NCBI GenBank assembly: GCA_023515725.1
Contig: JALDTO010000025.1
Span: 1 to 64,000 of the forward strand
Length of the DNA: 64,000 bases
From: Amoeboaphelidium protococcarum X5
Taxonomy: Eukaryota > Fungi > Aphelidiomycota
Reading direction: 5' to 3'
Below the pieces are notes generated by a model that made no database searches, had not been told where the DNA came from, and was given only the letters and a program-made list of their open reading frames with translations. This document shows positions 1-64,000 of the stretch, piece by piece. The first letter of the stretch is position 1. Every line of letters begins with the position of its first letter. The position numbers and the translations under genes were made by a program.

Positions 1-1297
1 CAAGTGAATGCCAAATGCTTAAAGCACGGAGAACAGAATGAATAGCCACCATAAGTTCATTCAAATCCTTGGGTACAGTTTAAAATCCTAAAGGTCCCAG
101 GTGAGCTCGAATCGACCTAGAGTAAACTTTCAAATTATACACTCTGATCATCTGCAAAGATTGGGCGTCTCCTGGAATACATCTGAGGCATTCATAAATT
201 TCAGCAAGTCTCTATAATTTTTCCAACGATAATCCAGAAGTCTTTTTCACAAGATCACAATCACCAAATTCAAGAACAACGCCATCAGATCTATTGACAG
301 ATTGGTATGCTTGAACAGAAAAGTATGCCCATTTTGGAGGCCAGTACTTTGAGAACACCTCAAAAACACGCACTAAATTTACAGCTATCTTGAATATTTA
401 AGCGCATTAGTCAATGATTCTCAAGTCCAATGTTTTACTAAGAGGAACTAGCTAATGAGCTTTGGTGATTGCGAAAAACTGAATCTAAGAGCCAGCAGTA
501 GCAAAGCCAATAATGTAATCTAAAGATCCATGGGTCAAAACACTCCAACCACTAGACAATTTTTGGACCAATTCTTATGTAGATGTTCTAATATTAGATA
601 AAGCATTCTTATGCTCACCTTTCATAACCAAAAGATGATTATTCATGAATACCAAATAATCTGGTCTTTAAAGTCGCGTCGCTGGATCCGCAATGTCTAT
701 CGAATATCTCTAGGTATCTATGTCGATTCCTCTACATTTGGACACGACTTTTAAAGGAATTGTAATTAACGTATCATAAACATAATGCCAACATTTTTCA
801 GAGGCTGTAGCAGAAGGAAGGAGTTTATGCATAGTCATTATTGATCCACAAATATGCCCTAACTCGGAACAATACACGGCGTTAGCACAATGTTTATCAT
901 TAAATACCCCAGGTAAGACAACTTAACTGCCATCGTATAGAGAAAATGGAAGAGGACTATTCAGTACGCTTTCTAAATTTTCTGCCCTGGGAAGAGACTC
1001 CAATACAGGCCACACATTTTTACCAACGAGCTCAACAGCCGCAACATTATGGTAATCGAGCTGAGGTGAAAGATGGAGGTGGTTGTAAATGTTAATGCCA
1101 GTCGCAACGCCCGCAATCTCTTTCCAGTTGTCTTTTGAACGAGCCATCATATCTTCAAATGTGGTTATACCCTGCTCCAATTCATTGGCGATCGCATTGA
1201 GCTACTTACTTTTCAACAACGCAAGCAAAGAGTCTTTAGTTGGCGAAATCATATTTGAGCTTTATGGAGAAAAATTTACGGAGGTCAATTGTTGCAT
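1..1297 (-). CDS. Crinkler (CRN)-type effector: helical header + PD-(D/E)xK REase domain + protein kinase domain (3' end beyond window)
   Basis: With TAR=Gln one frame is open from ATG 1297 to the window edge. It reads MQQLTSVNF...WKEIAGVATGINIYNHLH (header), LQRPDYLVFMNNHLLVMKGEHK (PD..ExK), IIGFATAGSQIQFFAI (typical of CR-REases), then GPLGFQTVPKDLNELMVAIHSVLRALSIWHSL (kinase helix E, just before the catalytic loop). Confidence 0.75.
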
Positions 1298-1743
1298 TCA
1301 AACTTCAACTAAAGTTCAAAGGCATGAAACACACCTTGCCCCCTTCCATCAGAGTCGCGTATTATTGCGACATGATATACAGTAGACTGAATTAGTTCTG
1401 CGAATTAAATCTAAAAGATGATTTACAATTCATTTTAAACAATGCCCAGCCTGTAATATTAATATCAAAGTACGTCATGACAATAGACCGGATCATGCAT
1501 GATGAGCATGGGGCGGATCAAACAAACCGATTGTTTCAACTGAACGACGGGCGACCATTCAATTAAAGTCGGCTGGAGCAGTTGATGACTTGAAGTTTGA
1601 ATTACCCACTCTCACTTTCTTTGGTACATCTATTACATCAGTTTGTCATCTCCTTACTTATTGTTTGATAAAATCTATCTACCAAGAGTCTGCCGTTAAT
1701 TAATCGTATCATATCATATATAGTAGAGAAGATAGAAGGAGAA

Positions 1744-4700
1744 ATGAGTAACAATTAGCAGGCTTCTCACTCCTAGTCAACGTACAAGTTCTCAATAAGT
1801 AATGCAAAGAGGATAATATTCTAGGACAACAAGTCCTACGCTGGCTCTATGCATTCGTCAAATGTCTTTTTCTCCCGTCCTCGTATGGTCACAGTGAATG
1901 TCCCATTGCCTTCTGATTAACTGCACAGCCGAGATGCTAACAAGGAGCTGTACATCCCATAGTAGTAGTATACGAATAATAAAATCCGGACATCCAAGTA
2001 TTCCCTTCTCACCTTCATCCCCAAGAATTTGTTTGAACAGTTTAGAAGAGTCGCCAATACTTTCTTTCTGATGCTGGTCATTCTGTAGGCATTCCCTCTG
2101 TTTGCCACTGTGAATATTGGAGTCGCTGCGTTTCCCATCATGTTCATTGTGTTTGTCACCGCTCTAAAGGATGCCGTGGAGGATTACAAGCGATGGACCG
2201 TGGACAAGGTGACAAATAATCGCACATGTCTCTCGCTCAGTTCCGAGTGGAAGAATTGGAATCTGCCGGATCTGGAGCACTCGGGCCTTCTCGGTTACGC
2301 GACGATGTTGAAGCACAAAATTTCTGCTCGTTTGAATGGCGGTAAAGCTGGGGATGGATCAACATCATTACCGGTTGATGCCGAGATTGAGGGTGCAAAT
2401 TTGATTCAAGATTATGATTGGGTTTCTAAACGATGGTAAGATATCAGAGTCGGTGATATCATAAAACTTGTGAACGATGACCCGCTACCGGCTGATCTGA
2501 TCTTGTTATCGACGTCTGAGCCTGATTGTATCGCTTATATTGAAACTAAGAATCTTGATGGTGAATCAAATTTGAAGTTGAGACAAGGCGCGATTGAAAC
2601 TTATCAGTATTAGTCTGCACAGTAAGTTGGGAAAAAGTTGAGATGTGTGATTGACAGTGAGCCGCCTACTACGAACATGTTGCGGTATTAGGCCACGATG
2701 ACTTTGTATCCTCAAGAGATGGAAATGGATTAAATCATGTAGACACTGGAGAAGAGCAAGGCCAGAGCCTAGATGTTGAGTACAATAGATTCCGCAGTCA
2801 GTCAATCCGGGCCTAGTATCAAGAGAATCCCGATTGATATTAATGGTGTCCTGCTCAGAGGTACCGTGCTTAGGAATACTAATTGGGCGATTGGAGTTGT
2901 GGTGTTCACTGGAGATGATACCAAGTAGATGCTTAATTCTGGTAAGACTCCATCCAAACGTTCCAAGGTGGAAAAGATTATGAATCCACACGTTGCATTC
3001 AATTTATTCTTCATGTTGGCTCTTTGTTTGGTCTGCGCCGCTGCTTACACTAGCTGGGCAAGATAGTTTGATATTGATAGTTCTTTTCTATATGGTGCGA
3101 TATCATCGAATCCTTCAGTTGATGGCCTGGTTAACTTCTTTGCCTGTCTTATCTTATTTTAGAATATAGTGCCCATATCGTTGTATATCAGTGTGGAGAT
3201 TGTGAAAACGATCTAAGCCTTCTTCATCTATTAGGATCTGGATTTGTATTATGCAGTTAATGATACACCGTGTAATCCCAAGAGTTGGAATTTGGCTGAT
3301 AATCTGGGTTAGATTGAGTACATTTTCTCTGATAAAACAGGAACCCTGACTAGGAATATCATGGAATTTAAGAAGGTGTGCATTGATGGCAAAGTGTATG
3401 ATGGTTGTGCAAGAGCTGACAGTCTATCCAGTCTAAATTAGAGTTTGAAGTTGTCTAGTCCTACTGGCAAGTCTCCTCCTTATCACGCTAAGAAGTTGAG
3501 TTCTAGTCAGTTGTCATTTAAAGCCAATTGGATCGAGGGTGTGAGAGAATCTTAAGCATAGAGGGAAGTCACCAAAAGTTTGAACCAACTACCACTGCCT
3601 AAAGATCACTTGTCTCCTCATTCAGCGGCACCAGAAGGTGGAGCGCCTAGAAAAGGCCACAGGCGAGGCATGAGCACATAGTCTGGAAAGGGCGGTGCTG
3701 GTCTAAAGGATCGTTTTCGTCGTCTCTCGTCATAGAATCAGAAGTAGACTGAGATTGATATCATGGGGGATGATGAGATTGAAATGGCTGAGAAGAACCC
3801 GGATTCTGTTGCAGTAGAAAAGACTAGCAGTTCATGGGTGGATGAGAATATTGAGTCATTCCTCACCCTGCCAGAGTTTATGGGTACCACTCATAGCCAG
3901 GTGATTAGGGACTTTTTCACTCTGATGGCCGTCTGTCATACCGTGCTTGTTGAGGATAAGAGCGAGTCTGCGAATAGTGGCACCTTAAATTCTAATGGGA
4001 GTAGCGCTGGTGGAGCTAGCGGTAGTAATAATAATAGTCTGAAGAGACCTGATACACCTCAATTTGATGGTAGAGATCTCACTCAGAAGCCGAAAGTCAT
4101 TGCATACAAGGCTCAATCGCCTGATGAAGCATGTCTAGTCACCACAGCTGCAGAGAATGGCTTTGTTTTCAAAGGTAGAGAGCACAATAGTGTAACCGAG
4201 GCTAATGAGATACTGCTTGAGATTCTTGGCAAAGAGTAGAGGTACCAACTTCTGAACATTTTGGAGTTTGATAGTGATCGCAAGAGAATGAGTGTTATTG
4301 TACGCGTAGCTGGTTCATTTGATCAGAATAAATATGAGTCTGATGATGTTGGTAATAAAGGACGGTCCGATGATAACAAGGGTGATGTTATTCTGTTTTG
4401 TAAAGGAGCCGATTCTATCATATTTGACAGATTAATGTCCGGGTAGTCTGACATTGTTGAGAAAACTGCCAAGTGTCTTGAAGAATTTGCTCAAGAGGGT
4501 CTTCGTACTCTATGCTTGGCGTATCGTAAACTTCCTGAAGAGCTATATCAGTCCTGGGCTTCTAGGTATCTCGAAATCTAGACATAGATATTTCCAGACC
4601 CGAGCGCCCGATCCAGAGCACTTGAAAAGTTGAATGATGAAGTGGAGACTAAGTTGGTTCTTCTGGGTGCAACTGCTATAGAAGATAAGCTGTAGGATGG

Positions 4701-6984
4701 TGTCCCCAAGTGTATTCAAGATCTATCGAATGCCGGGATAAAGATTTGGGTACTGACCGGCGATAAACTAGAGACAGCTATCAATGTGGGCTTCCTTTGT
4801 GGCTTGTTGAAAACTACAGATTCTGGAGAAAATACTGACAATTTAGAGCATGGCGCCATGGTGCTAATTCAGGTGAAGAATGCCAAGACAGAGGATGAAA
4901 TTTCACGGCAATTACAATCAGCAAATGACAGATTTTGGGGCCAGAAGTCTCATGAGTTTTCACGTAAAAGAACTGAATTTGCTCTGATCATAGATGGTTA
5001 ATCTCTGAAATTGGCACTTGAAAATGATGAGATGCGCTAATTGCTTTTAGAAATTGGATGCAAATGTAAAGCCGTCGTTTGTTGTAGAGTTAGCCCATTG
5101 CAGAAGGCTAAAGTTGTGGAATTGGTTAAATATGGCAAGAGCGTGCTAACTCTAGCCATAGGTGATGGTGCCAATGATGTCTCTATGATCTAGGCTGCTG
5201 ACATTGGTGTCGGTATTTCTGGCGAGGAGGGTCTTTAGGCTGCAACTTCGGCCGATTATGCCATTGCTCAGTTTAGATTTCTTACTAAACTGCTCCTGGT
5301 GCATGGTCGTTGGTCTTATTCAAGGATTTCTTACATGATTCTCAACTTCTACTTGAAGAGTGTTGTGTTTACAATGGTGCTATTCTGGTTTTAGTTCTAT
5401 TGCGGATACTCGGCATCTGTTATTTACGAATTCACCTATATGCTCTTTTTCAACTTGGTGTTCACCTCATTGCCAATCATAGTCATGGGTATTTATGATC
5501 AAGATTTAGAGTCCAAGTCCATTCTGACATTCAAACCAATATATGGCTCGGAGGGCATCAAGTAAACGTTCTACACCAACGCCAAGTTCTTCATCTACAT
5601 TTTGGAATCTCTGTGGCATTCGCTTGTCTGTTTCTTCATCCCTGTATGGACGTATGGTGAAGGTCCGAGTAATCAATCAGGATTGACCATGAGCGGAACT
5701 CATTTGGGTACGGTGATGGCCATCAGTGCTATAATAGTTGTCAATCTATCTGTTGGACTTGATAATCACAGCTGGACTTGGCTTATTCATGTGGCCATCT
5801 GGGGTAGTTGTGCCGTTATCTTCTTGTACACTCTGGTATATAGTTCCATTCCTCAGAGTCCTATTCTAGGTCTTACGCCAGAGCTGTATCCGGATCCACA
5901 GTTTTGGCTTAATGTTGTGGTCTGTATCATTTTGTCACTCGGACCCAGGTTCGTTTACTACTTTGGCCGCAGATAGTTGTTCCCCGCGGATTGTGATATA
6001 GTTGAAGAAATTCAATACCTCGTAAAGTAAGGCACGGCTAAATTGAGTCAATATGTACACAAAGATGCAGGTGGACATCACTCTGGTTTGACTTCGTAAG
6101 ACAATAGCGCGTAACACTCTATTGCACAGTCTCGATAAGGATCAGTGTCGTATCCAGCAACTCCAGTTGAAGAGAAGAATTAAAGCTTAGCAGTACCAGG
6201 CACTGGTCTAGTCAGACGTCCGTCTAATGCATCTGCGGTATCTTCTTACAACATGGACACGGGAAGGCCTTCAAAGTTGACCGGCTTCTCGTTCAGTCAT
6301 ACGCTGGGAATGGGCGGAGTTGTCACTAGATCTCCTTTGAATCTGCCTCTTAACATCCTTCCGTTCAAGTACTCCAACAGAGATGGTGGTTCTCCTGCTA
6401 CTGGACGCAATGCTTCTGCAGGCAAAAAGCCAAGATTGCTCTGGCCAAATAGACCATCTTCAGCTTCTGGGAATAGGTAATAGATGCAGCAATCTGCCAG
6501 TTAGTAAGCACCACCCTTAAGTGCACCTCCTGCCATTGATCCATAGTAGGATGCAAGTTCTCCAAAGCGTTCCGGTCCGCAGTTAACATTGCAAGTACCT
6601 CAGAAGACTTCGCCTTAAAAGGATTCTGCTGACTCATCTAAGTAAGCTCTAAAGAGTCCTCTATCAAGGCAGTCGTTTACTGCATCAGAAATGGGCTTAT
6701 CATCAGAATCTTCCTCTGGGGAGCGGTTACCAACCATTCCATCTGTACCATGCTCAGTTACTGCCAGCCCTGCGCATACTCAGCTGAGAGTTGTTAAAAA
6801 TGAAAACGCAGCTGAAGCTGATGCAGGGGTTGTCGATAAACATCAGGATCAAGCGCAGTAATAATAATAGCCTCCACCTGAAATAGTTGAAGTTATGGCT
6901 ACTCCCACAGCGTCACCAATTGAGGAATCCCAACCTGCTAATCTCGATGAAGTAAAAGATGAAGATGAAAAATCGCAGTCATGA
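1744..6984 (+). CDS. P4-type ATPase, phospholipid flippase (Dnf1/Dnf2/Drs2 family), ~1746 aa, intronless
   Basis: Motifs [74 protein letters not shown](Q=TAG)[25 protein letters not shown](Q=TAG)AAD. All fragments share one frame; ends at TGA. Confidence 0.95.
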
Positions 6985-7400
6985 TGATAAAATATAAATT
7001 TGATTTAGTTTAGTACTAGTCTAAGACTAATATTCACTGTAAACTTACCATCCGATCTCAGTTTGTCCCAAAAATTGTATCGTACAATTAATCCAACCAT
7101 AGTATTCTTAATCAATAGCTCATGATCTTTACATCTATATGTCCTTCCAGTGGCCATCCATATCTTTCTATAATACTCAAAATTCTACACGTCAATTCAG
7201 TGACTATCCATATCTACACTACTCAATCTATTGATCTTGGGCGCAACGGTCACAAGAGACGTGACACTCTCTGATTGGCTGAACACAAAAATTAAAGTCC
7301 AACTTCTTGGCTCATTAATCGGAATCTCAATCTGATTTGATATTGTATTATCTGATTGCTTTTATTTCCTCTTCCTAAACAATTTGTTAAATAATCAGAC

Positions 7401-8456
7401 ATGTTGCATTTTGTAATTTAGTAATTTCTGCTGTGCTCTGCTGCATTCAGTTTCGTGATTGATCCATCACTTGTGGCCCCTTAATCCAAGGATATCAACA
7501 CTGCACCGGATGTTGATACTCATAGCTCATCCGTGACGTTCAAAGTCTTGGGATATGATCAGATTGATGCAGTCACGTCCTTCTAGTTGGTATTGTCGCG
7601 TCAAGATCAGTTGTAATCTCAGGAATATGATGACAGCTCGTTTAGTGAATCTACTGAGTACGTTATAACTGTGGGACTACCAGATGATACAGATTACCTG
7701 GATGATTATGAAATCTCCTTGACTCCTGATGGTGTGGTGGCAGATGCTACGACTGATGGCAAGCTCTAGCTAATAGCGCAAATAATCGAGAATGCTGAAG
7801 CTCAAACAATGAACGTATTGTCCCCTGAAGAAGCAATCGATGCCATGTTCACTCTAGGTGATGATTATGGAGTGTTGTAGTTATCATTGCACTTGAATGT
7901 ATCTCCTGTCGATGATGATTAGGAGTCATCAGCATCAGCGGATGGAAAGACCAGATCAGTTTCTTTCAGTGCCACCGTGATTGAGGCCAACGGTGAGAGT
8001 GAGATGACAACCGACTTCAATTTCCAAGTGTTTGACACTTTAGTGGATACTGGTAGTTTGAGCTATCATACATTTGATTTGGTTGACCCATAAGTTCACA
8101 GTGAGATAACTGCCATTGAAAGTGATATTGATGATGGTGCTATCTTGACGGGTGATGCCGATCAACTTCCAGTTGTTACTTGTGGACAGGCATTGAAGCG
8201 CAGAATAGCCGACAAGTGGGAATATTTCGCGTCAACCATCGAATAGTGGTGGGATCATCTGTCTCAGCAGGCCAAGATTGCGTACATTCTTGTCTATGTA
8301 ATTTTTATTGCAATGAGCAGTTATTTTATCGGTTGTATGCTAATAGCTACCGGGAAGAGTAACAAATATTCTGAAATTCCTCAAGACGCGCCTCGGGATG
8401 GTGATGTTAAGACGCGTCACTTGAATGGCTCTTTGAAATCTGTCCAGGTTGCTTGA
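7401..8456 (+). CDS. Hypothetical type I membrane protein (signal peptide, acidic ectodomain, C-terminal TM helix), 351 aa
   Basis: ATG-to-TGA frame under table 6. N-terminus MLHFVIQQFLLCSAAFS, Asp/Glu-rich body, TM segment IAYILVYVIFIAMSSYFIGCMLIA, short tail. Absent from the standard-code ORF track. Confidence 0.7.
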
Positions 8457-8687
8457 AGTGAGAGAGGCTCTCTTACATTACCGTAGTGAATTCGCCTTGA
8501 TGTGTATATAGGTAATAAGTTAGCAAAATATGATTTTATGATGTTGTACCTATGAATAAATTGTCGTGATTTTTCATTATTCACTTTAAAGCACTTCTCC
8601 TCTTTCAATCACAGGAAAATCTTCTTCAGTCATAAGCGATTAAACAGGAGTTTATCATTCACGAACCAAGATTAAAATTAAATATAA

Positions 8688-9737
8688 ATGAGTAGCACTG
8701 CTAGTGATTAGAATTTGAAGAAGAGGAAGCGAAAGAAGGCTTAAATAATAGATAGAAGAGTGGCTATTCGTACTCAAGATACGCCTGAATCTGCCAGTAT
8801 GTAGAATACTTCTGATATTCCGCTGGTTGATCAAGACGTTCTAGAAGAGTTTAAAGAAGTCTTTTAAAAGTTTTATGAACACGCAGATGGTTAATCTTAA
8901 GAACTAGAATAGTCTTAATATGAATTAGATGCTGCGAAAAATAATAATTATAGGGAGCGAGATCAAGATAGTGATACAGAGCATAGCGAAGACAGTACTG
9001 ATGACGGGGAAGAAGAGGAGGTAACTAAATCATTAAGGCGACTCATGAAAGAGAATAGAATGTCCGTGGCAGAGTTAAAGTCTAAAGCAAAGCGACCTGA
9101 AGTTGTTGAATGGTTCGATGTCACTGCGTAGGATCCTCTCCTACTGGTCCATCTTAAAGCCTACCGCAATACTGTCCCTGTGCCTGGACACTGGCAGTTG
9201 AAGCGAAAATATCTATCAGCTAAGCGCGGCTTTGTGAAGCCTCCATTTGAACTACCACCATACATAAGAGAGACTGGCATAACGTAGATGCGTGAGGCTG
9301 TCCAGGAAAAAGATGATAAGAGGACTATGCGCGCCAAAATGCGCGAGAAGGTGCGTCCAAAGATTGGTAAGATTGTAATGGATTATCAGCGACTGCATGA
9401 CGCGTTCTTTAAGCACTAGACTAAACCGCCATCGATGAGCGTTCAGGGAGACATTTATTATGAAGGGAAAGAGCGCGAAGTGAAGTTGACAGAGAAGAGA
9501 CCTGGTGTTCTATCAGATGAATTGAGGGAAGCTCTTGGTATGACTCATCCACTGCTGCCCACTCCATGGCTGATAAACATGCAGCGATTTGGTCCACCTC
9601 CATCCTATCCGAATTTGAAGATACCTGGTCTTACAGCTCCTATCCCTTAAGGTGCCTAATGGGGATATTAACCCGGTGGTTGGGGTAAGCCTGTGCTTGA
9701 TGAACATGGCAATCCATTATACGGAAATGTATTTTGA
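8688..9737 (+). CDS. SF3B2: U2 snRNP splicing factor SF3B2/Cus1 (short form, 349 aa)
   Basis: RMSVAELK..RPEVVEWFDVTAQDP, RNTVPVPGHWQLKRKYL, LHDAFFKH(Q=TAG)TKP, GDIYYEGKE, PWLINMQRFGPPPSYPNLKIPGL, GGWGKP. Confidence 0.93.
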
Positions 9738-9828
9738 GATAATTCAACTAATTGTTGATTTAGAATTAGTTATTGTATAAAATGAAATATCTTAATCAAA
9801 GAGTATAATTCTACCAGAGTTACTTAAT

Positions 9829-10392
9829 TCATTATTACATTATAGATGATGTTTCTGACTACAGCTAAGCAGTATTATCGACGGTCAAATTAGATAAAGA
9901 CGCGTCATCAACACTATTAATCTAACTATCTTCACTCACGTGGACACCTTAACCCGGTGCAGAGGCAGCAGCATCATGATCACCGGTGATATCATCTTAC
10001 ACAGCAGAAGCGGTAGTGGCATTATCATTATCATTGTCATCATCTTCATCTCGGAGCTGATCAGCATAAGCTTCTGGAAATTTCTAAAAACAATCCTGCA
10101 TGGCTTTGAACAAGTCCACACACTCTGCACCCTTCATCCGATCCTCAGTAGAGTCGGGAGAGAATACGAAGCAGGAGAAGGCCTCTTTGAACTGAGGTGT
10201 ACATGGCAGTGCTGGGTCGGCCATTCCAGCCAGGCAAGGACAATCCCAATTGATCTCCTTAGTCTCTGGATTATACGCGCTCTACTCATCTCTATCACCA
10301 GCCACGTCACTCTGTTATTAATCAATCTTGGTATCTTCCTCAGTAAGGAAATAGATCTCGTCTTTATCCTCCACTTTCTTACCGTATGACAT
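9829..10392 (-). CDS. MIA40: Mitochondrial intermembrane-space oxidoreductase Mia40/CHCHD4, 187 aa
   Basis: [13 protein letters not shown] plus twin CX9C ([22 protein letters not shown]) and an acidic tail. Missed by the ORF track. Confidence 0.93.
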
Positions 10393-10873
10393 TACTATAA
10401 CTATTATGGATCCGGATGATGTAATAAACGAATTTATAAAATTTTCTGCCGCCGATTCAACGGTAAATAAAATCGCACTAAGATTAATCTACAAAATAAA
10501 TCAAAGAAGATGATCTTGATTACATTATTGTTATCAATTTGATTTTGACAGTGAGAACAATATCTGGGTATATAGGAATAGTTTTACACGTATTTGTATC
10601 ATGAATGTTCGGTGCGTGATAGTACAAGTGTTTGATCTATGCCTTTGTTGTGCGTTACGTGTAATAAGTCCCTTCTCTATAGCAACCTGTCACTGACATG
10701 ATATTGCTGTATGGTTAGAAGTTCTACATTCAATCACTAAGTCGATCCCTTTTTCAACTTATTGTTATTCTCTCCGATAAGTTACTTATTATTTGATGGC
10801 TTGATTTTAATAGAGCTTTAAAAGATTTTTTCGTTTTGACTTGGATATATCAGAAAATTTTAGTGGCGAATCG

Positions 10874-12313
10874 ATGTAGCGATTCTGTAGTAGTCTATCA
10901 AGTAAAGTCCGCTTGCATCCGTTGTCAGTTATCAAAATAGCTGAAGTAAATGTAAATGGACGTAGATACTATTCAGCGACAACATCAGACTCTGTATCTG
11001 AGATTGTGAAGCAGGTGGCTTCCACACTTAAAGAGTCTAAATCATAAAATTCAACCTCATCAACCACATCAACGTCCACAAGTAGCAGCGAAACTGTGAA
11101 TCTAATCAAAGATGCCAAGTTTGAGTTCCAGAAGGTGTGGAATAATCTGGAGTAGAAAATGGGTGGTAGCGAGCGGATGGTTCTTCCTTACGAACTCGTG
11201 TGGCTAATGGGCAGTCCGGCCAGTGGGAAAGGCACCAATACGCCGGCGATCCTGAAGGCTCGTGGTATTACTAACGCTCCCATTGTGATGAGCAATCTCC
11301 TCAACAGTGCGGAGATGAAGAAGCGAATTGACAGAGGAGAGATGGTGGATGATGCTAAAGCTCTTGAGTTGCTTCTCACTGCTCTTCTAAAATGTGATAC
11401 CAATGTCGGCGTGTTAATTGATGGTTTCCCGCGTACAGAGGTGCAGGTTGAGTATTTGAAATTGCTTCACGAGAAGATGCATGAACTCCGCAATGTCTTT
11501 CTTAATACTGAACACTAACAAAAGTTCAATAGACCGATATTTAGAATCGTCGTGCTATACATTGATGAAAAGGAGTCGGTGCGGCGATAGTTGATGCGCG
11601 GCAAGTTGGTGCGCAAACATAATGAACTTGTGCATAAGACTTCTGGTAGTAAATAAGACCTGCTGGTGGAGAGAGTCACTGATTATGATGAAGATTTGAT
11701 CCGGGCTCGGTACAAGATATTTACTCAGCACTTTAGTGCCCTGTAAAAGCTAAAGTAATTGTTTCCATTTCACCTGATAAATGCAGAAGGTTCTATCGAA
11801 GAAGTGGTGCGCTCAATATGGCGCGAGTTTGAATATCAATCATCTCAAGAGTTGGATCAATCAACATACGATGCCATCTAACACATCCCTGTGGCAGATA
11901 AGATTGGAGTTCATGCCAGGCAAGAATTGGTGCGAAGATTAGACTCTTACATGTTCCATTACAGATAATAGTTTACCGAATGCATTCAAATGGTGGAATA
12001 GTTATTTGTACCTGCGATATAGCGTCATGCAATCAGCGGCTACGGTATAGTTAGAGTTGATGGAGAGCATATTAAAAGTGAGCGTCAAGTTGACATGATG
12101 ATGGACATTCTTTCTGAGCGCGGATACCACGTAACTGTGGACAAGCGTATAATCAACGTGCCGGTTAAAGTAAATCCTGATACTTTTGAAATCATCAGTC
12201 AACGTAATCCGGTGTATGTTTTCAAGGTGAGATTTGCTCAACATGGAATTCGCGGCGTCTTCTCTGCTGATGATCCTAAAGAGTATACAAACACTTTGAA
12301 GGTTTCTGAATGA
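10874..12313 (+). CDS. Long-type adenylate kinase-family protein with probable mitochondrial presequence, 479 aa
   Basis: P-loop WLMGSPASGKGT, GEMVDD, GVLIDGFPRTEVQ and a large C-terminal extension. N-terminus MQRFCSSLSSKVRLH...RRYYS is Arg/Ser-rich. Confidence 0.85.
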
Positions 12314-12866
12314 ATGATTCGATGAATACATTTCACGGGATTCAATGAATATTGAATAAATGAATTACAAACTAGAGTCACCTGGTTCATACACATTTAG
12401 TATGTATGTGCATTTTATTCGTGCATACATTATGCATGAGGTGTCAAGAACTTGTTTTAACAAACTTGGTACAAATTTGACATGGCAACAACTAATTTTT
12501 GATCGAAATCAATAAATAGACTCCATAACAGCAGTATATAACACATTGTGTGGTGTTTACGCGCTGTGTATTCTGTGTATACAGGTGTTCACGAATTATG
12601 AATGCGCTGTGAGTCATGTTTTCTCCGCTCGTGTGAGGCGGGTCATGTGTTTCGCAGAGTTTTCCGTGGCGTTGTGCTGCATCGTAATTGTGAGTCATTC
12701 CAGATCGGATTACAACAACAACAACGGACGAGCGGCGTGAATACAAACAAAAGTGTCACCAACCGCAGAGCAATGGCGGCAACTTCTCCTCGGCAACCAT
12801 CTTACTTTAATTATCATCTCTTGCCGGCAAGTAGATTTTGACACTGCGTATAACTGCACTAATTCT

Positions 12867-14069
12867 ATGGTAACAATGTCTTCAGAAAGGATGGATGTCA
12901 GCTTCTTGATTCATGATAATGATGGTGAAAATGACGATTATCATCATCATGTAGGCGGCGATGAATACGACGCTGCGGAGAGTAAGCATGATCACTCGGC
13001 CGCCGCCGCTGCAGCCTAATAATAATGTCCGAATGATGTACTCCTGAATAGTGATAGTTCAAGAATGTTACCTTTGGCTAATAACTCGCACTTATATAAA
13101 ATGCATTTGCTGGGCGAAGGAAAACCTCATTAGTGCGATTCCCCGAATTGTCTCTTCAAATATGCGCAGCCAAAGACATGGTAAACCGATTTTGACAGCA
13201 AAACTACAAAGCCGATACCACAAGCGGTAATCAGAAATGTCGCTGATCACAATAGGCGATACTCTCCCATCAAGCCTGGCTATGTATTTTAGCATTCTTA
13301 GTAGTAATAGTAGTAATAGTAGTAGTTGTTGTTGTAATAGTAGTAGTAATAGTAGTAGTAGCGACAAGCGATTGGCCCATTACATCATTACCAGCAGTAA
13401 CATAATGTCAACTTCTAGTATCCGAGACCGCTTACAATCTCCTATGTTTCAGAGGACTCTCAAGGTGTCACAGCTCAATCTCCACCGTCTTTTACGCCAA
13501 GAACTTCGCTCTCTGCTGTATCAGTCGCCGATCATCACTCTGGGAATCCTCATACACCCATAGACAATGCTCTGGATGAAGAAGCTATCAGAAGGCTGTT
13601 CATGGCTGCCGAGTCAAGTAAGAATGCAGCCAAGGCTAAGCGAGATTCTGCCATGTTGGCTCTGCTGTTGGATCTGAAGCTGGCCTGTCAGCGTATAGCT
13701 GATCTCAAGTACAAAGATGTAAAGGGTATGGTTGATGGATCCTTCTGTGGTCTGTATAGATACGGCAAGGCCATGTCTGAGCCTACTCGCCACATCAAGT
13801 GTCTACACTTAACCAAGGTCAAGATCTTGGAATGGATAGACTTTTGCCGCAACTAATTTAATTGGTCATTCGATGATGAAGCTCCTGTGTTCGTTCCTCT
13901 GCCTATATTTGGTGATCAGCACGTTCCTAGAAGAATGCCGCTGAAGCGTGATGCCATAAGTAAAGTTTTCAGTTCAATCAAGAGTGTGAGTGGAGTCAGC
14001 ATGTCCAAGGATATGGTGAATCGCACGACTTTAACAGATCAATTGGCTTAGAAATAGAATATTACGTGA
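12867..14069 (+). CDS. PolyQ/low-complexity protein with C-terminal degenerate tyrosine recombinase (phage integrase/Xer-like) domain, ~400 aa
   Basis: Single frame under table 6 (alternative ATG at 12876). C-terminus ALDEEAIRRLFMAA..KRDSAMLALLLDLKLACQRIADLKYKDV..RYGKAMSEPTRHIKC..ILEWIDF..DEAPVFV..PLKRDAISKVFSSIKSVSGV follows the order of integrase catalytic-domain motifs. Confidence 0.7.
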
Positions 14070-14360
14070 CAGTATTATATATCGTTTTAATATATGTATT
14101 TTGTGGTCACTTGTGAATTTCTGCTTTCTCCTTTCTCTGTGGATTTGCTATAATAGTATAGGCCCGAGTAGTTGATTGGCCATAGTTAGATCACGAATTG
14201 AACTCGCCCAATCAACGTGCATTGTACTATCCTCATCACTCACTATCCTGCACACCTTCATTTGCTTCCTCTTAAGTTATTTATTGAATTTCAATGCTTT
14301 ATCGTTTGATACTATACACTGGGTATTTAATAAATAATGAATTGGAATATAACAAGATTT

Positions 14361-15191
14361 ATGATTTAGTTAATTGTGCTGATATCAGTGTTATGGGGAG
14401 TAAATGGTTAGAGCAATGGCACCACAGAGGATACCAACAACACTTAATCATCATCGTCACCTTAATCTTCACCATCCTCTAACTCAAACTCTACAGGTGT
14501 ACCGCTATATCAAAACAATACAAATAATCCTCTAGGAATGGTAATATTCTACGCTCCTCAATATGATGATTTGAAGGGGAAATTTGGCGCATGTATCAGA
14601 GTAGGATCAGCATTTACCAACGTGTCAATTACACAGCCCTGGTAAGTCAGATTTAGATACACCAACGCTGAGATTGCGATTGAGTAGAATAAAGTGGTGC
14701 TAATACAACGCGTCAAAGATGCTGCAGGAGACCCTGGCTTCTCTCTGACGCCACCAACACAGGCATTGAGTAGAATTGAAGGCAGAAAATGGTCATCGCT
14801 GATGTGTTTCAATGGCACTTATCCCCCTCTACCGTCTCAATAATAGTCACAGTAAGACGCGTTATAAAATGTGCCACTTCCTGATCAATTCGATATGATG
14901 ATTCAAGACTTTGGACCAGATGGTTAAAATTTCTAGGCTGTATTCCAGGCATCGTATTAGAATCTTACTAATGTACCTACTACTCCCCCTGTTAACTTTC
15001 TCCGGATAATCGCGGCGGATCCTCAATCGGCCACCATAAAATCAAAGCCTCAGCTAGCCGGCGCAGTAATTGGCTCAATTGGCGCGGGCCTCATAATATC
15101 TGCTATAATCGCCTTCTGCTTAAGGTCAAAGGGAAATGGCTCTGGATTTCAGGCAGAAGATGATGATGACTCGATGATGTTTGGTCTTTGA
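14361..15191 (+). CDS. Hypothetical type I membrane glycoprotein, 276 aa
   Basis: Signal peptide MIQLIVLISVLWGVNG, Ser/Thr/Asn-rich stalk with several NxS/T sites, TM segment LAGAVIGSIGAGLIISAIIAFCL, short acidic tail. Ends at TGA. Confidence 0.72.
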
Positions 15192-15297
15192 ATCTATATT
15201 AAAGATTGAGAATATATATATATTACTTTTGTTATAATTAAATTCCATTTTATACAATCGATATTGAGTTTTTATTCATATCAAAATAATGCTCAAG

Positions 15298-16897
15298 TCA
15301 ATTGATTAGTGAAGATAGAGCATCGATAAATTGAGTAGAAAAGTTGTCATCATCAAACTCCATAGCGCGCAATCTACCAGCCTGTTGAATCTATTATCGA
15401 TCCTTTTTAGACATTTATAAAATCTACGCAATAAAGTCAGCATAGCCATCTTCATCCTATTCCACAAATCCTACAAAAGCAATTCTGACGTTATAAGATC
15501 AAGTTATAAATGTAAACAGTATGAACAATACCTGTGGGTTAACTATTATGTTTGACCACAATGTCCATGAGAGGACCACCGGATGCGTTTGCAATCGGAA
15601 TCACACCTGCAGCCATGTACTCTACAATGCCAATGCCAAAATGCTCATTATGCATTGTGTGTATTCCTATCATGGCTCGACTGAGATAATCTTTGAGTAC
15701 TTCATACGGCGCATTGAGTACAAATTCAACATGACTGTCAATGTCCAGCTGCAGGGAGAGTCTCTTCAAATCGGCCACACGTTCATGATCACCTGCATTT
15801 CTGCATCCACCAATAAGCACCAGCTTGACGTTATTCTTCAATCGCGGATACTTTAATAAAAACCTGGCAAATGCTTTCAATTATAATTGATGATTCTTCT
15901 CTGGTCTAAATTGCCCAATTGATACTATAATCTTTTCTCTATCAGCTTTATTACTACTACTACCACCAATACTGGCGAGTTATTGCACATTACATGGTGG
16001 ATAGATTTTGTACAATCTATCAGAGACATTCCATAGCGATTTTATATGAGCCTCTGTCCAAGATGAGTTGACCATAACACAATCGGCATACTAACCAACA
16101 CATCCATACAACAATGCAAAGATTCTATAATAAACCGACTTGATAGCAGTGAATACACGTCTGAATCCAATCACCCTATTATTAAACGTATCTTATCCAC
16201 TCTCCACCGCATGCAACATATCAGAACTAATAGTGGGATAATGAACATAGCACGCAATCTTACACCCACAGAAAGTCTTGACCAATGGATAAACAAAAGC
16301 ATATCCCATAGTATCAATAAAAATATCTAATTAGCCACAATTTCTGATTGCCTCATAGCCAAGAACCATTGATCCAAGACTCTGAAATAGCAGTGTAAAT
16401 CTGGGATAAAGCTTATCCTCAACCAGGAATCTCTTCTTCAGAAATACAAATTAGACAGGCAGTGGTAACTCAATATTAAATCTATCCTTGGCTTTACTCA
16501 AAATCTACTCTGGGGAGGCATCTAAATCACCAGTGAATATTATGAAATCCCCATTTGGATATTGTTTCATACAAGCCAGTAGGGCAACCCATAATACACG
16601 CTCACCACCACCTCCAGCATTGCAATAAGGATGAAAGAAGCCAATTTTCATAGATCTTGGCGTTGTTTAAACTGCGTTGCCATCTTTGATATTCTTTTTG
16701 TACTTTTAGGTGGAGCCTTTAACAGGCTGATATTTATTATCACTGCTATTAGAGAGGCTAATATTTCTTCTACCAGCAGAAGTTGAACTAATCTACTTGG
16801 AACTCTAGACGGGGATGATCAGATTAGAGGCAGACTTTATTGTAATTGACACTATAGTTATAGTGAGCACATACAGAAAATATATAAAATCCAGCAT
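15298..16897 (-). CDS. ALG11: Alpha-1,2-mannosyltransferase ALG11 (one intron, 15471-15531)
   Basis: [57 protein letters not shown] 61-nt GT..TGTAG intron restores [13 protein letters not shown]. Confidence 0.95.
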
Positions 16898-17210
16898 TCT
16901 TAATCCACAGCCAGACAATCTATTGTCTGTCTACCACCTAATAGAGCTTTTACAGAGCAGAGCCGGGGGAATGTATGGAGAGAGAGATACCGTGCTGTTT
17001 GCAAGAAGGAGAAACATCTGCTGCTGTCAAAGCAAAGCGAACGAGAACGGTTCAACGCGTGAAAGAACCAACAAAGTGATGTACATTGTTCAACTGACCT
17101 ATGGTGATAGCCAGTCAGGATTTATACCAAATTTTTATTTTTAAAGTGACAAAGGTTGAAGAAGAGATTATAATGAAATGCTTTATTTAATAGTTATGTA
17201 TTAGAGTATT

Positions 17211-20200
17211 TCATTGATAAGTGCCACGCTTCCTTAACGTATTTTCTCTCTTGCAAATCTAACACGGAACCCCATAGTCTAGATTAAAGTCATGACCCAA
17301 GGCATTGATACGTTCATCGTCACCCACTTGCGATAAATGATAACGGATTGCATCCAGTGATCTCAATGCAGATCTGGCAGCCACGACTCTGCAAGATTTA
17401 TAATTCGGTCCTTGAGAGATGCCAAGTAGAAGACCATGCAAATACACTCCCACAGTCAGACACGTAAAGTAGGACTCTGTGACGTGCTGATCAGCAAATT
17501 CTAATGACATTAGATCGCGGCTGAACTCGGTCTCCTTCCCTGGACGGTTTCCATTCTATTGCTTCGATGAGGATGCGCCATCATTCATAGTCTACTTCAT
17601 AATCTACTAATCAAGAGCATTAATTGAGCGCATAAAAGGAAACTGCTTGATAACTAGAGCAGAGCATTGACGGCTATCAATCAGCTGATTCAACTTCTTC
17701 AGTGGATGCATTCTAACATACATCGCCTCATGACTATGCTCCAGTACCCATTTCTTTAAAGACATTAGTTAATCAATCTGTACAACCTGTGGCTCCAATG
17801 CGGTACTCTAAATCTCTTCATCTTAATGCTCATTATCTTCACTTTCCGTCTACTTATCGTGGACTGGAAGAGCAGTCTTATCAGCCCCCAATACTTCTTC
17901 TGGTAGAACAGTCTCATCAGAGTGAGTAGCATCCGGCCTGTGACCATCATTGATACCAATAATGTTATCGATAACTTTAGCCACCGCGTCATAATCGAAT
18001 CCGCAGTCAATAAACACCGCGCCAATGACAGCTTCCAATACATCACTGACACCTTTAGGTATCGTATGGGGATCTTTGGGCCATTTATTAGAGACCAACT
18101 GACAAGCCAACTCCATAGATATTAGTTAGCGATTCTCATCAGAATTCTACAACGTAACTGCCTGCATACTTTATGCAAGCAAATCTACCGACTACTCCTT
18201 CTCAACTGCAGTGGTAGTGATAATCTCATCAGTGATCCCTTCCTCACCCACCTAATGCTTTTGCTCATCCTCCTGTTCATCTTCTTGATCGTCATCGACA
18301 AAGCCATCGTCCAGGGAATCAGGAACAATATCCTCTGATGACTATTATTCCAAATGACTGTTACTATTATGAATAGGCATATCCACAACAAGGAGAGATT
18401 GAGTCTACTTATCAGTCACACTCAACTCAGACTTGGCATCAAAAGCATTTACCCACCACCACCATGGCAATTGGTCAATGTGACTAGTCTCCTCAACCCA
18501 CTACGCACGGTCCATCGCCAATACTTCATTCACGTACCGCGTAGATGACGAGAGTTGAGCGAACAGTGGCTCAGAAAAGTGGATAATATTTTTGCTCAAT
18601 TACCGCGCTATACACACAAATCCCAGTGTCTCATTGTTAACCACCAACATTTTGACATCAGTCAGTCGGCCAGGATCTAGTGGGATACCACGCTTCTCCA
18701 ACTTGGATCTAATAGACGGCGGAATCAGTGCAAGAGGAGGTATGAACTTGGGAAACTCTTTGCCATACTACTCTCTATCTCGACATAGCCAGAATAGTTC
18801 AGATGCAACAACAAGATCCAGAATGGCATCACCTAAAAATTCGAGCCGCTAATAATTAGGCAATCCTTCAATCTAGGACGATGGATGGTTCAAAGATTCA
18901 TCCAATAGTCTGAGATTACCAAACTATCGTCCAATAACATTTTCAATGGTCACTGGAATAGTTCTAGGCTGGTAGTCTTTATCTTTGTACTGATCAATCA
19001 AAAGTTCTTTATACAGAGGCCATCGAGGCTGGAGCATCTCAAATCCAAGTTTAATCATCATCTGCATAGCCATTGAAACACCTCCATGAACATATGCTGC
19101 ACCTAATAAACTCTCCACGACATCAGACACTGTGGCATCGGATATACAGTTGGCCTCTACCACTTTATGTCTATGATGCTTGTTAAAACCCGTGATGGAT
19201 ACAACTTTCGCCACCGCATCACTCTGCATAGGAAGTCTATAAGACTTTGGTGACACTGGGCTAATCCAGATATACTGCGGCAATGATAAAGCTTTAGCCT
19301 TCTTATACAGAGCCTTATTAGAGACGATCAGATGCCTAGCATAGGACAACTTACCTTCATCTTTATCCAGATGCTTGCAGAATAGATCTAGACTCACTGC
19401 AATCTTCAAAAACGCGTCACCAATAGTTTCCAGGCATTCATACGAGTATCCCAAATTAGTGGCCGGAGCAGTGAGAGCTTCCAGTAGCAAATGTATTGGG
19501 ATCTCTTGCAAATTAAAATCTTGCTGGAAATTCAAAGCCAGACTTATAGACTCTATACGCGCAATAATGGATGGAAACATTGAGGCAGACCTGAACAGAG
19601 GCGCCGGTATTGGACAGAATATGAAGAATTGCGGAATTCTATGCTGCGGCAACTTGGACTTATCTTTCACATTCAGATTCTCGGGATCAATGACAGGCAC
19701 AAGATAATTTCTCATCAATGGCGCTCTGTAGACTTTGCATAAAGGCTAATCTTCGCGGATGTGGGGCAATCGTCTTCTGGTGTATGGAATTCTCTTATGA
19801 GTCTTCTTGTACCAATCCAGATATGTATTGCCGTAATCACCGTCAGCTTTCAAAATAACGCCTTTATCTAACAAGTCCTCTTTCATGATACTAGACAGTG
19901 GATTCAAGTCATACAAAATCTTATCAATCACCACACGCTTTTGATAGTCCATCAGATCTGTCGCCACCCATTCCTCAGACATTAATGCAGTATCACCTTC
20001 AGCACTGTCAGTGTTCTCTTACTTTTTGATATAGTCCAAGACACTGATAAAGTCTGGCCGTCCACAAGACTTGAAGGCAGACTCGTAAGAGAACACCTTG
20101 TCAATATACGCCCAATCAACTAATTCTGATTATTACTCAATCGGCGCCCATAAATATCTATAAGATTCATCCCACTGCTCAAAATCAGTCTTGTCCCAAA

Positions 20201-22751
20201 TATAATTCGGTTCATTACCACTGGTGTCCATTTCATCACGATGCGATAGGAACACGTATCTCATGATGAAACTATTGAATCTCTGCAACCGCTTCACCTC
20301 CGACAACTTCAACCTCACAGCCACACTTTAGTTCATACTCAATTCCCCCGGCTCGTCCAATACTCCATGAGACTGCGAGTATATAGGAAATGTAAATACT
20401 TCAGGCATCTGTTCCCTGGTGATTAAAGCAATTGGTAGATGGCCACTAAATTCTGATGACCAAGTGAAACGACTACAAAATAAGTCCAGTTCTACATCAT
20501 CCTCCTCAACTACTGCCGGCTGATCGAGAGATATCTTATCTTTATCAACATTTTCTGCACTATGGAACCATTTCTAGTCCGTCCAAGGCAGCTTTAGAGT
20601 CCACTCGATATCTCTCTTAATTCCCATTTCTCCTGGAAGCAGATCCTGATCCATCTGCATACCATCCAGCAAATGATGAAAGTCATATCGGTCCTACTTG
20701 TAATTGTCAATCTCAAATCGGAATGGTAGCAAATGATCATCCAATGCCCCAACCTGATACAATTTCTTGACAGCCTCCAGAGCCGCTGACCGCTTCGCCA
20801 ATGTCTTCGAAGGCATAAGATTGCCTTTCATAGTCTTAAATGGAGCTCCAGGAGGTAGAATAGCTTCCATCTGATAGATCACTTGATCAGATACTCCCAC
20901 AAACTGAAACTCGGCTTTTCTTATTATATTGTCGGTATGTGACAGAGTAGCGCAATAGTAATGCAGTGTAGTCACACTTGAGTTATAAGATACACACGCA
21001 CCAGAAGATTCCACGGTGAACACTTCATTAGATGAAGCATCGATCCAACGAGCATTTTCATTGTCTCCGTCTACGTCATCGTCATCGTCATCACCATCAT
21101 CGCCCTATTCACCGTCACCGTCGCCATAAGTATCAAGTAGTTACCACTAGGAGAAATCCTTCTCCGCCATTTTGATCCTATTCATCACAGTCCTATGCTC
21201 CATATTACCATCTTCAATAAAAATAAGAAACTGAGAATCCTTGTGCCTAGCACGACCTCTTGACTAAATGTACGCAGACAGTGTATGGCACAGATCAAAT
21301 CTGATAACGCAGGAGCATGGCTGCACATCAAGGCCTTCTTCAGCGACAGACGTAGATATCAAAACGTTACTCTCACCCTGCGCGAAATCTTTAACAACCT
21401 GGTTCTGCATCTTTGACTTCATCTTATCATCCATCAATTTCTAAGTCTTACTACCATGACCGACTAGAACCTTGGGGCGAACAATATCCTTCAAATCGGG
21501 GCACTGCACCAGAATCTCTTAAAGAGCATATGCACATAGTCTCTTCTGAGCAAATATGATACAACAAAAGTTTTAAAAGGAAGGAGCCAATTTTTTCAAT
21601 ACTTTAATCAACCGAAGTACCTTTGGACTCAAAAGCTTTGGATCGTATTCCGGAGCGGCAAACTAGCTCAGAGACACGGATAAATGTTTAAGGTAGGTGA
21701 TTGCAGATTGACGATCAGCTGTGGGATCCAAGTCTAACAATTATAGATTAGACTGTGAAAACTGGCGCAATTTAGCATATAATAACTACTCAGCAGCCCA
21801 TGGACCAAGTTCAGATACTAAAACTTCCAACTTGGACTTCAGTTATAATAGCGGACTATTCACCTCACTACCCAGCATGATCAACTTTTACAATCTCGGA
21901 CCTGGTACTACGAAATCTATCGGAGTTGCAGGATAGAACACCAGCTTCTCCACAGGTTTGGGCGCTGCTTCCAGTAACTGCGGATCTTCAGTACGAGATA
22001 CAGTAAATGCTTGACAATCCAAATTCTTCTCCAATTGCCACACAGACTAATTCACATCCTCCTTACGATTTACAGGCGATGCTGTCATACCAAAGATCCT
22101 AGGTCGGTACTCGCGGTCAATCTTGTAATAGAAATCTGACATGATCACATTGTATGGATGCCTCTTACGTGCGTGATGACATTCATCAAAGATCAATAGA
22201 GCAATCTGATCCATCTTGATAAAGCCGTGCACCAGCAGATCAAGGAGAATCTACGCGGTCAACACCAGAACATCCAACTTGTCAAATATCAACTTCCACT
22301 GATTCTCTCCCCACAAATCAACATTCATCTCACCGCAGTAATGTCCGACGCGTAGAGACGTCTGAGATCGCAGCACGGAACTCTATTGGAAGACCAGCGG
22401 GACACTATTCACCAGGAAGAAGATTAGCTTCTTGCGCGGCGAGTCTGATTATCCCGCCACCATCAATTGACTATCATTCTTCATGCCCTTATACGCTTAA
22501 TATACTTGATTAGAAATATACTTGATCAACATGACAGCTATGAAAGTCTTGCCACTGCCAGTATCAAGTACAGCGAACACGTTCTACTTCTTGGCGAGTT
22601 CAAAGCATTGTAATTGATACTTGCGAGGCTTGAAATTCACCGGCAGATCCAAGTCAAAGCTTCCCATGGCAATATCGACATTCGGAATCTCAGTCGCTGC
22701 CTGTGCCTCTTCAATCACCTCCATACCATCATTATCAATCTCGTCAGTCAT
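17211..22751 (-). CDS. DCL1: Dicer (DExD/H helicase, Dicer-dimerisation domain, PAZ-like region, two RNase III domains, C-terminal dsRBD), ~1846 aa, intronless
   Basis: [38 protein letters not shown](Q=TAG)[21 protein letters not shown](Q=TAG)[26 protein letters not shown]. All ORF fragments share one frame. Paralog number is uncertain. Confidence 0.95.
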
Positions 22752-22956
22752 TGCGATATATTTGTCCAATATACTTGTCGTTTGCTGATCGGTAACGCGC
22801 GATTGAACAAGTTTTGATGAGAGCGAACAATGCGAGAAGAAACAACGAAGGGGTCGTGATAAGAGGAACCACAATGACTCAATAAGTTACAGGTGAAAGT
22901 TTTATACAGGCTTAATATAATTAAAAGCTTCAACAAGAGTAAGCGTAATATTAATC

Positions 22957-24030
22957 TCATTTGATATCCTTATCATTCTACTGTGAACTCTTCTGAAACG
23001 ACTTGATCTCTTCTATAAGGGCAACCTCCTCTTTCTCCAGACGTTACAATTTCTTGTAATCTTCATCAGATACAATGAGCGGATTAAGATACCATACAAA
23101 ATCAGGGAGCTCTCCAAACTTGGTCATGAATCTTTGCATGAAATCTTTTGGATTGCGCCTAAAATCTTGAAATGTCAATGGAAGTACTTGGTCCTTCTCT
23201 GGCACTTGACCGACTGGTAAAATAGCTTAGATCTTATCAGGCTAATGTTCATACAGATACCGCAGATTCTTCTCAGCTACTCTCTGTACGCGATAATCTT
23301 CCAACTTGTAGTAGAGATAATGTCCAACTCCGAAGATCAAGGACCAAACCACTGCTCCACGAACTCCCATATTATGAGCGTACGCAGCGGATACATCTTT
23401 AGCCCGTGCCCATTATCTCCCTTGAACTAAGTTAGTCAAATAACCACTCACTCCACCAGCTAGAAAAGATCCACAAATATCCCAGTCCCGTTGTGTCATA
23501 TCGCTCAGGAACTCTGGCATATCCAACCCAGGACCTCCACCTTCCACAAATATACTGGACCATTGGAGCATAGAACTTCTAGGGATAGTATTACCATTTT
23601 CATCCACAGGTCCGGCATTGCTCCTGGAGAGATTATCAAGACGCGTCACTACGCGTTAAATACCACTAGGCAATAAGTACTTGAATCCCATAAACTGACC
23701 GCTGATCAAGCCAATATTGACTGCAGTCTGCACTCCGAGTCGCATAGGATGTGGGTATTTAGTTAGCGCACCATATGTTAGACCAATTGTCAAACCAGCA
23801 ATAGCACCGGGTACAATTCCATCTGCCAGAGTCTGAAGTGATTGTGTTAATCTAGATGTAATAGAATCGCGCTACTTTGTTAACATTTAATCTTGAGCCA
23901 TGCTGAGATCAGCCAATTACTAATCCCCTTGCTACTACTACAATTTTAAATTCTCTTGCTGTACTTTCTGCGCCTTTGCCATCCCTCTGGCAATATGGAA
24001 CTGCCCATCAATATCTAGATTTGCAGGCAT
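22957..24030 (-). CDS. Probable Tim17/Tim22/Tim23-family mitochondrial membrane protein, 357 aa
   Basis: Gly-rich hydrophobic helices (GIVPGAIAGLTIGLTYGAL; GSFLAGGVSGYL; GVRGAVVWSLIFGVGHYLY) and C-terminal NPLIVSDEDYKKL coiled segment. Confidence 0.55.
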
Positions 24031-24173
24031 CTTTTTAAGAAGGGTAATCTATTTGGTTTAAACTGATCGAGTTTAATTTATTGCTGCGAAAGATCTAAAG
24101 AGATGTAAAAATACGCGAAATATTAAACTGCTTAATAAAATGTAGTAGAAAACAAAAAACGATTTATAGGAGA

Positions 24174-25071
24174 TCAAAGTTGCAACATTTTGCTTGGTGT
24201 AGTGTCCTTTTCAGAATATTTTGGCAACAACTCTTTGTTGTCTTATTAGTCATCTTCTTCACCTTCACTATCTTCTTCCCAACCGGAGATGAACCAGATA
24301 CAATCAACAAATAGAGACACAAACAGCCATAGAATCAATGCGGACAATGCTACAAGCAAACACGAACCCAGATCGAATTCATAGTACTCAATCTCTGCTT
24401 GAAAATACGTAAACTCCTAATCGATGCTTGCTTTCCTACTAGCATCAACACCATTAATAACTACCTTTGACTCAGCGGAGTCATAGTCATTCAATAGATC
24501 CCACTACTGCGCACCTTTAGCATCATGAAACAGATTCGCGAATAAATCAAAGCCACTCGTAATTTAATTATCATCATCAACTGAAACTGTTTCTTCGTTG
24601 ATGACAGAGACGCCGTCAGTGGCTGAAATTGACTCGGTCGTTTCAGAGCTTAGAATGGATTAGGCAATTTTGAGTTCATGTTTAACTTCCACCAACTGGC
24701 AAGTACCATCCTTGGATCCATCATTAGCGAATTTAGAGCAGAAGGAAGAATCCATAGTGTCGCGCACTTCTGCATTGTCAACAGCCTCTAAACACTTTTC
24801 GTAAATGTCTGCATTGTTAAAGAGATAACAAATGTTTCTGAATACTTCAACATCAGAAGAGGTTTCCATTCGATAGAGAAAGTACTAGCATGTCAGACAA
24901 TCTTGACTAGTCTCAAGATTAGATTTTGCTTTTTAGTTGACTTGTGCTACATTTAATATAAGAATGCGATTAATATAACAATGATAATCTTTACACAATT
25001 TATGAAAATTTACTTGGAATAGCTGAGACGCAAGTGATCAGCGCCACAACTTGAATCAGAAATTGCATCAT
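24174..25071 (-). CDS. Membrane-anchored saposin-B-like protein (one intron, 24947-25013)
   Basis: Signal peptide MMQFLIQVVALITCVSA is joined in frame across a 67-nt GT..TGTAG intron. Six-Cys pattern CLTCQYF..ICYLF..EKCLEAV..FCSKF..GTC, then an acidic stalk and TM segment CLLVALSALILWLFVSLFV. Confidence 0.65.
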
Positions 25072-25338
25072 TCTAATGTATAAGTATCAGCTTAATCAAT
25101 AAATCGAATATAAAGTGAGTATTGTACTAATAATATGACAAGTCACACAATCCAGTTTCATGTTCGCACGCTTACACACATGTGATGCCTCCGGTCTCTA
25201 TCGCGACGAGATTATGGTTGCCAAGGCGATTGTTTCAATGTGGTTCGCTACCAATACAAGTTGATAATATTGAGATAAAAAAGGTGGACCGCTGTTACAC
25301 GTAAATAATTTATATTCACACTTTGTCAACATACTCAC

Positions 25339-27849
25339 TCAATCGTCTTCTTCATCACTAAAGCATAAAACGCGTTTTCCCTTTACCAAATTCTACTGAG
25401 GACTTTCAGACCGTTACTCTTGCTAATCCACAGTGTCTACTAACTAAGATGAGACATTAGAGTTGTCAACACGGGCGTCAGTTACTCTCTCGGTCGCGTC
25501 ATCACCTTCAGAATTCTAAGAATTATCTAATGGAGACGCATCGATATCGTCAGATGAAACACCAACATCAGAAACTGAATCCTCTTCGCCAGAGAACTAG
25601 TCATCTCCAGTTATAATTTCAGTCTCTTTAACAGCTTTACTTTGGACTTTCTTTATCTTTTCAGCAGGTTCATGATAGATACCATTCTAAATACGGTCAA
25701 TATCGCGCTAGATCTTTGGATAAAACAACTCAATAAATAGTAGAGGATAATCCTTGATCTTGCCCAGAAAAACACTGGTGAAGTAACGAATCAATTCCAC
25801 CAACTCTTTGTATTCAGTCTTTACACGCATCAAGTCGTTTCGATCTTTCATGATTGATTCAAAAACCATAACCACATCTATTCTAAACAATAGAGGATGC
25901 AACTATCTTTTATAAAATATTCTATGCAGCATTGAAACAATATAATGAATATAAGTTCCGGAGAGGGAGTGATGACTTTTCAGTAACTGGACGTAGCTAT
26001 TCACGGTGTGTTCATGACAATATTCCGATTCAAACTATGCAAACTCAAAAGGAAGCTCTCTGATAGATGGCTTATTGCTCTTGGCGACATCAGAGGCACT
26101 AGCATCATCGTCCTGCTTTCGACGTTTAATCTTCTTAACGATAACTAGATCTTGATCCTACGAAAACTTTTCAACAGACTTGACCAATAGGTGATTCGCC
26201 CTCACTGCAGATTTCAAAAACTCAATTTCCTGCCACTGAGGCTTAGTTACACAGCCAGTGACCTCTTTGAGATGATCAATCCTAGTGAATAGATTAGACA
26301 GTACAGACTCTGCAACCTTGATGTCATCATCATTATCAGAGTACATCATCAAATCGACAACATTCATAATTTAATAAAACGTATCTAAACAACAGCAAGC
26401 CATGTCTAATTTCTTTCCATCGACGTATCTATTCAATAGCTTAATAACAAGCAAAATGGTCGGAACATCCAATACATCGGCAACACAATTGAACGTAATT
26501 TTCTCACTGTGAGGAATTTACAACAGCATCGACAGATATTCAATGGTGAATGACATTACTTGAAAAAACTTTTGCCTGTCAGAGTCTTGAATATCATCTC
26601 GCTCACGAATTATGGACTTTTTTAGGAACTCTGACAGAATATTGAATGGACCAGTGAGAAATCCTTCCATGAACACGTTTAAAGACACGCGAACTTCAGC
26701 AGTACAATGAGTCCATTTCTCTTCTTAATTCGCCACACTTGTTACAGCAGACTTCTTCTTTCTGCTCTGTCTATTCCCTTTCTTATTCTTATCGAGTAGA
26801 TTTTACAAATTAGTGAGATCAGGCTTATCGACTAGATGACGCGATTAGTTCAAGGTCACCACAAAGTTACCTTTAAAGTTAGGAGGACGCCCACCAAGAG
26901 TTTATGGCTTTTGAGAATTGGCGAGGGTAACTTTGCTGCCATTATTATTATTATTATTATTATTAGAAGCATTTAGGAATTCATTGAAAACACTAGTCTT
27001 AGCATCTGGATCAACGATCAAATCTGACAATCTCCAACTGGGCAGGTATAGCAAAGACCAAACCAAATCCAATAGAAGAATATCTAAATACGAGCCCAAC
27101 TTGGTATCTTCTAGAGAACCAATAAGGGTATTTAAAATTAGCATGAAATGGTTCTAATCAAGAGCTTTTATGAATTTCTAATGCATTTTCTCAAAGCCAG
27201 TCTCCTCCTGAATGACCAACAGATTCCTGATTAATGTGAGAATCATTCGAACACCATCCAGACTAACTTGCTTAATTGTCCCTTCATTCATTAGTGAGAT
27301 CTCATTATCGGCCTGAGAATCGGCAACACTATTAGAACATTCTTCAAGCAATGAAATTAGCCGATCGCTGAGTATAGCGAGGAGAGCATTGTCCGTGAAG
27401 AGAGATTTGTACTAGATCAAGTGCTGTTTCTACTCCACAACGAACGCCAAACTCTTCGTGGCTGTTTCGCGTTGCGTTTGGCGACCGCCCACAGCAGCAA
27501 GTTCGTTCTACTCACCAGAAGAAGAGGATAAAACGGATGATAGAGGCCAAGTGAGAGGCACCATGATTTCAATGCATAACTGCCGCAGATGAGGATGATC
27601 AATGAATATAGGAATCAGGTCGGTTTTAAAAAAATTCCATTCACCCAATTTCCGCACCAGGAAGCCTTCTGCAGTCTTGTCATCCCAGCGTAGCAACTTT
27701 TTAATATCCTTCAAACACTCTTTACCCTCAGCGCCGAGGACATACTTCTGCACCCGCTTCATTGGATTCACTGGGTCCAGCATCACCTCATATCCACCCA
27801 CCGCATTACACAGCCGACTCAAATGTTCTTCCAAATCGTACTCTTCCAT
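25339..27849 (-). CDS. TOF1: Timeless/Tof1/Swi1 replication fork protection protein, 836 aa
   Basis: LCNAVGGY..YVLGAEGKECLKDIKKLLRWDD..LGEWNFFKTDLIPI..CIEIMVPLTWP, ILTLIRNLL, IVSMLHRI, PLLFRIDV, PLLFIELFYPK. Confidence 0.9.
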
Positions 27850-28051
27850 GATTTTTGAGCGTACACAGTAGTTATGAGAAGTGAGATATTCGATGGGGAA
27901 CAACTGTATGAGATGAAGGTGCGTTTAAAGGGCGAGAGAAGATTCTGAAACAACGCATCTCGTTTTGAACGCGTCGCAGTTTAAAATGATAAATGGGGGA
28001 AGTATAAAAGAGAGTAGTAAACATTATGACACTCAGAATTTGTATTATTAC

Positions 28052-29194
28052 TCATTGCTGACTATCCATAATTATCTCTTCAACGTTCTCGTCATCAGTG
28101 GAGTCTTTGACTGCACCGATCGAGGAGGAGCCATCTTTAATCTCTTCAATAAGAGGCTGTACAATTGAACCGCCTTATTACTTTCCACCACCAGCTGCTT
28201 GAGACGTTGAAGCCTTCTCCGGTGATGACTATTTACTCTTTTTGCCCTTCTTGCTCATCTTTTTTGACTACTTCTTGTACTTCTCGATATGCATCTTCTC
28301 ATAGTTGATACCTGACCAGCCATAGAGAGGAATAAATGAATCAATGACACCAACATCTGCAAACAGATTAGGGAATATCCATAGTCCAGGCCGAGTCCAA
28401 GGTATAGCCAGCGATATTACATAGATTATAAATCGAATGATCGCAATCACCAAGAGGGCCACTATGAATCCAACACCGGTCATAGACAAGTACCATACAG
28501 AGATACGCAAGGAATGTGGCCACAGAGGGAACATCACTAGAACCAAGACCAAGAGCAAAAAAAGACCACTCTTTACACTTTGCAAAGTCTTCACATGAGG
28601 TGGATCATACTGCCAAACATATAAACTAGAGCTATCCGCGGTGAATGTCTAATTCTAACTAATCTCCAACACCTTCATTCCATTGACTTTCTTATCTCGC
28701 ACCTTCTCGGACTCTTCATCGCGCACAGTGGACACTCTGAAAATGAAGTTGTTCTCCATCAGAGATCGTACCACCTCTGCAGCTTCATCTTTACTACCAT
28801 ATACTCTGAGCACGGAATCGCTGTCATCAGTCTTTTTGTATCCACCACTGCCCTTTCGCTCCACAAACTAAGTATACTCTGGAGTCATCATGGCATTCAC
28901 CGCCTTCTCTCCTTTAAAGTATTCAACTCTCAGACCGCTCAAAATACCTTCTCTCACCTTGAGAACTTTAGGTCCGCCATTGCCAAGACCGAATATGTAA
29001 GTTCCATTAAAGATATTAGTCAGGAATCCAGAAACTTGCTTCAGCACCTTGCCAAAGCTTCCAGTTTCCTGAGAGATGACAGCCTTGGTGGTGTAAGATC
29101 TTAAGAAAGTGGCCACCAATTACAAATCTTTAGATGACGCAGACGGATCAATTTCAGTGCCATCCTCATGAGTACGTCTAATTAACAGCGACAT
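28052..29194 (-). CDS. SEC62: Translocation protein Sec62, 380 aa
   Basis: RVEYFKGEKAVNAM, VMFPLWP, GLWIFPNLFADVGVIDSFIPLYGW; two TM helices. Confidence 0.93.
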
Positions 29195-29674
29195 GTTTCT
29201 ATAAAGTTCGTTCTATATCAAGCTGTTTTGTAAAAATCTTTACCGGTACTCGCTTACGGAATAAGGACGGACGAGAGCAAGAACTGCTTTAAAATGTTGG
29301 AGGAACGAGAGTAATATCCCCTCGCTTTTTAAATACGCTTAATTGTCTTCCTGAATTACAGTAGCAAAAAGATTTTACTTAATCGGTCTTGGTAAAGAAT
29401 ACTCAAAACAAAACGCATTTTAAATAGGTACTGTTGTCTCGCGGTAAAATCTACCAGAAGAGTGGTACTAAGTTCGAATGTGTTGGATGGATCATCAAGT
29501 CACTCGTTTACCTAGAAAGGCGATCATCTTGTGCAGGATGGCTCAGCTTAGATGAGATTGCGCGTCTTTTAATTCAGCTGTGTGTAATTTTACTCTCCTC
29601 TGACTGTTTCAACGATCAACAACAGAAGATCAACTTATGTAAAGCATTAATAAACTATCAAAACTAATTCAACT

Positions 29675-30604
29675 TCATTTCATTTTACCAGAGAGTATAA
29701 CTTCATTGTTGAGTAAGTAATCAGCATCTAGTATGTAAAACTTGTGAATATGGACAGACACGATGCCAGTTACGAGGTGCCATAGTGAGTGCGCATCAAA
29801 CACGAACCAGAGTGGAGGAAAGTCGAATACTTCCAACAACATACCAAGCATTACAGTCACGATAAGAATCAACAGAAATCGCGCGTGAAAATGCTTCCAC
29901 TTTAGTGATATCCAAACTATCCATATGAAATTATGAGCTAATCCAATTGATACGCCGGCAATCATGTTGTAAGTATAATCGAATCGCTCTCTATTGGTCA
30001 GATACAGAATATGACATGTGTAAAAGAGTACAGAAATAAATGCAGACATACCGGCAATCCTCTTCCATTGAGACCGCTTAAATTCAAAAGACATTCGGAC
30101 AGTTGCGTAGAACATTCCATAAACAATGGACAACATTGCGGCAAAGTAATCCATCCTCTCGGTCCACGGCATATCTTTGTAATGGAATACAGACGACCAT
30201 ACCCAGGCATTCATCTGAGTGATAAACAGAATCATTAAGGGCATTTTCAACTTGAATTTTGATGATACTCGTCGCTGTACCTTCAAGAGCCCGCGACTCT
30301 GACCATACAAATTCAACAGACTGAACAGCACTGACGCTGGTTCTTAGAGTCCAAATATCCTTTTGAATGGCCATTTTCCGTAATACTGCTCAATGCTCTC
30401 TCCGCTTTTCATATTATGATTAACCATCTTAAACATGCAGTCGTATTTGCATTTATCTAAGCAGCTATACCGAAACAGAGATTCTACTTCATCAATGGGA
30501 CAGGCGCAAGACTTCAAACATGCTTGATAGTTGATATCACGGTCGCCGCTTGACCCTTGTATTCCATGTAGAAAGCAAGCCAAAGCGATAATAAGCGTAA
30601 TCAT
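29675..30604 (-). CDS. PER1: GPI remodelling protein Per1/PGAP3, 309 aa
   Basis: SSGDR..YQACLKSC, CKYDCM, QYYGKWPFKRIFGL(Q=TAA)EPAS, NAWVWSSVFH, TERMDYF, LEVFDFPP..DAHSLWH. Confidence 0.95.
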
Positions 30605-30928
30605 GAATTACCGGTCTCCATAATGTAGCAGCATCTTATTTTCCTTATTTCAAACCCAAACGTCAAAGAATTGAATTGCGGGAAACTTTCATTCGCTCGC
30701 TCTGTTACTGGACTGAGGCTAAAACAGCATAGAGAGACGACCGTAAACTACACGAAGAGAGCGCGCGTTCTATGTCGTTATGTTTTCAGGTCAAGGGGTG
30801 GAACTCATCGCCACAAAGAAGCAATTTTGTTTCAGACAAGATTTAAAATCACTCGTCTGCACTCTTTCGTTCCATCTGCGATTTCTCTTTCACCGCGAAA
30901 CTGCATTAGGGATTGACATCTCTTAGCA

Positions 30929-33900
30929 ATGACAATACTCAAGTTGAACATTAAGAGTCTGGTGAACTTTGCCAAGCAGTCAAATAATGAACAAGGATTC
31001 AGATGCTTATTCATAGCCTTGGTACTGGAGTATATTTAACGTGAGCAGACCAAGGATGGTAATGGTGATGATGATGATGCTGGCACCTCGTATAATCTTC
31101 TCGTTGAATTCTGTACCGAACTGTCTCACGTGGTGCTTCCAGTCCTGAATGATGTGCAGTTATGCAATGAAATACTTTAACAATGTCAGCAAGAACTTCC
31201 GTCATTAAGTGAGCCGTTATATGAGGGCTTTCTTCTGAAATTGATCGCGTTTCAAGACGTGAAACTGCTTCAGGTTCTACTGGAATTCTTTCTCTCCACT
31301 GATCTACCGGCGTGCTTATATGGGCTTTAACTTTACGGTCGTGATGACTGTATTAATGCGCAATTGTTCCATCGGTCACCTCAACTGCGGCCTTATTTGC
31401 AGCAGTCAGGACCGCTGTAATTGAAGTTACTGGAGTGTTCATTAATTTTGGAATCTTACAATGGTTTGGAGTCCATTTAGTACTTGATTGAACGCGATTT
31501 ATGGCTTATAGATACTTATCTGATGGTGGAGATGCTTCTAAATTCCTTATGTGATCCTGCTTAATTCAAAGTAATATCTCAAGTAATTTCGATGCTTGGT
31601 GCTCTGAATTTACATATCGATGGTGAGTAGTGTGTCGAGATACTGGACATATTGCTTGAATTAGAGTTTCCTCCATAAAATCTTTGTGATCATTTAATAT
31701 ATTCAATTGCTATTTAGAAAGTGAATCTTGACATCATCCAGGTGAAAAGATTTACATCCTTCTCCAAAGATGCAAGTGTATTGTACAAGTTTGTTGAGTC
31801 ATATTACCATGATATACTGGTTATGAATTCTAATATCGTGACTGGGTCAAAGCGAAAACGGCCGGATTTGTCTATGAGTCTTATAGCCTGTATACTGCCT
31901 TTTTGCAATGATTCTGAGAAGAGCTAATGGGAGGAGTAACTTTAAGATGGTCTTATGGAATAGTCTGATTAGATGAAGCTGCATGATTTGGATGCTATTT
32001 GCTTAACACTTCTGAAATCGGACGTTAATATCTCTGACAAGTTAAAGGAGGTGTTATGTTTAAAGATATCTCATTTGATATCAATGTGCACAACTGAGTC
32101 TCATTAATATGCAACGCTTTTCTTGGCTCTTCATGGATCTAGGGCTATAATTTAGAATGCATTAGCTGATCATGTTCCTGCTGATGTTCGATTAATTTTT
32201 ATCAATCATTTGAAAAAGAGATTTCATGTTGATTATTCTGATTATAAAGCAGAATCAGAATACGTATTATGTGCTCTTGCTGGTTCTTTGTCTTTCATGA
32301 TTCGGGAGTAGAATTAAATATTGTGGTAGTGCGCAGTTTGTGATGGTAGCGGTAATAATATTTAGTTGCTTGCACTCTCTGAGACCTAAAAGCTTCAGAT
32401 TATTTCATCATGTAAACAAAAGCTGTTTTATAGATCGTTAAAGCATGGGGCTGAATGGACCGTTGAAGATTTGTTGAAGATTGCCAGTTCTAGCGTATAA
32501 AATGGTAAGGCTCATCAGCGGTTTATATTGAATGCTCTTGCAAAGATTTATTTGAGGTCTGCTGGACCGGCTGTCACAGGTGCTGTGGAGTGATGCAAAA
32601 GCTAGCCAAGTTCTGAAAAGACGCTACTTTTATACAGATTCTTTAATAATCTGAGCCTGGGTCAAGTTCTTCATCAGTCCGACTGGATTCAGTGGCTTGC
32701 TTCGTTTGGTACTGTCAATTCTGTCGATGATTGCTTGTTAATGTCCGCTTTTGATACGCTAAGTAGTAATTATGATCAATTGCTAATGGCATTGCCGCCT
32801 GTATTTGTCAAGATGTTGACAGCTAGGGAGGATAACGAGATGGCCATACGCTATTTTCTGGATGCTTTTCTGTATCATCATCAGTTTGATGAACGTGCTC
32901 TTAACATGCCATTTGTGTGTGCCCAGCTTGTTTTTATGAGACATGGGAATTCCTTGAATAAGTTGGTTGCAATTATGTCTAGAGGAAGCGTTGTGTAACT
33001 TCTTGGAGCATATGTGCCTGATATTCTGGCTTATATCTTTACTCGTGTACAGGATGATAGTCGATAGAAAGCTCTGCGATTCTTCGAGGAGTGTATCAAC
33101 TCCTCCACATCTGAGACGTAAATATCTCTTGCTGATATAGTCAGACCATATTTCTAGCAAATGGTGTCGAGAATCTGTTGGTATTTAAGTGATCAAGATG
33201 CTGTTGTTGCAGCCGCTGCACTGGATTAATTGAAGGCTGTGGTGCATATGGTCGCACCTAATGTAACTGACTATATGATTAAATTGACCGAGTGTTTGCT
33301 TGCGCTAATCTTTCATTTGGCAGTGTCTGTTGTGCAAAACCAGCATGTATCAAGGTAATTTAAATTACATTCCATCAGTTCGTTTGCAAAGTTCTTGAGA
33401 CTATTGGCGGGCAAAATTGATACCTATTCACTGCAATTGTTCAATTTAGTTGATTAATGTAAAAAGCACGGATTTGATACTAGCTCTATTTGGGAGTCTT
33501 TTATTGACGGCTTCAGCTGCGATTTGTGCCGCGAGAACGTTTGCCAGCTGCTTTGTGGATATTTGAATCTTCCCCTAGGTACTGATAGCAGATTATCATC
33601 TGATTAAAAGACGTACCTGGATCTTCTATCTAACAAAGCTTCTATTTAAAGCAGCAAGACCGGTTCGTATATAGTGTAAAATGTTATGAAACTACGTGGC
33701 GTGTATGGAGAACTAACGTCTAATTTTTCCAATGATGGGACTTTGTATGATGATGTTTTCAATATTATTGGCACGTAACATAAGAACGTGACCGCCACAG
33801 TATTGCAGTTGCTTTCGCGTGATATTATACGTATGAACTTAGTGAGGTATGTGGATACGAGTGAGCTTGCATCAAGACTTGTGCTTTTGACTAAAAATTT

Positions 33901-36900
33901 TCGCTGGTCGGATGACGATCTGGTCGTTAACTCTATACTCAGAGATGCTATTTCTATGCTCAATGAATTGGTTTATCAGCAAGATGTCCAAGCTTTGGAG
34001 ACGAGCAAGTCGTAGAATTTCATATAAGTGCACATACTTGCGGATTAGGAGAATGCAAAGTAAGTTGTGCGATATATTATGGCGATTATAACGTCATTCT
34101 TGATACCGCCTTTGACTTCTGCTCGCGATAGCAAAACTAATGATCGTTATTCATTCGTGATTCAAGAGCTGCTGTCTGCTACGGGCTTTAAGAATATTCA
34201 GTAGATATAGTCGTCGAGTAATACATCAATTATATCTCATGTCTGGAGGAGTTTGAATCATAAGGAATCGGAGATACTTTTACCGCTGCTGGCGTCGTAA
34301 TATCATATGCAGTTAGGTAGCACTTAGGTTGACCTGTCGGAGTATGTCTTTGAAAGTCCTAAATCGTATGCTGATTTCCTTCGTGTAATGGTGAACACGC
34401 TTATCAATATTTTGACTTCATCTCTATTAAGGCGCATTTTCTGGCCATTTAAGGCTCTGTTCACTGCTCATTTTGTTGATGCAGAGATTGCTTTGACGTT
34501 ATTATCTAATCTGGCTAGATGTGTGATGACTCAAGGAGTAGCGTATGTCAACTTTCTCACTGTTCATTACAAAAGATTTTGTGGTGCAAAGCCTTTATCG
34601 ATGTCTGCGGACGATTATTCCAAGTGTCTCAAGATGTTGTTTGACGTTTATGATCAGATTGTTGGCTTCAGTTTCTCCAGTATGTTTTCTGTTAAAAATG
34701 GCGAGCTTGATTAGTGCATTGTAAACTTTATGAATGGTGTTGATGATTCTCTCATTGTATCTGCTTCTAAGCAGTATAATGACTATTATAGATTATAGAG
34801 GCATAGTGAGAAACTACTGTAGGGGAAGCTATAGCCTGATTTGGTGCTGTTGAATAACTTACTGTCTGCGCAATAGAATCTTGGTTCATCTGATGATGTC
34901 TTGTATCTGATACAAAAGTGCAGGGAGAATGATTCTGCTATCCGCGGACGATCTGATGTGTCCTAGATGATCATGTGCTACACTGCTCAGTAAGACGTGT
35001 AGCTCATCTCTTAGATTGCTAATTCATGCCATTCTGAGTTGAAATCGCCTGATATTATCAGACTTAGATTAGCTGCTGAAGATTATGAGGGTGTCAGTAA
35101 GATCCAGGATGATGATGTAAGTGATTTTGTTGTTGAAGCAGCTGCTCATTTATAGAACTGGGATTTGGTCGATGACAAGTTCTAACATAATTAAGCTAAT
35201 AATGAACGCTTTAAGTTGAGAGGACATTTTATTCGTTTGTTATCCTTATTCAAAGTTGGTCATTAGGAGAAGTTATACGAATAGTTACAACTGAATGACT
35301 TCAATGTGTCGAATAGTCTGTTTAAGTGTAAGAAAGAGGAAACTCCGTTAGTTCTCTTTGAATCCCGGGTCTTATCGAGATTGTAAAAGCTTATCAAGGG
35401 CGAAACTGTCGATTGGAACCAATGCTTTGATGATGACATGTTGTACTTGTCTCACCATGGCATTGATACGCTCACTAAGTTAGAGTCTCTCAAGCTTTGG
35501 GAACTATGTACACGGAATCTGAGCCTTGATCGAGAGTTGGAGTCATCTATTTGCATTTAAAAGTGTAAACTGTTGCGGAAAGCCAATTTGCCATAAGTTG
35601 CATTGAAATCGGTATTGTCCATAGATGCTTAAATGCAAAATAGCGGTTTACTTCTTGAGTTCGCAAAAGTTCATGTTGCCGTAGGGAAGCCGGATATCGC
35701 TATCAATGAGTTGAGATAGTGTATTGCGCCCAAATTATCCCAAATAACAACTCAGAAGGGATCACAGCCGAATGACCCATTTGGATCACTATGTATGTAC
35801 CAGACAAAGTTGATGCTCCAGTACTATCCGGAAAATAGTTCTGAAATTCGTTCTTTACTGGCAGCAGCCAAAAAGTGCCTGCCCAAGTCGGAAAAGTTGC
35901 TGCATACTTTTGGCTCCTACGAGTTGTCTCTGCTTAGTGCATCTAAAGACCGGTTCGAGCGAGCATTGGCCGATTTCCCTAAAGGCAAGTCTTTGAAAAG
36001 TCAAGATTCAGAAATTCACTAGTATTTCCACAGAATGGTGGCCAACATGTTTACTGCTACTCGAGCGTATTGTCTAGCTGCTATTTACGGATCTCAGCAT
36101 ATCTTTGAGTCACTTCCAAATGCTATCTAACTTTGGCTTGATTTTACCGAAAGATAACAACTGTTCCTGGGAATTAACGATGCTATATCCAAGACGTATC
36201 ATGAGTTTTATGATCAGTTTCTGACTACAATGATAAGTTTTGTGTAAAGAGTCCCCGCATACAATTTGTTGGTCAGTCTATCTCAGATTTAGTCTAGGCT
36301 GACACACTCTGATGAAAAAGTTTGGGGTATTTTGAGAGATATGCTGCTCAAGCTTTTGCGCGAGTTTCCTGATTAGACACTGTGGCAGTTGATAAGCTCT
36401 TACAAGTCATCTTCCAAATTGCGTGTTAGTAGAGTATAAGAAGTATTCAATTCCTCAAAAGAGTAGTCTACGAAAATAAAGGTATGTGTTAATATATGAT
36501 GATAAGGCTGACGTTGTATAATATTCACTATGTAGAATTGCAAGAGCTTGGTTGATTTAATCTTCGTCATGGCTTATTCTAAAAAGTTCGACTCCAAATC
36601 CAAGTTTAGTATTGCAAAGGAATTTCCCGAGTTGAAGAAGTTGTGTCCTATCAACCTGGCCATCCCAATCTAGTCAGCCCTGACTCCTCTACTACCACCC
36701 AAGAATTTCTCGGGAAGCAATTGGCGGCCATTTTAGGACAATCTGGTGTATTTTGACTCTTTTGAAGACGTTGTCGAGTTACTGAACAGTTTAATGAGGC
36801 CAAGAAAGCTTAAAGTGAGAGGCAGTGATGGCAATCATTATACTCTGCTTTGCAAGCCTGGTGATGATTTGAGAAAAGATCATCGCGTCATTGAGCTGTT

Positions 36901-38022
36901 CGGTGTCATAAATAGTCTATTTGGAAAAGATTCTGATTGTACTCAACGAGATCTAGGTAAGGCTATATGTTATGAGCCATTTGCTTATTGCTCGGGATTA
37001 TTACTTGAAATTGTGTAGGCATCTTGACTTATGCTGCGATTCCTTTGAGTGAAAGCTGCGGTCTCATTGAATGGGTGGATAATACTTGTACTTTTCGTAA
37101 AGCACTCGAGCATTACTACTCCAAGAATTAGCGAAGTGACCTATCGGCTTCCAAGTACACAAAGTGGAAAGAACTGGGTAAAGGAGCAACTGCACTGACA
37201 AAGTATTATAAAGAGACTCTGCTTCCAATGTTCTCACCTGCTGTGTTCTAATAGTGGCTTTTCGAACGCTTCGTTGATCCACCGTCCTGGTATCGTGCTC
37301 AAAAGAGATGGACTCGCTCTGTTGCTGTGATGTCTATTGTCGGATTCATATTTGGTCTCGGCGATCGTCATTTGGAAAACATTCTGGTGCAGGAAACCAG
37401 TGGTCAGGTGTTACATGTAGATTTCAACTGCCTGTTCGACAAGGGACTGCTACTGGAGTATCCTGAACGGGTCCCTTTCAGGTTAAGTCAGAACGTGGTG
37501 GCAGGCTTTGGTTTCTGTGGCGTGAATGGTACATTCAGTAAGTCTTGCGAGCTGACCATCCAGATGTTACGGAAACACAAGGAGACTATCTTGACAATGT
37601 TGAGCACCTTTGTGCATGACCCCCTGATTGAGTGGTCTAGTAGTAGCAGTAGCAGGAAGGATAAAGCACAGCAGCTGACTGACAACCACTACATGATGGC
37701 GAATCGTGTTGTAAGGACAATATAGCGGAAATTGGATGGCTATCTTGGATTGCTCTATGAATACTAAGAGGCGGAAAAGGTTCACAATAGTGCACATATC
37801 AAAGCTGTTGTTGCTTATACTGGTGGAAAGAGTGCGTCTTCTTCCTCATCAACATCCGCGGCCTCCTCAAACAAGAGCCACACTCTGTCTGATGACTAAT
37901 TCCCGTACAAGTACGATGTCAAAGCTTTATCCTCACAGTAACAAGTTAAAGAGCTCATTTCCATGGCCACTGAAGAAGTTAATCTCGCCAGAATGTGGAT
38001 AGGCTGGAATGCTTTCATGTGA
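30929..38022 (+). CDS. ATR: ATR/Mec1/Rad3 PIKK checkpoint kinase (introns 36482-36535 and 36957-37018; unexplained in-frame TGA at 32591)
   Basis: SLMRPRKL, LLCKPGDDLRKDHR, GLIEWV, GLGDRHLENIL, HVDFNCLFDKG..PERVPFRL, FVHDPLIEW, FATC end NLARMWIGWNAFM-TGA, preceded by a long helical N-terminal region in one frame. Start codon is less certain. Confidence 0.88.
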
Positions 38023-38185
38023 TTAGAATGCTAAATGTGAACACCATATGTACTTATCGAATGCAATAATTTATTCAGGTCATTGTTATTACACTTTACA
38101 TAGCAATACTTTTGATACTATAGCATATCACATACCACATGTAGCCATTATATACAGTCAGTCAGTCAGCAAGGCATTCAATCAT

Positions 38186-39778
38186 TCATTTATGCTAGTC
38201 AATTCTCTTTACATATTCACCTAAATCATGATACAGTTCAATCAAATCAGTCCGGTTCAAACCATGCACAGCCATTGAGAGAATGGAAGCCACCGTGACC
38301 GTATCATATTCTTTAATGAAGCTAGTATAATACATGAACGTGAATATCCCCATAATAAACTGACAATCCATGCGGTCTGTAACACCACCATGTCCAGGGA
38401 TAGAATCACCAAAATCTTTCAACTTGAACGCCCGCTTAAATCCACTGGCAAAGAATCCGCCAAATACAGCTATAAGACTCGCAAATGTGCCCAGTATCAC
38501 AGCATGGAACTGCAGCGGTGCAATCGATATAAACTTCCAATCTTGACGAAATATGTGCTGGCAGAGGGATTGCAGCACTGGAGACAACTTGTACGAGACG
38601 GGAATGTACACGGCATTCTTCACACAATCATTCTGTGTCCACGCATTCATAAACAAGTTCCGCACGGGACAATATAGATATGGATACACTGTGATGATGC
38701 GTGCATAAAGCAGCGATGCCACCAGTGTAAATACAAATCCAAAAAGAAAACCTTCCCAAGTCTTTTTCGGACTCACTTTGATCAATCGAGTCCTACCAAA
38801 GAAGAATCCTCCAATATAAGCCATAACATCATTAGTGATCACCAGCATGACAGGTAACAGAAACCATCCAATGTTAGCATGCAGAATGGTCAATATAATG
38901 AAATTTGGTGGAATAGTCACGAGGAGTAGAGTCATATGAGTCCAGAAGAACTATAGAAACTAAAACTTATAGTGACCCTTCTTGAGATTAGTCACAAAGA
39001 ACATTATGCCTACACAATAGAACAGATAAGAGTAGAAGCGATGGTGTGTAGCCAGAGACTATAGAAACGCATCTTGTATCACGTAGTCATTGAAGAAGTT
39101 GAACGCCGTCTCTCCATACAGGTAGTAATTGGTAACCATTAGGAAATACCAATTGATAAGTCTGAACCAAGGCAACTTCTTCTCTTTAGAAGGCACCCAG
39201 GCAATAGATATAACTTCCTTAAACACCAGCGTACTAACACCCACTATCAGTAGAATTATAGCCATGGGACCGGAGCAGATTATCACAGCGAACGTGCTCA
39301 GCATGATCACAGTCCAAACAGTGCGCGTCCACCAGTTCTACCATCGAGTCTGCTGCGGCATCTCAGTCAGTAGGGGACCATACATCTCGGCATTTTTACT
39401 ACTCACGCCACTCCGATTATTATTATGGTTATTGCTATTATTATGAGTTGGCAGATTCAATTTGGAACTAGAGGAGCGGGGAATACTTTAAACAACAACT
39501 TGACTGTTTTTACCATCATTCGCCACAAAGTCTTCTTCATCAAGATCCTTATTGTGCACTCGTCGCTTCAACATCTATCCATGCAACTATGACTTTTCAT
39601 GAACTGAGCTGTATACCTCATCACCATCACCACCATCATTATAGTAATCTTCGTCTTCTTCATCTTCAGTGGAAGTATAGGGGATGAACTTCTTATCCAC
39701 AGAGACCGCCTTCTTCCGCCTACTCGCCGAAGGACTCTTTGCTCTAAGCGGTGACTCTACTTGAGACTTTCTAGGCAT
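38186..39778 (-). CDS. CDS1: Phosphatidate cytidylyltransferase (CDP-DAG synthase), 530 aa
   Basis: FFGRTRLIKVSPKKTWEGF, GGFFASGFKRAFKLKDFGDSIPGHGGVTDRMDCQ. Confidence 0.95.
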
Positions 39779-40177
39779 TACTTAAACTAGCTTGATACCT
39801 CAAGGTATAAAAATTAGGCTAGAAAATTGAATGTAAAACCAGCAAAATAAAGGAGATTTGCTGAGATAGCAAAGACAAAGAATACTAGTTCACGCAGTGT
39901 TATTGAATGTTGTGGAATAGCCGCGCGATACAAAGCCACTCTCTAAATTCATTCAGCCCAAGTCAACACGACAAATTACGACGCGTCAATTCATCTCCAA
40001 TGCGAGATAGAACGAAAGAACGAGCTCAATAACACGCAGCTCATTCTTTCTTCTATATTTCCTTTTACTTTTCGTAATCTATTACAGTACAGTACAAAGA
40101 ATAGAATCAATTTTTGTGGTGTTTTTCCACCTATAACAAAGTTTATTTATTTAGCTATCATTACTAGATTAGGAAAA

Positions 40178-42388
40178 ATGACGACTATTGAGGAGCTGAA
40201 TAGAGAGTTGCTACTGCTGCCTTAGTATAGACGATTCATTGCGGAGGAGCCGTATATTAAACCAAAGAGGAAGGAAGTTTTGAAGAAGTTTATTCATAAG
40301 GTTAAATATGGCACTGATGGTAGTATTATAGAAGGTGCTGATGAGTAAGATGATGCTGAGGCTGAAAGGACTTCCAAGAACCACGTTAATGCAGCAGAAT
40401 CTCATGAAAGTATTCTAATGAAGAGTGACGATAAATAGTAGAATACAACATCTGAGTAAAAGAAGATTAAATTATAGTCATCGTCACAGTTATAATAAGA
40501 GAGTAGAGATTAATAGAAATAGGAGGATGATCATGGCGATGAAGAATTAGAGGAGGAGGATATTGATAATAATGCTGACGGCAAATAGTCAGAAGATATA
40601 AAGAAGGAGACTGTGGAATCTATAATGAAAAAGATTGAAGAGTTACAGGAGAAGAAGCATTAGTATTTTGACATGTTTAGAAAGATGTTGAAAACTACGT
40701 CTTCTGATAATGTGGCTGCGTAAGCTTCTACTACGGCATCCGATTCTGTGATAAGATCTGATCGAGAACGGTCATAGACGCCGTCAGTAGCGCATATTCC
40801 ACATTCTGGTACTCTGCCTCAATCATAGAAGCCTCTCGCTGGTGACACTACAAGTGCTGGTGGAGATAAAGTCCAAGGTTGGGCTGGAGATTCTGTTCCA
40901 TCTACTCCTAAAGTTGAAAATGCTCTGGATGGCCAAGATTCCGAGTTTGGAGATTAAAAGTAGTAGTAGTAGTAGTAATATCAGTAGTATCCTTACTAAT
41001 AGTATTAACAAAAATAGTACTTGAATCGTCCTGTTCTTGGATACCGAAAGCCCAATTAGTGGCATTAATAGTAGCAGTCTCAGTATTATGGTGGTTACTA
41101 TCGGCCATAGTCCTAATAGCAATAGTAGTAGTAATAATAACAATAGAGACCTCTGTATGGAAAGCCTGGTTATCTGTAACGTCCTGCATATGCTGTTAGA
41201 CCTCCTTCTGATTAAGCCTCTGCTGGCGGTATTCCCAATATTTAGAATTAACAATATTCAGCGTAATAGCGTCAATAGCAATAGTATTCACAAGGTTACA
41301 AATCGCGTAGTGTTTCCAGAGATTAGAGATCTGCTTCTATAGCTCCCAGCGTTTTTGGACAGGAGACTACTGATTAATAGTAGCAGACTCAATAGAGTCA
41401 ATCTCAATAGCCTTAGTCTTAGTAACTCTAGCAATAATAGTAGTAGTAGTAGGAGCCGCGCCCACCTGGTTATGGTAGATACGGCTAATATCTGCGTCCA
41501 AATTTCGCTAGACGTCCACCTGCTGCTATGGGTAGTTAATATCGTCCTGGTGCTTAACAGTAGTAATAGCCTTGGTAGTAACGCGATAAGCAGTAGAATT
41601 ATTACTCTTAGTAATAATAGCAGGGAGTTCGCACGAATGATAAATCTACTTCTGCTTCTGCTGCTTAGAATGATAACATCCGCATGGACACTGATAGTAA
41701 TTAGGCTGCAGCAGCTGATTAATCTTTTAGTGGATAGCAAAAGGTGTAGCAGTAATAGTAGTAGAACCCGGGAACTACTGCCGCAAGTGGTCAGAGGCCT
41801 TATCCTTAGGCACACAATAGAGCACCCTCATATCCTACCTCTTATTAGAATTACCCGTAATCTAGACCTCCGTACCAAAGACCATCTATGCAACAACGAC
41901 CTTATTCTTAGTAGTAGTAATCCTAGTAATAATCATAGTAAAATCCTTCGTATGGCTATCGCCAATAATACTAATAACATCCCGCTGCTTCTGCGTATAA
42001 TAAACAATAATAGCAATCATAATATAATAATTCACGTGCTGTACAGAGAAGCAAGACTACTGATGGTTATTAATCGACATCTACCACTAATTCCGGTGCT
42101 GCTGGTTATCAGTAGAGCCAGTATCGTCCTCCACGCCCATCAATGAATTATTAGCGTCCTTAAATGTAAGGTTATCACGGGCAGAGTAGAACGGGACCTG
42201 TGTAATAATAGTCGCAGTAGTAGCAGTAACAGTAACAGTAACAGCCACCGTAGTCGTAGTAACAATAGACTGCTAAACCGTTCATGTCCTCCAAGCAAAG
42301 ATGGAGTTATGATAGTAGAGCATATGGTGCCGGTGGTGCAGGTACAGGTGGCATTGATTCTTAGAATAAGAGCGAGGATAAAAGTTGA
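40178..42388 (+). CDS. Gln/Tyr/Pro-rich prion-like protein with N-terminal coiled coil (GPS2-like motif), 736 aa
   Basis: ATG-to-TGA frame containing very many TAA/TAG Gln codons. Coiled coil ETVESIMKKIEELQEKKHQYFDMFRKMLK, followed by about 480 aa of Q/Y/P/R/G-rich sequence. Confidence 0.75.
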
Positions 42389-42520
42389 ATGTGTTATAAT
42401 AATAAAAAATTTGTGATAATAGTGTGAAGTGATATTAAGAATTTTTCACTCAATTGTCCATTTACAGTAAAAATCATTCGTATTATTCAGTCAATAATAG
42501 TCACATTGAGAGGTAACGAA

Positions 42521-43124
42521 TCAAAAATCTTCCATCTGCTTCAAAGTATGGTCAAGCTCAGCCTTGGTAGCCTCGTATTGCTTCTTCACCTCTTCATACT
42601 TTTGACGCAGCAGGTGAGTCTCACTCTCCAGCTGGGCAGCTCTGCGCTCATTAGTCTCTGCAGTTACTTCAAACTCACGAATCTGATCGTTCAACTGCTT
42701 CAGTCTATTCTCCTAGTTGTCAATAGACTGCTCCAGATCCTCAATCTTCTTATTCAGAGTATCAGGATCACTTGCCAACAGAGCCTGTTACTGAGTCTGA
42801 GAAGGACGTTTGTTGCTGTTGTTGTTATTACCACCACTAAACTTGTGCAACTACTGAATTCTGCTCTCAGCTCTAGCCAAATCACCCTCCAACAGTACAA
42901 CCTTATTCTTGACTGAAGTCAACTCATGTTCTACAATATTATTAATCGTCGTAAAGTATCAATAACTGAGAGTTATTTATCATGATAATGAATATGCATT
43001 GAATACCTTTGTTGGCAATCTGCTGCTCGGACCTTTTCAAATCCTGCTCAGCACCATCAGCTCTGACATTAGCCTCATCAGCCTCCGTACGCAGAGTGTT
43101 CAATCTCTCTTTCAGCTTTTCCAT
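42521..43124 (-). CDS. TPM1: Fungal-type tropomyosin, 175 aa (one intron, 42931-43006)
   Basis: MEKLKERLNTLRTEADEA..KEHELTSVKNKVVLLEGDL..NKKIEDLE..NERRAAQLE..TKAELDHTLKQMEDF; 76-nt GT..TGTAG intron. Confidence 0.9.
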
Positions 43125-43565
43125 AACAATTACTATTATGATTAATAATTACACAGATAACAACAAGTTATGTTCAATGGATTAGGAAGAAGACGATAAG
43201 CGGGCCGTTTCAAGTTCAAATTCAAGGCTGAGTGAGAACGGACGAAAAGATGAAACGGAGAAGAAGTTGAAACTGTCTCTCTGCTTTAAGAATAATCAAA
43301 TCTGCTTTAGATGGAATTACTACCGCTTTGCTGCACAGATGAGAATGAATAGAGAAAAGAAACGCCCATGTGGGTGCCAGTGAGTAATTAAAACGAATGG
43401 AACTCTCATTATTTACAGTGAATGAGAGAGATGGGAGTTGCGTGTTTCAAATAAACTGAACCGAAAGTAAAGACGACTTATAATCACATTACTAGCATTA
43501 CTTTATAAGATTTACAATTTCCTTTCAATTATATACAAACTCGCGCGTTAAATAATACATAGATT

Positions 43566-44963
43566 TCAGCAAGGTTGACTAGATAGAAGATGGAGAGCAC
43601 TGATTGCATCCAGTTCATTCTCGTTCATAGACTTTACTATGCTTTGAGATACGCGCTCATCTAGCAGAGACGCGGATTACATAGCGAAAGAAGGTAGAAC
43701 TTCAGTACTGTTATTTTTAAGCTATCTGTATGACTATCCTTGTACACGGCGACTACCAATTAAATTCAGCGAAGTTTTCGCGCGAACACGCCCATTGCTG
43801 TCAGTCACAGCACGCTTCATCGACTAACTTGTTGATCTCGAGCTTCCCGTAGAAGTATATCTTACATTTAGTAGTGCCATCATATTTGGTCTACCCTCAT
43901 GATGCCAAGAGCTGGATCTCTTTCTCTTGTGTCCTTCACTGTCACAACTGCTTGAAACAGTGCATCTGCGGCTGTGTACAGACACTGAAGGAGTGGAGGC
44001 AGATGCTTGAGTATCAGAACCGTCACGCAAAGATTTTACAAAGTCCATAGTAGTTGGCATAGATAACGGAGGAAGTTCTTGTTTTATGGCGATAATACCA
44101 TTGCCATCATTTAAAGCACTTTTACGCGCCATAGCATTATTCAATAGTCCTTTAAATGATCCATGGCTTCCCAAGTATGAGCGAAATACAAACTCTTTCA
44201 GGCGTGGCAACTGATTAACAAGATTATACTCACCCTCGCGATAAATAACATCATACAGACGTAGCACGGGAATGCAAACGGTTACATCTCCATCATAAAC
44301 AAACTCTGATCCATTTTCAGACGAATCAACTGGCTTCACAGGTTAAATTTTGGCAAATTGCATTTGACTCAACTCGTACAGTTACAGAACAAGGCCAGAT
44401 TTCAAGGATTTCAAAAGCGACTTATCGCTGTATTTACCGCCACTTCCAAAAGCAGTAGGTACCGAAGACGCCGTAGTTGTTCTGGACCGCGACCCATTCA
44501 AATAGCTCTTGTAAGGTGCTGCATGCACAGTCAAAGATCTAATGCGAATATTACTATGCTTACCATCATCAGATCCAGTGTCCATCTCATCATCAAGTTG
44601 ATTCAACGAGGTGACTGATCGCTTGCGACTGAAACCAAAATTATTCGCCATGCTACCGCCATATTGGACAATGTCCCCAACTTGGACAACAGCCTCATTC
44701 GCCAAAACTATAGATTAAGGATATTTCGTAAGTTATTCCCCAGCGCAAAGTGATTATAATTACTAGGAGAGTACCATTTTGTGAGAGCGATTCTGTTGAC
44801 TGACGCCACTCGCACCGTCGGCCATTTCCACGGGTAGCCATGACATTGACTTGCTGATTGACGGCAGTTGAACAGAGGAAACAGGCTTCAGGGACCAAGG
44901 ATGCGGAGACGCTCTTGAGGATTCCGTAGGAGTTGGAAGACTGTGAATGGGCGCAAAATTCAT
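43566..44963 (-). CDS. Hypothetical Ser-rich, probably nuclear regulatory protein, 465 aa
   Basis: Three ORF-track fragments join in one frame. Contains short motifs QLPSIS, HKRKR and C-terminal ELDAISALHLLS, plus a central globular-looking segment. Confidence 0.7.
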
Positions 44964-45585
44964 AGCGACAAAATAAAATAAATTTAAGTAAATCTTAAGC
45001 CTGGAGAAGTGTAAAGCGGGAAAGTGTAAACGATATCGGCAACGGTTAATGTTTAAGGGAACTGTAATCACCCGTTCTTCGGTCATGAGTGAATCAGATA
45101 TCAACACCGACGTTTTTTTCCTGATGGGAATTGATCAGAGCCGAGCCCCGTTCGTGCCACATCATCGGTGAAACGAGTTGTGACTATTGACGTATTTCAT
45201 AAAAGATGAGGCAATATTGTAGTCGAACATTTTGTGGGTAATATTGAATTGTATACAGTAGCTGAATGTAAAGCCAAAACATAGAAGCGATAAGTAATAC
45301 TTTCCCTTATTTACTCGGAGTGACTCAATCATAGTTTGATCTGAGATAGTAGTAGATCTTTTGGCAACTTGGTTGCAGTTTTCAGCTTGTCAACCATATA
45401 GTATATGTCTGCAAATGTATCATTGTTCAATACTTGATGTTTTGTTGAAGCGCTCTCTTTTCATGTGTTACCGCGTTTGCTAGTCTTTTTCGTTTCCTTC
45501 TGCTCACCGTTCTGTCATGTGTTGCTCGCACATTCTGCGTTCATTCTTTCCTCGTTCATTCATCAGTATTATACTGGAGTACAAA

Positions 45586-45915
45586 ATGAGTTCAATTCTA
45601 GGTAGATTGACCAGACTCAGGGCTTAGTATTTTCCTAAGCTTCCAAAGCCTGATGTAAAAAATCCTGCTAGTAGATAGCATTAAGAATATCTGGCCTACT
45701 TTCCTAAACATGCCAAGGAGAACGGCTGGGCACCTACAGAGTCTAATCCGTATTATCCCTTTCATCTGCCTGCATCGTGGTAGGGGACTTATGCCACTGT
45801 TCTTGGTGGAGTATTTTGGTTCTGGATTATGTATCGCTGGAAGCAAGATTCTGCATTTGAAATATTTAACATTATCCCTTTTGAAGATGAGGAGAAGTCA
45901 TCTGGTGAACATTGA
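45586..45915 (+). CDS. NDUFB2: Complex I accessory subunit NDUFB2 (AGGG)-like, 109 aa
   Basis: ATVLGGVFWFWIMYRWKQD..IPFE matches the NDUFB2 WFWI..R..D motif; basic presequence-like N-terminus. Missed by the ORF track. Confidence 0.8.
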
Positions 45916-46281
45916 CAATATGCTAAAATATAATCCTGATTATACCTGCACAATTAGAATACATATGCTTAGATTCGCGTTCTCTTTGCGAATCTACGTC
46001 AACCTGGATGTCTCGTGCATTCTATAGATTTTTCTGGCCTTTTGGACGTGTATGTGTAATATCGTTCCACGTAGGAGTAGTACACAAATTTCGCTCTCAC
46101 TGTTTGATTCAATCATTCAACTACTGCAAAACTTGGTAAAGTTGCTAATAACGCCGATATTTCTCGTTTCACGACAACAAGTCTCATCTTCATCTTTCCT
46201 CAATCTATCGACGTCGTTTCAGTTGGACTGTTCTTCTTCTCTACATTAAGTACAACGTCATCCTAACTTGCACGATTTGAA

Positions 46282-48295
46282 ATGAAGTAATAAGTTGCTT
46301 GTGCACAGGTATGTTATTATTTCATCTTAACGTCTTGACACCCATCAATTTGTAGTAATAACGCGTGAGAACAGAGTAACAACAAGTTACAAAGCAAGAG
46401 TCTCTTACTATTTGCAAAGATTTGATTCACGACACCTTCAGTTGTGTTTCGTATTTACGGTATGATTAAACATTAGAACCAGTCGTTATCATCACTATTG
46501 GTGTGTAGTGGCCTATTTCCTGAAGAAGCATTTGCACGGCATAGTATTCAAGATATTGATGCCAGAAGATTGCGTCGTGGAGTTTCTCAGGCAGGTAAGA
46601 TTGATCAACTTGTTCATCGTTTGTCTTCAATCTGAAACGGTTTTGTAGTCGACGCGTTGCTTGATTGGATTGAAATTGGGTGCTTTGACGCGCTTGAGAA
46701 TGGCTATGTAAGTTCTATATTTCTCAATATCATTTTGATTATTTGTTTATTACTCTTGTCTTATATTGTAGTTGAAGTCCATTGTACTTGGGATATATCT
46801 GGACTTGGATAAGCCTGAGGAATTGGTTGAGTGCTATACTTTCGATGTTTCGTATAACCAAGATGGTAATGCAATGCTGAAACTCTCCACGGTAACTGGA
46901 GGTTAAGTGAATGCTGCTGACAGATCTCGTATCAATGAATTTTCCAACGATCCTGGTAAAACTACGAAGAATGAAATTGCAAAGAACTTGAAGCAAACTA
47001 TGCGCAGTATCCTGATGTTGACTTAGACATTGGACCCATTGCCGGATGGTCGTTATCTGACTATGAAACTTCTTTACTGGGATGATATCACGCCCGTGGA
47101 CTATCAGCCGCCATTCTTCAGAGAAGCCACTGGGCATGAATCGGTAGCCAAAGTTGCCGATTATGGTGGTGGAGTTTAAAAGTGGAGGCTGGGAGGAGTT
47201 GAGACTGCTCATCACAAGATCAACATCAAGATGACCACAGCTATCACTGCAGCTGATGATCAAGAATCTGAATAGGCTCAAGAGGTTGAAAGTGGCAACT
47301 AAGAGACTGATATGGTCATCGATAATCCGTAAGATCAGTCAGAAGATGGCGTTGACTAAAGTGACAAGGCCGAAGTTGTCCATGAAGAGTCTGTAACCGT
47401 TCAAGATGCTCCTTCCATTTCAACATTGGACGAAGCTAAAGTGGTAAGATGTGGTTGCGGGGATGACACGGCTGAAGAAATCATGGTTAAATGCTTGCAA
47501 TGTGGTAGCTATTAACATTATCTTTGTGCTGGATTCGCGTACGAAAGTGACGTTGCTGGCCTGAATGATTATCGTTGTCTCCAATGCATTTTAGAACAAT
47601 ATAACTCCCCCATTCCTGTTCAACCTTCTGATGCATAGTCAAATGAGTAGGAAGGATAAGTGGATTGGGCAATGGTAACTGATGTGTGCCGTTACCGTCG
47701 CATGTTGGGTGTCTTGTGGCGTGATGGTTATTCCACCTTAATTGCTTTGCAAGGTCAAATGAATCAAAATTACAATGTGGTCAAGCGTATTCGTAACATT
47801 CTGGTCAATGATGGATTCTTGAAGTTGGTGAGAGGTAAAGGCCGCGACCGTTACGAACTTATTAAGAATTCCAACACTATGGAGACTAAAGCCACAGTGT
47901 ATAGCAATAGCGTTCTGATGGACAAGTTGGGAATATCTCTTGATGTCGAAGAAGCTTAACAGTCTGTAAATGATGTTGAAGTTAAGGCCCATAAGAATCG
48001 CGATTCTGGATTCGTCGATGTATTAGTTGAAGCATCTCCACCGCCTCCTATTGCACAGTCTGATTTAAAGTCCGAGACTATAGTGGTGCAAAATGATGAT
48101 GCCGATGATAATCCTGATCTCCTTGGAAGCGCATATAATGAAGACGAGTATGACTTTGGCTACGGCGATCAGGCGGTGGAACCAACTCAGCCTATCACCA
48201 CTATTACGTCTACGAGTAAAAAATCCTCCTCCTCCTCATCCAAAAAGAGACGTCCCAAAAGACCGTCCGTCTCAAAGTCCACTCTGGCTGTATGA
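46282..48295 (+). CDS. HOP1: Meiotic HORMA-domain axis protein Hop1/HORMAD (HORMA + PHD + winged-helix-like region); introns 46309-46355, 46460-46508, 46595-46648, 46708-46771
   Basis: Spliced translation gives CVSYLRGLFPEEAF, LLDWIEIGCFDALENGYLKSIVLGIY, VECYTF, MKLLYWDDITPVDYQPPFF. PHD finger VRCGCG..MVKCLQCGSYQHYLCAGF..YRCLQC. Basic closure-motif-like C-terminus KRRPKRPSVSKSTLAV. Confidence 0.9.
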
Positions 48296-48392
48296 ATTGC
48301 ATTTAATAATAAGCGTGAAAGTCCTTAATGAAAAAAGTGTGTGAAAAATATCGGTAAAATCATAATAATCAATCATTCATGCAATGAGATAT

Positions 48393-49442
48393 TCACTTTC
48401 TGAACATCCAAATGGGACGCTTCTCGAACGCTTTGCCTTGTGGATTAGCTGCTTTAATCACTGAGCCCTACTTAAAGCCAATCTCATTAATGAGTATATC
48501 CCAAAAAGTAGGCAACTACTATTCATCAGCATCCTCTTTCCATGGTCTCAAGTGCAAATCTTGTTCGGTATACCTCGAATGGCTAAAATACTTTTTATAG
48601 GAGGACCAACCTTGTGGCTCGATAATAAACACTCCACCAGGAGATATCATATAATAGATAGTCTTGAAAAATCGTCTTATATCCGCATCACCGCCATACA
48701 AATGTATCCATTTCGTGACAGACATGGCCAGTACCGTGTCATATGGTGCATGTGTAAATAATTGGCTATTCGACTTCTTTACCGCCGGAGCAAGTATATC
48801 CCAAGCTTCAAAGTAAATGTTATTTGGATATTGGGCAGGACTCTACTGCAGATCAGTATCCATTTATACCACTTGATCATCAGCGATTAAATGTACCTAA
48901 TCTTACACGATCGGAATTGGTCCAAATAGAATGGGCATAGACAAAGGGAAGTAATTTAAATGATCACCAGTCGCAGTCACTACTTCACCTTTCTCCATAT
49001 CAGTATATTCGCGTAATACATCAACATAATCAAGGAGATTGCTTTAATCAGAGGTGACTCTAATCCTGGAAGGCTTCATCTGACTAGACTTATTCAATAA
49101 ATCCCACTAAGCGCGTTTAATCAAATCCGGATCTATATCAATGCCCATTATACACGCTGGCGACATGGAACGCGCAATCACATGAGTAAGATAGCCAGTG
49201 TTACACCCAACATCTAGCACTTTCATATTCTCAATACATTCTTTAGGCAGGTAGCGGAGTCGTTCATCACAAGAAGACGCCTCAGATACATCATTAGAAT
49301 GTAGCTTGTGTTACTAATACGGTAGACGAAATCCATAATACTGAGTATAATTTCCGCGTACATTGGGATTCAGCTCTTTCCTCTGCTTCTATGCCTTTGA
49401 TTGCTGAGACGTAGATTATTAATTGACATTGCCAGAGCTCAT
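48393..49442 (-). CDS. MEPCE: Bin3/MEPCE/Bmc1 RNA gamma-phosphate methyltransferase, 349 aa
   Basis: GNYTQYYGFR, VLDVGCNTG, GIDIDPDLI, MSVTKWIHLYGGD, IIEPQGWSSYKK, KRPIWMFRK. Confidence 0.9.
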
Positions 49443-49687
49443 AGCTGAGGCGTCTAGACTAATTTTTTATTTCGGTTTGTACGACATTTATACTCAATGT
49501 ACTGTGTATTGACTACTTTACGTGAAAAGTTGCCACACAGCCGGGCAGAAGAAAGTAAAAACACGACACCAATGATTATTGCTACGTGCAAGAAGCTTCC
49601 AAGTATATTATTAAAATGTTCAAGGCGTAATAAGAAGAACCTTAAATAAATTTGTTTTCTCAATATTATTCACCCTGCTTCATTCAT

Positions 49688-50371
49688 TCAAAACTCGTAA
49701 TCGGAGTAACTGGGAGCAACAACCGTCGCAGCTGTGTTACCAGTACTATTCTCAACTTCTGCAAACTCGGCAGCGCCCAACGTCTTCATTTTCCTAATGT
49801 ACACCGGCTGTAAGTAAACGCCAGCACTATCCTCCATTTAGTATGCGCGCATCTTCACACGAACCTGCACCACATCTCCAGGTGAGATGGCACCAGACTC
49901 CACTTCCTTGCCATCCACGCCCAGAGTGTTGAAACAAGGCTACAGTTTGTAGCCGCGAGGAACCACCACATCCTCAAGTTTTTACACCTTGGCAGCACGA
50001 GACTTCCTGACCACCTTGCTACGGACACGCAATGTCCCCTGTTCAGTGGTCAGGGGACGCAAAGTATCCTCCAGATTCAACAAGCTACCCAGAGACCGCT
50101 CAGCAGAGCGAATCACCCTGTTAAGAGATTCCAGCTCATGCACCGCCACAGTAACTGAATGGTACGCGTTCGTCACCTTCGACACGTACTCATCCTTCTT
50201 ATAATTACCAAGAGGGCCCAGGGACGCCTCAGTAATTACACCACAAAAAAACATTTCGCCAGGCATGAAATGCGCATCCTTGTAGCCAGTCGAACCAGTC
50301 GACTCAAGGCTTTCGATATTGCGGACGTAGCAAGCGTCGGTGTCCCAATCAGGATGGGTCCTTGTAGGCAT
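49688..50371 (-). CDS. Putative OB-fold ssDNA-binding protein of phage T7 gp2.5/viral SSB type, 227 aa
   Basis: Table-6 frame from MPTRTHPDWD to ..GVDGKEVESGAISPGDVVQVRVKMRAYQMEDSAGVYLQPVYIRKMK..APSYSDYEF-TGA. The ORF is clear; the family call is by eye and the 5' end is uncertain. Confidence 0.55.
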
Positions 50372-50572
50372 TCTAGAGTCCAAATCCGTGGCACCAGTTT
50401 GAACAGTATCATCAGTAGCTGTATTCGATCTTACATATCATATTTCCCATACAAATGAACCACCGTTTAAACTCTGTAAGTAAAGAGTATGAAAGACTAA
50501 TTACGAGTATCAGAGAAGAAGTCATAAATTCAATGCCAAGAGCTTTTATGGAGCTCTTTGGCTTTAATTGCC

Positions 50573-50603
50573 GATATTACTTAAATGATGCTTAAGTAAT
50601 ATC
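50573..50603. repeat. Perfect 12-bp inverted repeat with 7-nt spacer (GATATTACTTAA-atgatgc-TTAAGTAATATC), next to a second hairpin at 50535-50562
   Basis: Read directly from the sequence. The stem extends to about 18 bp (50567-50609) with two G-T pairs. Confidence 0.9.
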
Positions 50604-51190
50604 AGTAATCATGAGCCAATCAGGTCCCTGTTCTTACACATTCGCACATTGTGGGGGTTTCCCGACGAAACTATCTGGTTAGATTATTCGCTCGCCATTT
50701 GTTTAAAGAGAAAACAAAAACGACTGAACCGTAAACATTGCCGCTTCTTGAGCATGCGCTGCTTGACAACCAAAGCGAATCTATGGTAATCTGGTTTGTG
50801 TGGGCCACTAATTAATATGAAAGGAAAGTTTTGAACAATATATAACATATTATGTTTTTGAACTCAGCGTCATCTAAAGAATAACAATCTTATTTCAGAA
50901 AATTAAAATAACAAAAACGAATACAAATGATGGGAATCTAAACGGTAATGCCCCTGTGACTATATGAGGTAACTATCCAGTGCGAGGGGCTTAAGGATTT
51001 TCCGAATACGCGCGTGACACGAATCAGAAAATCAAAGTTTCTCGATGAAGCAACGCGTGGGGCTTCTTCTTTTACTAGGTACTGTTTAATCATTTTTTAA
51101 TCCTGTTTCGCAGTGATAACGTGATTAAGTAATTGTCTATTAAGTAGCTCACGTAATAAAATAATATACTATTAATTTTAAAAATATTGG

Positions 51191-53167
51191 ATGATTGATT
51201 TTACTCTTATTGGACTTATAGCTGGGTTGATCGTTGGTAATTCATTCTCTCTGGTGATTCCCAGATTGCCGTTCATAACTGGATAGATTAATACTTTTAC
51301 TAGTGCTTTGTCTGCATTGTTTCTTATCGGGCTGTGCAGCCTTCATGGAATATTTATCTTGGATTTATAGTAAGATGATTCTGGCTCTCAGTGGTTTATT
51401 ATCAATGTGCCTGATTTCATCTCTCTCGATGCATCACTAATATCTGCATCTTCTCTCTTCCTATACATCTCTATGGTACAATTGTCTCTGTAGAGGCTGA
51501 GTTATAGCATTGTACATCCCCTTTGCTTGACCATAGCTTTAACATCTGCGCCGTGGATTTACATTCTCCTCAGGTATATTTTGAATGATTAGAATGTGGG
51601 TGACACTGGTTATTCCATGGATGGAAATTTCACTGATCAAGTCCATCTTCCCACTCTAATATCGTCAGCTATTGCAATTATCAGCTGTATAATCGGTGCT
51701 TTGGTATCTTAAATACTTCCGGATCTGGTTTATTATCCTTATACTGTACTATCTTACGCGTCTGCTAGCTCTTCCCTCGAGGCTAGTAATTAGACTGCGG
51801 CGGCGAATGACGCGTCATCTCTGCATGGTGATGATGAGCAGATGCCTCTGCTGGACAATAGACGTCGATCTGGTAGTACGGGCTCTTCTACTGCATCATT
51901 CATAACTGCCACATCTACTTAATCATTGATAATTGATCATAATGATTTGAAAGATCAGACAATGGACTCATAAGTGTTGATCTTCAAAGAGACGTTGCCT
52001 GAGAGTAAGTATGGCACTATGCTTCCCAGCTAATACAGAATTCCATCACTTTACTCAAATATTAACGATGAATCCATTAATGGTCATAATCAAAGTGTCG
52101 AGATTGCCTCGGCATCTAATCTCGATTTTGGCAATAACTAAGTTGTATCACATCATGATATACCACAGCTCTCATTTGCTAATAGTAATAATAATAACAA
52201 CACCGGCGATACTGGATATACTATCAATCCTGCTCTAACTTAAAGCTTGGAATTTGAGGATGATCGTGGCGGTGTTTAGATAAGACGCGTCATCTGTAAT
52301 CTTTTACTTGGATCTCTTCTGACGGTGTTAGCAGGCCTCTCCCTCGCTGTGCTGTCAAGTCATGCACTTTATTACAATGATTAGATTGTAGATAAGTTGG
52401 TGATATTTCCCGGGTAGTAAGACTCACAATTGTCCATTGCACAAGCTGTGACCCAATTGTCGAAATATTTTATGAACTTGAGTTTTGGATCCTTCTCATT
52501 GGTAGTGGCTTTGCTTTTGATTAAATATATCTCTCTAATGGCTATAGAAGTCAAAAAAATCATACTATCATAACGTGATAACTCTGATTATTAGCAAGTA
52601 CCTAGTGGAAATGTCTTTTCTGCCTCATCAACGTCTTATTCAACTGAAGTCGACAGTAGCTCTAATAATAATTTGAATATTAAAAGTATAGCGTGTGGAG
52701 CGGTATTTGGCCTGATCACGTTTGGATGGTTATTTGCTCTATCTATAGTGCAGTGCGTATATGGATTCAAGTATTCAATATCTTCTCTAATCGTCTCCAT
52801 ACCGAGCGGCATTATACTGTGGTCAATGTTCTACCTGCGTGACGTCAATTCCATGTCCTCTCCTCTCGAGATTGCTCACACTACCGCAACTGCAGTTAAT
52901 ACTCACCATAATGCTGCCTAATAAAGATAGCCGCTCACTGCTGATGATCAGTAGACACTCTGCAATCAGTCTGGTACTCCATCATAAAGCTAATAATAAC
53001 GTGTATTGGGATCAAGTGGTGGTATGAGATAATCTCCTCCTCGCCGTACAAGACTAAATGCTAGATTGAAGCTGGGGAGATCCTTCTGTGATATGCGTCT
53101 TCTCCACTTGTTCTTCATATGCTCCCTCTCTTGCTCTCTCCTCTCTTACTATTACTCGATTGTCTGA
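51191..53167 (+). CDS. Multi-pass membrane protein, possibly drug/metabolite transporter superfamily, 658 aa
   Basis: Two blocks of about five hydrophobic helices separated by a long polar loop; segment SIPSGIILWSMFYLRD. Single frame from ATG to TGA. Confidence 0.6.
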
Positions 53168-53289
53168 TATATACAATATAATTATTTTCTACTTTCATTG
53201 ACTTTAACTTTGTATACTAGTAAAATTCATATTTAGAAAAACTAAACAAACCGTTAAGTAATTGTAATTTATATTATTCTTAATGATGA

Positions 53290-54318
53290 TCAAGTGAAGC
53301 GATTGTGATTAGATCTATTTCTAATGACTGAACTTGATGTCGGTTTATACTCGGCAAATGGGTCTGAATGTTTAAACGTCTACATGGATAGAACGTGCGG
53401 TGCCACAAAATCGCCATGGTTTTATGAAGCATCTGCTCGCTATTATTGCTTCTATCCCTACACCTACTACTCCTTTTGGTGATGTGATACGATTGATGAT
53501 GATTACATGTGACTTTTAATATTGATAGGCATGGACTAACTTAGGATTGAGGTATTCACCATGACTTGATCAGCGCCTGAATGTTGTTCGTTCTACAACA
53601 AATCTTCATACTGCTCATCAATGCTATTATCCTCCTCTCTATAAGTCTAAGCAGCCATAAGACTACCTCGACTAACGCCTTATTATAATTATTATTAACG
53701 CCCTTCCATATCCAGTTCAAACACGCCATCATTATCATCATCATTATCGATTGTCGTTTATTCTAATGGCTTTCTTTGTATTTAACTTTGAGCAAAATCT
53801 TATGGAATCTAAGATTAATTGAAACTCGGTGTCATACTGTTAGTCTTCCCAGGATCGGTCTACTTTGGTAGAACTGATTATAAATCTGCTTTTATTCGGG
53901 TAAACACCTACTAAGCAGCCAGTAATCGAGACTCATACTTGTCATTAATTTATCGCATTTATTCATCGCGTTCCAGCTTTAATCGAGTATAATAATCTTT
54001 CATAGCCATCTATACAACTCGCTATAAATGTACAGGATATTAATCGACAGAGACAGAATCTAAAGATGCCTCCACTTGCTACATACTATTCAAGATTGAC
54101 GCCCACTGATCCAAGTCTTTATTAGGCTATTGCAGAGGAGATGTGTCTTGTGCAACAATATTAACTTATAGTCCATCTAATAATCGAATGAACCGAGACT
54201 TTAAAGTATAATCCAGCGCTTGTGAAAATAGAATCACACCACCCACAGCCTAATCAGTAGTGGTCCCGGTGACTTATATTACACAAATATCACATTGACA
54301 TATGAGGCAATGGCTTTT

Positions 54319-54369
<51 letters not shown>

Positions 54370-54531
54370 GATTAAATTAGACTATTACGAATCTTTATCC
54401 TAAACTGAACGCATCAAGTACATCCCACTGACTGAGACGAGAACATCTTGAACCGTGTCTTGTCCCTCAGAACACTCGACCTACATGCTCACATTATTAC
54501 AGTGACACTGAATCCTTCTAGTATTATTCAT
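53290..54531 (-). CDS. Hypothetical polyQ protein with PRAS40/Lobe-like motif order, 413 aa
   Basis: IQCHCNNV..Q16..HCLICQC..coiled coil..DDDNDGVFELDME..ILSQSMPINI..DFVAPHVLS. One frame under table 6. Confidence 0.7.
54322..54369 (-). repeat. (TAA)16 microsatellite encoding polyglutamine
   Basis: Sixteen consecutive in-frame TAA codons inside the 53290-54531 CDS. Confidence 0.9.
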
Positions 54532-54568
54532 GATCTTTTGATTAGGCAGATTATAAACGCTACAAAGG

Positions 54569-54569
<1 letters not shown>

Positions 54570-54611
<42 letters not shown>
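54570..54611 (+). repeat. (TAA)14 microsatellite, non-coding, inverted relative to the 54322-54369 repeat
   Basis: Direct read; begins 39 nt upstream of the ATG at 54531. Confidence 0.9.
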
Positions 54612-55223
54612 GGAGACAGAAATATAACAAAATGATGAACAAATTCTCTTGTATAAAAGAAGAAGAAAGCGTCAAAAGGCAATAAAAGAGTATCTCCAAT
54701 CAGACAGAGTGAGGAAAAGACGCGTAAATTGTTTGAGCAATTTAACGGTAGAAATCGACATTTTCCATCGATACAGCAAGTCTCTATCATTTTAACACCA
54801 AAACGAACACGAGGCATAAAGAGAGGGAGAATGAGAGAGAGAGAGTAAGATGTGAAAAGCAATTTCAGAGTGAAACAAATGAACACTGAAGTGACGCGAG
54901 ACGGGGATCGACAGAGAAGCGAGAAAATGTAACTAATATTATGAACATCAACGTAAGCATTCATTCAATTCCGTAATTCAGTAGAGTAAAAATTAATCTA
55001 TATTTCAGTAATGAGAATGAGATTCGCGCATATAGTTGTTTGCTTTTTACAGAATTTTTTGGCTCTTCTCTATGCTTTGTCTCACTTTTATTCTTCTCTC
55101 TCTTTCTTCTGTTCGTTCACTCATCGGTCGGGACTGAATTTGAATTTGTTCACACTTTTTTTCAGTTTTAGTTGATAGATTCGATCTTGATATACATTAT
55201 ATTCATTCACACGGAAGATCTGA

Positions 55224-58200
55224 ATGACATTAGACACAGAGTCTGTGAGATCTGTATCTAGAGCCTCATCTATACGTAGCTGGAGAGATTTTTACGATGA
55301 TGAGGATCCGTACGATTTTGGTATTGCATACGATGGCGATAGCGATGGCGATGATCATGAGTACTATGGTGGTGCTGAGTCGTCTGATGGAGATGAGCAG
55401 CATCATTTGGATGAAGATGGACATAGTCGGAGTAGTCCTCGCCATAATCATCATCAGTAATAATAGCGGAGGAGAAGAGTCAGACGGCGGTCTTCTGTTA
55501 TGCGGACACCTAAAGCTCACATGTCCCAGCCGTTCGTTATCGAGAGTAATGGAAGTAGTCCGATGATGGAGGAGCGATTGACAGAGATGATGCAGCAGTA
55601 TGATAGTGAGCCTTTGAATGGAGATTTGGCTGGTAGAAATGGTGATTCTAGATCTATGAGAATGTAATCATCCACACATTAAACTATCGCTTTGGAAGAA
55701 GATTTACAATGTGATATTTATGGATACTCTATTCACCCATTCAAGTATGCATGTTATTTATTCGGATGTGTGTTGAGTGTGGGGGTTCTGTTCTTACTAT
55801 GTCGATGGTTTCCGCGTCTGTATATATCATGCACTTGTAGACGCACACCTTTTCATAAATGCCAGATGTTGTTTATAAAGTCCACTTGGAAGCATGTTGA
55901 TATAGTGCCCATACAAGTGAACATTTACGAGGATGCCGCCAAGTTGCATCAGATTCTATCTATGAACGCGACTTCTCTGTCCAGGTCTCCGTCTGATTAT
56001 GATGCTCACACCTTGAAGTCTTTTGATTATCATTGCATGAAGTTCATCTATAATCCTATAACTTCGCTCTTTATTGAGAACACTGCCTGGAGAGATAGTA
56101 GAGAGAAGTCTGTGCCTAGTCTTAGTCGCGGTTTAAGTACTCGACAGGAAGTGCGGGAGCGTCAGTTATTGTTTGGAAAGAATTCTATTGATATTCCCAT
56201 TAAATCGGATTGGAAATTGTTGGTGGATGAGATTTTGCATCCGTTCTATGTCTTTTAATTGTTCAGTATCATGCTGTGGATCGCTGAGAATTATTATTAC
56301 TATGCCGCGTGTATATTTCTCATCTCAACCGGGTCTTCAGTATCTGCACTGCTGGAGACTAAGCGGAATTTGCAGCGGTTGAGGGACATGACGCATCATT
56401 AGTGCAGCGTCAACGTTTTACGGTCAGGTGTGTGGATTCGTATATCATCTTAGGATCTGGTGCCTGGTGATGTTTATGATCTCTCATCTATCGAGGAATA
56501 TCGCGGTGAAGTTGAGTAATAGTCAGATGATCAAGTGGATATTGACGATGATGATGAGGATAAAGGTAGAGACTTTGGCGTAAATGATATGGTCATCCCG
56601 TGTGACTCCATAATGATCAATGGCGATTGTATTGTGAATGAAAGTATGCTGACTGGTGAGAGTGTCCCCGTACCAAAGATTCCATTGAGTAATCATATGG
56701 TGCATTAACTTGATGATTTGAACAATATTGATTCAAAGCATTATCTGTACAATGGAACAAAGATTGTACGCGTCAGAACTGTTGGTAAATAGACTCCTTC
56801 TACCGATTAATCTACCAATACCGTCGTACCATCTCATACTGATGGAATAGCGTGTGCAATGGCCGTCAGAACTGGATTTAACACTACTAAAGGCAGTTTA
56901 ATTCGGGCTATTCTGTATCCAAAGCCCACCAGCTTCAAATTCTATGAAGATTCATTCAAGTTTATTGGCATTCTGGCGTGTATTGCTCTAGTTGGATTTA
57001 TCTATTCTATTTATCAGTATGTTAAGGGAGGAGCTGTTTGGTGGCTGGTTGTGATAAGAGCTTTCGATTTGTTCACCATCGTTGTGCCTCCAGCCCTGCC
57101 AGCTGCAATGTCTGTTGGTATTGCCTTTGCCATTGCCAGATTGAAGCATCGCGACATTTATTGCATCAGTCCACCACGTATTAATGTGTGCGGTAAGTTG
57201 GATCTTTTTGTATTTGACAAGACTGGTACTTTGACTGAAGAAGGTTTAGATGTTCTTGGTGTCATTGAATCATCTGGTGATGGTATGAGTGACTTGATCA
57301 CTTCTGCGGATGATTTACAGTCTGGCAATTAGAACAATTTTTAGCAGATATCAAATGGTGGTGAATAATAGCGGTAATAGTAATCTGCTTTAGATATCAA
57401 GTTTGTAGAAGCTTTAGCTTCTTGTCATTCGATTAAAGTTGCTCATGGTGTAGAAGTTGGCGATCCGCTGGATTTGAAGATGATGGCCTTCACCAATTGG
57501 ATCATTGATGAGCCGGAGAATCACGCCATGGTTTATGTGAGGCCGAAGCATTGTGAGGCTATCGAGAATTACGATCTATTTACCATGGATTATACCTCAC
57601 CTACTCGTTCAGCATCCGATATGGATTCTGTGGAGATGGCCATTATAAAGGAGTTTGAATTTGTCTCCTCCCTGCGAAGAATGTCTGTTATCGTGAAAAA
57701 GCTACATGACAAGTCCGTTAAGGTGTACTGTAAAGGTGCTCCTGAGGTTCTGATTTCACTGTGCACGCCCGAATCAGTTCCATCAGATTTTATGGAAGTT
57801 GTTGATTATCACGCACAGAATGGTCATCGTATAATTGCATTCGCTGGCAAGCAGATGGTGGGTGTTAATTGGCGAAAATCATAGTCACTGGATAGGGGCG
57901 ATGTTGAGAGTGATTTGCACCTTCTGGGTATTATGGTATTTGAGAATAAGTTGAAGGAGGAATCGGATCCCACCATTCGTGCTCTCACCGCCTCCCAGAT
58001 GAAGTCTGTCATGTGTACGGGAGATAATCTGTTAACAGCTGTAAATGTTGGAAAAGATTGCTCTATCATCAACCATGATGCTGCTGTTTATGTCCCTAGA
58101 TTTGAAGTTGATTTTACCGGACGAGACATTGTGTAGTGGAGGTAGTTGCTTGATGATAGTTTGACTTTGGACCCGCAGACATTGTGTCCACTGCAAGGCT

Positions 58201-59480
58201 ATACTCGTGACTCTTAAGATTCTATACGCGAGAATGGTAAATCTTAATTATCCAGTTAATCGTCTGTTGACGTTAAGCAGACTAAAAATATGAATGCCAA
58301 TGGTGGGATGAAAATGCAGAAGAAGAAAAAGTTTAGTGTTGCTAGTGGCATTTCAGGTATGAATGGTGGTCAGGATATCGTCATTGATGTTGATGGAATG
58401 CTTCCAGAGTATACTCTTGCATGTACTGGCGACGTGTTTTAATACTTGATTGGTAATTTGTCTTAGGATATGCTCAGACTATTTCTCTCAAAAACCTCAA
58501 TTTATGCCAGAATGTCACCAGACTAGAAGTGTGAGCTGGTCGAAAGATTCATGTCTTTCGGGTACTGTGTGAGTATGGTTGGCGATGGCGCTAATGATTG
58601 TGCTGCCCTCAGAGCTTCTGATGTTGGAATATCACTGTCTGAAAATGAATCCTCCGTTGCTGCTCCTCTTACATCCACGGTGACTAATATAAGCTGTGTG
58701 CTGGATGTGGTAAGGTAAGGTAGAGCTGCTCTGGTTACTAGCTTTACCTGCTTTAAGTTTATCGCTCTTTATAGCATGATCCAATTTACATCTGCATGTC
58801 TGCTGTATACTCTAACTGGAAATCTGGGAGACTTTTAGTACCTGTACATTGACGTGTTTCTCATTTTGCCATTAGCATTGTTCATGGGCAAGACTGAGGC
58901 TGCTGACGCGATAAGTATTCGGCGTCCGACAGCCAGTCTGGTATCGCGTAAAGTTATAGTTTCTCTTTTGGGATAGACAATGTTGCAGTTTGCATTTCAG
59001 TTGTCGCTATTCATGATTGTCAAGCAGTAGAGTTGGTATGAACTTCCAGATAGAATGCCGGAGGAGAAGAATATCAGGAGCTTTGAGAACACTTGTCTCT
59101 TCAAATTCTCAACCTTCCTATACATGACAGTTGCAGTTGTATTTAATCGTGGCCCACCGTTTAGAAAGGCGATTTATACCAATGCTCCCTTTGTGATCTC
59201 TGTCATTGTCTTGCTGTGCATTTCTGTGATGTTTGTCCTCTGGCCGCCTCAGTTTGTCAAGAATGTTCTCGAGTTTGAGGAAATACCTCCAGTGTTTGGT
59301 TTATTCATTCTGGCTCTTGCCGCAGTTGCTTTTACACTCTCCTGGCTGTCTGAATATGTCTTATTCCCGATTATTGATCGTTCCATAGGTCGCCTAAGTG
59401 GTGCCATTTCCCGAGTGCACAGGTTGACGCGAAGAGACATTCATTATCATCAGCTAGATGATAGCCATCAATAGTAGTGA
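55224..59480 (+). CDS. YPK9: P5B-type ATPase (Ypk9/ATP13A2-like polyamine transporter), 1418 aa, intronless
   Basis: HPFYVF(Q=TAA)[79 protein letters not shown](Q=TAG)[16 protein letters not shown]. Confidence 0.95.
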
Positions 59481-59718
59481 ATTTGCACCTTATAATATTA
59501 ATTACATGTACTCTATGTTATAATATGACTTGTGATTTATTTATATTGCTTTTATGACTTACTTTGTATCATTAGATTCAATTCGCTGTAGTATCATCTC
59601 GTCCAGGGACATCCCTTAAGAGAGCTCTACTTTATCATTCGCGTGTTTTCAGTCATTACTGTCTCATCTGAATTAACTTCATTGACTATATTTAAAGCAC
59701 TGGCTTATTCATATTGAT

Positions 59719-61296
59719 ATGACAAATACAGCAAGAGCTCCTGTGGTGGAAAATTAGCACAATATAGATAATTAGAAAGTTGATGAGGAAGAGTTTGAGA
59801 CTCCAGAAGGAACTGTGGATGTTTCATTGACTTCATTCGACCAAGAGATCCTCCTGGAACTGCAGGACACCCTGGACACTGTGTCTGTTGGTCAGTCATT
59901 ATCGCAGCGGTTGTAAGAGTTCTAATCTGAAATGGATATTACTCAACTTAAAGAGAGACTTGATTCGTATGTGGATCGTATGTTAAAGTGCTAACAATTG
60001 CTGGACAATACGATGTAATAGATGAATGTTAGGAATGAGACTTATCTCAAGGATATTGCTGCACAAGAGAAACTAAAGAGGAAATTACTTATTACTATTA
60101 AAGACTAAAGTTAAAAGGTGGTTCATTTGGAATCTAAATTAAGTCTGTCGAATTAAAGAGTGTAATAGCTGGAGAGTGAGGTGTCTGCATTGAAAGCTAA
60201 ATACCCCCATAGTGTTGAAACTCAGAATACCGAAGTGAGTCTGTTAAAACAACACAATGCTAAAATGATTGAAAAGATGAAATATGCTCAGGCAATTAAG
60301 TAGAAGTGGTTATAGGCAGAATTGGATAAAGAAGCTCTGTAGAAGGAGTTAAAGTCTTTGAAGCGTGAGGTATAGTCTACGCGTTCTGGCCAGGAGAATA
60401 TGGAGGATGATTCACGGTTTAATCAGAGCAAGTCTAATGTAACTATACTTAATGATTAGTAATTTATTGACACTTTAGAATCTGCACTGGATTGTTTGAA
60501 TATTCAAAGAGGACATGGTAAGGATGAAGAATCTGTTGGAATGCAGATTGTCGCTCTGTATGAACACGCAATGCTTTTGTAAGAGTAGAATCAACTTCTA
60601 AAAGAGGATCTGTAACATTAGAAAGATTAATACACACAACTCGTTTAAAGCAGTTAGGAGCGTATTTAATCACAAGTAGGTGCTGGTAAGTTGGTCAAAT
60701 CACTTGATTAAAAGTTGGTTCTGATCAAGTAGAAGTATGAAGAGATGATTCAGTAATTACTGTCTACACTCAAGGATCAGTAGACTGCGATTAATGATAA
60801 GAATGTCATTATTCAACAATTGTCTCAGAAGTTTAAGATTCCAGAAATTTTGATAAAGTAGTCTAGTGGAAATTTGATTGAAGCAACTGATAACAGTCAC
60901 GTTCAGGCCTAGTAGTAGTAATAATAATAGCATGATGGTGGTGGATCTAAAGCTGATCTGGACTCTCAAGTTCAATCACCATCTAACCTGAAAGAGCGTA
61001 AAGCATCGTCGTTACTACAAGTCACTGATAAATCCATGCTGCGCTTGGACATTATAGATGCCAAGAATGGAGGTTTAAAAAGTCCGTCCATGACTCTTCT
61101 ATCCCCCAAATCTTCTAAAAGTCAACTGCTTGCCATCAGAAAGTCAAGTTCAGATTTAGCTCCGCGTAAATTGAGCTTTGAGCACGCCAAGTCCACCTCT
61201 GACTTGGTTGATTCTGGTGCGCACGGGTCAGACAATTACTCTCGTCCTGTCAGTCCTCCACTCTATAAATCTCAGTCTTCCATACTTTTGGATTGA
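59719..61296 (+). CDS. Hypothetical coiled-coil protein, 525 aa
   Basis: ATG-to-TGA frame under table 6; extended Leu/Gln/Glu/Lys heptads and a Ser/Pro-rich tail. Confidence 0.75.
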
Positions 61297-61435
61297 TTGA
61301 ATGACTCTTTAACTTAATGTAAAGTTGCTCGAGTTGATACTAACTTGCCGTTTCACTTTGAACGTTTCTCCTTCTCATTTAAACGCGTTCTGCTCTTTCA
61401 AAGACAACACCCGATAAAATAATACAGCAGAGGAT

Positions 61436-62062
61436 ATGAAAGGCAATTAAGACTGGGCAATTCCAAATATAAATAGTCTAAAGTCTCAGCAGAGCAGACT
61501 TTTGTAAATTAAAGAGGAAATTGAGATTGCCTCCGACTTTGACTCTTCTTAATCTACTGGTGACGTTGAAAACGCGTAACCGATAGTCAACATCTTATCT
61601 AAATATCCGGTGCAAGAGCCTCTGTATAAACGTTTAAAAAGGTACTGTAATATACATTTACTAGAGTAAAATTGTAATCAAGTAAAACAATGTAGTAATA
61701 ATCAGGAAGTGAGTAAGACTGGAAGATTTACACAGTAATGGAACGAGTTTGTTGATGACATGCACCGGGCCACAGTATCCTTTGAAACAATGACAAGTCA
61801 GCCGGTAATGGATCTGTTGATTGTGGAAGTCACGGCCTAAACTGACCGATATCTTGAAGGAACGTGTCGGCCAACTGAAGGCTCTGATGATCATGATGAT
61901 GGAGATGATGAAACACAAAAGATTGGCCGATTCTTGATGGAATGTAAGCGGAGCGAATAGACGAAACGGTTGATCGGCTAACTACCTTGTGTTATATCCT
62001 GTTACTAGCCATGCTCTCGTGTCGGGGATTTAGTTATCATTTCCAACTATATAATTAAATGA
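61436..62062 (+). CDS. Hypothetical protein (~190-208 aa; possible in-frame 54-nt intron 61642-61695)
   Basis: ATG-to-TGA frame under table 6 that fills the gap between two genes and contains a GTACTG..TGTAG segment. No family recognised. Confidence 0.5.
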
Positions 62063-62296
62063 TACTGTATCAAGAATTTTAATTAAGCTTAACTTTACTC
62101 TACATGTAAGCTCAGATTGATACACTCGGAAATTACACGTTGTAAGGAGAGAATGCGTGTGCTTGAATTCTTGTGACTCTCCTGATCAGATTTTAAGCAA
62201 CTCTTCTTTTACGCGTTTTTCATCTCTACTGTGATATATAAACTAAAAAGCACATAGCTTTAGTATTTAAACTATTTAAATATAATCAAATCTTAG

Positions 62297-63304
<1,008 letters not shown>

Positions 63305-63360
63305 TTGATTGATTATATACATTTTATTAAATAGATAGATTGATTGATTGAGATATGTCA

Positions 63361-64000
63361 TCATTTTCTTAATTTGTTGCTTCCCTTGTTGAAGAGACTC
63401 TTGAAGTTGAAGCTCTACTTTTTACCGCCATCCTTAATTGGTTGATGAGCAGATTTCCCGCTTGTGGAAACGGCCTTTACATTCGCAGTCGATACTTCCC
63501 TGCAGTGCCTTTTAGATGCACCGGGCAATTTCATAATCATTCCACAATTGTGGCACTTGATAGACTACACACGCGTCATATCATTTACATTACTTAGATT
63601 GAATAAGATTCAAAAAATGAAGTTTACAATGTAATTTTTATGCGTGCGCTGATATTTGGCTTTAGTGATCGAACGATTGATCCATTATTACTATGCTGAT
63701 ACAGGCTCGCATGTATTATTTCCACTCGCAGAAGACTTTGATCGTTATCGCTTTATTGTTACCACTCTTTAGGTGCAATTTTAGCCAGGTATTAATAAGA
63801 TATCACACTGGGAGCATATTTATCTCTCAATCTTTGGTGACATCACCGCGTTAGATTCCACGACTTGATCTTGAAAACATCGACTACAAACTCTCATTAT
63901 AATCACTATGTTTAGATATATATTGAGCATTTAATCTCACTTAAAATATGTAGATAGAGCGGATAAAGATTTCTACTCACTATTTTGGCTCAGCGACGCG
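63361..64000 (-). CDS. RNase P/MRP subunit Rpp21/Rpr2/Snm1 family (5' partial; introns 63884-63940 and 63565-63627)
   Basis: Spliced translation MSPKIERQICSQCDILLIPGQNCTQRV..KNYISIKCHNCG has the twin CxxC pattern and LIPG motif. Confidence 0.8.

Follow-up and report, generated by a model that had tools for sequence, protein, structure and literature searches.

A conserved gene of Amoeboaphelidium protococcarum with a truncated, apparently inactive tyrosine-recombinase domain as a candidate DNA-binding repressor

The gene described here lies in a 64,000-nucleotide stretch of the genome of Amoeboaphelidium protococcarum X5 (contig JALDTO010000025.1, positions 1 to 64,000; referred to here as the window). 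This organism is an algae-parasitizing relative of fungi, and the aphelids are the sister group of fungi. To our knowledge, gene regulation is almost unknown in aphelids, a group relevant to the question of how fungi arose. The features of the locus are collected in Table 1. The reading frame of the gene is closed by TGA and contains no internal TGA, and TAA and TAG likewise encode glutamine in the neighboring genes of the window, where those for Dicer, ATR, and adenylate kinase (ADK) are open only under table 6. From the ninth codon on, 29 of the 39 glutamine codons are TAR, compared with about half in the neighboring genes; GC3 is like that of the neighbors. As queries, we used either stop-free pieces taken separately or the database protein P0001. 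A stop-free piece of the domain retrieved a database protein of 400 amino acids in a cluster with GenBank records of A. protococcarum, and the proteins of this gene are named "hypothetical protein" in the databases. Met9, at position 12891, may be the true start; the homologues begin at a matching MD motif. The gene is expressed, a point that the first-pass annotation, made from the sequence alone, had left to be checked: it is covered by an assembled transcript as well as by a freshwater metatranscriptome. The run that yielded the transcript (X4) carries no label but can be taken as RNA, since its intergenic spacers are empty and the ALG11 intron is spliced. The transcript leader holds a short upstream open reading frame (ORF), and in the second genomic copy of the gene, on contig C155, an indel brings the ATG of this ORF (window position 12773) in frame with the gene. 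A repeat search found no terminal repeats or element ends around the gene, in agreement with the annotation.

Table 1. Features of the locus in window coordinates.
Feature	Position	Strand	Remarks
Adenylate kinase gene	10874..12313	+	Conserved upstream neighbor; upstream in loci L004, L005, L006, and L012
Transcript contig, 1361 nt	12736..14087	+	Run X4, record 18; ends are not mapped start/stop sites
Short upstream ORF in transcript leader	12773..12841	+	Out of frame with the gene
Coding sequence	12867..14069	+	400 aa, table 6, no intron; GenBank protein identical
N-terminal motif MDVSFLI (family MD[IVL]xx[LIF][LIT])	12891..12911	+	Candidate Tup1-binding motif
Disordered S/P/Q/H-rich region, aa 16-231	12912..13559	+	pLDDT mostly <50; composition
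PolyQ tract	13299..13364	+	Nearly all TAA/TAG codons; varies between copies, and most homologues lack it
Truncated tyrosine-recombinase catalytic domain, predicted to be catalytically dead, aa 232-394	13560..14048	+	Matches XerD ~107-259
Box I remnant	13632..13721	+	XerD R148 = Ala273 (13683-13685)
Invariant LKRDAxSKVF helix	13941..13970	+	Predicted to recognize DNA; XerD R220 and Q221 correspond to R361 and D362
Box II remnant SKDMVNRT	14004..14027	+	XerD H244 = D382, R247 = N385
Single-pass membrane protein gene	14337..15191	+	Immediate downstream neighbor; homologues in the same place in L004, L005, L008, L009, L011, and L018
ALG11-type glycosyltransferase gene	15452..17026	-	Conserved convergent neighbor; intron 15469-15531

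The last ∼165 amino acids had been read in the first-pass annotation as the integrase catalytic fold, and the motifs that it quoted do stand where it had placed them. An AlphaFold2 model of residues 229 to 394, built with ten family rows, reached a pLDDT of 87 and a pTM of 0.85. When this model was compared with 48,161 PDB representatives, all 29 structures with a Z score of at least 5 were tyrosine recombinases, dead derivatives of them, or topoisomerase IB. The top match was XerD (Z score of 13.4, 145 aligned residues, root mean square deviation of 3.8); XerA scored 13.1 to 13.5, Cre 12.4, QRICH1 8.2, and Ndc10 7.5 to 8.0, and the first unrelated fold appeared at 4.3. Foldseek E values taken alone were borderline (best, 1.9e-3). 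Overall TM scores were 0.6 to 0.73, with 0.69 to 0.73 to PF00589 clusters of the ESM Atlas; the top models from both the Atlas and BFVD are bacterial or phage integrases, and phage-integrase clusters also came first by ESM Atlas features (0.97; 179 of 256 features). A family profile aligned over the whole domain with a profile of 75 Xer and phage integrases (P of 94 to 95%, with E values of the order of 1e-7 to 1e-8: 2e-7 local and 1e-8 global), and the annotated gene beneath each of the weak tblastn matches to plasmids is an integrase. Searches of Pfam, PHROG, and PDB with the single sequence, in stop-free pieces, gave no significant match. The best scores of the family to the PF00589 (E value of 0.023) and XerC (0.008) models both lie below the Pfam and NCBIfam cutoffs. 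The domain very probably adopts the recombinase fold, judging from the model; both a structural and a profile match to it, on which the annotation had made its reading depend, are present.

Within this fold, the family lacks the R-K-H-R-H/W-Y catalytic set of active Xer and phage integrases, as well as a core-binding domain. The replacement of the box I arginine by alanine, proposed earlier, holds in the profile alignment (Ala273), and each of the 12 members has A, S, P, or T there. The HxxR box is degenerate, as had also been noted, with D382 and N385 in place of H and R; across the members, the box II histidine is replaced by D, E, S, or V and the arginine mostly by N. The loop around XerD K172 aligns to residues 301 and 302, which vary freely. 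The annotation had matched "YGK" to an integrase motif; we rejected it as the catalytic lysine loop, and the likeness is coincidental, since a single one of 11 family members has K301. Beyond XerD residue 259, and thus before H270 and Y279, there is no further structural match, in keeping with the claim that the protein stops before the catalytic tyrosine. All chains end soon after the box II remnant, and the last two catalytic positions are absent from all members. Alignment and model together indicate that the enzyme is almost certainly inactive, and the pattern across members indicates that activity was lost already in the ancestor of the family.

The first 230 residues are predicted to be disordered except for a polyQ helix, and for this reason we recognize no core-binding domain, as the annotation had supposed; the N termini cannot be aligned between lineages. 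The annotation had further described a fusion to a polyQ region. The tract is present in the protein of the window but is not a feature of the family, being lineage specific and missing from most homologues, and we rejected polyQ as a family trait. A better-conserved element is the pattern MD[IVL]xx[LIF][LIT], which was defined after inspecting the sequences and which opens 8 of the 10 complete N termini, compared with none of 413 methionines in 25 other ORFs of the window; two complete members lack it. It resembles, as a short motif, the N-terminal IxxLL through which yeast MATalpha2 binds Tup1 (PMC4943189). That motif is poorly specified (PMC4943189), and the exact form [VI]xx[IL][LM] occurs in just 4 of the 8 family motifs. 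The host encodes Tup1 in two copies (G000:C264:458599-458896 and C286:105621-105918), with an intron-split Tup_N followed by WD40 repeats. SIN3-like (LxxLAxA) and LPPI motifs were each seen in only three members, neither of them in the protein of the window, and were not relied on.

The 23.6-Mb genome contains exactly two copies of the gene, on contigs C25 and C155, one per subgenome. The order of 13 neighboring ORFs is preserved on C155, which makes the two copies homeologues or alleles, and the gene is the most conserved of the collinear ORFs (94.6% versus 82 to 93%). Of the codons of the domain that differ between the two copies, 18 are synonymous and 2 are replacements (dN/dS of 0.042; Fisher P of 4e-10), and the dN/dS of the N-terminal 144 amino acids is 0.22. 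The purifying selection for which the annotation had proposed to look is thus found in the domain.

The search for orthologues, also suggested there, expanded the family to 12 lineages, namely, A. protococcarum, A. occidentale (KAI3661847.1), and ten uncultured eukaryotes. Across them, the domain is 44 to 62% identical to that of the window, a level similar to that of the adjacent ADK and ALG11 proteins, with one more distant member (P0020) at 32%; a tree of the domain has support for 1 of 9 inner branches. Seven of the 11 other lineages share neighbors with the window (ADK upstream, the single-pass membrane protein directly downstream, ALG11 convergent, and Per1 and ATR nearby), and the remaining four lie on contigs shorter than 2 kb. 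As read from the DNA, nine environmental lineages share the position of a phase-1 intron at the start of the domain (its donor not pinned in two), and six carry a phase-0 GT-AG intron after residue 336; both Amoeboaphelidium species lack the two introns. For homologues with introns, the alignments and searches used individual exons rather than joined models. With a single syntenic and transcribed copy per subgenome, two shared intron positions, and a domain dN/dS of 0.04, the gene is, beyond reasonable doubt, a domesticated host gene, as the annotation had proposed. The synteny also suggests that the uncultured hosts are aphelids. Over window positions 10874 to 17026 and 29675 to 38022, ADK, the gene, the membrane protein, ALG11, Per1, and ATR stay linked with rearrangements, and this linked block spans Amoeboaphelidium and the uncultured lineages. 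The gene for the single-pass protein, with homologues directly downstream of the recombinase-derived gene in six other lineages, forms a conserved pair with it; the A. occidentale copy of the single-pass protein has no Pfam match. At L012:2312-2314, a TAG codon stands in the last exon of the domain where the near-identical L011 has TGG; the difference probably reflects an error of assembly or a null allele.

Pattern scans for the family in viral, prokaryote, and JGI metagenome contigs found no relative, tblastn against phages gave no match, and among the matches of the protein searches there was no named fungal, rozellid, or holozoan protein. These searches do not prove absence, since the word-indexed ones missed even the A. 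occidentale protein; the full HMMER scan was run with a single 99-amino-acid query. The host genome also carries recombinase elements of its own. A CryptonF-type element of 2.5 kb, with an NDC10_II recombinase and a GCR1_C-like tail, is present in eight near-identical copies (L024 to L031, e.g., G000:C146:496770-497786) at unrelated sites, which marks it as recently active, and older diverged relatives are present too. A CryptonA-like tyrosine recombinase ORF (L003:613-2376; G000:C249, ∼841573-843336), with an apparently intact catalytic set, was the sole PF00589 match in the genome search. Searches of the host genome for XerC and DUF3504 returned nothing relevant, and one for the Starship domain DUF3435 gave no match, a blank that carries no information, as its control likewise matched nowhere.

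The helix LKRDAxSKVF is unchanged in 11 of 11 sequences, and K256, K258, R259, K271, K372, and K381 form a further conserved basic surface. In the structure of XerD, Q221, which aligns with D362 of this helix, is predicted to contact a dif base that sets binding specificity (PMC2731167). The conservation of the helix and of the N-terminal motif exceeds the needs of folding. We propose that a Xer/phage-type tyrosine recombinase gene was captured in the common ancestry of Amoeboaphelidium and its uncultured relatives and that no more than the first three quarters of its catalytic domain were kept. The retained helix-turn-helix surface, consisting of LKRDAxSKVF and the basic residues, would bind DNA at a specific sequence but leave it uncut, and the disordered N terminus would recruit the Tup1 corepressor via the MD[IV]xxL[LI] motif, making the protein a lineage-specific transcriptional repressor. 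We infer such a repressor because an invariant helix lies over XerD R220/Q221, the N terminus is disordered and S/P/Q-rich, its motif resembles Tup1-binding motifs, and the host has Tup1. There are precedents: in phages, MrpR is a dead recombinase that serves as a repressor (PMC10516654), and Gcr1, KCTD1, and ZMYM are recombinase-derived regulators (PMC3212892).

On balance, we favor the reading of the gene as a domesticated, dead Xer/phage-like recombinase that acts as a DNA-binding repressor, given what the alignments and the model suggest. Its components differ in strength. The protein likely binds DNA, although Xer-type enzymes clamp DNA with two domains, which may count against tight binding by an isolated catalytic domain. 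A role in regulating transcription is fairly probable from the motifs and the precedents, and a mode of action through Tup1 is a more tentative suggestion, made by analogy with MATalpha2. In the most elaborate version, a truncated Xer/phage integrase catalytic domain, standing alone, came directly from a bacterium or phage rather than through a transposon, gave rise to a eukaryotic family of transcription factors that was fixed early in aphelids, and became a conserved, Tup1-wired regulator of the life cycle; this version is unlikely to hold in all of its parts.

With regard to origin, sequence profiles and models place the domain probably closer to Xer and phage recombinases than to those of Cryptons. 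The family profile scored 19.4 (20 columns) against four CryptonF sequences, where Xer subsets of the same depth gave a median of 30.4 (range, 14.6 to 48.3), and 11.5 against one CryptonA sequence, where such subsets gave a median of 18.0 (range, 9.3 to 38.1); the Crypton sets are shallow, and their scores fall within overlapping ranges. The best single matches are phage Xer-like integrases (E value of 2e-5). An invariant glutamine two places past the lost box I arginine fits the Crypton RG[EQ] as well as the Xer RxxE. No family member has a DUF3504 (PF12012), NDC10_II, or GCR1_C match in Pfam, and together with the weaker Crypton scores, this places the family outside the described Crypton-derived families, as the annotation had assumed. 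One more transposon domestication, from a eukaryotic recombinase element such as a Crypton, DIRS/Ngaro, or eukaryotic virus, would be favored by the recently active CryptonF-type element and the CryptonA-like recombinase of the host and by the poor resolution of recombinase trees (PMC6681497). A Xer-like fold would also suit DIRS donors, since classical DIRS1 integrases belong to the XerC/D-like clade (PMC3537659). We nevertheless consider an element origin less likely, given Crypton scores below the medians of equal-depth Xer subsets (with overlapping ranges), phage Xer-like integrases as the best single matches, the lack of the long hairpin of Cryptons in the domain, and bacterial or phage integrases as the top Atlas and BFVD models. 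The sequence comparisons thus modestly favor a Xer/phage-like donor over the Cryptons of the host, and a prokaryote may plausibly have been the direct source. The donor itself cannot be named, since identity to any recombinase is at most 20% in structural alignments.

Several other functions can be weighed against that of a DNA-binding repressor. With the same origin, the protein could be a coregulator or scaffold that works via partner proteins, with little sequence specificity of its own, in the manner of QRICH1 in the Zincore complex; QRICH1 combines a Q-rich region with a dead recombinase domain and acts as a zinc-finger coregulator (9hjt; PMC13538652). The loss of the core-binding domain would fit, and many invariant residues (box I, W323, W333, and PxFVPL) might serve the structure or an interface with other proteins. 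This is improbable in our view, as the most invariant surface block is basic and maps to the helix by which XerD contacts bases, and the structural likeness to QRICH1 is far lower than that to XerD (Z scores of 8.2 versus 13.4). A structural chromosome protein, i.e., a centromere or genome architecture factor rather than a promoter regulator, has its model in Ndc10/Cbf2, a dead tyrosine recombinase that has been put to use at centromeres (PMC3212892) and that matches the domain with a Z score of 7.5 to 8.0. Strict single-copy retention and a very low dN/dS would suit an essential role of this kind, but there is no NDC10_II or GCR1_C match, and a long, unalignable S/P/Q-rich N terminus that carries a repressor-like motif is what one expects of a transcription factor, which makes this role slightly more improbable still. 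The near-identical recent copies of the Crypton element raise the idea of a defense factor that binds the ends of active host elements or poisons synaptic complexes. That idea is very improbable, however: similarity to the recombinases of the host elements is not detectable, the C-terminal oligomerization helices are missing, and conservation is high and static, in contrast to an arms race. The lack of a significant single-sequence match in Pfam, PHROG, or PDB might point to a decaying mobile-element remnant or to chance resemblance. We ruled this out, leaving it a negligible probability, on the basis of the intact frame, dN/dS, transcript, 12 lineages, synteny, shared introns, and confident fold.

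Compared with known systems, the candidate repressor is nearest in structure to XerC, XerD, XerA, and the phage integrases (PF00589), with which it shares a catalytic fold of ∼145 residues (Z score of 13), the framework of box I, and the XerD R220/Q221 helix. In contrast to them, the family lacks the catalytic R, K, H, R, H, and Y, ends around XerD residue 259, and represents a eukaryotic host gene with a disordered N terminus in place of the core-binding domain. MrpR of SPbeta and SroF of phi3T likewise reuse the tyrosine-recombinase fold as a DNA-binding repressor without catalysis (PMC10516654), repression being predicted in the case of the family. MrpR, however, keeps both the core-binding and the full catalytic domain and acts in a prophage, and with Z scores of 9.9 (MrpR) and 8.8 to 10.5 (SroF) at 7 to 13% identity there is no sign of special kinship. 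The CryptonA-derived DUF3504 proteins (QRICH1, ZMYM2-4/WOC, KCTD1, and KIAA1958) have a domesticated dead recombinase domain too, in their case within eukaryotic transcriptional regulators, and QRICH1 shares a Q-rich region with the protein of the window. The domain of the family is smaller, comes from another lineage, has no DUF3504 match, and is not accompanied by zinc fingers or a BTB domain; QRICH1 is 7% identical (Z score of 8.2). The CryptonF-derived Gcr1, Msn1, Hot1, and Cbf2/Ndc10 are dead, recombinase-derived proteins of the fungal lineage as well, and they bind DNA, as is predicted for the family. Unlike them, the family has no NDC10_II or GCR1_C, and the recombinase remnant is its only folded domain; identity to Ndc10 is 6 to 7% (Z score of 7.5 to 8.0). 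In the ALOG transcription factors of plants, a piece of a recombinase from the XerC/D clade was also recruited in a eukaryote (PMC3537659), but there it is the N-terminal core-binding domain of a DIRS1-type retroposon, whereas the part kept in the family is the other half, the catalytic domain.

The family is real and conserved, and it is apparently undescribed, as we found no description of it in the literature on aphelids or Amoeboaphelidium with recombinases. Its kind is already known, namely, the domesticated dead tyrosine recombinase, of which it is a further variant. The eukaryotic precedents that we found derive either from Cryptons (Gcr1, Ndc10, QRICH1, ZMYM, and KCTD1) or, in ALOG, from the half of the enzyme that is absent here; the present case appears to be a separate domestication event with a different type of donor and a minimal module of 160 residues. 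If this holds, the catalytic half is enough by itself to give rise to a DNA-binding domain. For aphelids, the gene is a conserved, apparently lineage-restricted candidate regulator and marker. The most divergent member of the family (L017; P0020), with 32% identity, is intronless and without the MD motif yet retains LKRDAISKVF; it may represent a paralogue or a lineage that branches deeper.
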